From: Ranitomeya imitator
Taxonomy: Eukaryota
Assembly: GCF_032444005.1 (NCBI RefSeq)
Contig: NC_091282.1
Location: 554,404,001 to 554,468,000 of the forward strand
Length of the DNA: 64,000 nucleotides
Reading direction: 5' to 3'
Position 1 is the stretch's first letter. Every line of letters begins with the position of its first letter. This document shows positions 1-64,000 of the stretch, piece by piece. The notes beneath the pieces were generated by a model. It ran no database searches and had not been told where the DNA came from. It saw only the letters and a list, made by a program, of their open reading frames with translations. The position numbers and the translations under genes were made by a program.

Positions 1-548
1 ATGTTATTAGTAACTATCAGGTCACTTTGTGTGCTCTTAACCACCAGGTCCATTGTGTTCTGAATCACCAGTTCATAACACATGTCCATGATTTTTCATG
101 CAAGTCAACGAGTCAGTGAAAAAGTCGGACCTCACTGTTAGGGCTCATAATCACTTGCAAGAAACTTGAATGATTCTCGCACGTCAATTCCCGACACTGT
201 ACCCGGCACTCAGGAGCGGAGCATGCGGCTGCATGTATTCCTATGCGGCTGCACGCTCCGATCTGAGTGCCGGCAGCAGCGCCGGTTATTAGGCTGCCAT
301 CACACTATCAGTATTTGGATCCAAGAAGTATTGTTTCTCCTTGCGGAGAGTGACATGATAAGCATGTCGAGGTGAGGAGACTTAAAGCCGCAATGCTCCT
401 CTGGGAAATATGCAAATTGTCTCTTCAGAGAGGAAGAGGACTAAAACCCTAGTGCCACCTATTGGAAGTAGCAATCCTAACAGTCAATGTCAACCCTTTA
501 ATGAGACTTGTCACATGACTTAGGATAATAGCCAAACCAGAATCTCAA

Positions 549-593
549 TTTGCAGACACTGTGTTTCGGGGTACTGCCCCTCGTCAGTGCAAA
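549..593 (-). ncRNA. Type I hammerhead ribozyme
   Basis: Minus strand reads UUUGCA-CUGACGA-GGGG(CAGUA)CCCC-GAA-ACA(CAG)UGU-C/UGCAAA. All core nucleotides are present, stems I-III pair, and the cleavage triplet is GUC (cut between 555 and 554). Stem I is extended by a perfect 12-bp helix (530-541 with 601-612). Confidence 0.9.
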
Positions 594-891
594 GTGGAGA
601 TCTGGTTTGGCTGATTGAGAGGCGTCTGACCGGGATCCAAGAAGTATCGTTTCTCCTTGTGGAGAGTGACATGATAAGCATGTCGAGGTAAGGATTGCTA
701 CTTCCAATAGGTGGCACTAGAGTTTTAGTCCTCTTCGTCTCTGAAGAGACAATTTGCATATTTCCCAGAAGAGCATTGTGGCTTTAAGTCTCCTCACCTC
801 GACATGCTTATCATGTCACTCTCCGCAAGGAGAAACGATACTTCTTGGATCCCGGTCAGACGCCTCTCAATCAACCAAACCAGATCTCCAC

Positions 892-929
892 TTTGCACTG
901 ACAAGTACCCGAAACACAGTGTCTGCAAA
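892..929 (+). pseudogene. Degenerate hammerhead ribozyme copy (stem II deleted)
   Basis: tttgca-ctgacaagtaccc-gaaacacagtgtc-tgcaaa: stems I and III are retained, but the GA-GGGG arm of the core/stem II is missing. Confidence 0.8.
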
Positions 930-3629
930 TTGAGATTCTGGTTTGGCTATTATCCTAAGTCATGTGACAAGGCTCATTAAAGGGTCGACATTGACTGTTA
1001 GGATTGCTACTTCCAATAGGTAGCACTAGAGTTTTAGTCCTCTTCCTCTCTGAAGAGACAATTTGCATATCAGTATTTGGTCAGTATTTTACAACAGTAT
1101 TTGTAAGCCAAAACCAGGAGTGGAACAATTAGAGGAAAAGTATAATAGAAACATATGCACCACTTCTGCATTTATCACCCACTCCTGGTTTTGGCTTACA
1201 AATACTGATGTAAAATACTGACCAAATACTGCTAGTGTGACGGCAGCCTTAACATGCGAGACTCATCCGAGTTTCTCACATGTGAGTATGAGCCCATAGG
1301 ACTAGCTTCCACTTGCAATGAAATGAGATGAATTCAATTTGAAAAAAAAAATCAGATTGCATTCGGACTAATGTTTTTCAATGGTTTAATGCTCATCTAC
1401 AATTTCTTTATCAGCTTGGATTGGATTGCAATCAGACTTATAAAAAATTGCAGCATGCTGCAAGTGGATGCGAATCTCTGATGACAAGCATCAATAGAAG
1501 TTAATGGGTGCGAGAAAAAAATTGCAAGGCACTCGGACCATGCATATGTAATTTTTCCATGCATATACTTGAAAAGTTGACATTTCATCAGCCATGTACA
1601 GTAAAATCACAGCATGACAAGTCATAATAGAAGAGATAGAGTAGATATAAACATTGACTAGACAGATAGATAGAAAGATAGATAGAAAGATGTCAGTCAC
1701 ATATATAAGCAGTCCAGTACATGTGCAGCTTACTGTGCATGTATTTAGTTAATAAATACATTTCTGAAAAAAATTGCGTGGGAGCCCCCAAAATTTTAGA
1801 GGGAAAGCTGGGGGCTGGTGTCTATAGCCTGGGAAGGGAGTAATACACATGGAGCTCCCCAAACTATTAATATCAGCTCACAGCTGTATACTTAGCTTTT
1901 ACTGGTTACTAAAATGGGGGACCCCAAAAAGAAAATGACGTAGGGTCTTTTTATAATTAATAACTAGCAAAGGCAAAACAGACAGCTGCGGGCAGATATT
2001 AATAGCTAAGGAAGGGGCTATGGATGTTGCCCCTCCAGACAGGCAGCTCCAGCACACGGCCTCAATACAGACAAGCACACAGAGCAAAACATTTTTTCAA
2101 TATGGCCATCTGAACCTGGCCTCGGTCTGTGCAAAATGGGCAGCATCTGAACAATAACTTCAAACATGCCCAGCCAAAGATGCATAAAAAGAGTGCTAGA
2201 TTAGAAAAAATTAATCAAACCAAAGAAAAGAGAAACCAATACAATAACAATGAGTGCATGTACGTATGTATATAAAGTATATTTATTTGAAATCACAAAT
2301 CAATACGTGTGTGAGTGTATGTACAATGCACTCTAATATAAGCCTTCAAGTCCAGACTCTGCTACATAAATGTGTGCAAAGGTGAAAATAATATACAGTG
2401 AATATATTAGATACTGTATACTATAGTCACGGCGAGGTCAAAAGTATGGTTTAATTGAGATTATTAAAGTAGTCTGTGTCATTTTTTCAATTACCCCCGG
2501 CAGCCATTTTCCCGGAGTCCACCGCACAGTAAACCATGTACCGAAAGTGCGGGGCTCTGAGCTTTCACAAAATGTCGGCAGAGCCCCCCGCACCACCGAA
2601 CAACCGCTGCTGCGCACATCGTAACACCCCCTCATCCCGGCCTGCAGCAACGCTCCACTCTTGCCTCCTCCAGCAGTGACCCTGGGACCCCGCTTTACTG
2701 CAGCCACCACCCCCGGTAAGCAATAAGACACATGGATTAGAAGAAGCACCACCATTTTATTAAAAAATAGTTTTTTTTCCTATTTTGCTCCTCAAATCAA
2801 ATTTTGGGGTGCTTCTTATAATCAGCAAAATACGGTATGTGTGTGTCACTGACATCTATACATCTATGTATTCTATGTGTATATATCTATTCTATCTACT
2901 CTATTCTAACCTGTCAGTGTGATATTACTGTATGCGGCACAAGAATTGCTGGCTTTTCAAAGTATCTAGAGGTATGGTTCTACAGCAAGTAGTTTTTTTC
3001 TCTGGAGGCATTCAACTTTATTAGCATGCACAAAGAGACACAAGTTAGCCCCAAATGCACATGAAAAAAACGCAAATAAAAATGCACTAAGGGTAAAATC
3101 ACACAGGGCGTTTTTGCTGTGTTTTTTTAATGCTAATTTTCCGCTGCTATTTACAGTACCAGCAAAGCCTACGAGATTTCAGAAATCTCATGCACACACA
3201 TTGTTTTTTTGGGTGATCAGTATTTTGTGCTTTGCAGCATTTTTTGGACATAGATCATGTCACTTCTTTCAGCGTTTTCAACCCATTGACTTGAATGGAT
3301 GGTGAAAAAGCACAGCAAATACGCAGGTTGACTTTTCTTGCAGCGTATTTGCTGCAGAAAAGTCAAGGACAGCCGGATGGGACGTAGGCTCTGCTACATC
3401 TAGACGGCAGGCTGAATGATGAGTCAATGCAGCAGTCATCCAACATTACAGTGTTTGATACCCTGTCATATGCATGACAGCGCGGCAAACACAGCTTCTG
3501 ATCGGCAGGGAAATCATCCCCGCCGGTCAGAGAGCCGCGGTTCCCATGCTGTCAGAAGACAGTAGGGAGGGTCAGCTGTGATCGGAGGTATAAACTTTAC
3601 CTCTGGTCAATGGTGTCAGCTAATAGGAC

Positions 3630-5982
3630 TGGAGCGCCCGCCAGGGCCTAGGGGTACTCGGTACTGGGTCCGGACGTTATTAACCCCTTTCTGACCTCGG
3701 ACGGGATAGTACATCCGATGTCAGATCCCCCTCTTTGATGCAGGGCTCCGACGGTGAGCCCGCATCAAAGCCGGGACATGTCAGCTGTTTTGAACAGCTG
3801 ACATGTGCCCGCAATAGCGGTGGGTGAAATCGCAATTCACCCGCCGCTATTAGCTAGTTAAATGCCACAGTCAAACGCTGACAGCAGCATTTAACCGGCG
3901 CTTCCGGCCATCCGTCCGGATATGAGCGCATCGCTGACCCCCGTCACATGATCGGGGGTCAGCGATGCATCAGGATAGTAACCATAGAGGTCCTTGAGAC
4001 TGATGACGGCCTGCTGTGAGCGCCACCCTGTGGTCAGCGCTCATAGCACACCTGCAATTCAGCTGCATAGTAGCGATCTGATGATCGCTGCTATGTTTCA
4101 GAGGCGATCGTGCTATGCCTGCTTCTAGCCTCCTATGGAGGCTATTGAAGCATGGCAAAAGTAAAAAATTTTAAATCACCCCTCTTTCGCCCCATTCAAA
4201 ATAAATCAATAAAAAAAATCAAACCTACACATATTTGGTATCGCCGCGTTCAGAATCGCCCGATCTATCAATAAAAAAAAGTATTAACCTGATCGCTAAA
4301 TGGTGTAGCGATAAAAAAATTCGAAATGCCAGAATTGCGGGCAGTTTTTTTGGTCGCCGCGACATTGCATTAAAATGCAATAACGGGCGATCAAAAGAAC
4401 GTATCTGCACCAAAATGGTATCATTAAAAATGCCAGCTCGACATGCAAAAAATAAGCCCTCACCTGACCTCAGATCACGAAAAATGGAGACGCTACGGGT
4501 ATCTGAAAATGGCACAATTTTTTTTTTTTTTAAGCAAAGTTTGGAATTTTTTTCACCACTTAGGAAAAAAATAACCTAGACATGTTAGGTGTCTATGAAC
4601 TCGTAATGACCTGGAGAATCATAATGGCAGGTCAGTTTTAGCATTTAGTGAACCTAGTAAAAAAGCCAAACAAAAAACAAGAGTGGGATTGCACTTTTTT
4701 TGCAATTTCACCGCACTTGGAATTTTCTTTCCCGTTTTCTAGTACACGACATGCTAAAACCAATGATGTCGTTCAAAAGTACAACTTGTTTCACAAAAAA
4801 TAAGCCCTCACATGGCCATATTGATGGAAAAATAAAAAAAGTTATGGCTCTGGGAAGGAGGGGAGCGAAAAACGAACATGGAAAAACGGAAAATCCCAAG
4901 GTCATGAAGGGGTTAAAGGGGTGGTCACGGTGGCAGTGACCCGGTCCGTAGCCCTGGGCCTCCAAATTAAAGGAAAGGTCTTTAAAGGGGTGATTGGAGT
5001 AAGAATGTTCGTGACGCCACCTGTGTTCGGTCAGGGATGACTGACGCTGCTTAAAGGGGTCCACTGGGGTGATGTTATGGCAGCTTGGATGGTATGGCTT
5101 CCAACAGGTGAAGCTGGGTCCCCAGGGCTCCTGGTGTAGTAGATAAAGATGGTGTAGTAAGAAACAGAGGTTGCAGTCTCTTTACCTTTTTACTGTAGAG
5201 TTCAGGCAGCCACAGTCCAGGGTACCAGATCACAGGTACTGGTATGGTCCAGCCATCTTGGAAGGGACTTAGGAATCCCCCTTACCTGGTGGGGTTGGAA
5301 GCCTTCCCTTCTGTGCTATAATGTAGTCCCTTAATGCCTTAGGCCTCACACAAGGTCCTCACGTTCTCTCTGTCCCCCTTGCTGGTAGGACACTACCCGC
5401 ATGGCAGGTAACTCAAGCCTTTTTGCAGGGTCTCTCAGGATGACTCCAGGCTCTATCTGTCACTGTGCCTTCGGGTGTTAATGGTGGACAGGCAACCTGC
5501 AATCTCCTGTCTGCCAGATTAGAGTTACCCCCCACAACCTTGGTCTTCCGGCTACCCGAAATCTGCGCTTTAGTGTGGAGGAAGCTCAGTCACAGCATAC
5601 CTCCAGCTCTTTACTCTCCGGCGTTTCTCTTCCCCTCTCAGTTACCTGCAGACTGCTCTATTCTTGTTCCTTCCAGGAGCTGCAGCACCTCATGTGGCTG
5701 CATGGTCCCAGCTTTCCTCTCTCTTCACTCTCCTGACAGACTGCACTACTTCCCTGTCTCTGACAGACTGACTAACTTCTCCTCCAGACCAGAATATATC
5801 TATATTTAGGGAAGCTCCTCTGAAACCGGGTTCAGAGCTCTCCCTTCTGGTCTGGAGTCAGAACAGTGTTGCATGTGCTGAATTCCTGTTCAAGGGATCC
5901 TTCCTCGCCTTTCAAGCATGGAATCACTCTCCCCGTGAGGAAAGCAATGCCACTGTAACAACCGGTTACCTGGGGTGTTACA
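3630..5982. mobile_element. Solo LTR (Gypsy-like), ~1.12 kb after removing a nested MITE
   Basis: TG...CA termini, a 4-bp TSD GGAC (3626-3629, 5983-5986), and no coding sequence. Confidence 0.65.
3684..4912. mobile_element. Non-autonomous piggyBac-like element
   Basis: TTAA TSDs (3680-3683, 4913-4916) and CCCCTT...AAGGGG termini. A close relative lies in the opposite orientation at 32148-33421. Confidence 0.75.
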
Positions 5983-8900
5983 GGACTACTGCTGCCATCA
6001 TCTGACACCTACAGCTGCTAATTACAGGGACAGCAGGATGGGAGTTTTCATCTGCCGCTCCTGCGCTATAAATAAATAAAAAAAAACGGCATGGGTTCCC
6101 CCCCATTTTTGACAACCAGCCTTGCTAAAGCTCACAACTGGGGTCTGGTATTCTCAGGCTGGTAAGAGGCCATTGATATAGGCCCCCAGCCTAAAAATAG
6201 CAGCCTGCAGCTACCCAGAAAAGGCGCATCTATTAGATGCGTCAATTCTGGCGCTTTGCCCGCCTCTTCCCACTAGTAATTATAGGGTTAAGTAAACACA
6301 CACATGCAGAAAAAATCTTTTAATGAAATAAAACAATACACTTAGTTTTACCATTTTATTATTCTGCCATTCCAAGCGAAGCCCTCAATCTTCTGAAATA
6401 AAAATAAAATAAAAAAACAAAAGTATACTCCCTGATCCTTCGCAGTCCAATATAACAAGTGTCCCTCGCAGAATCTGGGGGAGATAAAGCTTACAACCAG
6501 GAGCGATGTTAATGCTACAACCAGGAGCGATGTTAATGCGACTGGGGAATGAATGAGACACAGCGGGATCAGGCTCAGTAACTAGCGGTGACGTCACTCA
6601 GCTTGCGCTCCCTTACAAAATGACCTGAAGTTACCTGTGGACCGTGGGAAAATGCCAGGGAAGAGGTTACCGCAGGTAAATTATCTATCCATTCCATCAA
6701 TCTTTCTATTCATTCTATCTATTCTATCAATCTATCTAGTCTATCTATTCATTCATTCTATCTACAGGAAGTTGTTTTTTTCTGTGTGTGCACTCAACTT
6801 TATTGGCATGCACAAAGAGAAAAAAAATGCATGAAAAACACGCACCAAAAACGCACCTAAACTTGCGCAGCAAAAACGCCCTGTGTAAACTTACCCTAAA
6901 ACATGCGTTTTTGCCGCAGCTTCTTTCCTGCCAAGAAATCAGGTTTTGCTGCAGAAAAAAATGCAGCAAAATCGCCCAGTGTGAACTTACTCTTAAGGCT
7001 ATGTGCACACATTGCGGATTTCCTCTTGTAAAAATCTGCGCAGATTCTTCTTCTCTTGGCAGAAAACGCAGTTGAAAATCCGCACGTTTTTTATTTGGAT
7101 TTGATGTGGATTTTCATGCGGATTTGCAAGCTAAATAAAGATATGTTATTTGTAAAAAAATAAATAAATAAAAAGAATTGTGATGTCATTTCCTAGTGCC
7201 AATATAGGTGAATATAATATAACATAATATATATATATATACCGTCATTAATTAAATGGTAAATAGACACACACACTCACACTGCGTGAAAATGCAATAT
7301 CTGTTTAATTTTCTAAAACTTTATAAGGGTATGTTCCTACGGTCACTAAATGCTGTGGGAAGGACGCTGTGTACATTCGCAGCGTCCAGCCCACAGCAGC
7401 CAGATGTTACAGTGATGAATATACGGCTCCACCCCTATGGGAGGTGGAGCTGCATATTCATCACTGTAATGTGCGGCACCACGTGACCGCTCATACAGGA
7501 AGAGCTGCGACGCTGAGAGGATGGAAGCATCGAGGGAGCCGGGTAAGTATTTTAATGCCAGCGGGCGGGCGCACAGGGGGTGGGAGGGGGGAGATTACCG
7601 TGAATTTTATTTTAACAACAAAAAAAATTTATAGAAAAAAGATTTTTCATTCCTTCTCTCCAGCGAACGCTGCTGGAGAGAAGAAATGAATGGGGCTTCA
7701 GCACTACGAGCTGAGGGGACAGCGCTTACAGTAGCGCTGTCTCCTGCACGACACATGGACAGCATCCGTGTGCGGTACGTGTTTTACAGGGACCCATTGA
7801 CTTTAATGTGTCCGTGTGATCCGTGCGTTCCCACAAACACTGACATGTCTCCGTGTTTTCCAAGTGGACACACGGTCCGTGAAAACACGCTGACATGTGC
7901 AGAGACACATTGATTTTAATGTGTCTATGTGAGTCAGTGTCTCCGGTACGTGAGGAAACTGTCACCTCACGTACGGGAGCCACTGACGTGTGAAACCGGC
8001 CTTACGGCGGCGTAGTGATACACTGCGGGAGGATCAACTCCTGTCAGTGTATCACCAGGAGTCGGGTAGAGAAGTCACATCTCTCGATGTGACTGTTCTA
8101 CATGCGAGATAGCCATGGGACACTCAATATTAAATGGACTACGGCAGAAAGGTAAGTATATGGTGGTTTATTATTTTATTTTTATTGCAGGATATCGAGG
8201 GTGTTGGGGAATTAGGTGTTTGGTATGAATGTGTTTTTTAATTGAACACAGTCAATGGATGATGGGTCTACTACAGTACTGTCCCATCATCGGCTCATGC
8301 TGTCACTGTTATATGTGACACCAGAGATAGCCGGATGGGAGTAGTAGTCCCATCAGACGATGCCTGGCTACACACACCCGCTAGCTAGCGTTTTCCAAGC
8401 GATCTGTAGCATCGCTTGGAAAACTGATTGACGGGTTGGTCACACTTGTCAAACATAGTCTTTGACAAGTGTGACTAACTTTTTACTATTGATGCTGCCT
8501 ATGCAGCATCAATAGTAAAAAGATATAATGTTAAAAATAATAAAAAAATAATAAATCGTGATATTCTCACCTTCCGGCGTCCCCGACAGCCTTTCCCGCT
8601 CCTCGCGACGCTCCGGTCCCAGTACTGCATTGCGGCAATGACCCCAGATGACGCAGCGGTCTCGCAAGACCACACGTCATCACAGGTCATTTTCGCAAAG
8701 CATCCTTGGGAACGGGAGCATCGCGAGGAGCGGGAAAGCTGAGCGGGTCACCGGAAGGTGAGAATATCACTATTTTTTATTTTAATTCTATTTTTTAACA
8801 AATATATGGTTCCCAGGGCCTGCAGGAGAGTCTCCTCTCCTCCACCCTGGATACCAACCGCACATGATCCGCTTACTTCCCACATGGTGGGCATAACCAC

Positions 8901-9652
8901 ATGCGGAAAGTAAGGTGATCAATGCATTCCTATGTGTGTGGAATCGCCGCGATTCCGCACTTTAATGAGCATGCTGCGTTTTTTTCCAGAATGCGATTCC
9001 GCCGTGGAAAAAACGCAGCATGGGCATAAAAAATGTGGAATGCATTATAAAATAGGATGCTTACTGTATGCGTTTTTTTTTCACAGTTTTATAGCGAAAA
9101 ACGCAAAAAAGCGAAAATTCCTAAATGTGTGCACACAGCCTAAGGAAAAACAACTGTTTGAGAAAACAAAAATGGCTTCTGCAGGTCACTGCTAGCAAAT
9201 GGAAATAATAAGTACAGCCTGAGGGAACCTTGAGGCTACATTCCCACGGTGAGATGATGAGCAGATTTGCTGCACTTATTAGGTGTGTTTTATTTATTGC
9301 ATTTTTAGTCCATTTTTTTTTCATCTTTTTAGTCTGTCATGTTTTAAATGAAGCTACTTTTTGTGCTATTTCCTGGTATTTGGCTGTGACAAAACTTCAT
9401 GGGGATTACATGCCTTTTTAGTGTATTTCTACAGCGGAGACACACTAAAAGGTAGAGTTTTTTTACCTGCAGGTTTTCCTGCATTTAATGAAAGTCTATG
9501 GGGAAAATCTGCACAGAAAACTCAGCGTACCACAAGAGAAATCATCATGTTGTGGATTTGAAACAGGAACGGCAGGTCATATTACGCCGAGTAAAAAGAT
9601 CATATTGGCATGAGATCTCTATAAATCCCATCCACTTTGCTGGAACTGTAAA

Positions 9653-10124
9653 GGCTATGTTCACACGTTGCCTTTTTGCAGCTTTTTTATCCAAATTTTA
9701 AGCTGTATTTAAGTGGCTTACAAAAAGCAGGTTTTGCTTAGTTTTGTGCTTTTTTTTCCTGCGTTTTTTTTCAGGGTACATTTGTCTCGTGTGCATGCTG
9801 ATAAAGCTTACTGCATAAAAAATAATCTGATTCTATCTACTTCATCAGGTTCTGGCAACAAAATCTGATACCTGCATTTTTGTTTAGCGTTTTTGCACTG
9901 CTCATTGCTTTCAATGGGTGAAAAACGCTGCAAAATGCTGAAAGAAGCGACATGCTGCATTTGACAAAAAAACAAGAGATTTGATGAAGCAGTCAGGAAA
10001 ACATAGCAAGCTGTGTGCATGAGATTTCTGGAATCTCATAGACTTTGCTGGAACTGTGTGTGCAGCTGAAAATGTGCATAAAAAAAGCTTAAAAACTCTT
10101 CAAAAACGCCTAGTGTGAACATAG
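9653..10124. mobile_element. PIF/Harbinger-type MITE
   Basis: Inverted termini gctatgttcacac / gtgtgaacatagc with A/T trinucleotide flanks; ends approximate. Confidence 0.6.
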
Positions 10125-10542
10125 CTTAACACGCTGCGTTTTTATAATAAGCAGCGTCAAAAACTCATTGTGGGAGCACTGTCTAAAGCCTGCAGGTTTT
10201 TACTACTCTAGTTTATGAACTGAGGAACCTGAGGAAGGGGACCAGATAGATAGGGCCCGCTGGCTACACAAAGCACAATGTGGGCACAGCCTGGACTGCA
10301 CTATCCTGCAGGGACTGGCCCCTTCTGCAGTATGGCAGCTGTATATGAGGGAAGTGAACGCTCCTCCACTGCTTTTTCTGTCAGAACTAACAAGTCATTT
10401 CGAATACACACGCGCGCAGCTGAAGAGAAAAAAAGGCGGGCTTTCAGGCCCGGGGCTCCCTCATACGTCAGACTACGTTACACATCAATCACTCATGAGC
10501 AATCATGTTAGCCTGTGTTTCCTTCGGTTGCTTAGTGACTCC

Positions 10543-10553
10543 GGGGGCGTGGC
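10543..10553 (+). promoter_or_regulatory. GC box (SP/KLF site) in the KLF2 promoter
   Basis: GGGGGCGTGGC matches the SP/KLF consensus and lies ~75 bp upstream of the MEF2 site. Confidence 0.5.
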
Positions 10554-10611
10554 TAACGCTTTAAAGGGCTCCCTGAGCTGCAGCGCTGGTCGCAGACTCA
10601 TCTGAACTGAA

Positions 10612-10641
10612 CGGTTTATATAGTGCTGCTAAATTTAGGCT
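10612..10641 (+). promoter_or_regulatory. Conserved KLF2 flow-responsive promoter element with MEF2 site (CTAAATTTAG, 10629-10638)
   Basis: ggTTTATATAgtgctgCTAAATTTAGgct mirrors the mammalian KLF2 element as I recall it (TTATATA...GCTAAATTTAGGCT). It lies ~100 bp upstream of the TATA-like box. Confidence 0.85.
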
Positions 10642-10720
10642 CCACTGAAAGCTCAGCCTCCTCATCCTGAACAAGCTTCCTCCGCTCCCTGCAATTGGTT
10701 TGGTGCATGCCCCCCGTGCC

Positions 10721-10732
10721 TTTATTTATAAT
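10721..10732 (+). promoter_or_regulatory. TATA-like box of KLF2
   Basis: tttatttataat lies ~160 bp upstream of the ATG and downstream of the MEF2 element. Confidence 0.55.
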
Positions 10733-10890
10733 CTAGGCCCCCTCTCACTGCAAGGAAAGTTTAGGTTTCGCTACGGCACGGACGGACCTCTCTTCTGAGG
10801 GGTGAAACACTGTAACTTAGTTCAACTTTTACTGAATTATTTTTTTGACGCCGGTGCTGACAATCTGACCCGGATTTAAGGAACACAGAG

Positions 10891-10962
10891 ATGGCTCTAG
10901 TGGAGACCATCCTCCCTTCTTTCTCCACTTTTGCAAACCCCAGAGAGAAGTGCTTCCAGGAA
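10891..10962 (+). CDS. KLF2: Kruppel-like factor 2, coding exon 1
   Basis: MALVETILPSFSTFANPREKCFQE resembles the KLF2 N-terminus (MALSEPILPSFSTFASP). Followed by donor GTAAGT at 10963, phase 0. Confidence 0.93.
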
Positions 10963-11020
10963 GTAAGTATCGGGCGAGTAGACACGTGTGGGCAGGTGAA
11001 GACAGGTGCGGGGCTCCTCA

Positions 11021-12590
11021 GATCCGCATCAGTGGGGAGACCTGGGTATAGGGGGCATCTGTGGAGTTCTGCATCAGTGATCCGATCTGGGGAGACCTGG
11101 ATATAGGGGGCATCTGTGGAGTTCTGCATCAGTGATCCGATCTGGGGAGACCTGGATATAGGGGGCATCTGTGGAGTTCTGCATCAGTGATCCAATCTGG
11201 GGAGACCTGGATATAGGGGGCATCTGTGGATTTCTGCATCAGTGATCCGATCTGGGGAGACCTGGATATAGGGGGCATCTGTGGAGTTCTGCATCAGTGA
11301 TCCGATCTGGGGAGACCTGGATATAGGGGGCATCTGTGGAGTTCTGCATCAGTGATCCAATCTGGGGAGACCTGGATATAGGGGGCATCTGTGGATTTCT
11401 GCATCAGTGATCCGATCTGGGGAGACCTGGATATAGGGGGCATCTGTGGAGTTCTGCATCAGTGATCTGATCTGGGGAGACCTGGATATAGGGGGCATCT
11501 GTGGAGTTCTGCATCAGTGATCCGATCTGGGGAGACCTGGATATAGGGGGCATCTGGGGGGACCTGCATTGGTGATGTATGAATGGTCAGATATGTGGAG
11601 TTCTGCATCAGTGATCCGATCTGGGGAGACCTGGATATAGGGGGCATCTGTGGAGTTCTGCATCAGTGATCCAATCTGGGGAGACCTGGATATAGGGGGC
11701 ATCTGTGGAGTTCTGCATCAGTGATCCGATCTGGGGAGACCTGGATATAGGGGGCATCTGTGGAGTTCTGCATCAGTGATCCAATCTGGGGAGACCTGGA
11801 TATAGGGGGCATCTGTGGATTTCTGCATCAGTGATCCGATCTGGGGAGACCTGGATATAGGGGGCATCTGTGGAGTTCTGCATCAGTGATCCGATCTGGG
11901 GAGACCTGGATATAGGGGGCATCTGTGGAGTTCTGCATCAGTGATCCGATCTGGGGAGACCTGGATATAGGGGGCATCTGTGGAGTTCTGCATCAGTGAT
12001 CCGATCTGGGGAGACCTGGATATAGGGGGCATCTGGGGGGACCTGCATTGGTGATGTATGAATGGTCAGATATGTGGAGTTCTGCATCAGTGATCCGATC
12101 TGGGGAGACCTGGATATAGGGGGCATCTGTGGAGTTCTGCATCAGTGATCCAATCTGGGGAGACCTGGATATAGGGGGCATCTGTGGAGTTCTGCATCAG
12201 TGATCCAATCTGGGGAGACCTGGATATAGGGGGCATCTGTGGAGTTCTGCATCAGTGATCCGATCTGGGGAGACCTGGATATAGGGGGCATCTGTGGAGT
12301 TCTGCATCAGTGATCCGATCTGGGGAGACCTGGATATAGGGGGCATCTGTGGAGTTCTGCATCAGTGATCCGATCTGGGGAGACCTGGATATAGGGGGCA
12401 TCTGGGGGGACCTGCATTGGTGATGTATGAATGGTCAGATATGTGGAGTTCTGCATCAGTGATCTGATCTGGGGGGACCTGCATCTGTGGAGTTCTGCAT
12501 AAATGATCTGATCTGGGGGGACCTGCATAGGTGATCTGTATGAATGGTCAGATGTGTGGAGTTCGGCATTGGTGATCCGATCTGGGTATC
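11021..12590. repeat. 55-bp minisatellite (~28 units) in KLF2 intron 1
   Basis: Unit gatccgatctggggagacctggatatagggggcatctgtggagttctgcatcagt. Variant units at ~11550, ~12030 and ~12400; identical ORFs 479 bp apart show a higher-order duplication. Confidence 0.95.
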
Positions 12591-12747
12591 TAAGTTCCAT
12601 TACAATCAGTTTTAATGCTGACCATCTGTGCCTGCTCGACTTGTGCTGCAGGTGTATAACGTTAAATCATATGATGTGTGAACACTGCACTCCTTCATGC
12701 ACTGTTTAGTCTTACTATATTTGTTCCTTTTTTTTTTTTTTTTGCAG

Positions 12748-13642
12748 AAATGGAAGAGTGTTTATGAATCCAAGTCTTTACATACCATCCTTAACGTCCA
12801 TGATGTGATGGACAATGCAGATCCCTTTGATGCCAAGAAAGATGATGAAGATTTGCATGACGTTCTAGAGTTCGTGCTGTCCATGGGTGATGGCAAGAGT
12901 GACCAGATCTGTGGAGATTATTCCCTGACTACTGCTGACGTATGCTCTTATTACCAAACAACCCCTTCTCCAGGGGGCTACAACGCAGATCACAGCCCAC
13001 CACCTTATAGTTCATCTAGTCTTGTGACTGAGTTTATGCGACCTGCCATGGACACCTACTGTCAAGCAAACAGAATTCCAGGGAGGGTTTTTGTGAGTCA
13101 AAACTTTGATTTTCCAGACACCATTAAAACCGAACCACCAATGGACTCATATGGACCTATAATGGGCTTGGTACCTCAGTCCTGTCCCAAAATCAAGCAG
13201 GAAGGTAGCGCTGCTTGCATGATGGCATATGACCAGCCAAGACTGGCAAACTCTCCTCAGATGGGAGGCAGTGACATTCCACCACAGACCCCAGATGACT
13301 TGCTGATGAATAACTGTCCAACACAATTAATGTGCCATCCAGCAATGCCATACAGCCATGGTTACCATAATGCAGCAGCTTTCCATCATCCACCTTCCAA
13401 CCAGTATCACGGAACGTCACAATTTGGCATGTTTGAGGACAGTTTGTCTATGCAGTTGTCTGCTGCTAGAGGGGTCACAACTCCTCCATGTTCTCCTTTG
13501 GAAATTCTGGATTCCAAACCAAAGAGGGGACGAAGATCATGGCCCAGAAAGCGAACAGCTACACATACCTGCTCATATGCTGGCTGTGGAAAGACGTACA
13601 CCAAAAGCTCTCATCTCAAGGCTCATCTAAGGACCCATACTG
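12748..13642 (+). CDS. KLF2: Kruppel-like factor 2, exon 2 (activation region, basic NLS, zinc finger 1)
   Basis: Polypyrimidine tract plus CAG acceptor at 12747. Encodes [15 protein letters not shown] and [43 protein letters not shown]. Donor GTAGGT at 13643, phase 1. Confidence 0.96.
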
Positions 13643-13869
13643 GTAGGTAGTAATTTATATTGCCACTAATGTTGTCCTGTCCTAGATCCACTGGGCCATT
13701 GATTGTTTTTAAAAATGTAAAATATATATATATATATATATATCTCTCATTATATGTTTAGTTTGGGAATCCCATAGAAATTGTTATTAATCAGGTCAGG
13801 CCAAATGTTTATGTCCATTTACATCTGGTTAGCTGCATGATTGATGGTTGGGGATTAGAAACTAATTAA

Positions 13870-14064
<195 letters not shown>

Positions 14065-15013
14065 CTCTTGGACTAAAGCAATTCAGTATGGCACATGTAC
14101 TGTTCCTGTGAACTGATTTGGGGCATACTACAGCTGGTACCGCACGGGCGCATAGAAGTCCCTCTGGATCTCTAGCGGACCGTGCAAGGAAAAACTTGAC
14201 TTCTAGACAATGAAGGCTGGACCTAGTATAACTTGAACTTGCACATTAACTGGAACACCTCTGTAGATGGGGTTATTTAGACACCTCTATAGATAAATCT
14301 GAAATAGTTGATTGTTAACCCTTTGCAGGCTTTAATAGCAGCAAACAGCATTTCACAGGGCATTGATTGTTAAACATGGAGAAAATGAGTGTAGCTATTG
14401 CATTGTGTGATGCAGTATAGCTCTACGTATTTGACATCTTCTGAATTTTTTTTAATCCAGCGCCTATTGATCCCAGGTCCAGGCACTACAATGCATTTCT
14501 GCCCTCATGGGATCAGATGTTAATCGCTGTAATGTTTTGTGAGCTGGGTAAGGTTTTTCAGAAGAAAATTACATTGGAAATTAACGTGCAATGCAGTGAA
14601 TGTATCTTCTGACATTCCATAGTTTAACTCGATTGTAACTGCCTACTACAAGACAATGTTTGTATGAAACTGCCATATCTTGATGTTACTTGACAGAATA
14701 AACTCGCATATTCGATGGTGTTCTGTTAAATATAGGGATTGCATTAGGACTTTTTTTTTTTTTTTTTTTCTTCCCGTGGAATATTTTATATAAAGAGTAT
14801 TTGCAATGTTACACTATTAAAAACTGCAGGGCTAGAGGTCCTGCCTGAAAAAAAAATATCCTTTTTATATTAAGTATTTATGTAATTATGCAGACTTGTA
14901 AATACAGTTGTACAGTGTACATATGGTGACAAATGGCTTTTTGCTATTTTCTTTGTTTAAAATGTTGGAACAACTTTTCCATTTGTTGTGTTTTTTTTTT
15001 TTTTTTTTTTATA

Positions 15014-15019
15014 AATAAA
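15014..15019 (+). terminator. Probable KLF2 polyadenylation signal
   Basis: AATAAA ~950 nt after the stop, at the end of an AU-rich 3' UTR, with a GT/T-rich tract downstream. Confidence 0.7.
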
Positions 15020-16377
15020 AGTTGAATTAAAAGAACCAGTTGTCTGTTTTTAAATCTATATGAATTGGGGCACGGGTGGGTGGCGAGACTTCATTTAGCT
15101 AAAGGTCATAATTTCTAACATACTTGAAATACACACATGCTAGCCACCTTAGGGAGAGACCCAAGTTGGGCTAATTTCTAACATACTTGAACAATTTTGA
15201 ACATTGTTCTTTTCTTTCATTAGGTTGTAAAGCTACAGATTAAACAATTTACACAAAAGGAATTGTGGCTGTCAATTCGTGATTCACTTACACTAAAAAG
15301 CTGAATCCCCAATGTGTGATTGGTGAAGTGTAACTACTCAAATCTTCCCAATACCAGTGTCTAAATATCGCCACCTGCTGCTTATGTTGGAGTACTGCAT
15401 TTAGAGCTGATCATTCGTCATGCAGCTTGTGATATAGTAAAAAAAGGTACTTTTTTTTTTAATTTTATTGAAATGAGTCATTCAAAGCTACCTAGCTGAG
15501 TCACTAAAACAATTACTTTGATTTTTCTATAGCAATGTTTGATACGCCACCTGTGTCAAACTGCATGGGTATGAAATGGATCACAATTCCTGTATTTTAC
15601 AGTATTTTGTGTTGCCATTTACTATTTGGCCACATTTACACTGTCAGTATTTTACTGCAATACAGTATTTATAAGCCAAAACCAGGAGTGGGTGAAAACT
15701 ACACAAGTGGTGTAAGTGTTTCTATTTTTCACACAATCCTCGTCTTGGCTTACAAATCCTACGGTAGCAATGTTTGTGGTGAGGGTTTGTGCCGCATTGA
15801 GTCCGATACATGCCCTGACATGGATGTGCCACATTTACACACCTGTTTGTGTTTTTTTTTTAATTTTTTTATTTTAATTTCGCATGTATCCATTAGTCCA
15901 TGGGCATGTTTTACATGTGTCCTCGATTTGTGCTAAATAGTTTCCAACACCACAGATGGCCATGTTTTGTTTTTGATCCAGTTTGTTGATCACACTTGCC
16001 CACTTTAAGTGAATTGGTCCAAGTGTTTTTTGCACCAAATTCAAAATGGTGTGTGTGTGTTTCTTCAATTATGTTTGTAAAGTGGAAAATTCACTTAAAT
16101 TTTAATTTCTTTGAGTCCTCAGGCCCCACACAAGGGTTAATTAGACTTGATCTGCCTTGATTGAAAAGACATTAATTAGCCGAATATCCAATCATACCCC
16201 TTTACAAATATATTACCAAAGTGAGGTATGTTGTTACAGTGAATAAAAACATGGAAGAAATGTTCTTGAGAACTCAAAGAAAATTTCAGGTAAAACTTCC
16301 ACTTCATCATGCACAAAGGACTTGGAAATCAGTAAAAAAAAAAAAAACCTGACATAAAGCGTGTGCATGCAGATTAC

Positions 16378-16815
16378 CTCTGCAGCAGCCATCTTGGGCA
16401 ACCCAGCAGCCTGAGCTTAGCTCTGTAGTTGCCATCTTGTGCCACCCAGCAGCCCGAGCTTACCTCTGTAGTTGCCATCTTGCGCCACCCAGCAGCCCGA
16501 GCTTACCTCTGTAGTTGCCATCTTGCGCCACCCAGCAGCCCGAGCTTACCTCTGTAGTTGCCATCTTGGGCCACCCAGCAGCCCGAGCTTACCTCTGTAG
16601 TTGCCATCTTGCGCCACCCAGCAGCCCGAGCTTACCTCTGTAGTTGCCATCTTGCGCCACCCAGCAGCCCGAGCTTAGCTCTGTAGTTGCCATCTTGCGC
16701 CACCCAGCAGCCCGAGCTTACCTCTGTAGTTGCCATCTTGCGCCACCCAGCAGCCCGAGCTTACCTCTGTAGTTGCCATCTTGGGCCACCCAGCAGCCCG
16801 AGCTTACCTCTGCAG
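16378..16815. repeat. 43-bp minisatellite (~10 units)
   Basis: Unit gcccgagcttacctctgtagttgccatcttgcgccacccagca; gccacccagc recurs at 16441 and 16484. Confidence 0.93.
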
Positions 16816-17869
16816 CAGCTATTTTTCATCATGGAGTGGTGCAATGCTGCTATCCTGTCACAGGCTTGAAAAACATTGAATCCAGGAGTCACTGGTGATG
16901 TAGTAGTGTCTAATGAACAACTCCCGATATAACGCCCACTTGGTAACATCGTAGTGGCTGGGGGGCCAACAAAACGCACAGTATATGGCCACTGTAATCA
17001 GGATGCAGTCAGATGTGATTATCGTCCATGTTACATGGCCATCTGACTGCACCCTTAGGGACAGTAGATAGCCCCCTGTATAGAGGGCTGGTGTTCAATA
17101 CTGCTCGCCTTGGTAGTATATTTGTAGAGGGGGGTATGATTGGATAATTGGCTCAATTTTTATGAATTGCTAATTAATGTCTGCTATTCAGGCAGACAAA
17201 GTGTGGAGATTGGAGTACATTTGCTTCAAATTTTGTGACTTATTTAAAACTCATAATTGATGAATTAGTCAAATATCTGGAAACCCCTTTGACCACCCAC
17301 AAAGATGAAAATCAGGCAAAAAAAAAGAAGCAAAAACTAAAAGCTTGGAACCTTGCTTAATATTTGTAGGTTCTATTCCGCAGAATAATTATTATACAAC
17401 TAGCATAGAGGATCACTTTAAAATATAACTTTAATCTTCATAAAAATCACATAGCATGACCCCCATTCCAATGTGAATAATAAAAAAAATAGCATCCCTG
17501 AGATATATACATCAAGACACATCACATCATGTAAACTCAGTCAGATATGATTAGTCAACAAAAAGACCCATAAAGGGACTATTAGTTCCTAAATACGCAA
17601 AGTAGGATGTATCACACGTAAAGTGTCATTGCACATAGAAAGTCAAAAAACATGTGCAGCTCTTAACTATTGGAGCCATAGGGATGTCAGATTTCAAGGG
17701 TTTTCACCTGCAGTGGTAGACCTGATCAGATTTCTCTACCCTGTCATGCCCCTTGTATTAGCTCTCGCTCTATCAAAGGCAGTATCCAAGTACCCTAGGG
17801 AGGGATCATTTCTGGGGTGTACAACATGAGAGCTACACTTGGATACTTCCCTTGTTGATATGTCCTGAT

Positions 17870-18152
17870 TAGTGATGAGGAACATGCTTGTTGAGCGCAT
17901 GCTCGTGTGCGAACCGAGTGCTCGAATAATTGAATATGTTTGAGTCTCCGTCGCTGCATGTCCCATGGCTGTGCGACATCTGCAACACATGCAGGGATTG
18001 CCAAACAGGAAAGCCATGCATGTGTTGTGGCTGTTAAACACCCCCAAGGCATGCAGCCGAGGGGACTCTAGTATTATTTGAGCACGCCGAAGACACTCAG
18101 CACACAAGCATACTCTGATATCACCTTATCCCAGAACGTTCACTCATCACTA
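17870..18152. mobile_element. hAT-type MITE
   Basis: TIR tagtgatgag / ctcatcacta with a perfect 8-bp TSD GTCCTGAT (17862-17869, 18153-18160). Confidence 0.85.
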
Positions 18153-18682
18153 GTCCTGATGGATACTGTATATCTACGATATCATGGGGGCTATTTGTTG
18201 ATTATTCATATCGGACTGGGGTCAAGCTATGTACATAGATTTTTATTAAGATTATTAAAAGTGATATTTTAAAGGCATCCTCTATGCTAGTTATATAGAA
18301 AACAAACTTGACAAATGGTGAAAATATAATAATGAACTTGGCCTTGAGATCTCAGGTCGGGGCATGTTAACAATGTTTCAGTAGGCTGCACTGGTGTTAT
18401 TCTATAACACTGACAAGTGCATGTTGCTGGCACCTCATGCTTTTGATTGCTTGCTTTCTCCATGTAATTTTCAACACTTTACCTGTTAAACAACATGTAT
18501 TGAATTGGGGGTCTCCAGCTAAAATAAGTTATTGCCTATCAAGAGGACATGCTGATCAGATAGAAAAATGTTTATCACTGTCACAAAATGGAGTGCCAGG
18601 TCAGATGCCCTGTTGATGCTCCATTCCTTCCCTATGGGGCTGCTGGAAACAGCAGTTGAGCAGTTGCACTGCTTCATTCTAA

Positions 18683-19001
18683 GGCTCAGTTCACATTTGC
18701 GTTGTGCGCCGCTGCATCGGCGACGCAACGCACAACGCAAATAAAAACGCACCAAAACGCACGCTAAAACGCTGCGTTTTGCGATGCATGCGTCCTTTTT
18801 TGCCAAATTTTGGACGCAAAAAAAATGCATCTTGCTGCGTCCTCTGCGCCCTGACGTGTGCGGCAAAAAAAACGCATGCATCGCAAAACGCAGCACAACG
18901 CATGTCCATGCGCCCCCATGTTAAATATAGGGGCGCATGACGCATGCGTCGCCGCGGCTGCGCCCGACGCAGCCCGGCGGAACGCAAATCTGAACGTAGC
19001 C
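18683..19001. mobile_element. PIF/Harbinger-type MITE
   Basis: TIRs ggctcagttcacatttgcg / cgcaaatctgaacgtagcc, TAA TSDs, palindromic interior. Confidence 0.75.
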
Positions 19002-20244
19002 TAAGTGAAGAATCAGACTGCTGTATATCTCGGACGAGGATCACATCGCTTTACTTGGACTGGCCGTCGACTCTCCAAACCCGAGCGTGACAGCATGTAT
19101 TTCTATTCAGCTGTCATGCTAGGAGAATTCGCGGCCAGTCCAAGCATTGTGCTGCGATCCTTCCCCTTGTTATACTGCCGTCTGACTCTTCCCTAATGGG
19201 GATAAATATTCCCCGCTCTGCTGATTGTTGTAGGTCACAGCGGTTGGACCTCCAACAAATTATCACCTATCATGCAGATAGTGATATATTGCTTTCACTG
19301 GGCAACCCTTTTATATACTGTGCTAAACAGAGCCCATGTGGAGGGTGGAAGGTTCATTGCTGTACAAGGGTCCACCAGGTGATTCACCTGATCCCCTGGT
19401 GGCCAGTCTGTGCTTGTATAGCTGGCAGCATATTCCTCAACTGGGCTATGTTGAACAATACGGTGGATGTTGTACTAATGTGTTTGCCTTATTCAACATT
19501 TGATTGATGTGTTAGGGATAATATACATTTGACAAAGCACTAATAGCCCTGCATTGTGTTAATATCAGGCAAATTATCTCATTGTGTAGGCTAGTTTTAA
19601 GGCACATCCGCACAGGATGCAAATGCTGCATGTTCTTTGTAGCTATGCCCTCCATTTTGACATAGCATACAATACAATAAATCCTTGCATGAGCACTACA
19701 CGCAGTATTATAATGTTTTAATTCATATTAAAATGATGACCAAAGGCCACGGTAATTTTCAAGATCAGTTTATCCAAGAAGCCCAGGTTTTATGCATGCT
19801 ATCATATTATGCTTTTTCCTAGACGTATGGATGCTACATTAGGGCTCTGAGTGATCACGCACAACCGTCTGCAGGAGGCCTTAAACTGATAAAGTATTTT
19901 TAAAAGATTCCTTTTGGTAACATCTTATTTTTGCTTTGCAATTTAACTCCTTTGCTCCGAAGCTTGTTTTCACCTTCCTGACCAGGCCAAATTTTACAAT
20001 TCTGATCAGTGTCAGTTTATGAGGTAATAACACTGTAAGGCCGACGTCACACTAGGCGTAAGTAAATATGGTCCGTTTTTTTTACGGCCGTAATACGCAG
20101 TAATTATCCCAAAACACTGATCCGTATTCAATGCAAGGATGCGATTTTTACGCACAAATTTATCCGTGTGTCATCCGTATGGCTTCCGTACGGCGATATC
20201 ATGGATCCATCGGCTCAAATATTCTTAAAACCATAAGGTATACA

Positions 20245-20285
<41 letters not shown>

Positions 20286-20288
<3 letters not shown>

Positions 20289-21093
20289 ATAATATAACTG
20301 TGGGAGCGTCACTCTGTCCGAAGCCTTTATAGACTGCGCAAGTGCGACGCTCCTAGCGTTAGATTATAGTCTGTGTCCGTATTCTAGAAAAAAAAATGGC
20401 ACCGGAAAGCGCGGACTGCGCAGGCGCCGATTCCGGGAGCATGGGGACATTTATGAACCGTAAACAGGGGACGTGGGGACATGATCCCGCCCTCATGATG
20501 CTGTGGCAGTTCATGCCACCTGATTCCGGGCCATGAATGTCCCCCTGCTCCCGGAGGGAATCGGCGCCTGCGCAGTCTGCACTTTCCGGCGCCATTTTCT
20601 TGGATACTGCAGTGTGTCTTCAAGAAAATGGCGCCGGAAAGCGCGAACTGCGCAGGTGCCGATTCCTGTGAGATACGCACACGTTTACTCAGGTTCTATT
20701 TTATACGAGCACCACATCACAACATGGCAGCAGCACATACCAGGATGGGGACGTAGGATGACAGCACCACATCACAAAACGGGGGAGAAGGATGGGAGCA
20801 GCACACGACAGGATGGAGGCGCAGGATAGAAGCAGCACATGACATAATATGAGCATCACATAACAGAATGACAACATGCAGACGCACAAAACAGGATAAG
20901 ACCACAGGATAGGGGCTGCACATGACAGAAAATGAGCGCAGGATAAGAGCAGCATATGACAGGATGGAGGTGCAAGATGGTAGCAGCACATAACAAAGTT
21001 AGGGCACAGGATGGAAGCAGCACATACCAGGATGGAGAACATATACCAATATAAATGCTCGCCACCCGGGCGTAGAACGGGTTCAATAGCTAG
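20286..21093 (+). mobile_element. Non-autonomous Helitron with internal minisatellite
   Basis: 5' TC after A; 3' hairpin acccg...cgggt (21064-21082) followed by CTAG (21090-21093) then T; inserted in (TA)n without a TSD. Degenerate ~20-bp repeats at ~20700-21040. Confidence 0.75.
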
Positions 21094-24000
21094 TATATAT
21101 ATGTGTCAGTGAGACACACACATATATATATATATATTTATTTAATTCAGCGCTAGATAGGAAAAGCCGCCAATTGAATTACCGGCTTTTCTGCTATCTC
21201 CTTCACAAACCCGACAGGATATGAGACATGGTTTACATACAGTAAACCATCTCATATCCCTTCTTTTATTACATATTCCTCTTTAGTAATGTAAGAAGTG
21301 TCTTTGTGTCAAATTTGGGGTCTCTAGCTATTAAATTAAAGGGTTAAATCCCGGAAAAAATTGGCGTGGGCTCCCGCACAATTTTCTCCGCCAGAGTGGG
21401 AAAGCCAGTGACTGAGGGCAGATATTAATAGCCTAGAGAGGGACCATGGTTATAGGACCCCCCCATGGCTAAGAACATCTGCCCCCAGCCACCCCAGAAA
21501 AGGCACATCTGAAAGATGCGCCTATTCTGGCACTTAGCCTCTCTCTTCCCACTCCCCTGTAGAGGTGGGATATGGGGTAATGAAGGGTTAATGTCACCTT
21601 GATATTGTAAGGTGACATTAAGCCAGGTTAATAATGGAGAGGCGTCAATTATGACACCTATCCATTATTAATCCAATAATACGAAATGGTTAATAAAACA
21701 CACATTATTAAAAAATATTTTAAAGAAATAAAGACACATGGTGTGTTAATATTTTTTTATACTCTTAATCCAACTGAAGACCCTTGTCACCTGAAACAAA
21801 GTTAAAAATTAGCTCTGCTAATGCAGCTGTGCTCCTGACTGTAAAACTTGGTGAATGAATGGAATGCAGGGGAATGTACTGTAGTTACCTCGAGTCGTGG
21901 TGATGCGCCCTCTGCTGGATGAACTCATATGAACTCGAGCCTGGGAACTTTTCAGAATATTTTCCCACACTCGAGTTCATATGAGTTCATCCAGCAGAGG
22001 GTGCATCACCGCGACTCGAGGTAACTACAGTACATTCCCCTGCATTCCATTCATTCACCAAGTTTTACAGTCAGGAGCACAGCTGCATTAGCAGAGCTCC
22101 TGGGTGTAAAATGATTTAACCCCTTCGGATGGATTTACAGCGTGGGACAAGACTGTAATGACGGAAGGTATGGAATATTGTTGTTTGTTTTTTATGACCC
22201 AGCCTATTTTGACCTTAATGACCTGGCCGTTTTTTGCAATTCTGACTAGTGTCACTTTATGAGGTAATAACTCGGGAACGCTTCAACGGATCCTCGCGGT
22301 TCAGAGATTGTTTTTTTGTGACATATTGGGCTTCATGTTAGCGGTAAATTTTGGTCGATAATTTTTGCGTTTATTTGTGAAAAAAAATGGAAATTTGGCG
22401 AAAATTTTGAAAACTTCGCAATTTTCAAATTTTGAATTTTTATTCTGTTAAACGAGAGAGTTATGTGACACAAAATAGTCAATAAATAACATTACCCACA
22501 TGTCTACTTTACATCAGCACAATTTTGGAAACAAAATTTTTTTTTGCAAGGAAGTTATAAGGGTTAAAATTTGACCAGCGATTTCTCATTTTTACAACAA
22601 AATTTCCAAAACCATTTTTTTAGGCACCACCTCACATTTGAAGTCAGTTTGAGGGGTCTGTATGGCTGAAAATACCCAAAAGTGACACCATTCTAAAAAC
22701 TGCACCCCTCAAGTTGCTCAAAACCACATTCAAAAAGTTTATTAACCCTTCAGGTGCTTCACAGCAGCAGAAGCAACATAGAAGGAAAAAATGAACATTT
22801 AACGTTTTAGTCACAAAAACGATCTTTTAGCAACAATTATTTTATTTTCCCAAGGGTAAAAACAGAAACTGGACCATAGAAGTTATTGTACAATTTGTCC
22901 TGAGTATGCCGATATCCCATATGTGGGGGGGAACTACTGTTTGGGCACACGACAGGGCTCGGAAGGGAAGGAGCGCCATTTGACTTTTTCAATGAAAAAT
23001 TGGCTCCAATCTTTAGCGGACACCATGTCGCGTTTGGAGAGCCCCTGTGTGCCTAAACATTGGAGCTCCCCCACAAGTGATCCCATTTTGGAAACTGGAC
23101 CCCCAAGGAGCTTATCTAGATGCACAGTGACCACTTTGAACCCCCAGGTGCTTCACAAATTGATCCGTAAAAATGAAAAAGTACTTTTTTCACAAAAAAT
23201 TTCTTTTAGCCTCAATTCTTTCATTTTCACATGGGCAACAGGATATAATGGATCCTAAAATGTGTTGGGCAATTAACCTGAGTACACCGATACCTCATAT
23301 GTGGTCACAAACCACTGTTTCTGCACACGGCAAGGGTCGGAAGGGAAGGAGCGCCATTTGACTTTTGAATGAAAATTAGTTCCAATCGTTAGCGGACACC
23401 ATGTCGTGTTTGGAGAGCCCCTGTGTACCTAAAGATTGGAGCTCCCCCACAAGTGACCCCATTTTAGAAACTAGACCCCCGAAGGAACTTATCTACATGC
23501 ATAGTGAGCACTTTGAACCCCCAGGTGCTTCACAAATTGATCCGTAAAAATGAAAAAGTACTTTTTTTTCCCACAAAATATTTCTTTTAGCCACAATTTG
23601 TTTATTTCTATATGGGCAGCAGGATAAAATGGATCCTAAAATTTATTGGGCAATTTCTCCTGAGTACACTGATACCTCACATGTGGGGTAAACCACTGTT
23701 TGGGCACACGGCAGGGCTCGGAAGGGAAGGAGCGCCATTTGAGTTTTTGAATGAAAAATTAGCTCCAATCGTTAGCGGACACCATGTCGCGTTTGGAGAG
23801 CCCCTGTGTGCCTAAACATTGGAGCTCCCCCACATGTGACCCCATTTTGGAAACTAGACCTCCCATGGAACTAATCTAGATGTGCGGTGACCACTTTAAA
23901 CCCCCAAGTGCTTCACAGAAGTTTATAACGCAGACCTGGGAAAAAAAAAAATCATTTTTCTTTCCTCAAAAAATATTTTTTAGCCTGCAATTTTTTATTT

Positions 24001-24606
24001 TCACAAGGGTAACAGGAGAAATTGGACCTCAATACTTGTTGTCCAGTTTGTCCGGAGAACGCTGATACCCCATATGTGGGGGGGGGGGGGGAACCACTGT
24101 TTGGGCACAAAGGGAAGTAGTGACGTTTTGAAATGCAGACTTTGATGGAATGGTCTGCGGGCGTCACGTTGCGTTTGCAGAGCCCCTGATGTGCTTAAAC
24201 AGTAGAAACCCCCCACAAGTGACCCCATTTTGGAAACTAGACCCCCCAAGGAACTTATCTAGATATGTGGTGAGCACTTTGAACCCCCAAGTGCGTCACA
24301 GAAGTTTACAACGCAGAGCTGTAAAAATAAAAAAATCATTTTTCTTTCCTCAAAAAATGTTTTAGCAAGCAATTTTTTATTTTCACAAGGGTAACAGGAG
24401 AAATTGGCCCCCAATAATTGTTGCCCAGTTTGTCCTGAGTATGCTGGTATCCCATATGGGGGGTAAACCACTGTTTGGGCGCACGTCAGGGCTCGGAAGG
24501 GAGGGAGCACCATATGACTTTTTGAACACAAGACTGGCTGGAATCAATGGTGGCACCATGTTGCATTTGGAGACCCCTGATGTGCCTAAACAGTGGACCC
24601 TCAATT

Positions 24607-25266
24607 CTAACTCCAACACTAACCCCAACCCTAATCCCAGCTGTAGCCATAACCCTAATCACAACCCTAACCCCAACACACCCCTAAACACAACCCTAAC
24701 CCCAACACCCGTAACCCTAATCCCAACCCTAACCCTAATCCCAACCCTAACCCTAATCCCAACCACAACTTTAACCCCAACACACACCTAACCCTAACCA
24801 CAAGCCTAATCTTAACCCTATTTCCAACTCTAGCCCTAATTCCAACCCTAACTCTAATTCCAACCTTAACCCTAAGGCAATGTGCCCACGTTGCGGATTC
24901 GTGTGAGATTTTTCCGCACCATTTTTTAAAAATCCGCAGATAAAAGGCACTGCGTTTTACCTGCGGATTTCCAGTGTTTTTTTGTGCAGATTTCACCAGC
25001 GGATTCCTATTGAGGAACAGGTGTAAAACGCTGCGGAATCCGCACAAAGAATTGACATGCTGCGGAAAATACAACGCAGCGTTTCCGCACCATGGGCACA
25101 GCGGATTTTGTTTTCCATAGGTTTACATGGTACTGTAAACCTGATGGAAAACTGCTATGAATCCGCAGCGGATCCGTGGACAATCCGCAGTGGATCCGCA
25201 GCTAAATCCGCACCGTGTGCACATAGCCTAATTCTAACCCTAACCCTAGTTCTAACCCTAGCCCTA
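24607..25266. repeat. Degenerate interstitial telomere-like (CCCTAA)n array, interrupted by a MITE
   Basis: ccctaa/cccaa/cctaat hexamers, including ccctaaccctaatcccaa 18-mers. Confidence 0.85.
24876..25228. mobile_element. PIF/Harbinger-type MITE
   Basis: TIRs ggcaatgtgcccacg / cgtgtgcacatagcc; TAA TSD taken from a CCCTAA unit. Confidence 0.8.
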
Positions 25267-27760
25267 GTGGAAAAAGAAAATATATTTTCTTTATTTTATT
25301 ATTGTCCCTACCTATGGGGGTGATAAAGGGGGGGGGAAGTTCATTTACTATTTTTTTTTATTTTGATCACTGTGATAGGTTTTATCACAGTGATCAAAAT
25401 GTACCTGTAACGAATCTGCCGGCCGGTAGATTCGGCTGGCGCACTGCGCATGCGCCCGCCATTTTGGAAGATGGCGGCGCCTATGGAGAAGACGGACGGC
25501 TTGGTAAGTATGAAGGGGGGAGATCGGAGCACAGGGGGTGAGATCGGAGCACGGGGGGAGCAGACAGGAGAGCAGACAGGATGACGGAGGGGAGCGGAGC
25601 ATAGAACGGAGGACTGGGGAGGAGATCGGTGGTGGTGGGGGCAGATCAGGGTTTCCAGCCATGGCTGATAATATTGCAGCATCGGCCATGGCTGGATTGT
25701 AATATTTCACTAGTTTTCATATGTGAAATATTACAAATCGCTCTGATTGGCTGTTTCACTTTCAACAGCCAATCAGAGCGATCGTAGCCCTGGGCTGAAG
25801 TACCACTCCCCCTGTCCTTGCAGATCGGGTGAAATTGGAGTTAACCCTTTCACCCGATCTACAGGGACGCGTCCCTCAATGACGCCACATAGGCGTCACA
25901 GGTCGGATTGGCACCGACTTTCATGACGCCTACATGGCGTCAAAGGTCGGGAAGGGGTTAACTTTGTTTCAGGTGACAAGGGTCTTCAGTTGGATTAAGA
26001 GTATAATAAAATATTAAAACACCATATGTCTATTTCATTAAAATACTTTTTAATAATGTGTGTGTGTTTTATTAACCATTTCGTACTATTGGATTAATAA
26101 TGGATAGGTGTCATAATTGACGCCTCTCCATTATTAACCTGGCTTAATGTCACCTTACAATAGCAAGGTGACTTTAACCCTTCATTACCCCATATCCCAC
26201 TGCTACAGGGGAGTGGGAAGAGAGCGGCCAAGTGCCAGAATAGGCGCATCTTTCAGATGTGCCTTTTCTGGGGTGGCTGGGGGCAGATGTTTTTAGCCAG
26301 GGGGGGTCCTATAACCATGGTCCCTCTCTAGGCTATTAATATCTGCTCTCAGTCACTGGCTTTCCCACTCTGGCGGAGAAAATTGTGTGGGAGCCCACGC
26401 CAATTTTTTTCTGGGATTTAACCCTTTAATTTAATAGTTAGAGACCCCAAATTTGACACAAAGACACTTCTTATATTACTAAAGAGGAATATGTAATAAA
26501 AGAAGGGATATGAGACGGTTTACTGTATGTAAACCATGTCTCATATCCTGTCGGGTTTGGGAAGGAGATAGGAAAAGCCGGCAATTGAATTACCGGCTTT
26601 TCTGCCATCTAGCGCTGAATTAAATATAAATATATGTATGTCTCACTGACATATATATATACTTATACTATGTGTACACATTTATTCTAGCTATTCTATT
26701 CTGTCAGTGTGATTTTACTGTACACCGCGCTGAATTGCCGGCTTTTCTATAGAACACCGCTGCGTATTTCTCGCAAGTCACACGCATGGTCCGTGTGTAA
26801 TTCGTAATTTTCTCGCCCCCATAGACTTTCATTGGCATATTTTTTGCGCAATACGCTGACAAAAGCAGCATGTTGAAATTTTCTACGCCCATAATATGCC
26901 GTATATTACGGATGCGTAATATACGACAGATAGGAGCTGCCCCATAGAGAATCATTGGGCCGTGTGCAATGCGTATTTTCTGGACGTATTTTCTGCACTC
27001 GTACGTCCGTAAAACTCGCTAGTGTGACGCCGGCCTTATGCTTCAGCAAATCCAAGTGATAGAGATTTTTTTTGTGGCAAATTGTACTTTTGTATGTTAG
27101 TGACAAATTTCGGTAGATTTTTTTTTTTTCGTTTCTTTGTGGAAATATCAGAATTTTGGTAAAAAATGTTGACATTTTTAAACTATCAATATTTATATTC
27201 TTAAACCAGTTAGTCATGCAGTACAAAATAATTTGTAAACATTTCCCATGTCTACTTTACATCAGCATCATTTTTTAAATACAATTTTCTTTTTGCTAGG
27301 AAGTTAGAAGGGTTAAAAGTTTATCAGTAATTTCTCATTTTCTCTGTCCCCCATGACGGCACCACAGAAAGAGGGGATACGCCCATCAAGGACAGGAAAC
27401 CTACAGAAAAAAAGGCGGTACCTCTCTCCCGCATCAGTTTGGTTTCCTGTCCTTGATGGGGAACCTGCAGCAAGCTTACCTTGAATCTTCGTGGGATGCC
27501 GGGGACAGTCTGATCCAGGCAGCGGGGGTTCCCTGCCTCGGCTGGCGTGGTCACCCGAAGCGCCACCGCTGGGGTCAGTGAGCCTCTAGGATGTGAGGCG
27601 GCAAGGAAGAGGATCACGGCCGCCTCTCCGGGAAATCCTCTTCATGGTGACAGGTCGCCGGCAGCACGCCACCGCGGGAGTCCCTCTGGGTGGGGAGGAG
27701 GCAGTAACTGGAGCAAGCTGAGGAGAATCTCAGCTTAAAGGGAAAACATCTCGAGACATT

Positions 27761-28069
27761 ATGTTTAACACCTTGCCAGTAATGAAGGGGTCGGCTGCTT
27801 TCCAGGCGGATGTGTCTGCGGACTCTATCAGACTTGCTGCTAGATCAGCAGTCTTTTCTAATGCAGCTAGACGGGCCCTTTGGCTTAAATGTTGGCTGGG
27901 GGATCTCCAGACCAAATCAAAGTTATGTACCATTCCCTGTGAGGGAGAGTTCTTATTTGGTTCCACCCTGGACGACATCCTGGATAAAGCGGGGATAAGA
28001 AAAAGTCCTTCCCTATTCTCTCTTACCCATCCTACAGAGGCCCTTTCGGAGCAAGAGGTTTATCCGTAG
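27761..28069 (+). pseudogene. DIRS gag C-terminal remnant
   Basis: RRALWLKCWLGDLQTKSKLCTIPCEGEFLFGSTLDDIL resembles the vertebrate DIRS ORF1 motif RRxLWLxxWxxD...LFG. Confidence 0.7.
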
Positions 28070-28359
28070 GAGACCAACAAGAGCTCAGGATAGATGGGAA
28101 GACAAAAAGAATAAAAATAAGGGGTTCATGTTCACCAAAAGCCCCACTGACAATAAAAACCTTCCCAATGAACTTTTGCCCCTGGTGGGGGGAAGGTTGT
28201 CCCTCTTTCTCTCAGCCTGGAAAAAATGATGCCACACGGTAAATCACAGGGCCCTATGTATGGGGTGCGGAGATTCCGGATGTGTGCAATGAACACATCC
28301 TGAACCACCGCGCGTACAGAAGGGGGCGGCACTTTGGGCAGAGTGGGTTTTCCACTCCA

Positions 28360-30190
28360 AAGCGCCGTGATTACGGACCGTGGACATGCACCCTAAGAGT
28401 GCAGCCATTCAAAATGGAAACAATAAAAGCATCAATAAAAATGTAGTTTCCACTTTGTTTCATGGCAATGTTAGATCTAAAGGACGCATATTATCACGTC
28501 CCCATCCACAGAGGTAATCAAAGATTCCTCAGGATAGCAGTCCGAATCAAGGGGGCAGCACGGTGGCGCAGTGGTTAGCACAGCAGCCTTGCAGCGCTGG
28601 AATCCTGGGTTCAAACCCCACCAAGGACAACATCTGCAAAGAGTTTGTATGTTCTCTCCGTGTTTGTGTGGGTTTCCTCCGGGTACTCTGGTTTCCTCCC
28701 ACATCCCGAAGACATACTGATAGGGAATTTAGATTGTGAGCCCCAACGGGGACAGTGATGATAACGGGTGCAACCTGTAAAGCGCTGCGGAATATGTTAG
28801 CGCTATATAAAAATAAAGATTATTATTATTAAGGGGGTGATAAAACATTACCAATTTGCAGCCCTCCCCTTTGGGCTGGATATAGCACCTCGAGTATTCA
28901 CCAAACTGGTGGCAGAGGTTATGGCCCACCTGAGGGAACAAGACACTCTAATCGTGCCATATCTAGATGTCTTCCTGGTGGTCGGCAACTCCCCCCAGCA
29001 TTGTGAAGCTCAGTTAGAGAAGATCATGCACTCCTTAAAAAACTTGGGCTTGCTTGTGAACCTGACAAAGTCCAAATTAGTACCAAGCCAGGTACAGGAA
29101 TATCTGGGCATCACATTAGATTCTGTCCAGCAGGAATGCCGTCTACCCTTGGGAAAAATTCAAAAGATGGTGGGGTTAGTGTCTAGAGCGAGGGATCTCC
29201 CCTCCATATCCTTACGAGATGCAATGTCCCTCCTGGGGTCCATGACAGCATGCATCCCCGCGGTTCAATGGGCTCAGCTACACACGAGGGATCTCCAATG
29301 TCAGATTTTGTCAGAAGGTCGGTTCAGTTTATCACCAAACACAGCTCTCTCTCTAGAGTGGTGGATGAAGACAAGCAATCTGACCAGAGGTGTCCCATGG
29401 GTAGTCCCGATCTCAAAAGTGGTGACTATAGACGCAAGCCCCAATGGTTGGGGGGCCCATCTGAATGATCTCATAGCACAGGGGGTCTGGTCAGAAGACC
29501 TGAAGGGAGCGTCTTCCAATATGAAAGAGCTACTTGCAGTAAAATTTGCACTCTTAAGATTCCTAAATTATCTTCACTCCCATCATATCAGAGTATTATC
29601 AGACAACCGAGCAGTGGTAGCCTACTTAAATCACCAAGGGGGTACCGATCCCAGTCACTAATGAAGGTAACAAAATCAATCTTCCATCTAGCCGAGAGCA
29701 ACCTAGGGTCCTTGACGGGCCTTCACATAAGAGGGGTGGATAATTACAGGGCAGACTTTCTGAGTCGGTCCCACCTGAGAAAGGGAGAATGGGAATTGAA
29801 CCAATCTATATTTAATCAAATCTCAGAAAGATGGGGAACATCAGACATAGATCTATTTGCGAACAATCTGAACGGGAAGGTGGATAACTTCTGCTCTATC
29901 ACACCATTAGGGAACCCGTCACATTAGATGCATTCCTAATTCCATGGAACTATCGGCTAGCATATGCATTTCCCCCAATCGCACTAATACCAAAAGTCCT
30001 GAGGAAAATATGGGAAGACAGAGCTCGTGTAGTCTTGATCGCCACCTTCTGGCCAAAGAGGATTTGGTTCTCTTGGATGAGGATGATGTCCGTCTCCGAC
30101 CCTTGGGTGCTCCAGGATCTTCAAAATCTCCTCTCCCAGGGACCAGTAGCGCACCCACAGGTAGCAAATTTACACTTAACTGCCTGGAAT
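28360..30190 (+). pseudogene. DIRS RT-RNaseH-methyltransferase-like ORF (stops, frameshifts, SINE insertion)
   Basis: Motifs LDLKDAYYHVPIH, YQFAALPFGL, YLDVFL, YLGITLD, TIDASPNGWGA, NMKELLAV, SDNRAVVAYLNHQGG, IDLFA and YAFPP. Confidence 0.92.
28556..28830 (+). mobile_element. tRNA-derived V-SINE-like element
   Basis: A box tggcgcagtgg, B box ggttcaaaccc, central gggtttcctccgggtactctggtttcctccca (V-domain-like), (TAT)n tail, 7-bp TSD AAGGGGG (28549-28555, 28831-28837). Removing it restores the reading frame RIKGVIKHYQF. Confidence 0.88.
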
Positions 30191-30199
30191 TTGAAAGAG

Positions 30200-31610
30200 G
30201 GCTACTAAGGGATACAGGGTTCTCGCCGGGGCTGGTGTCAACCCTTCTGCAAAGCAGGAAACTGATAACGACCAAACAATACGGTAAAATCTGGAAAAAA
30301 TTCCTTTCATCCTCTGGCACTAAAGTAAATGAGGGAGCTCCTCTTAGAGCCATAGTAGAGTTCATGCAGAGGGGGTTGGAACAAGGTCTGGCCACAAGTA
30401 CCCTAAAGGTCCAGGTTGCAGCCCTGGGGGCTTTGTTCAATTACGATCTAGCAGGGAATTCTGGGTTTCCAGGTTTGTTAAAGTGGGTGAAAGGTCTAGA
30501 CCCCTACCCTTGCGGGATGCCCCTCAGTGGGATTTAAATTTAGTCCTTACAGCCCTAACTAAATCTCCCTTTGAACCCTTTTCGGACGCTCCCTTGAGAA
30601 TCATCCCTTAAAACATCCCTATTGGTCGCTCTTACAGTCAGGGTCAGTGATTTACAAGCATTATCAGCTAGCCCCCCTTTCACATAGACCTTGGATGATA
30701 GGGTTGTTCTCAAGACAGACCCAGCCTACCTTCCAAAAGTAGCTTCTTGATTCCATAGATCACAGGAGATTTCCTTTCCCTCCTTTTGCCCTAAGGCCGG
30801 CATCACACTGGCGTTTAAAACGGCCGAGTGCAATGCGATAAAAAAATCGCATTGCACTCGGACCAATATTAAGTTATGGGGCCGCTCCCAGCAGTCGACT
30901 TTTTGTCGGCCGTTTTCCTCGGTCCGAGACAATCGCAGCATGCTGCGATTGTCTCGGACCGAGGAAAACTCGCGGCTCACTCGCACCCATATAAGCCTAT
31001 GGGTGCGAGTGAGACAGCGCACACCACTCGGATAACATCCGAGTGATGTGCGTTATAACCGGAACCCAGCAATGGAGGAGATGGAGAAATTCATTTCTCC
31101 GCCTCCTCCGCAGCTGTGCTCCGATCCTCCCTGTGCGAGAGAATCGGAGCACAGACGCATGACACTCGGCTCCTGCTCTGCTGTGTGCAGGAGCCGAGGG
31201 TCATTAGCATATCGCATCCGATGCTCTCGCATCGGATGCAATACGCTAGTGTGACGCCGGCCTAACCCTAAAAACGAGGAGGAAAAAACCTTACACACGC
31301 TAGATGTCAGAAGATGCCTGATTCATTACCTAGAGGCAACTAGAGAGTGTAGGGAGGATAGATCTCTTTTTGTATGTTTCCAGGGCTCGCGGAAGGGGAA
31401 AAAAGCCTCCAAAAGCACATTAGCAAGATGGATCAGAGACGCCATCAACCTGTCGTATGCATCAAGTGGGGTGTTCGCCCCGGAGAAAATTAAAGCTCAC
31501 TCAATGAGAGCAGTGGCAGCCTCCTGGGCGGAAAGAGCCGGTGCTTCAATTGATCAGATATGTAGAGCTGCTACTTGGTCTTCCTCCTCTACATTCTTTA
31601 AGCAAAAGGG
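30200..31610 (+). pseudogene. DIRS tyrosine recombinase remnant
   Basis: Motifs STLKVQVAAL, RVSDLQAL, LDVRRCL, STLARWI, AHSMRAVAASWA and ICRAATWSS; broken by stops, frameshifts and a MITE. Confidence 0.9.
30795..31262. mobile_element. PIF/Harbinger-type MITE inside the DIRS YR gene
   Basis: 20-bp TIRs with 2 mismatches (ggccggcatcacactggcgt / acgctagtgtgacgccggcc) and TAA TSDs. Excision restores FCPNPKNEEEK. Confidence 0.88.
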
Positions 31611-32147
31611 TTCTGGAAGCGGTGGTCCCTCCCTAATGTACAGTCTCTGCAATTCTCTCCTTGGTGCTGTCATGGGGGACAGAGAAAAATATAGTTACTT
31701 AACGATAACGGTATTTCTCTGAGCCCATGACGGCACCGTTCACTCCCTCCCTTCACATGTGGGTGTGCACACTAGTTAAAATTACGCTAGTACTTAAGAA
31801 ATAATCACGTGGTATCTCTGTTAAGACTTTAGTAATGTTGAATATGTTTTCTTTTATTAACCTAACGTTCCCTTTATGCTTTGTAAACAACTGATGCGGG
31901 AGAGAGGTACCGCCTTTTTTTCTGTAGGTTTCCTGTCCTTGATCGGCGGATCCCCTCTCTACGTGGGGTGCCGTCATGGGCTCAAGAGAAATACCGTTAT
32001 CGGTAACTATATTTTTTTCCACCAAAATTTACAAAACAGTTTTTTTAGGGACCACATCACGTTTTAAGTGACTTTGAGGGTCCTATATGACAAAAAATAC
32101 CGAGAAGTGACACTTTATTAACTCTTTAGGTGCTTCACATGAATTAA

Positions 32148-33421
32148 CCCCTTCAAGTCGCGGCCCTTTTTCATTTTTGCGTTTTCGTTTTTCACTTCCC
32201 TCCTTCCCTGAGCCATAACTTTTTTATTTTTCCGTCAATTTGGCCATGTGAGAGCTTATTTTTTGCGGGACGAGTTGTACTTTTGAACGACACCATTGGT
32301 TTTACCATGTCTTTTACTAGAAAACGGGAAAAAAATTCCAAGTGCGGTGAAATTGCAAAAAAAGTGCAATCCCACACTTGTTTTTTGTTTGGCTTTTTTG
32401 CTAAGTTCACTAAATGCTAAAACTGACCTGCCATTATGATTCTCTAGGTCATTACGAGTTCATAGACACCTAACATGTCTAGTTTATTTTTTATCCAAGT
32501 GGAGAAAAAAAATTCCAAACTTTGCTTTAAAAAAAAAAAAAAAAAAGTGCCATTTTCCGATACCCGTAGCGTCTCCATTTTTTGTGATCTGGGGTCGGGT
32601 GAGGGCTTATTTTTTGCTTGCCCAGCTGATGTTTTTAATGATACCATTTTTGCGCACATACGTTCTTTTGATCGCCCGTTATTGCATTTTAATGCAATGT
32701 CGCGGTGACCAAAAAAACGTAATTCTGGCGTTTCGGATTTTTTTCTTGCTACGCCGTTTAGCGATCAGGTTAATGCTTTTTTTTAATTGATAGATCGGGC
32801 GATTCTGAACGCGGCGATACCAAATATGTGTATGTTTGATTTTTTTTTTATTGTTTTATTTAGGATGGGGCGAAAGGGGGGTGATTTAAACTTTTATATT
32901 TTTTTCATATTTTTAAAAACCTTTTTTTTTTACTTGTGCCATGCTTCAATAGCCTCCATGGGAGGCTAGAAGCTGGCATAGCCTGATCGACTCTGCTACA
33001 TAGCAGCGATCATCAGATCGCTGCTATGTAGCTGAAATGCAGGTGTGCTGTGAGCGCCGACCACAGGGGGGCGCTCACAGCAGGCCTGCATCAGTAACCA
33101 TAGAGGTCTCAAGGACCTCTATGGTTACCTTCCTGATGCATCGCCGACCCCCGATCATGTGACGGGGGTCGGCGATGACGTCATTTCCGGCCGCCCGGCC
33201 GGATGCGGTAGTTAGATGCCACTGTCTGTGTTTGACAGCGGCATTTAACAGGTTAATAGCGGCGGGTGAATAGCAATTTCACCCGCCGCTATTGCGCGCA
33301 CATGTCAGCTGTACAAAACAGCTGACATGTCGCAACTTTGATGCGGGCTCACCGCCGGAGCCCTCATCAAAGGGGGATTCACGGCATGCGCCGTACTAGT
33401 ACGGCGCATGTCGTGAAGGGG
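32148..33421. mobile_element. Non-autonomous piggyBac-like element (inverted relative of 3684-4912)
   Basis: TTAA TSDs (32144-32147, 33422-33425), ccccttca...tgaagggg termini, extensive reverse-complement identity to 3684-4912. Confidence 0.8.
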
Positions 33422-34125
33422 TTAAAGCAATGTGGAGGGAAAAAAATGAACAAAAATGTTACTTTGGTCCCAGTTTTTTCATTTTTACAAGGGTAACAAG
33501 AGAAAGTGAACCATAAAATTTGTTGTATAATTTCTCCTGAGTATGCCAATACCCCATATGTGGTGGAAAACTACTTTTTGGGCGCACAGTAGGGCTCGGA
33601 AGGGGAGGAGAACTAATTGTCTTTTGGAGTGCAAAATTGGCTGGAATAGATAATGGATGCCATGTCATATTTGCAGAACCCCTGATGTGCCTAAACAGTG
33701 TATATCCCCCACAAGTGACCCTTTTTTGTAAACTAGACCCTTCAAGGAACTTATCTAGAAGTGTGGTGAGAACCTTCGACCCACAGGTGCATCACAAAAT
33801 TTATAACTTTGAGCTGTGAAAATGAAAAAAATACATTTTTCCCCTCAAACATGTTCCTTTTCCCCAACTTTTTCATTTTCACAAGAGTAACAGGAGAAAA
33901 TGAACCATACAATTTGTTGTGCAATTTTTCATGAGTACGCCAATGCCAATATGTGGTAAAAAACTACTAGAATGGAGTGCCATTTGACTTCTGGAGCGCA
34001 AATTTGGCTGGAATAGATAGCAATCGCCATGTCGTGTTTGCAAAGTCTCTCATGTGCCTAAACAGTGGAAACCCCCCCCAAAATGACCCCATTTTGGAAA
34101 CTACACCCTTCAAGGAAATTACAGT

Positions 34126-35036
34126 TTATAGCGCTGCTGCTCGCGCCCCTGAATGGTGTCCCCTTCTCCCTCCGTGCAGGAATGCCAGCTTACTGCCCCA
34201 GCCCAGTGTAGTCTCCCGATGTATCCTTTCTGTTTCCTGGTGTGTGTGCTCCCCTGTTCTTAAAGGGGCAGCGTGCGCATATACTAAATGCTCTCAGCTT
34301 GTCGCTAATGGGCATTTAGTATAATATAGTGTACCTGCAAGATTTCTCCCAGCCAATAGCTGGGAGGCATCTTGTATAAAGGACTACCTTCTCCACTAGG
34401 GAGTCGCTAAGCAACGTGCAAAGTCAATAGTGAGTAAGGTGTACTTCTAGTAATATGTAAGATCCCCTGATCTCGGTGCAGCCACTTCTGTATCAAATAG
34501 TACCCTGTGATCTGGAGGGGCCAGTGCCTGAATATTGTCTTCTGTTCCCAGAGCGGCCTGAGCCTGAACCTTGTCCCCTGGTCCTGGAGGCACCTTTTTC
34601 TGAACCTTGTATCATGGTCCCAGAGTGACCAGTCCCCTGAACCTTGTACCCTGGTCCTGTAGCAGCCAGTGCCTGAACCTCATCCCCTGGTCCCGGAGCG
34701 GCCAGTGCCTGAACCTCATTCCCTGGTCCCGATGCGGCCAGTCTTGGTCCCAGTGCATCCAGTCCTGTTCCCAAAGTCCCCTGGTCCCAGTTCAGCCAGT
34801 GCATGAACTTTATCTCGCGAATCATGAGTGGCCAAACGTTGATCCAGTATCCTAGACCGGTGTGTCTGAACTAAGTGCAGTACTGGGTTCTGCCTAGGAG
34901 CTGTACTTGCTGGACAAGCCTGTACTCAGCACAAGTGGCTCCAGTGAACATCAAGGCAGCTGCTTAGTTATGCCCCTTCTTGGATAGGCCCGGCCCTGTG
35001 GCACAGTAGGTCCACAAAGCCATGGTTTGGTGTAAG
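34126..35036. mobile_element. Probable solo LTR with internal ~36-bp repeats
   Basis: Flanked by direct repeat ACAGT (34121-34125, 35037-35041). Termini deviate from TG..CA. ccctggtcc...gccagtgcctgaacct repeats at ~34540-34810. Confidence 0.5.
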
Positions 35037-35037
35037 A

Positions 35038-35530
35038 CAGTCATGGCTGAAAGTGTTGACACCCCTGAAATTGTTCCAGAAAATGAAGTATTTCTCCCGG
35101 AAAATTATTGCAATAGCACATATTTTGTTATATACATGTTTATTTCCTTTGTGTGTATTGGAACAACACAAAAAAAGAGGAAAAAGGCAAATTGGACATA
35201 ATTTCACACAAAACCCTCAAAATGGGCTGGACAAAATTGTTGGCATCCTCAATTTAATATTTGGTTGCATACCCTTTGGAATAAATAAACACAATCAATT
35301 ACTCTCTATAACCAGCAAAAAACGTCTTACGCATCTCAACTGGAATTTTTGACCACTCCAAACTGCACCAGGTCTCTCATATTTGAAGGGTGTCTTCTCC
35401 CAACAGTAATTTTAAGATCTCTCCCTAGTTGTTCAATAGGATTTAGATTTGGACTCATTGCTGGACACTTCAGAACTCTCTAGCGCTTTGTTTCCATCCA
35501 TTTCTGGGTGCTTCTTTTAGTATGTTTGGC
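35038..35530. mobile_element. Truncated Tc1-like transposon end
   Basis: cagtcatggctgaaagtgttgacacccctgaaatt is a Tc1-type TIR, followed by degenerate Tc1-like sequence. Confidence 0.65.
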
Positions 35531-36288
35531 GATCTCCGGTTGCTGGGAACCTATCTAATGTGAATACTCTCTTAAGATTCTTTCACAATTCCTGATATTT
35601 CCAGTACAGGAGATATCGGTGTCTGTGTGTTTCATACGTGTGGCAACCGTATCACCTGTACTGGCGCCTGAGAAAAGCTGGCACTGTTCGCGCTGTTCTC
35701 AGGTGCTGGGTACTGAACACAGTTCACATCATTGCCCCCTGCTCTACCTGCGATCAGGGGACAATCTTGAGAGTTGTATTCAAGTGTAAAATTAAGAATA
35801 AAATTTAAAAAAATCACATTTTTCTCACCTTAACACCTAATCCTCAGAAGCCATTGTTCCCTGTAAACAGAAATAAAAAATGATATCCCTCACCTCTCCG
35901 AAGTTGAAAGTATACCTCCGGTCAACTAATACTCCCATCAGCCTACTCCTGCCGTCACTGATAATAGTGAGAGCAGGCGCCACTGATGTGAGTATTCATC
36001 AGCTGGTGCCTGCGCTATAAATTTAACAAAAAAATGGAGTGTGTTCCCTCAGCAGTCTGCTATAGCAAGGCTGGTTATCATGAAGAGGGATCATCACAGC
36101 GTTTTTTAAAATTACTTAAATAATTCAACAGGCGCAACACGTGCAGGGATTGCCTAAGAAACAGGATCTCCCTCTCTGTGCTATGCCGATTGATGTCGCT
36201 GTCAACTATTGACAGCGGCATCACAGGGGTTAAATGCGTACGATCAGCACTAGATTGTGGGCGTTGCCCCAGGGTATCAGCTTTCTTA

Positions 36289-36418
36289 GGCCAGGGTCAC
36301 ACTTGCGAGTGCAATGCATAGACATACATGTAGCTGCACGCTCCGGTCCCGAGTGCCGGGTATTGATGCGAGATTCGTGCGAGTTTCTCACATTGCACTC
36401 GCAAGTGTGACCCCGGTC
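36289..36418. mobile_element. 130-bp PIF/Harbinger-type MITE
   Basis: ggccagggtcacacttgcgagtgcaatg / cattgcactcgcaagtgtgaccccggtc, with TTA flanks. Confidence 0.75.
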
Positions 36419-36422
36419 TTAA

Positions 36423-36750
36423 AGGGACACTGTCACCTGAATTTGGAGGGAACAATCTTCATCCATGGAGGCGGGGTTTGGGGGTTTTTGATTCACCCTT
36501 TCCTTACCCGCTGGCTGCATGCTGGCTGCAATATTGGATTGAAGTTCATTCTCTGTCCTCCATAGTACATGCCTGCGCAAAGCAATCTTGCCTTGCACAG
36601 GCGTGTCCTATGGAGGACAGAGAATGAACTTCAATCCAATATTGCAGCCAGCATGCAGCCAGCGGGTAAGGAAAGGGTGAATCAAAAACCCCAAAACCCC
36701 GCCTCCATGGCTGAAGATTGTTCCCTCCAAATTCAGGTAACAGTGTCCCT
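36423..36750. mobile_element. T2/Kolobok-type palindromic MITE
   Basis: TTAA TSDs and agggacactgt...acagtgtccct termini; the whole element folds back on itself. Confidence 0.8.
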
Positions 36751-38870
36751 TTAAGTTACGTGCCAACGTTGAAAAAATGGAAGCAGAAATTTCTGCACCA
36801 TTTCTGCATCGCTTGGCAGGAAAATGCGCTTTTTTAATGCATTTTTTCTTGCTTTTTTTACTTATTTGACTGAAAAAAACAGAATTAACATGCTGCAGAT
36901 TATTTTCTGCATGAAATCTGCAAGTCACAAATAAGCAACGTGTGCATAACACTTCAGGTTTCTCATTCACTTTGCTGGCATCAGCAAGTCTAGCAAATCT
37001 GCATGGTAAAACCGCACCAAATCTGCAACATGTGCACAAGCCCTTATAGCGCCGACATCCACTTTTGATCGCACCAGCGCTCTGAGTGAGCCCGCACGAT
37101 TGTCACGCCGTATATGTACTTCAGATGTCTTGAAGGGATTCTCTAGTGAAAACGACTTATCACCTATCCATGGATTTATCAATCTGTCGGAACCTGATTT
37201 ATCCTAAAGGGGATAAAAGGGCTTTGTTGGGTATAAAAAAACGGCCCCGTTCTGCTGATTGGACCTCCAATTGCCCCTTATGAGTGACATCATTTTTCGT
37301 TTTTTTGTTGTCACTACAATGTACTACTATTTGAACCTCTCTGGCACCAAGTGTGTTAATGTGCTGTAACCACATCATTTTACTATCTTTTAAAATAGCT
37401 CCTTTCGAGAGATGCATAGTAGTGCTGGTTACTGAAATGGAAGAACGCATCTCTCATTTCACTTTTATGAAGGTTCATATGTTCAGCAATCAGGTACGGA
37501 CTGAGGCTGAATTTCAGCCCTGGCATTTGAAATCAACACAGGCTCATTTTGTCCCCGTTCCCAAGCACCAGATGGGGATATATTAGTAATATTACCCTGG
37601 ATGGAGGAAAGGAAGATTTATTACAAGACCAATATTTCTAATGATACCTCCTTCACAACTCTTAACAGTATGGGTGTCTTGAGAACACCGATTCTGATAA
37701 CAATGTAGCAGACAAGGCAGCCCACGACCAAACAGGCCCTTCTGGCATTTGCCAGAATTGCCAGATAACCAGTCCGGCCCTGTCAGCAATAGCAGAAGAC
37801 AAAGTATTGCTAGATTCCAATGTACAGTAGATGGGTGAGCAGTTTTGGTGTAAAAGTATATCCTTATTTATTTTTAAACTGGGGTAAAAAGTAACCAAAT
37901 GTATGACTAGAGACCTGTTTTTTAATTTTCTAGTTAAATTGCATTTTCTAGAACGCCTCATCAGGGTTTGGTCATTTTTCACCATCAGCAATTTTTCACT
38001 GGTGAAAAAAAAAAGTCAAAACTTCTATTTATTGCAATGTTAATCATGGACAGCACACCGACTGCACACGGATGCCATTCGTGTGAGATTTGTGAATTTC
38101 ACAGACCCATAGACATCTATGGACAATTTTGAACTGTGACTGTGGATGTCTCTGTGATTTTTCAAAGAAACCACAGACACCTCCTAAACTATAATGAGTA
38201 CATGTTCTATCCGTGAAAAACATGAATAGAACATGTAATGAAAAACGAGCTTGTGAATGAGGCCTAAGGGTACTTGCTCACAGAGTTCTTTTGAGTAGGT
38301 AAAAAAACAACAAGTCTTCAAGTAGAAACCACTCCAGGAATTGCTTTTCTTTTGGAAAAAAGACGCAGTGTGAACATACCCCAAGGACAGGTTTAGACCA
38401 GTGTTATTTCACAGCCTGCATATAGCCCGGAAAGCTGGGTCTCCTGATCGGAGCTTAACAGCCTCATATGTGTCTATGAGGTTCTATGTTCAAGTCGGGA
38501 GACCCACGATTAGCTCAAGCATTGCGGTCCATACACGAACCATAAAACTCGCTTGACTGAACCTGGCAGAACAGTGAAAAAAAGAGGGTTTGTGTGCGAT
38601 AATCCATTTCAATTGCTTTTGGTGCACACCTCAATGTTGTTTCACGTCAACTAAAGCCAAGATGCCTGTTCCTTAATGGCTTGTTCACAATTCAGGGACT
38701 TTAGATGCAGTTTTACAATCCAAAGCAAAGAGTGGGTTCATAAAAAGCAGAAGTCTGCATCTTATCTTAACAGGTGTCTTCCATTTACAGTACGAGCTAT
38801 TCCTGGCTTTGGCCTCAAAAGCTGCAGCAAAAAACCTTAAGATGGAAACCTCCTTACTCATATGTGATAA

Positions 38871-39930
38871 CTAGATGGTGGCCCGATTCTAACGTATCGG
38901 GTATTCTAGAATATGTAGGTAGTATATAGCACAGGCTACGTAGTATATTGCATAGTGACATAGCATATAACACAACCGACGTAGTATATAACAGAGCTAC
39001 GTAGTATGTAACACAGTGTACGTAGTATATAGCATTGCTACGTAGTATATAACACAGCCACGTAGTATATAACATAGCCACGTAGTGTATTGCACAGCTA
39101 CGTAGTGTATTGCACAGGCACGTAGTATATTGGTCAGCCACGTAGTATATAGCAGAGCCACGTCGTATATCGTAGCATATTGCACTGCCACGTAGTATAT
39201 AAGAGCCACGTAGTATATGGCACAGTCGACATAGTATATAATAGAACTGACACAGCCACATAGTATATTACACAGCTACGTAGTATATAGCACAGAGCAC
39301 GTAGTATATTGCACAGCCACGTAGTATATTGGACAGTCACGTTGTATATTGCCCAGCTACATAGTATATAGCACAGAGATGTAGAATATAACAGAGCCCA
39401 CGTAGTATATAGCAATGTGGGCACTATATGCGTGGGTGAAAAGACTTAAAATAAAAAAAAATAAAAATATACTCACCTTCCGAGGGCCCCTTGTAGTCCT
39501 GGCGCCTGTGTGTGGTGCACGCGGCAGCTTCCAGTCCCAGGGTTGGTATGAGCGCAGGACCTGTGATGACGTCGCGGTCACATGACCGAGACGTCATGGC
39601 AAGTCCTTCTCGCATAGCATACTTGGCACCGGAACCTACCGCTTGCACTGCCGAGGACAGCAGGCGACGCCGGAGGGTGAGAATAACCTTTGTTTTTAAT
39701 TATTATTATTTGTAACATTAGATCGTTTTACTAGTAAAAAGTTGGTCACACAGGGTTAATAGCTGCGTTAACGGAGTGCATTACACCGCAGTTCGTTACC
39801 TCTGGCATTAACCCTGTGTAAGCGCTCACTGCAGGGCAGTAAAGCAGCGGCCATTTCGCTGCCACACTATGACCGTCGCTGATTGGTCGTGGCAATGGTC
39901 GTGGACGTTTTGCCACGACCAATCAGCAAC
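38871..39930 (-). mobile_element. Helitron 3' portion with ~21-bp minisatellite
   Basis: On the minus strand a hairpin cccgat...atcggg (38882-38901) precedes CTAG (38871-38874) then T. cacgtagtatat-type repeats at ~38925-39415. 5' end not located. Confidence 0.65.
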
Positions 39931-40642
39931 TTGGATTTCCTTTCTATTGTCAGGTGACATCAAGCCCTGAGGTTAGTAATGGAGAGGCGTAAATAAGACG
40001 CCCCCATTACTAACCCCATAGTCACATTGTAAGAAAACACAGACACCCAGAATAAAGTCCTTTAATTGAAAAAAATGAGACTCCTTTAAAAACTCAATTA
40101 AACCATACTTACAACCTTGCCTAATTCCACCGAAGCCCTCATTCTCCAGTAACAAAACTAAAATAAAAAACAATATACCGTACCTCTCAGTCGTTCTGTC
40201 CCACGCTGTAATGCATGTCTGGGGATTAGTTTTCAACCTGGACGGTGCCAAGATGTGACCGTCCAGGCTGAGAACCACTGCTGAATGAGATGCTGAGAGC
40301 GCAGCCTCAGTGACGTCACTGAGGCTGCGATCCCAGCTGGGCTGAAATGCGGTGACCTCAAGACTGTGGGAAAATGCCAGTGATGAGGTCACCACAGTTC
40401 AAGCTCAGTGTCTTCACAGCAGATCACCGTGAGAATTTTTCACGGGGATACATAAGTTGTGTAGAGTTCAGCAGGTTGGTATACATCAGTAGTGTAGAGT
40501 TTGTCAGGTTCGCATATGCGAGTTGTGTAGTATTTGTCAGGTTGGCATTCGTGAGTTGTGTAGTGCTCATCAGGTTGGCATTTGTGAGTTGTGTAGTGTA
40601 CGTCAGATTGGCTTACATGAATAGTGTAAGTCAGAAATTAAT

Positions 40643-42337
40643 TTAGCAGTCCATGGATGTATGGTACAGTCCAAAGCATTCTTTCATACACAGACCAGGT
40701 TTGTCGGGGCAGGTGTCACATAGATAAGTGGTGTCCTTGCGTATACTCCTTCTGTAACACACTCGGCAGCTCTTTTGCGACCTTCTTTTTTTTGGGCTTT
40801 GAGAGACCTCCCCAGGAAATGTTGCCATGGTACGATACAAGAACCCTCAGTTCCGGATGTACTGGGACCTGCTACTTCCTGACCTCCATAGATAGGGCCT
40901 TGATAACTACCTCCTGAAACTAAAGGTATGACATACCGATCATGATAGCACAAAAGCGTGCACGGCCAGCTTCTTGTACCACACCTTGGCCATTCTCATG
41001 GCACTGTTCGGCTCCAGGGCTTGTTGCTGAAGTGATCAATGACCTGATGAACTTTGAAAAGACTGTCAAAGTTGAGGTCACCTCGAGGAGGACATGCATT
41101 ATCATTATAATGCAAAACTTTTGGATGGCATCAAAATGTTTACGGGTCATGGCCATTCGGAACACTGGTGTGTTATACAAAACATCAACACTCCAATATT
41201 GCTGAAGTTCTTGCTTCTTCAGTAGACCCCTGTGAATAACCAGACTCCAAAACGTCATAATTTCTTCTGCGTTTCCACGAGTCCAGTTAGAAAATGATGA
41301 CAAGCTGTTTTGTGACAAAAATTGTTGGGGGTACAAATTTGTTTGGCCCATCATGAGATTTACAAATTCCTCAGAGAAAAAGACTTTAAAAAAGTCTATT
41401 TCTGTGAGGCCAGTGGTGCCAGATCTGATTCCTGACAAAATCAGGAATCAGTGGCTCATAATCTGAGGTCCACAGGAGGTCAGAAACAGTGGGCGGTGGT
41501 TCAGTTTCTGTCTTGGGGCATCTACGTGGCAGTTTGGTATCGCTGGAAGAGGTTGAGAAGAAAAAATGACAGAAGGCGGGATCTTCTCCCTCACTTTCAG
41601 TGTTGGAGGCAAGGAAAGCGTATGCCTCTTCCACTGAATACTGGGGTTTGGAACGAGTGGGACTTTTTTTTTTATGTATGTGATGTTTATTGAGTACCAA
41701 ACTTTATTCGTGTGTGAGTGTATGTGAGTGCCTGGTGTAAGTTTTTATCCATTTTTGCAAAGAAAAAAAGCAGTAACCGGAGGCTGGTCAGCGATGTGTG
41801 TACGATTGACGCAGGGATGTGGAAAACAGCAAGCACGAGTGAAGTTCAGCGACTTGAGCCACTGATCAACGCTCAGTGGCTACTGCATGCACACACGGAG
41901 GTGGTGCAAAATGGAGGGGAGGGGGAAACATGGACAGAGACTAAACAAAAAGTCCTGGAAACCAGTGAGCACAGACATTGATTTGCGTCACTGATCAGCG
42001 CTCGGCAGCAGAGGGGGGGAATGGAGAGAGGGGGATTGGAGTGGATGAGGAGAGAAAAGGGATCAGGAACTTTTCTTTCTTCAGCAGGAGTGGCGATGAT
42101 CAGACAGCAGTAGGATCTGTAATGTCACAGGCTTCTGTGGCACCGCAGAGCCAGACTTCTGTGTGCAACCCCCTCCCTCCTTCCCCCCGGGATGACAACT
42201 TCATGTGCACAGCTCCAAGAAGGCCCCAAATTTTAATGCTCACGGTGCCACATTAAAGATGAGACGTATTCATACATCCCAGGTCAATAAGGCCCAGGTT
42301 ACAGGAACGTATGGATACGTCTCGGGTGGGAAAGGGG
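40643..42337 (-). mobile_element. Internally deleted piggyBac transposon remnant
   Basis: N-terminus YSVEEAYAFLAS, DFFKVFFSEEFVNLM..QTNLY and WYKKLAVH, plus the C-terminal Cys-rich domain CRVC..CDTCPDKPGLCMKECFGLYH. Putative 5' TIR ends aaagggg-tcaa at 42337. Confidence 0.85.
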
Positions 42338-42516
42338 TCAAAGAAAGAGAGGAAAAAATAAAAATGCAAAACTGAAGTTTGGGTGCAGAGGCAATGGGTC
42401 ACTGGTTGTCCGAGGAATATTGTGCCACGCTGAATGCACTCTGGCAGACAAATCATCAAGATCTGCTGGCAGCTCCCTTTTAAATTGTTGCCAAACTACA
42501 TCACAGATATGCTTAG

Positions 42517-45500
42517 AAGGAACATGTCAACATATGTCAGTAACATACAGTGTCAGGCTAGCTCCGTTATACTGATTAAAATGATATCTTGGATAAAGAA
42601 ATCCATCTTGTGGTTGTTTAATCTTTATTTTCAGTTTTGAGTTAATGATATGCTCGTGCTCCGGCGCTGCCTGTGTGTGGGGGAAATCTGCATGTGGTCT
42701 TTTGATTAGGCATTCACCAGTATGGCTTCTGACAGGTCACTGATTCCTCACTGACCTGCCTCCTAGTTTACATAATGAATATTATATATATTTAAAAAAA
42801 AATCACCTTCTGCAGGCAGGCAGGCAGGCAGGCGCCGGCACTGCAGTATAATCGCATCTATAATGTGTATTTAATTATTGTTTCTGATGATATACATAAA
42901 AAAAAAAAATTTCAGTCTGAGTATGGCACCAGTTGTACCTGCACAGTAGCAGCTATCGGCGATCAGATAGCAGCTACTCTTGCAAGCCATCTTGCTAGAG
43001 AAAAAAAAAATTACCGTATATACTCGAGTATAAGCCGACCCGAGTATAAGCCGACCCCCCTAATTTTGCCACAAAAAACTGGGAAAACTTATTGACTCGA
43101 GTATAAGCCTAGGGTGGAAATGCAGCATTTACCGGTGAATTTCAAAAATAAAAATAGATCATTATTTCCCCATAGCTGTGCCATATAGTGCTCTGCACCG
43201 TTCATATTTCCCCATAGGTGTGAACCATATAGTGCTCTGCACCGTTCATTGTGCCCCCTAGCTGTGCCATATACGGTGCTCTGCACCGTTCATTGTGCCC
43301 CATAGATGTGCCATATACGGTGCTCTGCACCGTTCACTGTGCCCCATAGCTGTGCCATATACGGTGCTCTGCACCGTTCACTGTGCCCCATAGCTGTGCC
43401 ATATACGGTGCTCTGCACCGTTCATTGTGCCCCATAGCTGTGCTGTGCCATATACGGTGCTCTGCACCGTTCACTGTGCCCCATAGCTGTGCTGTGCCAT
43501 ATACGGTGCTCTGCACCGTTCACTGTGCCCCATACATAGCTGTGCTGTGCCATATACGGTGCTCTGCACCGTTCACTGTGCCCCATAGCTGTGCTGTGCC
43601 ATATACGGTGCTCTGCACCGTTCACTGTGCCCCATAGCTGTGCTGTGCCATATACGGTGCTCTGCACCGTTCACTGTGCCCCATACATAGCTGTGCTGTG
43701 CCATATACGGTGCTCTGCACCGTTCACTGTGCCCCATACATAGCTGTGCTGTGCCATATACGGTGCTCTGCACCGTTCACTGTGCCCCATAGCTGTGCTG
43801 TGCCATATACGGTGCTCTGCACCGTTCACTGTGCCCCATAGCTGTGCTGTGCCATATACGGTGCTCTGCACCGTTCACTGTACCCCATAGCTGTGCTGTG
43901 CCATATACGGTGCTCTGCACCGTTCACTGTGCCCCATAGCTGTGCTGTGCCATATACGGTGCTCTGCACCGTTCACTGTGCCCCATAGCTGTGCTGTGCC
44001 ATATACGGTGCTCTGCACCGTTCACTGTGCCCCATAGCTGTGCTGTGCCATATACGGTGCTCTGCACCGTTCACTGTGCCCCATAGCTGTGCTGTGCCAT
44101 ATACGGTGCTCTGCACCGTTCACTGTGCCCCATAGCTGTGCTGTGCCATATACGGTGCTCTGCACCGTTCACTGTGCCCCATAGCTGTGCTGTGCCATAT
44201 ACGGTGCTCTGCACCGTTCACTGTGCCCCATAGATGTTCCACATAAATTTGTGCCGCCGCTGCCGCAATAAAGAAAAAAAAACACATACTCACCTCCCTT
44301 GATTGCAGCTCCCGGCGTCTCGTTCCGGCGCCTCCATCTTCCCGGCGTCTCTGCTCTGACTGATCAGGCAGAGGGCGCCGCGCACACTGTATGCGTCATC
44401 GCGCCCTCTGCCTGAACAGTCAGAGAGCAGAGACGCCGGGAAGATGGAGGCGCCGGCCGGGAAGATGGATCGGCGCCCGGCGGCTGGAACGAGGACAGGT
44501 GAATATGCTATACTCACCTAGTCCTGGCGATCCTCGCGCTGTCCCCTCCTGTCTTCGGTGCCGCAGCTTCTTTCTCTATCAGCGGTCACCGGCACCGCTG
44601 ATTAGAGAAATGAATAAGCGGCTCCGCCCCTATGGGAGGTGGAGCCGCTTATTCATTTCTGTAATGAGCGGTCCCACGTGACCGCTGAAGAGAGGAAGAA
44701 ACTGCAGCGCCGAAGCCCGTGGGACGGCAGGGACAGCGCGAGGATCGCTGGGACTAGGTAAGTATACCCCAGCGCCCTCAGCCCCTCACCTGCCGACCCC
44801 ACCGCTACCGTGACTCGAGTATAAGCCGAGGGGGGCACTTTCAGCCCAAAAATTTGGGCTGAAAATCTCGGCTTATACTCGAGTATATACGGTACCTCCT
44901 CCAAGATGGTGCCGCCGGCGCCTGTGCAGTAGCATCTATCGGATCGCCAATAGATGTTATTGCGCAGAGGTGGCCAGCGCCATCTTAGTGGAAACAATTT
45001 TTTTTTCCACAGCAAGATGGCGCCGGTGGCACCTGCGCAGTAGCAGCTATTGGCGATCCAATAGATGCCACTGTGCAGGTGCCGATTGCGCCATCTTGGA
45101 GGCAATTTTTTTTCTCTAGCAAGACTGTGCGGCCAGCGCCTGCGCAGTAGCAGCTATAAAATTGCCGATAGCTGCTACTGAGCAGGCGATGCCATTTTCA
45201 GACTGATTTTTTTTTAAAATTTAGGTATACCATCAAAAATAATAAATACACGTTATAGATGTGATTATGCTGCACCGCCCGCGCCTGCAGAAGGTGATTA
45301 AAAAATATATATATTTAATATTCATTATGTAAACTATGGGACAGGTCACTGAGGGATCAGTGACCTGTCAGAAGCGATACTGATGAATACCTAATCAGAG
45401 CACCACATGAAGACCTCCCACCACAGGCCGCCCCGAAGCACGAGCATATCATTAACTCAAAACTGAAAATAAAGATTAAACAACAACAAGACGGATTTCA

Positions 45501-45585
45501 TCAACCCAAGAATAATTTTAATCAGTATAATGGCACCAACCTGACACTGTAGGTTTCTCAGCACAATCCTGCTGACAGGTTCATT
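42517..45585. mobile_element. T2/Kolobok-type element with ~0.47-kb inverted arms hosting a Tc2-like MITE
   Basis: Termini aaggaacatgtca / tgacaggttcatt, flanks TTAG/TTAA. 42540-42850 is the reverse complement of ~45250-45550. Confidence 0.65.
43014..44892 (+). mobile_element. Tc2/mariner-like MITE carrying a ~49-bp tandem array
   Basis: TIR ccgtatatactcgagtataagccga with TA TSDs; array gtgctctgcaccgttcactgtgccccatagctgtgctgtgccatatacg at ~43170-44235. Confidence 0.8.
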
Positions 45586-46446
45586 TTAATGTGAGCTAAG
45601 TCTGAGACACTGCAGACTATGTAAGGTGGCACAATTACGCTGGCAGGCTGCTAACATTAGGAAGAGAACATGCGACTTGGCATTTTTTGTGTTGAAACTC
45701 TTTGTGGTGTACTGTCCCATTCCATCATGAAGGCTTCTTCATGGCATTGCATAAAGTCTCCAGACCAATCTCGGCTTTTATTGCATCCAAGACAAAATCA
45801 AGACTCACTGCTGAAGATAGACTTCCATTGCGGTCTTGCTCTGCACCATGATAGCTATTGAGAGTAGTGGTGTGAGATCAATGGAACACTTCCATGCGGT
45901 ATGGCGTCCGCTAATCATTCCAGCAAATTTCACATTCAAAAAGTCAAAAGGCGTTCCTTCCCTTCCGAGCTCTGCTGTGCACCCAAACAGTAGTTTTCCC
46001 TCACATGCTCGGGAGAAATTGTACAACAAATTTTGGGGTTCATTTTTTTGTTATCCTAGTGAAAATAAAAACATTTTTGTGAAAAAAGTTAAATGTTCAT
46101 TCCCTCTGCCCCCCACATTCCAAAAATTCCTGTGAAGCACCTCAAATATTAATAAACTCCTTGAATGTGCTTCTGAGCACCTTGAAGGGTGCAGATTGTA
46201 GCATGGTGTCACTTTTGGGTATTTTCTGTCATATAGACCCCTCAAATTCACTTCAAATGCAAGGTGGTCCCTAAAAAAAATGTTTTTTTTAAATTTTAAT
46301 TCAAATTTTGTTGAAAAAAATGAGAAATTGGTGGTCAACTTTTTAACTCTTATAACTTCGTAACAAAAAACTATGTTTCCAAAATTGTGCTGATGTAATG
46401 TAGACATGTGGGAAATGTTATTTATTAACTATTTTATGTGAAATAA

Positions 46447-47220
46447 GGCCATGTTCACACTTTGCGGTTTTTACCGCGGAACCGCGGCGATTTTGCCGCT
46501 GCGGGTCCGCTGCAGTTTCCATTGAATTTACAGTAACATGTAAACCCTATGGAAACCGCAAACCGCTGTGCACATGCTGCGGGAAAAACCGCGCGGGAAC
46601 GCAGCGGTTTACGACCCGCAGCATGTCACTTCTTTGTGCAGAATCGCAGCGATTCTGCACACATAGGAATGCATTGATCCGCTTACTTCCCGCATGGGGC
46701 TGTGCCCACCATGCGGGAAGTAATGCGGATAATGTGCAGATGGTACCCAGAGTGGAGGAGAGGAGACTCTCCTCCAGGCCCTGGGGACCATATTTGTGTA
46801 AAAAAAAAGAATTAAAATAAAAAACAATGATATACTCACCTCTCAGCGCTGGACGCGGCCGTCCGGTCTCAGGTTGCTATGCGAGCAGGACCTGCGGTGA
46901 CATCGCGGTCACATGACCGTGACGTCACGAAGGTCCTTCTCGCACAGCATCTTTGGAACCGGACCGCCGCGTGCAGCGCCGAGGAGATCGGGACATCAGA
47001 GGGTGAGTATATCATTATTTTTAACATTACTATTGATGCTGCATATGCAGCATCAATAGTAAAACAAGTGCAGGATTAAACCCGCAGCGGAACCCACAAC
47101 ACAAACCGCGATAAATCTGCAGGGATAACCGCAGCGGGTTTGCCCTGCAGATTTATCAAATTCGCTGCGGGAAAACCCGCGGGAGAACCCGCAGCCCCCT
47201 TCCTACGTGTGTACATAGCC
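46447..47220. mobile_element. PIF/Harbinger-type MITE
   Basis: ggccatgttcacac / gtgtgtacatagcc termini with TAA TSDs. It sits inside a reversed copy of the piggyBac-like family that ends aaggggttaa at ~47435. Confidence 0.75.
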
Positions 47221-47435
47221 TAACTCTGATTTACAGGCATAAGAATTCAAAGTTTGAAAAATGCAACATTTTTGCCAAATTCCCGTACAATATGTAACGA
47301 AAAAAACAATCTCAGAATCAGTGGGATCAGTTGAAGCAATCCAGAGATATTACCTCATAAAATGGCACTGGTCGGAATTGTAAAAATTGGCCTGGTCATT
47401 AATGTGCAAACCACATTGAGGGGTAAAGGGGTTAA

Positions 47436-47925
47436 AATGGTTTTCTCACAAACAAAAGTTCACTTTACTAACTAGACCTTGGAATAAAAAGTAGTTCAAC
47501 AATTGTATGTGTACTGTATAATTGCTGTGTCTGACCGTGCAGGGACATGGTCTGATCATACCACATCTCCTGGACAGGGGAGGGCGCAAAAGAATATACA
47601 GAAAGGACAGCAGGGGATCACAAATGATTCTATGAAGTAAAACGTTGTTTAAAAACCAGCAGAGAAATGTTTTACAAAAAGAATCAGCTGTGATCCTATT
47701 CTGTAATGTCAGTATCCTCTATTTTTACGTCGTCCCCTGCCCAGGAGCTGCGGTATGATCAGACCATGTTCCTGCACGGTCAGACACAGCAATTACACAG
47801 TACACAGCAGGGGAACATCTATAAGATTATCTCAGCACAGGAACATTTTATTTAAAAACCCTTCCTATTTTGGAAATTATTATTATTCCAAGATCTAGTG
47901 AATAAAATTAATTTGAAAAACCCAT
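47436..47925. mobile_element. T2-type palindromic MITE
   Basis: TTAA TSDs; long internal inverted repeat (tgtgtctgaccgtgcagg...catggtctgatcatacc and its reverse complement). Confidence 0.65.
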
Positions 47926-48277
47926 TTAAGGCAAACATGTCAATTTACAATATTTTCTTTAGCACCTAATAATAGTTCAAGTATTTAGCCTATTTAAATA
48001 AGAATAGCACTCTGTTTGAATAGTCCTATTGCACAAGATAGATTATGATAGATGTCGATTATTATATGTAAGGCTGTGTGCTGTTTTTTCAGACTCTAGT
48101 GTGTGTCCCAAACAAAAAAGTAGACACAAAGTATTTGTGACATTTAATAAGCATGTTGTGAAATATGTAGGAGGCATTTTTTTCCTGACCTGTATGGATA
48201 AGAAAAATAATGTCAAACAGCAAACAACTAAAAAAAACAGACCACAAGAGGGACAATTTCCAAAAAGTAATATTTCA

Positions 48278-48283
48278 TTTATT
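48278..48283 (-). terminator. Candidate EPS15L1 distal polyadenylation signal
   Basis: AATAAA on the minus strand followed by a T/GT-rich tract, implying a ~2.4-kb repeat-poor 3' UTR. Other candidate signals lie near 49587 and 49716. Confidence 0.45.
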
Positions 48284-50646
48284 ATATTAAAACAATAACA
48301 TTTCTCTTATATTAAACAATAGACACACAACGGATTAATGTTTCATATATTATCCCTTCCTTTGCCCTAACAGCTATTTTGATTTCTAGTTTTCTGGTAT
48401 AATGGGGGTACTGTGGATAGGATGAGAGGGAGCATTTGACAAACTTGGCATGTGATGCTATAGATCATCGTGCAAGGGCATTTCTCAACCAAAGACATAA
48501 ACGTGCAGTGATGCATAATAGCCTGTGTAGCACTTCCAGAGAGAGGCACGATTTGCACATGGCTTACAAATGTCAATAACTAAAAAAAAACAAAAAGCTA
48601 GAGTTTGGTAAGAGGAACGCATGGGCTGAAGTAGCAGAAGGCTGCTGACAGATGACTATGCTGCCTGCAAAGAAGTTACCCAAGTATACATTTTCTGCAT
48701 GTCCCCATGAGTTTGCTTGAATGCGTCGCCTATCAAGTACATGTGAATTTGACATAATTATGAAGGCTGATAGGAGATCTCTACTTGAACTGTTAGTGCT
48801 AAGTTTATATTCTTCATATGTCAGCCTAATATAGTGATATGTTCTAATAGGTGCACGTAATAAAGTGCCTGAGTCTCTACGCTTCACTGATACACACAAT
48901 ATGCACAGCATGATAAATCCAGCCATATGTCAACATGCGCTAGTAGAATTAAATCTAGAATATATGAAATAAGTGCTTTGTTATTGCATTTGATTCAAAT
49001 GCAAGACAAGGTCATATTCAGAAGGGATGTGCATATCATATTAAGGCTGTTTTACTACCCATAACAAGAACTCGTTCTACCTGAAAGTAGAGAGAAGATG
49101 GACTGTAGATTAAAACAAAATACCCACAAATAGTCATCTGTAGGTGTGAGGTTTGCATGTAACTTCTAAGCAAATATCTCTTGACCACAGCAATAAAACC
49201 ACAAGAGGAATATAGGGGTACATAGAAGGGTACCAGTTAACTGTTCGTTGAACAGTTAACACTTAAAAATCTGCATCATTTTTTTTCACAGCTTTTAAAC
49301 AAGAGCTAAGAAGAGACATTAAAAGTCCAGCAACCAAAACCACCCAAAAACAACTCTGGGTTTGAGCAATAATAAACATTGAAGCAGACGTGTTACAGCT
49401 GAATCACTGGTATGTATCTCACATGGACACAGCATGTTTTCATGCTTCATTTTGTGCACACATTTATTACCTGCTGTATTTAGGGATGGCGTACCCACAA
49501 TACTAATGATGACAATGTAAAGTAAATTTGCACAGTAAGTTAGTTAGAAAAACATCTAAGTTGTGTGTCAGATCACATTTGATAGTTTATTGGCTGGCAG
49601 CTTTCAGCAGCTGGACACCAACTTCTTACATGTTAAACCAACACATCCCATCCGATAGTAGTGGTGGCAATGCTTGTAATGGAATCCTGGGCGTATAACT
49701 TAAATATGTCCTTATTTATTATAGGGCAAGAGCATAATAAACTTTGTTTGGTCCCACAGAGAAGAAGCCAGTATTAAAATGTACAGGCAACATTTTAAAG
49801 AATTAAAAAAAATATTAATTTAATAATACTCTTAAAAGGTAGTGTCACGCCAATACCTTGTACCATGGCTTTTAAAGACAATTCTGCATCTATATCATCC
49901 ATTTCCATGGAGTGATGCTATATGGGATTGTGGAATCCTAAGAAAACACATGGATTATTGCAGATCAAGAGATTATGTCATGTTTTAACATCCTAAAACC
50001 ACAGTGAAACAAAGCACCCAGATAACATACAGAACATAGAGTAATGAGATAGTCCATAGGGCCAACATATTATAGTTATACCTTAGAGGAAAAATAAAGA
50101 ATATGTTACGCTTCTAAACCTTGCACCGATGCAGTTCTTTTCCTTTTGATTCTCATTGTTCCAATTTCTTGGCATAAAAGCTGCCACTATCACTGAACTC
50201 CTGAAATAGCTGCCCTTATGCCCTAAAGATTCCTAATGCAATCCAAATTAATATTGGACCACTAAAATATAATATTCAGCTTCCATGTATGGTATTATGG
50301 ATCTGTTGCAGGACATATGTTAAATGGAAAATTTAGCAAAAAAAATGTAACAAATACATACTTTCACATACATCACAAATAAAATAAACAGACATAAATT
50401 GAGATGGATAAACAGTTTCCCAAGTGGAGATATTTCCAGAGGAATATTTCCATTAACAAACGGTGGATGAGTGATGTCACTGCTTCCCAGTGAATAGCTA
50501 GCTTACAAATTAATGATGTCGATAAAGATGGTGGATTCAGCATTCAACTCCCTCTCTTGTTTTTTGTTTTCTGAGAGTAAAGTTGTCATATAGTTGGCAT
50601 ACTGTCACATTTACACAGGAAGTATGGGTGCAGAAGGGTGTAGTTC

Positions 50647-50793
50647 TCAAGAGCTGGGCATTTCTGCTTTGCTGAGAGCAATAGCTAACTCCAGATCCTC
50701 TTGTTCCTGACGCTTTAATCGGTCTAGTCTCTCCTTCTCTGCCCGTTGGCTTTCTCGTTTGGCCCATGCTAGTTGCTGCTCCTCGTTCCCAAA
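50647..50793 (-). CDS. EPS15L1: EPS15-like 1, last coding exon (two UIMs)
   Basis: CAG acceptor, then FGNEEQQLAWAKRESQRAEKERLDRLKRQEQEDLELAIALSKAEMPSS*, matching the EPS15L1 long-isoform C-terminus; neighbour of KLF2. Confidence 0.95.
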   Translation of the reverse strand, partial: FGNEEQQLAWAKRESQRAEKERLDRLKRQEQEDLELAIALSKAEMPSS

Positions 50794-52474
50794 CTGTGGG
50801 ATATGAAAATGAAAAAAATAAATAAATAAAAAATCAGCCATTCTGCCCTTCAACTCCTGAGCATTTTACACAATAATAATAATCAGCCGGAAAGCCTATT
50901 CTCCATCCTCTTAAAATTGAGACTATTTGTCACCATATCAGTCTCATGTACAGAATTTGATATACTGCAATTTAAAGGATGATAAGCACACAAACACAAC
51001 ATAAGGGCAACCTACACACATGATTAAAATATAAAAACTAATAAAACTATCAGGCCCTTTCATCAATCAAGTACTATTTGATTATAAACTTCATGGTATG
51101 ACTGACAGAATGGTCTAGAACCATGGGCAGACATACCATTGGTGCAACCTATGCAGGGGCTCAAGAGGTAAGAGGGCCTAGTTCTACCTCCAAGGAGGTT
51201 CTGTCAAAGACACAACTACTGGACTGCAAAGGGCCCATATATTGTTCTTGCACAGAGGCCCTTTTGGGTCTGTGTCCTTCCCAACAGAAAGGATTTGAAT
51301 ACAGGGAAGCAATTACAGTTACGGCTATTCCTGGATATTCAGTACTCAGTTTCAGATTCTAGCAAAAATAAAAGTGTGAGAGATGACTGCCCTTATATGC
51401 GTCACATTTCCCAAACTTATACTGGAATTAATGTCTTGACCAAAAACTTCTCAGAGGGGTTAAATATATTTCAGCAAAGAAAAGACACCAGAATGAGAAA
51501 ATGCTGCACACTGCACAAATAGGTACGGTAGATGTTTGATTTGTAACATGTTCCCAGCTTAGTACAGATGGGTGGCAGATCATTTTTAAAATCCCCAAAA
51601 TATTGGAAGTGGACAAAAGCATACACACCCTATATTATATTAGACCTAACGGAGAAAACTTTAGAGGCATTCCTTTAGAATGATACAGAATTGTGTACTT
51701 TATTGTGAAGGCAATCCACTTGTAATCATATGACATTTCGGTCTTATAATGGACATTCACCTAGTGTAGAATGGAAGGAAAGAAATGATGTAAAGCAGTA
51801 CTCGGGGAAACTGCAAATTTTCAATTTTGTGAAATCCGTTTCTGATAAAGATCTGATATTAGGAGCGAAATGTTATATGAATACACATGGATTGCTTCAC
51901 AATAAAACAGAGAAATTTGCATCAAACTAAAAGAGTGCCAAGTTCTCTATATTACTCTATTTTGGGATTGAACACTATTTGAGCACCCACATCACAGGAG
52001 TGCCGCGCATCTCTTACCTACACGATTAGACCTGTCATGAGGCTACCTGTGACTGGTTGATCCATATCATTACCTAGGGAAACTGATAGGTGTATATAGA
52101 ATAAAGTACCCTTTAAACTGCTCATCTCAAATCTTGTAATGCCCTTATTCACAACACATACATTGTAGTTCTATGTTTAGGTTTTAGTAACCAGTGCTTA
52201 GAGTAATTTTAAGGACAACAGCTATACATAATTCAGCAAGTTTTACCTTACGTAGTTGTCCCTTTTTATCTGAAAATTTATAGTATACTTCTCTTCATTT
52301 AGGTCATGCAACCAAATGGCGATAGCCCTGGGAAATTACATGCCTTCATGATCTCTTTATGGGGGTCACCATTTCAGTTACCAGAAGTGCTTACATGATG
52401 AAACTGAATGGAATGTACCACACACTTTCTCCATAGGGAGGGAGAGAAACAAATATCACAGCTAATGATGAATA

Positions 52475-54042
52475 CAGTGGGTACGGAAAGTATTCATACC
52501 CCTTTAAAATTTTCATTGCAGCCATTTGGTTAATTCAAAAAAGTTATTTTTTTTCTCATTAATTTACACTCTGCACCCCATTCTTGACTGAAAAAAACAG
52601 AAATATAGTAATTTTTGCAAATTTATTAAACAAAAAAACTGAAATATCACATGGTCATAAGTATTCAGACCCTTTGCTCGGTATTGAGTAGAAGCACCCG
52701 TTTGAGCTAGTACAGCCATGAGTCTTCTTGGGAATGATGCAACAAGTTTTTCACACCTGGATTTATGGATCCTCTGCCATTCTTCCTTGCAGATCCTCTC
52801 CAGTTCCGTCAGGTTGGATGGTGAACGTTGGTGGACAGCCATTTTCAGGTCTCTCCAGAGATGCTCAATTGGGTTTAGGTCAGGGCTCTGGCTGGGCTAG
52901 TCAAGAATGGTCACAGAGTTGTTCTGAAGCCACTCTTTTGTTTTGTTAGCTGTGTGCTTAGGGTCATTGTATTGTTGGAAGGCGAACCTTCGGCCAAGTC
53001 TGAGGTCCAGAGCACTCTGGAAGAGGTTTTCATCCAAGATATCGCTGTACTTGGCCGCATTCATGTTTCCTTCAATGACAACCAGTCATCCTGTCCCTGT
53101 AGCTGACAACCACCCCAAGAGCATGATGCTGCCACCATCATGTTTCACTATTGGGATTGTATTGGGCAGGTGATGTGAGCAATGCCTGGTTTTCTCCACA
53201 CTTACCGCTTAGAATTATCACCAAAAAAGGTCTATCTTCGTCTCATCAGACCAGAGAATCTTATTTCTCATAGTCGGAGTCCTTCATATGTTTTTTTTAG
53301 CAAACTCTCTGCAGGCTTTCATGTGCCTTGCACTGAGGAGAAGCTTCCGTTGGGCCACTCTACCATAAAGGCCCGACAGGTGGAGGGCTGCAGTGATAGT
53401 TGACTTTGTGGAACTTTCTCCCATCTCTCTACTGCATCTCTGGAGCTCAGCCACAGTGACCTTGGGGTTCTTCTTTACCTCTCTCACCAAGGCTCTTCTC
53501 CCATGACTGCTCAGTTTAGCTGGATGGCCAGGTATAGGAAGATCCATTTAAGGATTATGGAGGACACTGTGCTCTTAGAAACCTTGAGTACTGAAGAAAT
53601 TTTGCTGTAACCTTGGCCAGATCTGCCTTGCCACAATTCTGTCTCTGAGGACCTTTGACCTCATGATTCTCATTTGGTCTGACATGCACTGTGAGCTGTG
53701 AGGTTTTATATAGACAGGTTTGTGCCTTTGAAAATCAAGTCCTATCAGTTTAATTAAACACAGCTGGACTCCAATGAAGGAGTAGAACCATCTCAAGGAG
53801 GATCACAAGGAAATGGACAGCATGTGACTTAAAGATGAGTGTTTTGAGCAAAGGGTCTGAATACTTATGACCATGTGATATTTCAGTTTTTCTTTTTATT
53901 AAATTTGCAAAAATGTCTAAATTTCTGTTTTTTTTCACTCAAGAGGGTAGTGTGAAAAAAAAGTTTTTGAATTTACCAAATGGCTGCAATGAAACACAGA
54001 GGGAAAATTTTAAAGGGGTCTGAATACTTTCCGTAACCACTG
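52475..54042 (-). mobile_element. Near full-length degenerate Tc1-like transposon
   Basis: TA TSDs, cagtgggtacggaaagtattca TIRs with long inverted ends. Transposase fragments GHPAKLS..LVREVKKNPKVTVAEL and PSNLTELERICKEEW are broken by stops and frameshifts. Confidence 0.9.
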
Positions 54043-56089
54043 TATTACGCAGCTAGTGTTGCACAGTTATAATGCAAAGGATCACAGTTCTCACTCCTCC
54101 TCATATACTGATAATCAATTAGTTTATTTAGGAGAATATAAAGGGAGGATAAACACACAGTTACCACAGCAGTTAGACATGTTACTCGCTCTAGCTGCCC
54201 ATGAGATGCTGTGCTGATGCATCAGCGACTGATAGTAGAGCATAGAGGAGAAGGAAGAAAAGTAAAATTCAATATTGAGTCTGAAGAAAAGAAAACAAAG
54301 ATTTGAAATGCAGGAAGTAAGTACATTATATATAGGAGAAATGTAGATCGAGATAGGCAAGCAGGAGGGGCAGAGAAGCAAAAAAAATTGGAGTTGAATA
54401 GGTTTTTGAAGTCATGAAAATGAACACTCTCTTTGACCGCATTATCTAGAGTACATTGAAAAGTAGAAATCTACTTTTCCAACATCCTGGAGAAAGAATA
54501 TGGGTGAGACTTTCATGTTAAAGTGCATCAATATGGCAGGCTGATCCTGCATTCAAGATTGTTATCGCTTCGACAGGACAACTAGTTCATGTATAAACCG
54601 GTAGTCCCATTTTCACTATTTCATTTTTTAAACGGCACTGGCAAAGTGAGCAGACACTGATTGATACTGTAGCTATATTCAATACCTATCATGAACTGTA
54701 ATACAATTTGCTAATACAGCATCTCAAGTAAGGAATGTGATGAAATCCAAATATCTGAGGTTTTGTAGCTTGCATTTGTCTTGTCACCTGCCTTTCTCCT
54801 TTCTAAAGGAAGACAAAATTTCAATTGTCTTCAGAGGAAGAAAAGGAAATTGGGTTCATGGTAGGAAACTGGGATCTTGAAGGAAGCAGCTGCAAATACA
54901 CAGAGCAAAGGATAATGAATATTTTGGAATGTCTGAGACTTAACTGCTTACTTTCAGCCAAAGATCATTTCAATGCTTTACTATTAAAGCAGTTTCCTAG
55001 AAATAAAAACATAGTTATTCCTATCAGCTTAAGATGGGCAAAAATAATAAACTCAGTTGTTTTTCCCCTTTCTTTGCTCCAATGATTCCTCTCTAACAGT
55101 CCTCTGGCCATTTTTTAAATGCTGCAGTGATGTCTTAATGACTATAATGTAGATCAATGCTGCTGCCACCCAGTGGTTTCAGCAGCTTGTGCCATCCCTA
55201 TATCAGCATCACCACTGAGCTCAGTGATTGGCTGTAGTGGTCACATGTGCAGGAGCTGTGATGTCACCGCTGCAGTCTGTTAATAAAGACTTGAGCACTA
55301 GAAGAGACGTTGCTGGATCTGGGTAGGTGGAATAACAGCAGAGTTTATTATTTTCACCCATCTGCAGCCAGTAAGAATAATAAAAATAAATGACTGCAAG
55401 AAAACCACTTTAAAGAGTGATAATTACTGTACTGTCTTCTCAGTTGTGAAATCTGTGTACTGTTTTAATGAACAAGAAACAAAAGCATGACGTGCCCAAA
55501 CATCAAGTCAGAACAAATCAATTTCTTACCTTGCATGTCTTTCGGCTTTCAGGAGTGATGCAAAACACCATATGTGCTATGGAAAATTTGTCCCTGTTAT
55601 GTTGTACATTTGGGGCAAATTTATAGCTAACGCAATTGTAAAGTGCTATGTAAATATAGATTATCAGGACTGTTCAGCTCTTCACATCAGTGTGCATTCG
55701 ATTCCACATGCCATCATTTGAAAGAAAAGTAGGGTCAACATTAAGATGTCTGCTGGCTGAATTGTGCTACACCGCAGAGGATACTAAGAGCATTTGGCCT
55801 TAAATTGGCCATACATGCTTAAATGTTCTACTTACAGTTTCTGACAGGTCTCTATATCGTATGAAAAATATGTGAAAGTGCAATTATTGTTTAAACACCC
55901 TCTTTCTAAAATACCAACCAGGGAGCTGAAAAAAAGGAATTCTGGTTCAGTGGACCACATATTTAGCGCTTCAGGAGTGGATTAATGTGAAATACCACGT
56001 GATCAGGAACCTATTTCTTTTCATCCCCATTTGGGACTTTTAGGGCATGTTTCACGAGTCTAATTGTTCCCATCAATATAATTAAAGTA

Positions 56090-57566
56090 CCGTATATTCT
56101 CGAGTACAAGCCGAGAATTTCACCCCATTTTTTTAGGCAGAAATTGCCCCTCTCGGCTTATACTCGAGTCACTCACAGAGTCGGCAGGGGAGGGGAAGCG
56201 GCAGCTGTCTAATCATACTCACCTGCTTCTGGCGTGGTCTCTGCAGGTCCCTGGTTCTCTGGGCGCTGACAGCTTCTTCCTCTATTGAGCGGTCACATGG
56301 TACCGCTAATTACAGTAATGTATATGGACCCCACTCCACTCCCATAGGGGTGGAGCCGCATATTCATTACTGTAATGAGCGGTACCATGTTACCGCTCAA
56401 TAGAGGAAGAAGCTGTCAGCGCCCGGGGAACCAGGGACGTGTCGTGCAGGGACCACGCCAGGAGCAGGTGAGTATGATGGGGGCATATTCACCTGTCCCA
56501 CCGTCGGCACTGCTCCATCTTCCGCGTCCTCTGCGGTGACGCTCAGGTCAGAGGGCGCGATGACGCGATTAGTGTGCGTGCCACCCTCTGCCTGAACAGT
56601 CAGTGCAGAGGATGGGGAAGACACAGCGGCGCTTAGCGGTGGAATGGAAAAGGTGAGAATAGCAAGTGCCGGGGGCCTGAGCGATGAGGTGAGTATGTGA
56701 CTTTTTTTATCGCAGCAACAGCATATGGAACAAATATCTCTATGGAGCATCTTATGGGGCCATGTGCAGCGTTATATGGGGCAAATATCTCTATGGAGCG
56801 TCTTATGGGGCCATGTGCAGCATTATGTGGGGCAAATATTTCTGTGGAGCATCTTATGGGGCCATGTGCAGCATTATATGGGGCAATTATTTCTACAGAG
56901 CATCTTATGAGGCCATGTGCAGCATTATATGGGACAAATATCTCTATGGAGCATCTTATGGGGCAAATATTTCTATGGATCATCTTATGGGGCCATGTGC
57001 AGCATTATATGGGGGCAAATATCTCTATGGAACATCTTATGGGGCCATGTGCAGCATTATATGGGGCAATTATTTCTACAGAGCATCTTATGAGGCCATG
57101 TGCAGCATTATATGGGGCAAATATCTTTATGGAGCATCTTATGGGGCCATAATCAGCATTTGTGCAGCATTATATGGGGCAAATGTCTCTATGAAGCATC
57201 TTATGGGGCCATAATCAACATTTGTACAGCATTATATGGGGCATATTTTAATATAGAGCATCTTATGGGGCCCTTCATAAACTGTATGGAGCATTATAAG
57301 GGACGTATTTTGTATGGAGCATTATATGGGGCCCATCATGAACTGTATGGAGCATTATACGGGGCTCCTGATTCAATATGGATATTCAAAAACACTTAAC
57401 CTACTGAAGTCTCAATTAATTTTACTTTTATTGGTCCCTTTTTTTATTTTTGACATTTACCGGTAGTTGCTGCATTTTCCACCCTAGGCTTATACTCGAG
57501 TCATTAAGTTTTCCCAGTTTTTTGTGGCAAAATTAGGGGTCTCGGCTTATACTCGAGTATATACGG
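56090..57566 (-). mobile_element. Tc2/mariner-like MITE (same family as 43014-44892) with a ~51-bp tandem array
   Basis: TIR ccgtatattctcgagtacaagccga / tcggcttatactcgagtatatacgg with TA TSDs; array at ~56720-57365. Confidence 0.8.
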
Positions 57567-58486
57567 TATTACAAACAAGTTCTTAGTTAAAGAGGTCTAT
57601 CATAATGACCGGTCAAGTAAGTCTTAATCCAAACACATCACAGCATTTAGTAAGATGGAAAATGAGTCACATTTGCATCTCTCATGCTGTAATATGTACT
57701 ACCTTACTTTTCACCATATCTAAATATCGAGACTTTGGTTTTTCTCTTCCTTTTTAACCAATTAAATTTATATTAAACAGTTTTCTATCTGGAGTCTCTC
57801 TTATGCTACACGTAACAGTAGAAACATTAAGGCGACCCACAGAGGAATACACAAAGGGAGGGGAATGCTGAAGACTTTATCCATTTATTGAAAAAAAAAC
57901 ACACAAATTCTTATTGTATACATAAGTACAACATAGCAAAGCAGACATGCAAGAAACAGTGAGTCTGAGCAGCAAAAGATGCAAATTGCAAGGTGGTTAA
58001 AACTGCAACCCAGAAAAGAAATAGTATGATTTAGCATCTGGAAAATAGTGGTCTGGACCCCCATTCACTTCTTAATTCCTGCCCAGTCTAGAAGTATAAT
58101 TATTGCGGAGTTTCCCACCAGGATTGGCATGGCTTTTCTTAATACATATTATTAAAAGGGTAAATGCATTGCTAGAACAGGAACAGACAAGTACATTAAA
58201 CTAAAACATTCTGAGTCATATGAACTCCATTTTCCAAACAAAATAATCATATTTACGCTTATGCACTAAAAATTCTTTATTCCAGTATAAATTAAATGGG
58301 ACCTGACCAGTGTAAGATTATCCAGTATTACTTACGGGCAAGCAGACATCAGATAGAAATGAAAAACAATCTATGGCTAGAGATTTATAAAGAAATTAAA
58401 GAATCATTATAAATGCACGAGCGCTGCTCAATCTCACAGCGCCAGTCATTCAGGTCTAAAGACTGCTGTATTTTACTATGACATAC

Positions 58487-58688
58487 NNNNNNNNNNNNNN
58501 NNNNNNNNNNNNNNNNNNNNNNNNNNNNNNNNNNNNNNNNNNNNNNNNNNNNNNNNNNNNNNNNNNNNNNNNNNNNNNNNNNNNNNNNNNNNNNNNNNNN
58601 NNNNNNNNNNNNNNNNNNNNNNNNNNNNNNNNNNNNNNNNNNNNNNNNNNNNNNNNNNNNNNNNNNNNNNNNNNNNNNNNNNNNNNNN
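58487..58688. other. Assembly gap (~200 N)
   Basis: Run of N. Confidence 0.99.
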
Positions 58689-60195
58689 ACCCTTGGCTTG
58701 TTTTTACCTATTTTGCTACAACAACCTGTGTTTCAATATTTTTGTAATCCTATTTGTGTGTGATACATCAACACTAAATAGTATAAGTTACTGAAGTGAG
58801 AAAAATATAGGCATAAACTAACTTTATGGGATCAATAAAACTAAAAATTGGCATGTGCATATGTATTCACCCCTTTTGCTATGAAGCCCCTAAAAAGTTC
58901 TAGTGGAAGCAATTACCTGCATAAGTCACGTGCTTAGTGAAAGGAAGTCCACCTGTATGGAATCCAAGTGTCACATGGTCTGTCAGTATATAAACACCTT
59001 TACTGAAAGACCATACTGGTTGCAACACCATTAAGCAAGAGGCACCACTAACCAAACAACACTATGAAGACCAAGGAGATATCCAAACAAGTCAGGGCCA
59101 AAATTGTTGAGAAGTACAAGTCAGGGTTGGGTTATAAAAAAATATCCCAATCTCTAATGATCCCCAGAGCACCATCAAATCCATTATCATCAAATGGAAA
59201 GAACATGGGACCACAACAAACCTGCCAAGAGAGAACTGCCCACCCAAACTTTCAGCCTGGGCAAGGAAAGCATTAATAAGGGAGAGGCAGCACAGAGACC
59301 TAAGGTAACCCTGAAGAGGCTGCAGAGTTTCCAAGAAGAGACTGGAGTATCTGTTCAAATTATCACAATAATCCGTACACTCCATGGAGTTGGCCTTTAT
59401 GGAAGAGTGGGCAGAAAAAGGCATTTACCTACACACAACATTTGTAAGGATTATTTGAGTTTTCCAAAAGAAATCTGGGAGACTCCCTAAATGTATGGAG
59501 AAAGACGTTGTGGTCAGATGAACTTTTTGGACACCAAGGTAAACACTATGTCTGGCTCCAAACGAACACAGCTTATCATTCCAAGAACACCATCCCCACA
59601 GTGAAACATGGTGATGGCAGCATTATGATGTGGGGTTGATTTTTGGCAGCAAGGAAAGAAAAAATGGTTTGAGTTGATGGAAAGATGGATAGTACGAAAA
59701 ACAGGTATATTCTTGAGCAAAACCTGTTTCAGTCTGTCAGTGATTTGAGACTGGGAAGGAGGTTCACCTTGCAACAAGACAGTGACCCAAAGCATACTGC
59801 TAAAGCAACACTCGAGTGGTTTAAGGGGAAAGGTGTAAATGTTTTGGAGTGGAAAACCAAAGCCCAGATCTTAATCCAATTGAGAATCTGTGGCCAGACT
59901 TGAAGATAGCTGTTCAGCAGAGGAAATCATCTAACTCAAAGAAGTTGGAACAGTTTTTCCTTGAGGAATTGGCAAAAATCCCAGTGGCAAGATGTGGAAA
60001 GCTCAGAGACTTATCCAAAGCGACTTGCAGATGTAATTACCGCAAAAGGAGGCTCTACAAAGAACTGACTTTAGGGGGTGAATAGTTATGCACACTGAAA
60101 TTTTCAGTTATTTTGTCGTATTTGTTGTGTGCTTCACAATAAAAAGAAAATGTTCAAAAAATGCCAAGGGGTGAGTACTTTTGCATGCTAATGTA
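58689..60195 (+). mobile_element. Degenerate Tc1-like transposon (5' end in the gap)
   Basis: Fragments MKTKEISKQVRAKIVEKYKSGLGYKKIS, FTLQQDSDPKHTAK and SPDLNPIENLW, with multiple frameshifts. Confidence 0.9.
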
Positions 60196-60515
60196 TATGT
60201 GTGTGTGTGTGTGTGTATATGACATTTCTGAAAAACAGAGTTTTGAAATGGCCTATGTCAAAGGATATTTAACATATGGAAAATTTAATGCTTTGTTTTT
60301 TTACTGGAGTAAATTTAATAAACAATTCAAGTTTGTTCCCTAAACATGCAGATGGATGAGATCTGCTTTGCATAGCACATTCATATCTATATCCGTATAC
60401 ACACACACACTCACATACAATATACTGTATACCCATACATAAGCTCTTGCAGACAAAAAAAAAAGGAAAAATAAAAAGGACAGAGGTAGAAAGTACACTT
60501 TCAAGCAAGTTTTAA

Positions 60516-61240
60516 AGAGAACCTGTCACCAGTTTTGTGACGTAGCAGCTAAAAAAGATCACCTTATTCAGCATCTGCGATGCATTCCCTAAATCCTTGT
60601 ATAACTCCAACTTCCTCAGTATAACGCCGAAAAACCTTTTCTATTTCTCCCACGCTGTATGGTAATCTTCTCAGTCTGGTTTGATGGGCGTTGTTTCAGG
60701 CCTCTCTATCCCTCCCATCGACTGTTGCTTGCCGTCCTGCTTTGTGGATGACGCCGCTTATTTCATCCACATCGCTGAGCGACATCTCATGCCTGCTCAG
60801 AAATATTGCGTTTCGCACCTGCACAGTATGCTTTGCCCAACTGCAGACAAAGCTGAAAAACAGAAGTGCCATGCGCTGGCACACACACTTCCGGCTCATG
60901 TACTGGAACTACGTTTGCCAGCGAATGTGCAGTTCTGTATTTTGGCTTTGCCCGCAGTTTGGCAAAGCAAACTGCACAGGCGCAATATGTCGCATGGCAA
61001 TGTGGATCCGTGTCAGGAGGATGGCGAGCAGAAGCCTGGAGAAGGAATGCAGAGGCTCGAAACCACGCCCATCGTACTGGACTGAGAAGATTACCTTACA
61101 GTACAGGAGAAATTAAAAAAGGTTTTCGGGAGTATAAAAGGAGAGTCAGGGGTTCTATAAGGATTTAGGGAATGCATAGCAGACGTTGAATAAGTTGATA
61201 TTTTTAGCTGCTATTTCACAAAACTGGTGACAGGTTCCCT
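60516..61240. mobile_element. T2/Kolobok-type MITE
   Basis: TTAA TSDs; TIR agagaacctgtcaccagtttt / aaaactggtgacaggttccct; palindromic interior. Confidence 0.8.
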
Positions 61241-61863
61241 TTAAGAATATGGTTACCAGAGCATTAAAATGTGACCCTGCTGTCGAATTTCCACTGTCAT
61301 GCGCTGTGTAGATAGCTGTACAATTAGCCAGACGTTACATACCCAGTGTATAGGGAGATATACATACACTCTTAGATAATGTATACAGTACACAGCTAAA
61401 GCAATGATCCACAGACTTTGTACGAGTCCTACATAGGATCATTACTCAATAAGTGAGGATAAAAATCGAGTCCAAATCAGTACTAGCCTGAATTGCTGTT
61501 TTTTTTTTTTTTTTCGATAAGCCTAGTCTATATTAGACCCAATGATGAAAAACACACTAAAAACAATAATGTAAACATAACACTTGTTGATCCAGGGACT
61601 TTACATAAAATGTATTCTTTTTCCAGACCACCAGTAACCTCAATAAAACAGAACACATCAACACAAATACATTAGGTATAAATAAAAGTGGTTTGACAAC
61701 AGGTTGATAATACAGAGCAAGCCGTGTAAGGATTATTGGTTTAGCTCTTTACAGTTGCATCTTTCCCAATACAAAAGAGCGATGAGCAGCATTATACTGG
61801 GCTACAGATTAATTAATGGGAACCAAGGCTTCTTTATACGAGGGGAGAGGAGATTCAACTTAC

Positions 61864-62069
61864 AGAGCCAAAGTTTGCAAACCCGGCAGATGTTCCCTTA
61901 GAATGCTTCCCTGGTTGTGAGGTGGCAAAAGGGTCTTTCCCACTGAATGGGTCCGTAAAAGCCTTTCTGCTTTGAAAAGGATCTCCTGGTTCTGTCCCAA
62001 ATGGCTGAAAGGGATCACTGGACTTCTGAAAATGTGTTGAACTTAGATGAGTGACAGGAGTATTCTTAC
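61864..62069 (-). CDS. EPS15L1: EPS15-like 1, penultimate coding exon (DPF motifs)
   Basis: T-tract plus TAG acceptor at 62070 (phase 1). Encodes GKNTPVTHL..SSDPFQPFGTEPGDPFQSRKAFTDPFSGKDPF..SAGFANFGS. Donor GTAAGT (phase 0) joins in frame to FGNEEQQ. Confidence 0.92.
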
Positions 62070-62306
62070 CTAGAGACATAAAAAAAAAATAAAAATAAAT
62101 AAATACCCTCTTTCAACCGGATTAGATTTGTGGCCAGTCCTGTTATTTATGATTACTTGTATTGAATAGGTTTTCACTTTATATAATATTGCATTGTATA
62201 TCCTTCATTATTATAGAGTTTGGTCTACTTATTTATTGTATTATTTTATTCAAATGGATATTTTGGCCAAAGTGTTTGTGCAATATAATTAATTACCATT
62301 TAAATA

Positions 62307-62784
62307 CAGTTGTGTGAAAAAGTATTTGCCCCTTCCTGATTTCCTATTCTTTTGCATGCTTGTCACACTTAAATGTTTCAGATCACCAAACAAATTTAAA
62401 TATTAGACAAAGATAACACAAAATGCAGTTTTTAAATGACAGTCTTAAGGCTATGTGCACAGGTTGTGGATTTTGATGCATCTCCTCAGCGTTTTTGGAA
62501 GAGCATTGCATCAAATCCGCAGTGTAGTGCACAAGCAATGTTCATCAAAGGGAAATCTAGAATTAGTGTGCACATGCTGCGGAAAAAAACACGTGGATTT
62601 GCTGTGTTTTATTTTCCGCAGCATGTCAATTGTTTTTGCGGGTCTGCAGTGTTTCTGCACCCATTGACTTCCATTGATGTAGTCAAACCCGCAGCAAAAC
62701 TGCAGGTTTAAAAAGATCTGCGGTTTTGCTACGGAGTTGGGTGTGAGAAACGCTGCAGATCGGGAGGAGCAAGAGTATGTGGGT
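62307..62784. mobile_element. Tc1 terminal fragment followed by a truncated Harbinger-type MITE (from 62449)
   Basis: ta-cagttgtgtgaaaaagtatttgcccc is a Tc1-type TIR; taa-ggctatgtgcac is a MITE start. Interrupted by the L1. Confidence 0.6.
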
Positions 62785-64000
62785 GGGGGGCCGTGGCTAT
62801 GTAGCCGAAGAAGACGGAAGCATCTTAGGAGAGCTCCGTACATCCTGAGACATATCTGCCATAAATACTGAGTGGGACCGAGCGGTACCAACCCAAATCT
62901 GAGCCCTACATACCAGAGAGTCCCCTGGATCTTTTGGGGGACCGCTGCAGAGATCCGTGGAGTCGGGAGCCGCGGGAACCGGAGCGGGCAGGAGATCCCC
63001 GCAGGTGACGGCGGCCATTTTCAGAGCACGCGCCAGGAAGCACAGGACGCGGTGCTGCCAATTACCGGAGCTGAGCCCCCTATCATCCCGGAGGCGGCGG
63101 CGGCTGGCCGCGCTGGTGAGAGCAGCGGGACACCTGCATGTGGGAGCAGGGAGGGCGCACGAAACACAGCGCTGCTCTCTGTTGGATCCCTCTCATCTCG
63201 GAAGCAGCGGCGGTGAATGGTGCTGGAGAGCGAGGCGGGAAGCTTGCACGCAGGAGCGGTGAGGACTGGCAGGTGTCGGTACGTGCCTGGGGCAGCGGCC
63301 ATTAATATAGCGCACACCCTGGCAGATAGGGAGTTGCGCTTTTAATCACATCAGCGGCGCTGGGCAGTGAGTGTGTGCCTGAAGAAGTAGGGGTGGTACA
63401 GTGTGTGCCCTGAAAAAGTGGGACCTGCGCCCCCCTGTCGGGTGGACATTTTCCCTACCAGTGCCATAGTACTACAGGGATTAACCCCTTTCTAGCTGCT
63501 TCCCCGGGGGTAACTGTGAAATTACACGGCCTGCGTATTACAGTGACTCTGAGCTTCCCCATAATTGCATTTGAGGTCGCTTTGCATAATCTTCTTGTGA
63601 ACACTCATCATGCAGCACCCTAGAGGAGCTGCAGCTGCTGAAAAATTAAAAAAATATGCCAAGGATGATCCTCCTGATAATGTGCGCAGTCTTAGAAATA
63701 ACCCTGCACCATCTCAGCGTAAAGGTCGCCCCTCTGATGGGAACGAGGAGAGAGGAGAGGATGAACTGACTCTTAAACAGGCATCAGAGCAGTTGATGCA
63801 AGCTATATCTCTCACTAGATCATCTCTCACAGAGAAAATAGAGGATGTACATACTGAGGTGGGGCGCCTGAGACATGACATGCAAGCTATGAGAGGGCGC
63901 ATCTCAGAGGTTGAAACGAGGGTGTCTCATATAGAGGACACTATCACCCCTATGGAAGCTAAACTGAATAAAGCTGCTGGATCCGTGAATGCCTGGAAGC
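62785..64000 (+). mobile_element. LINE-1-like element 5' end (CpG-rich 5' UTR plus ORF1), antisense in an EPS15L1 intron
   Basis: G-rich start ggggggccgtggct, a ~0.8-kb GC-rich leader, then an open coiled-coil ORF running off the window. Confidence 0.75.
63610..64000 (+). CDS. L1 ORF1p N-terminus (partial; open at the window end)
   Basis: MQHPRGAAAAEKLKKYAK...LTEKIEDVHTEVGRLRHDMQAMRGRISEVETRVSHIED, a heptad coiled coil typical of L1 ORF1p; no stop in 130 codons. Confidence 0.75.
   Translation, partial: MQHPRGAAAAEKLKKYAKDDPPDNVRSLRNNPAPSQRKGRPSDGNEERGEDELTLKQASEQLMQAISLTRSSLTEKIEDVHTEVGRLRHDMQAMRGRISEVETRVSHIEDTITPMEAKLNKAAGSVNAWK

What the first reader, a model, noticed from the sequence alone, without database searches (positions are those of the whole stretch)
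530..612. Intact type I hammerhead ribozyme with an extended stem I in a 316-bp repeat unit
Seen: the minus strand has the complete hammerhead core (CUGACGA...GAAA...GUC), a 4-bp G-C stem II with a CAGUA loop, a minimal 3-bp stem III, and a 6-bp stem I. After a small internal loop, stem I continues as a ~16-bp helix with 12 perfect bp. Known: minimal type I hammerheads with very short stem III occur in Penelope-like elements, newt satellite 2 and metazoan non-LTR retrozymes, which self-cleave tandem transcripts into monomers or circular RNAs. Inference: this is a mobile self-cleaving RNA family, possibly uncharacterised in this lineage, and 316-nt monomers or circles could exist.
Basis: partly seen in the sequence, partly recalled or inferred. 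Interest (0 to 1): 0.85.

Follow-up and report, generated by a model that had tools for sequence, protein, structure and literature searches.

The report
Frog hammerhead retrozyme insertion, Penelope-style
The reported self-cutting hammerhead RNA motif is real and complete, but it sits in one dead-end insertion of a small non-coding jumping element (a "retrozyme") of a kind already described in amphibians, so it is a clean example rather than a discovery.

Summary
Minus strand 612-530 carries a complete type I hammerhead: core CUGACGA/GAAA/GUC, 4-bp stem II, 3-bp stem III, and a 6-bp stem I extended by a 16-bp helix. Predicted cleavage is at 555|554. Rfam Hammerhead_1 matches end to end at 25.5 bits, below the gathering score of 34. 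None of 1000 shuffles gave a motif of this quality.

The motif lies in a 749-bp non-coding insertion (319-1067). A 13-bp target-site duplication flanks it, and removing it restores a palindromic MITE. The insertion is two head-to-head arms of a 316-nt unit, each about 1.2 units long, with 2-3 nt microhomology at both outer ends and 7 nt at the centre. This is the partial-tandem plus inverted signature of Penelope-like elements. The second arm's hammerhead is broken.

Public contigs show a high-copy family in at least three organisms. The hammerhead block shows no listed variant, unlike the rest of the unit.

This is a non-LTR retrozyme, a class documented in amphibians. This locus has only one intact ribozyme and cannot release 316-nt monomers or circles. 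I found no evidence of expression or circles. Earlier notes of this scan report the same family elsewhere in this genome.

The parts
530..612 (-). Complete type I hammerhead domain: stem I extension, internal loop 1, 6-bp stem I, core, stem II, stem III
   Evidence: (I8). No listed variant row falls within 530-613 in four public runs.
549..593 (-). Full-length match to Rfam Hammerhead_1 (RF00163), 25.5 bits against a gathering score of 34
555..587 (-). Catalytic core from CUGACGA to GUC; predicted self-cleavage between 555 and 554
319..694 (-). Arm 1: 1.17 units of the 316-nt repeat in hammerhead sense. Its 5' end is at the centre and its 3' end abuts the left TSD, sharing 2 nt of microhomology (317-318) with it.
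   Evidence: (D2, spacing 316)
688..1067 (+). Arm 2: 1.2 units in hammerhead sense on the plus strand (period 309 because of a 7-nt deletion). Its 3' end abuts the right TSD, sharing 3 nt of microhomology (1068-1070) with it.
   Evidence: (D1, spacing 309)
875..946 (+). Broken hammerhead of arm 2. The core G8 position reads A (903, a CpG-to-CpA change) and 7 nt of stem II are missing. Few family contigs match here.
   Evidence: In one search the depth falls to 8,028 in bin 866-902, against 582,623 over the intact copy (bin 533-569).
688..694 (.). Central head-to-head junction of the two arms, with 7 nt (GTAAGGA) shared by both
   Evidence: (I1 and I3 overlap)
306..318 (+). Target-site duplication, left copy (TATCAGTATTTGG)
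1068..1080 (+). Target-site duplication, right copy (TATCAGTATTTGG)
291..1249 (.). Host palindromic MITE split by the insertion. Removing 319-1080 restores 71-bp arms at 96% complementarity.
   Evidence: (I4, I6). In one search, 224 DNA contigs carry MITE terminal sequence directly before 1070.

Best explanation
This is one insertion of a non-autonomous, non-coding hammerhead retroelement: an amphibian-type non-LTR retrozyme, derived from and most likely mobilised by Penelope-like elements.

Shown by the sequence:
- A 749-bp insert lies between 13-bp target-site duplications inside a MITE.
- It consists of two arms of a 316-nt unit placed head-to-head. Each arm runs in hammerhead sense from the centre outward and is longer than one unit.
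- Each arm starts at the flank with 2-3 nt of target/template microhomology. The arms are joined at the centre through 7 shared nt.

Inferred:
- Both 3'-OH ends of a 13-bp staggered break primed reverse transcription at internal sites of a hammerhead-sense RNA. The two cDNAs were then joined.
- Both arms read straight across the GUC|U cleavage site and exceed one unit. The template was therefore an uncleaved multimer or a religated circle, not a cleaved linear monomer.

The ribozyme:
- It has a complete core and the canonical loop 1/loop 2 layout, but a 3-bp stem III that is not stable alone.
- As in newt and axolotl elements, it probably cleaves efficiently only when two copies pair their near-palindromic stem III strands.
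- In multi-unit master copies this would cut transcripts into 316-nt monomers that a host ligase could circularise.
- This locus, with one intact ribozyme, is a dead end.
For: Motif:
- Core and stems are present.
- Rfam RF00163 matches full length at 25.5 bits.
- 0 of 1000 shuffles reach the observed stem lengths.
- The hammerhead-consistent fold is -34.3 against an MFE of -38.2 kcal/mol.

Dimer:
- The stem III segment alone has dG 0.
- Two copies form an 8-bp duplex around an A.A mismatch at -8.4 kcal/mol.
- Amphibian hammerheads with a short helix III cleave well only as dimers (PMC7229834).

Insertion:
- The TSD TATCAGTATTTGG is at 306-318 and 1068-1080. The rebuilt empty site is a MITE with 71-bp arms at 96%.
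- 224 DNA contigs carry the MITE end directly before 1070.

Architecture:
- Within-arm periods are 316 and 309. The arms differ at 10 of 279 aligned sites, 8 of them outside the broken stem II.
- Partial tandems plus an adjacent inverted 5'-truncated copy are characteristic of Penelope-like elements (PMC8557442).
- A purified Penelope-like element protein cuts and extends both DNA strands and starts reverse transcription internally (PMC11167929).

Class features (from PMC7229834 and 10.64898/2026.07.22.740005):
- The unit has 46% GC and 63% paired bases, with a circular fold z of -3.5.
- No ORF exceeds 79 aa.
- The TSD is longer than 4 bp.

Family:
- About 73,000 contigs of one DNA run lie on the 1.1-kb stretch laid (unit plus host MITE).
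- Runs of three coded organisms hold the unit.
- 16 variant rows with a majority share in another organism fall in the other 293 nt of arm 1, and none in 530-613. The chance of that is about 0.02 if sites were uniform.
Against: - The Rfam score is below the curated gathering threshold, and no cleavage assay exists.
- In a Xenopus test, 8 of 9 predicted retrozyme dimers did not cleave in vitro (10.64898/2026.07.22.740005).
- No covariation could be measured. The hammerhead block shows no listed variation, the variant table is truncated (149 rows hidden), and individual copies could not be retrieved.
- No autonomous Penelope-like element was found among the window's ORFs of 150 aa or more. The mobilising enzyme is therefore inferred from architecture and literature only.
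- In runs guessed to be RNA, the ratio of unit depth to MITE depth (0.08-0.14) equals that in DNA (0.10). There is no sign of specific accumulation.
- Neither the arm ends nor the central junction coincide with the cleavage site, so ribozyme cutting left no trace in this insertion.
Confidence: 0.85

Rival explanations
1. It is a heavily 5'-truncated copy of an autonomous Penelope-like element (only pseudo-LTR sequence), not a separate non-autonomous retrozyme family.
For: The hammerhead type and the tandem-plus-inverted layout are the same as in Penelope-like elements (PMC8557442). A preprint places retrozymes as sister to pseudo-LTRs (10.64898/2026.07.22.740005). Earlier scan notes (unchecked) list many such elements in this genome.
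Against: Both arms cross a unit boundary with a period of 316 nt (309 after the deletion). The template therefore repeated every 316 nt, not every roughly 3 kb as a full element would. The insert holds no ORF fragment with RT or GIY-YIG similarity (longest ORF 79 aa). Contigs in all four runs show head-to-tail joints of the unit (673 to 406).
Confidence: 0.1
2. It is a SINE-like element copied by a LINE (L1 or CR1/L2 type) with twin priming. The hammerhead is incidental.
For: A 13-bp TSD and an inverted 5' segment joined through microhomology also occur in LINE-1 twin priming (general knowledge). PMC7229834 leaves LINEs open as possible mobilisers.
Against: Neither end has a poly(A) or a microsatellite tail. 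Both priming sites are internal to the unit, with 2-3 nt microhomology. Internal initiation and extension of both strands are documented for a Penelope-like element and were contrasted there with R2 and L1 (PMC11167929).
Confidence: 0.04
3. The hammerhead-like motif is a chance or decayed look-alike with no catalytic ability, and the repeat spreads independently of it.
For: The Rfam score is below gathering. The MFE fold pairs part of the core with the stem III loop. 8 of 9 Xenopus retrozyme dimers were inactive in vitro (10.64898/2026.07.22.740005). Penelope-like clades without hammerheads still proliferate (PMC8557442).
Against: All invariant core positions and the three stems are present. 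0 of 1000 shuffles match. The block shows no listed variant across three organisms while its surroundings do. The sister arm shows what decay looks like.
Confidence: 0.1

Closest known systems
Amphibian non-LTR retrozymes (axolotl Rtz_331/Rtz_353; newt satellite 2; Xenopus families)
   Same: Non-coding unit of about 316-350 nt. Type I hammerhead with canonical stems I and II and a short helix III that points to dimeric action. GC below 50%. TSD longer than 4 bp. High copy number. Head-to-tail repeats (PMC7229834; 10.64898/2026.07.22.740005).
   Different: Stem III here is 3 bp with a triloop and a near-palindrome (ACAC-A-GUGU). Amex1 has 1 bp plus a palindromic tetraloop and Amex2 has 2 bp plus a tetraloop. 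This locus holds only about 1.2 units per arm with one intact ribozyme, not a multi-unit array. No circRNA or cleavage data exist for this family. No paper in the searched library links hammerheads to Dendrobatidae.
Penelope-like elements (Penelope/Poseidon, Neptune) and their pseudo-LTR hammerheads
   Same: The insertion layout is the same: partial tandem plus an adjacent inverted 5'-truncated copy inside one TSD. Reverse transcription starts internally, on both DNA strands. The hammerhead lies in the sense strand (PMC8557442, PMC11167929).
   Different: There is no RT-GIY-YIG ORF. The repeat period is 316 nt. The hammerhead has the canonical loop 1/loop 2 layout, rather than the 'atypical minimal' variant reported for Penelope-like elements (PMC7229834).
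Schistosoma Sm-alpha hammerhead (type I reference structure)
   Same: Recalled from memory, not tested here: a 6-bp stem I followed by a 3-nt bulge (CAC here), and a 4-bp stem II capped by a 5-6 nt loop beginning CA. This is the geometry that allows the loop-loop contact.
   Different: The Schistosoma ribozyme has a longer, stable stem III and works as a single motif. The repeat unit sequences are unrelated.
LINE-1 twin priming
   Same: Both ends of a staggered break prime cDNA on one RNA. This gives an inverted 5' segment joined through microhomology.
   Different: There is no poly(A) priming. Both initiations are internal, and the template is longer than one unit.

Membership tests
Hammerhead ribozyme type I (Rfam RF00163) | Conserved core C3-U4-G5-A6-N7-G8-A9, G12-A13-A14, A15.1-U16.1 and H17, with stem I open-ended | tested here: met
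   CUGACGA / GAAA / GUC with G10.1-C11.1 at minus strand 587-555.
Hammerhead ribozyme type I (Rfam RF00163) | Score at or above Rfam's gathering threshold (34 bits) | tested here: not met
   25.5 bits, E = 7.9e-5 in a 73-nt scan, with full model coverage 1-45. Not reported in the whole-window or 1.1-kb scans. The short stem III costs score.
Hammerhead ribozyme type I (Rfam RF00163) | Three helices around the core | tested here: met
   Stem I is 6 bp plus a 16-bp extension, stem II is 4 bp, stem III is 3 bp. 0 of 1000 shuffles match.
Hammerhead ribozyme type I (Rfam RF00163) | Mg2+-dependent self-cleavage 3' of H17 | not testable with these tools
   Needs in vitro transcription of monomer and dimer constructs.
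Non-LTR retrozyme (Cervera & de la Pena 2020) | Short (about 170-400 nt) non-coding unit of low GC carrying a type I hammerhead | tested here: met
   316 nt, 46% GC, longest ORF 79 aa.
Non-LTR retrozyme (Cervera & de la Pena 2020) | Head-to-tail tandem copies, each with a hammerhead (the 'active' definition of Li et al. 2026) | tested here: inconclusive
   Each arm crosses a unit boundary (periods 316 and 309) but holds only one hammerhead site, and one of the two is broken. Contigs in four runs show tandem joints elsewhere in the family.
Non-LTR retrozyme (Cervera & de la Pena 2020) | Retrotransposition marks: TSD longer than 4 bp; no LTR, PBS or PPT | tested here: met
   13-bp TSD and a restored MITE empty site.
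Non-LTR retrozyme (Cervera & de la Pena 2020) | Expression as linear and circular monomer RNAs | tested here: inconclusive
   Contigs of runs guessed to be RNA hold the unit, but at the same ratio to a neighbouring MITE as in DNA. Contigs cannot show ends or circles.
Non-LTR retrozyme (Cervera & de la Pena 2020) | Co-occurrence with autonomous Penelope-like elements in the genome | not tested
   Known only from unchecked notes of this scan. None was seen among the window's ORFs of 150 aa or more.
Penelope-like element (autonomous) | ORF encoding RT plus GIY-YIG endonuclease | tested here: not met
   The 749-bp insert has no ORF above 79 aa. The window's only RT hit is a Ty3-type RT/RNase H.
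Penelope-like element (autonomous) | Partial tandem plus inverted 5'-truncated copy within one insertion | tested here: met
   Head-to-head arms at 319-694 (-) and 688-1067 (+) inside one TSD. The feature is described in PMC8557442.

The most novel reading that the evidence does not exclude
The insertion is a preserved footprint of reverse transcription primed on both DNA strands of one staggered break, copying a circular (or uncleaved multimeric) retrozyme RNA. Both cDNAs exceed one unit and read through the ribozyme cleavage site. Together with a hammerhead block that shows no listed variant across at least three related frog species, this would mean poison frogs carry a live retrozyme-circRNA system. 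It would also mean the both-strand extension seen in vitro for a lizard Penelope-like element operates in vivo on retrozyme templates.
Probability: 0.3. Interest if true: 0.45.

Novelty: new member of a known kind. Interest (0 to 1): 0.25.

Why it matters
This finding adds no new kind of system. Its value is as a well-resolved example. The empty site, the 13-bp TSD, the microhomologies at both ends and at the central junction, and arms longer than one unit together fix the geometry of the integration event. They fit the both-strand, internally initiated reverse transcription reported in vitro for a Penelope-like element.

It also shows that hammerhead retrozymes are abundant in this frog lineage, for which the searched literature reports none.

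There is a practical lesson too. Rfam scans at window scale miss these short-stem-III hammerheads, so motif descriptors are needed to count them.

Tried and rejected
- Rfam at gathering threshold on the whole window gave no hit. Rfam in 'evalue' mode on 200-1300 gave only spurious sub-threshold miRNA and sRNA hits caused by the inverted repeats.
- Tandem Repeats Finder did not report the 316-nt repeat, because only about 1.2 copies are present.
- blastn of the insert against the window found no further copies.
- A structural hammerhead descriptor over both strands found no second intact motif. The pattern hits at 1536-1591 and 37905-37964 lack the stems.
- An exact-pattern scan of metagenome contigs for the family's hammerhead gave 0 hits.
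- The search for RNA runs found no run on record as RNA. All holders are stored as contigs, so read starts at 555|554, strand and circles could not be examined. Depth ratios gave no sign of specific expression.
- A literature search for hammerhead plus Dendrobatidae found 0 papers. The anuran TE paper that was read mentions Penelope but neither hammerheads nor retrozymes. The search table shows no 'Penelope' occurrence in either poison-frog genome paper; neither was checked for hammerheads or retrozymes.
- A chance motif was rejected.
- A DNA-level satellite duplication was rejected because of the TSD and the clean empty site.

Full report
**1. The observation**

Read on the minus strand, 612-530 contains a complete type I hammerhead.
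- The segment reads, 5' to 3': stem I extension, internal loop, UUUGCA, CUGACGA, GGGG-CAGUA-CCCC, GAAA, CAC-A-GUG, UC, then UGCAAA and the returning strand of the extension.
- The pattern CTGANGA...GAAA...GTC matches at 587-555.
- My own descriptor scan of both strands found this as the only motif with stems I/II/III of 6/4/3 bp.
- None of 1000 dinucleotide-preserving shuffles of the window produced a motif with those stem lengths. A loose descriptor (4/3/2 bp) hit 18 of 300 shuffles.
- The inverted repeat 530-554 / 588-612 (I8) and the fold confirm the extension. It is a 16-bp helix (12 perfect bp, one bulged U, 4 bp) beyond a CAC/UU internal loop.
- The 91-nt segment folds at -38.2 kcal/mol (z = -6.1). 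The hammerhead-consistent secondary structure lies 3.9 kcal/mol above that MFE. That is usual, because tertiary contacts are not modelled.

**2. The Rfam result**

- The gathering-threshold scan of the window gave nothing.
- A permissive scan of 200-1300 gave only sub-threshold miRNA-like hits caused by inverted repeats.
- Only a 73-nt slice returned Hammerhead_1 (RF00163). It covered the full model (1-45 of 45) at 25.5 bits, below the curated 34.
- The model aligns stem III as 4 bp with a 1-nt loop, which cannot form. Physically it is 3 bp (ACA/UGU) with a CAG triloop.
- So the motif meets every sequence and structure criterion of the family, but not the database's score cut-off.

**3. Anatomy of the locus**

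- The hammerhead is not in a long tandem array. The plus strand carries TATCAGTATTTGG at 306-318 and again at 1068-1080.
- Deleting 319-1080 rebuilds a palindromic MITE with 71-bp arms at 96% complementarity (I4 and I6).
- In a DNA run, 224 contigs carry the MITE's terminal sequence directly before 1070. These are uninterrupted MITE copies.
- The 749-bp insert has two arms:
  - Arm 1 is minus strand 694 to 319. It spans 1.17 units with a within-arm repeat spacing of 316 and carries the intact hammerhead.
  - Arm 2 is plus strand 688 to 1067. It spans 1.2 units with a spacing of 309.
- Both arms run in hammerhead sense from the centre outward. Their 3' ends therefore touch the TSDs and their 5' ends meet in the middle.
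- The left end shares GG (317-318) between unit and target. The right end shares TAT (1068-1070). The central junction shares GTAAGGA (688-694).
- In unit coordinates counted from the cleavage site, arm 1 spans 178 through 316/1 to 236, and arm 2 spans 74 through 316/1 to 147. No end coincides with the cleavage site.
- Arm 2's hammerhead is broken. The G8 position reads A (a CpG-to-CpA change at 903) and 7 nt of stem II are missing. This explains the 309 spacing.
- Few family contigs match that stretch. Depth is 8,028, against 582,623 over the intact copy.
- Outside that lesion the arms differ at 8 of about 277 sites, several of them at CpG.

**4. Mechanism**

- Shown: the geometry above.
- Inferred: the two 3'-OH ends of a break staggered by 13 bp each annealed through 2-3 nt to an internal site of a hammerhead-sense RNA. 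Each primed cDNA synthesis, and the two cDNAs were joined through a 7-nt microhomology.
- It also matches the in vitro behaviour of a lizard Poseidon element. That protein cleaves and extends both strands and starts reverse transcription internally, and HHR cleavage was not required for its in vitro insertion (PMC11167929).
- Each arm exceeds one unit with a 316-nt period and reads across GUC|U. The template was therefore a multimer or a circle of the 316-nt unit. It was neither a full Penelope-like element nor a cleaved linear monomer.
- No poly(A) or LINE-type tail is present.

**5. The ribozyme's likely mode of action**

- The stem III segment alone is unstructured (dG 0). Two copies form an 8-bp duplex around an A.A mismatch at -8.4 kcal/mol.
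- Amphibian hammerheads with a short helix III cleave weakly as single motifs and efficiently as dimers. Their 330-350-nt monomers accumulate as linear and circular RNAs, probably closed by a tRNA ligase (PMC7229834).
- By analogy, multi-unit copies of this family would be processed into 316-nt monomers.
- The unit has the stated class features: 46% GC and 63% paired bases, with a circular-fold z of -3.5, and no ORF above 79 aa.
- This locus has a single cleavage site on that strand. It could be cut once at most and cannot release a monomer or circle.
- Caveat: 8 of 9 predicted Xenopus retrozyme dimers failed to cleave in vitro (10.64898/2026.07.22.740005).

**6. The family beyond this locus**

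- Runs of several coded organisms hold 31-66% of the sampled words of the stretch searched: the 754-nt insert, one 316-nt unit.
- I laid four contig sets on 200-1300 at 80% likeness or more. 73,334 contigs of one DNA run fit the stretch, which also includes the host MITE.
- Head-to-tail joints of the unit (673 to 406) appear in all four runs.
- Within arm 1, the listed variant rows with a majority share in another organism fall at 16 positions outside 530-613 and at none inside. The nearest are 529 and 614/615.
- With uniform placement the chance of that gap is about 0.02. This is soft evidence, because 149 rows were not shown.
- It means the hammerhead block of this copy shows no listed departure from the family contigs of the three organisms, while the rest of the unit does.
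- No covariation can be read from an unvarying block, and individual copies could not be retrieved.
- Expression is unresolved. No run is on record as RNA, and all are stored as contigs.
- The unit/MITE depth ratio is 0.10 in DNA and 0.08-0.14 in the runs guessed to be RNA. There is no sign of preferential accumulation.

**7. Comparison with what is known**

- The class is established:
  - newt satellite 2 and axolotl retrozymes (PMC7229834);
  - retrozymes in all seven amphibian genomes sampled, with a mean unit length of 316 bp, and a sister relationship to the pseudo-LTRs of Penelope-like elements (10.64898/2026.07.22.740005).
- Earlier notes of this scan (unchecked leads) call this genome a poison frog. 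They report the same roughly 314-316-nt family with the same inverted layout in other windows, plus many autonomous Penelope-like elements. I verified only what lies in this window.
- No paper in the searched library links hammerheads with Dendrobatidae.
- The finding is therefore a new member of a known kind. The "extended stem I" is the normal closing helix beyond loop 1 of natural type I hammerheads.

**8. Verdict**

- The interest is modest. It rests on the unusually legible integration footprint.

Noticed in passing
window 291-318 and 1068-1249: Palindromic MITE of about 197 bp (71-bp arms, 96%) that hosts the insertion. It is extremely abundant in public contigs (summed depth up to 6.8 million in one DNA run). 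It gives spurious sub-threshold hits to the plant MIR2630 model (59.7 bits against 144).
   Followed up: partly
window 141-187 and 1249-1295; joints 285/288/290 to 1249/1255: DNA contigs skip the entire MITE, so the MITE is itself nested in an older repeat with 47-nt inverted arms at 81%. That makes three layers of nesting.
   Followed up: no
window 186-290: GC-rich imperfect hairpin (arms 186-213 / 263-290, 75%). The overlapping stretch 200-283 gives a sub-threshold mir-1451-like hit (30 bits against 85). Contig depth there is high in all runs, so it is probably part of another repeat.
   Followed up: no
window 28837-29661 (+): ORF fragment with RVT_1 and RT_RNaseH domains. This is an LTR-retrotransposon (Ty3-type) remnant, not a Penelope-like element.
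   Followed up: no
window 40920-41438 (-): ORF fragment with a DDE_Tnp_1_7 (piggyBac-type transposase) domain.
   Followed up: no
window 12697-13650 (+): 317-aa ORF ending in a C2H2 zinc finger (score exactly at the Pfam threshold).
   Followed up: no
window 58487-58688: Run of 202 N (assembly gap or mask), left untouched.
   Followed up: no
window 535-607 compared with the whole window: Method note: Infernal's speed filters drop this short-stem-III hammerhead in 1.1-kb and 64-kb scans. It appears only in a 73-nt slice. Rfam-based counts of such ribozymes in this genome will therefore be too low.
   Followed up: yes
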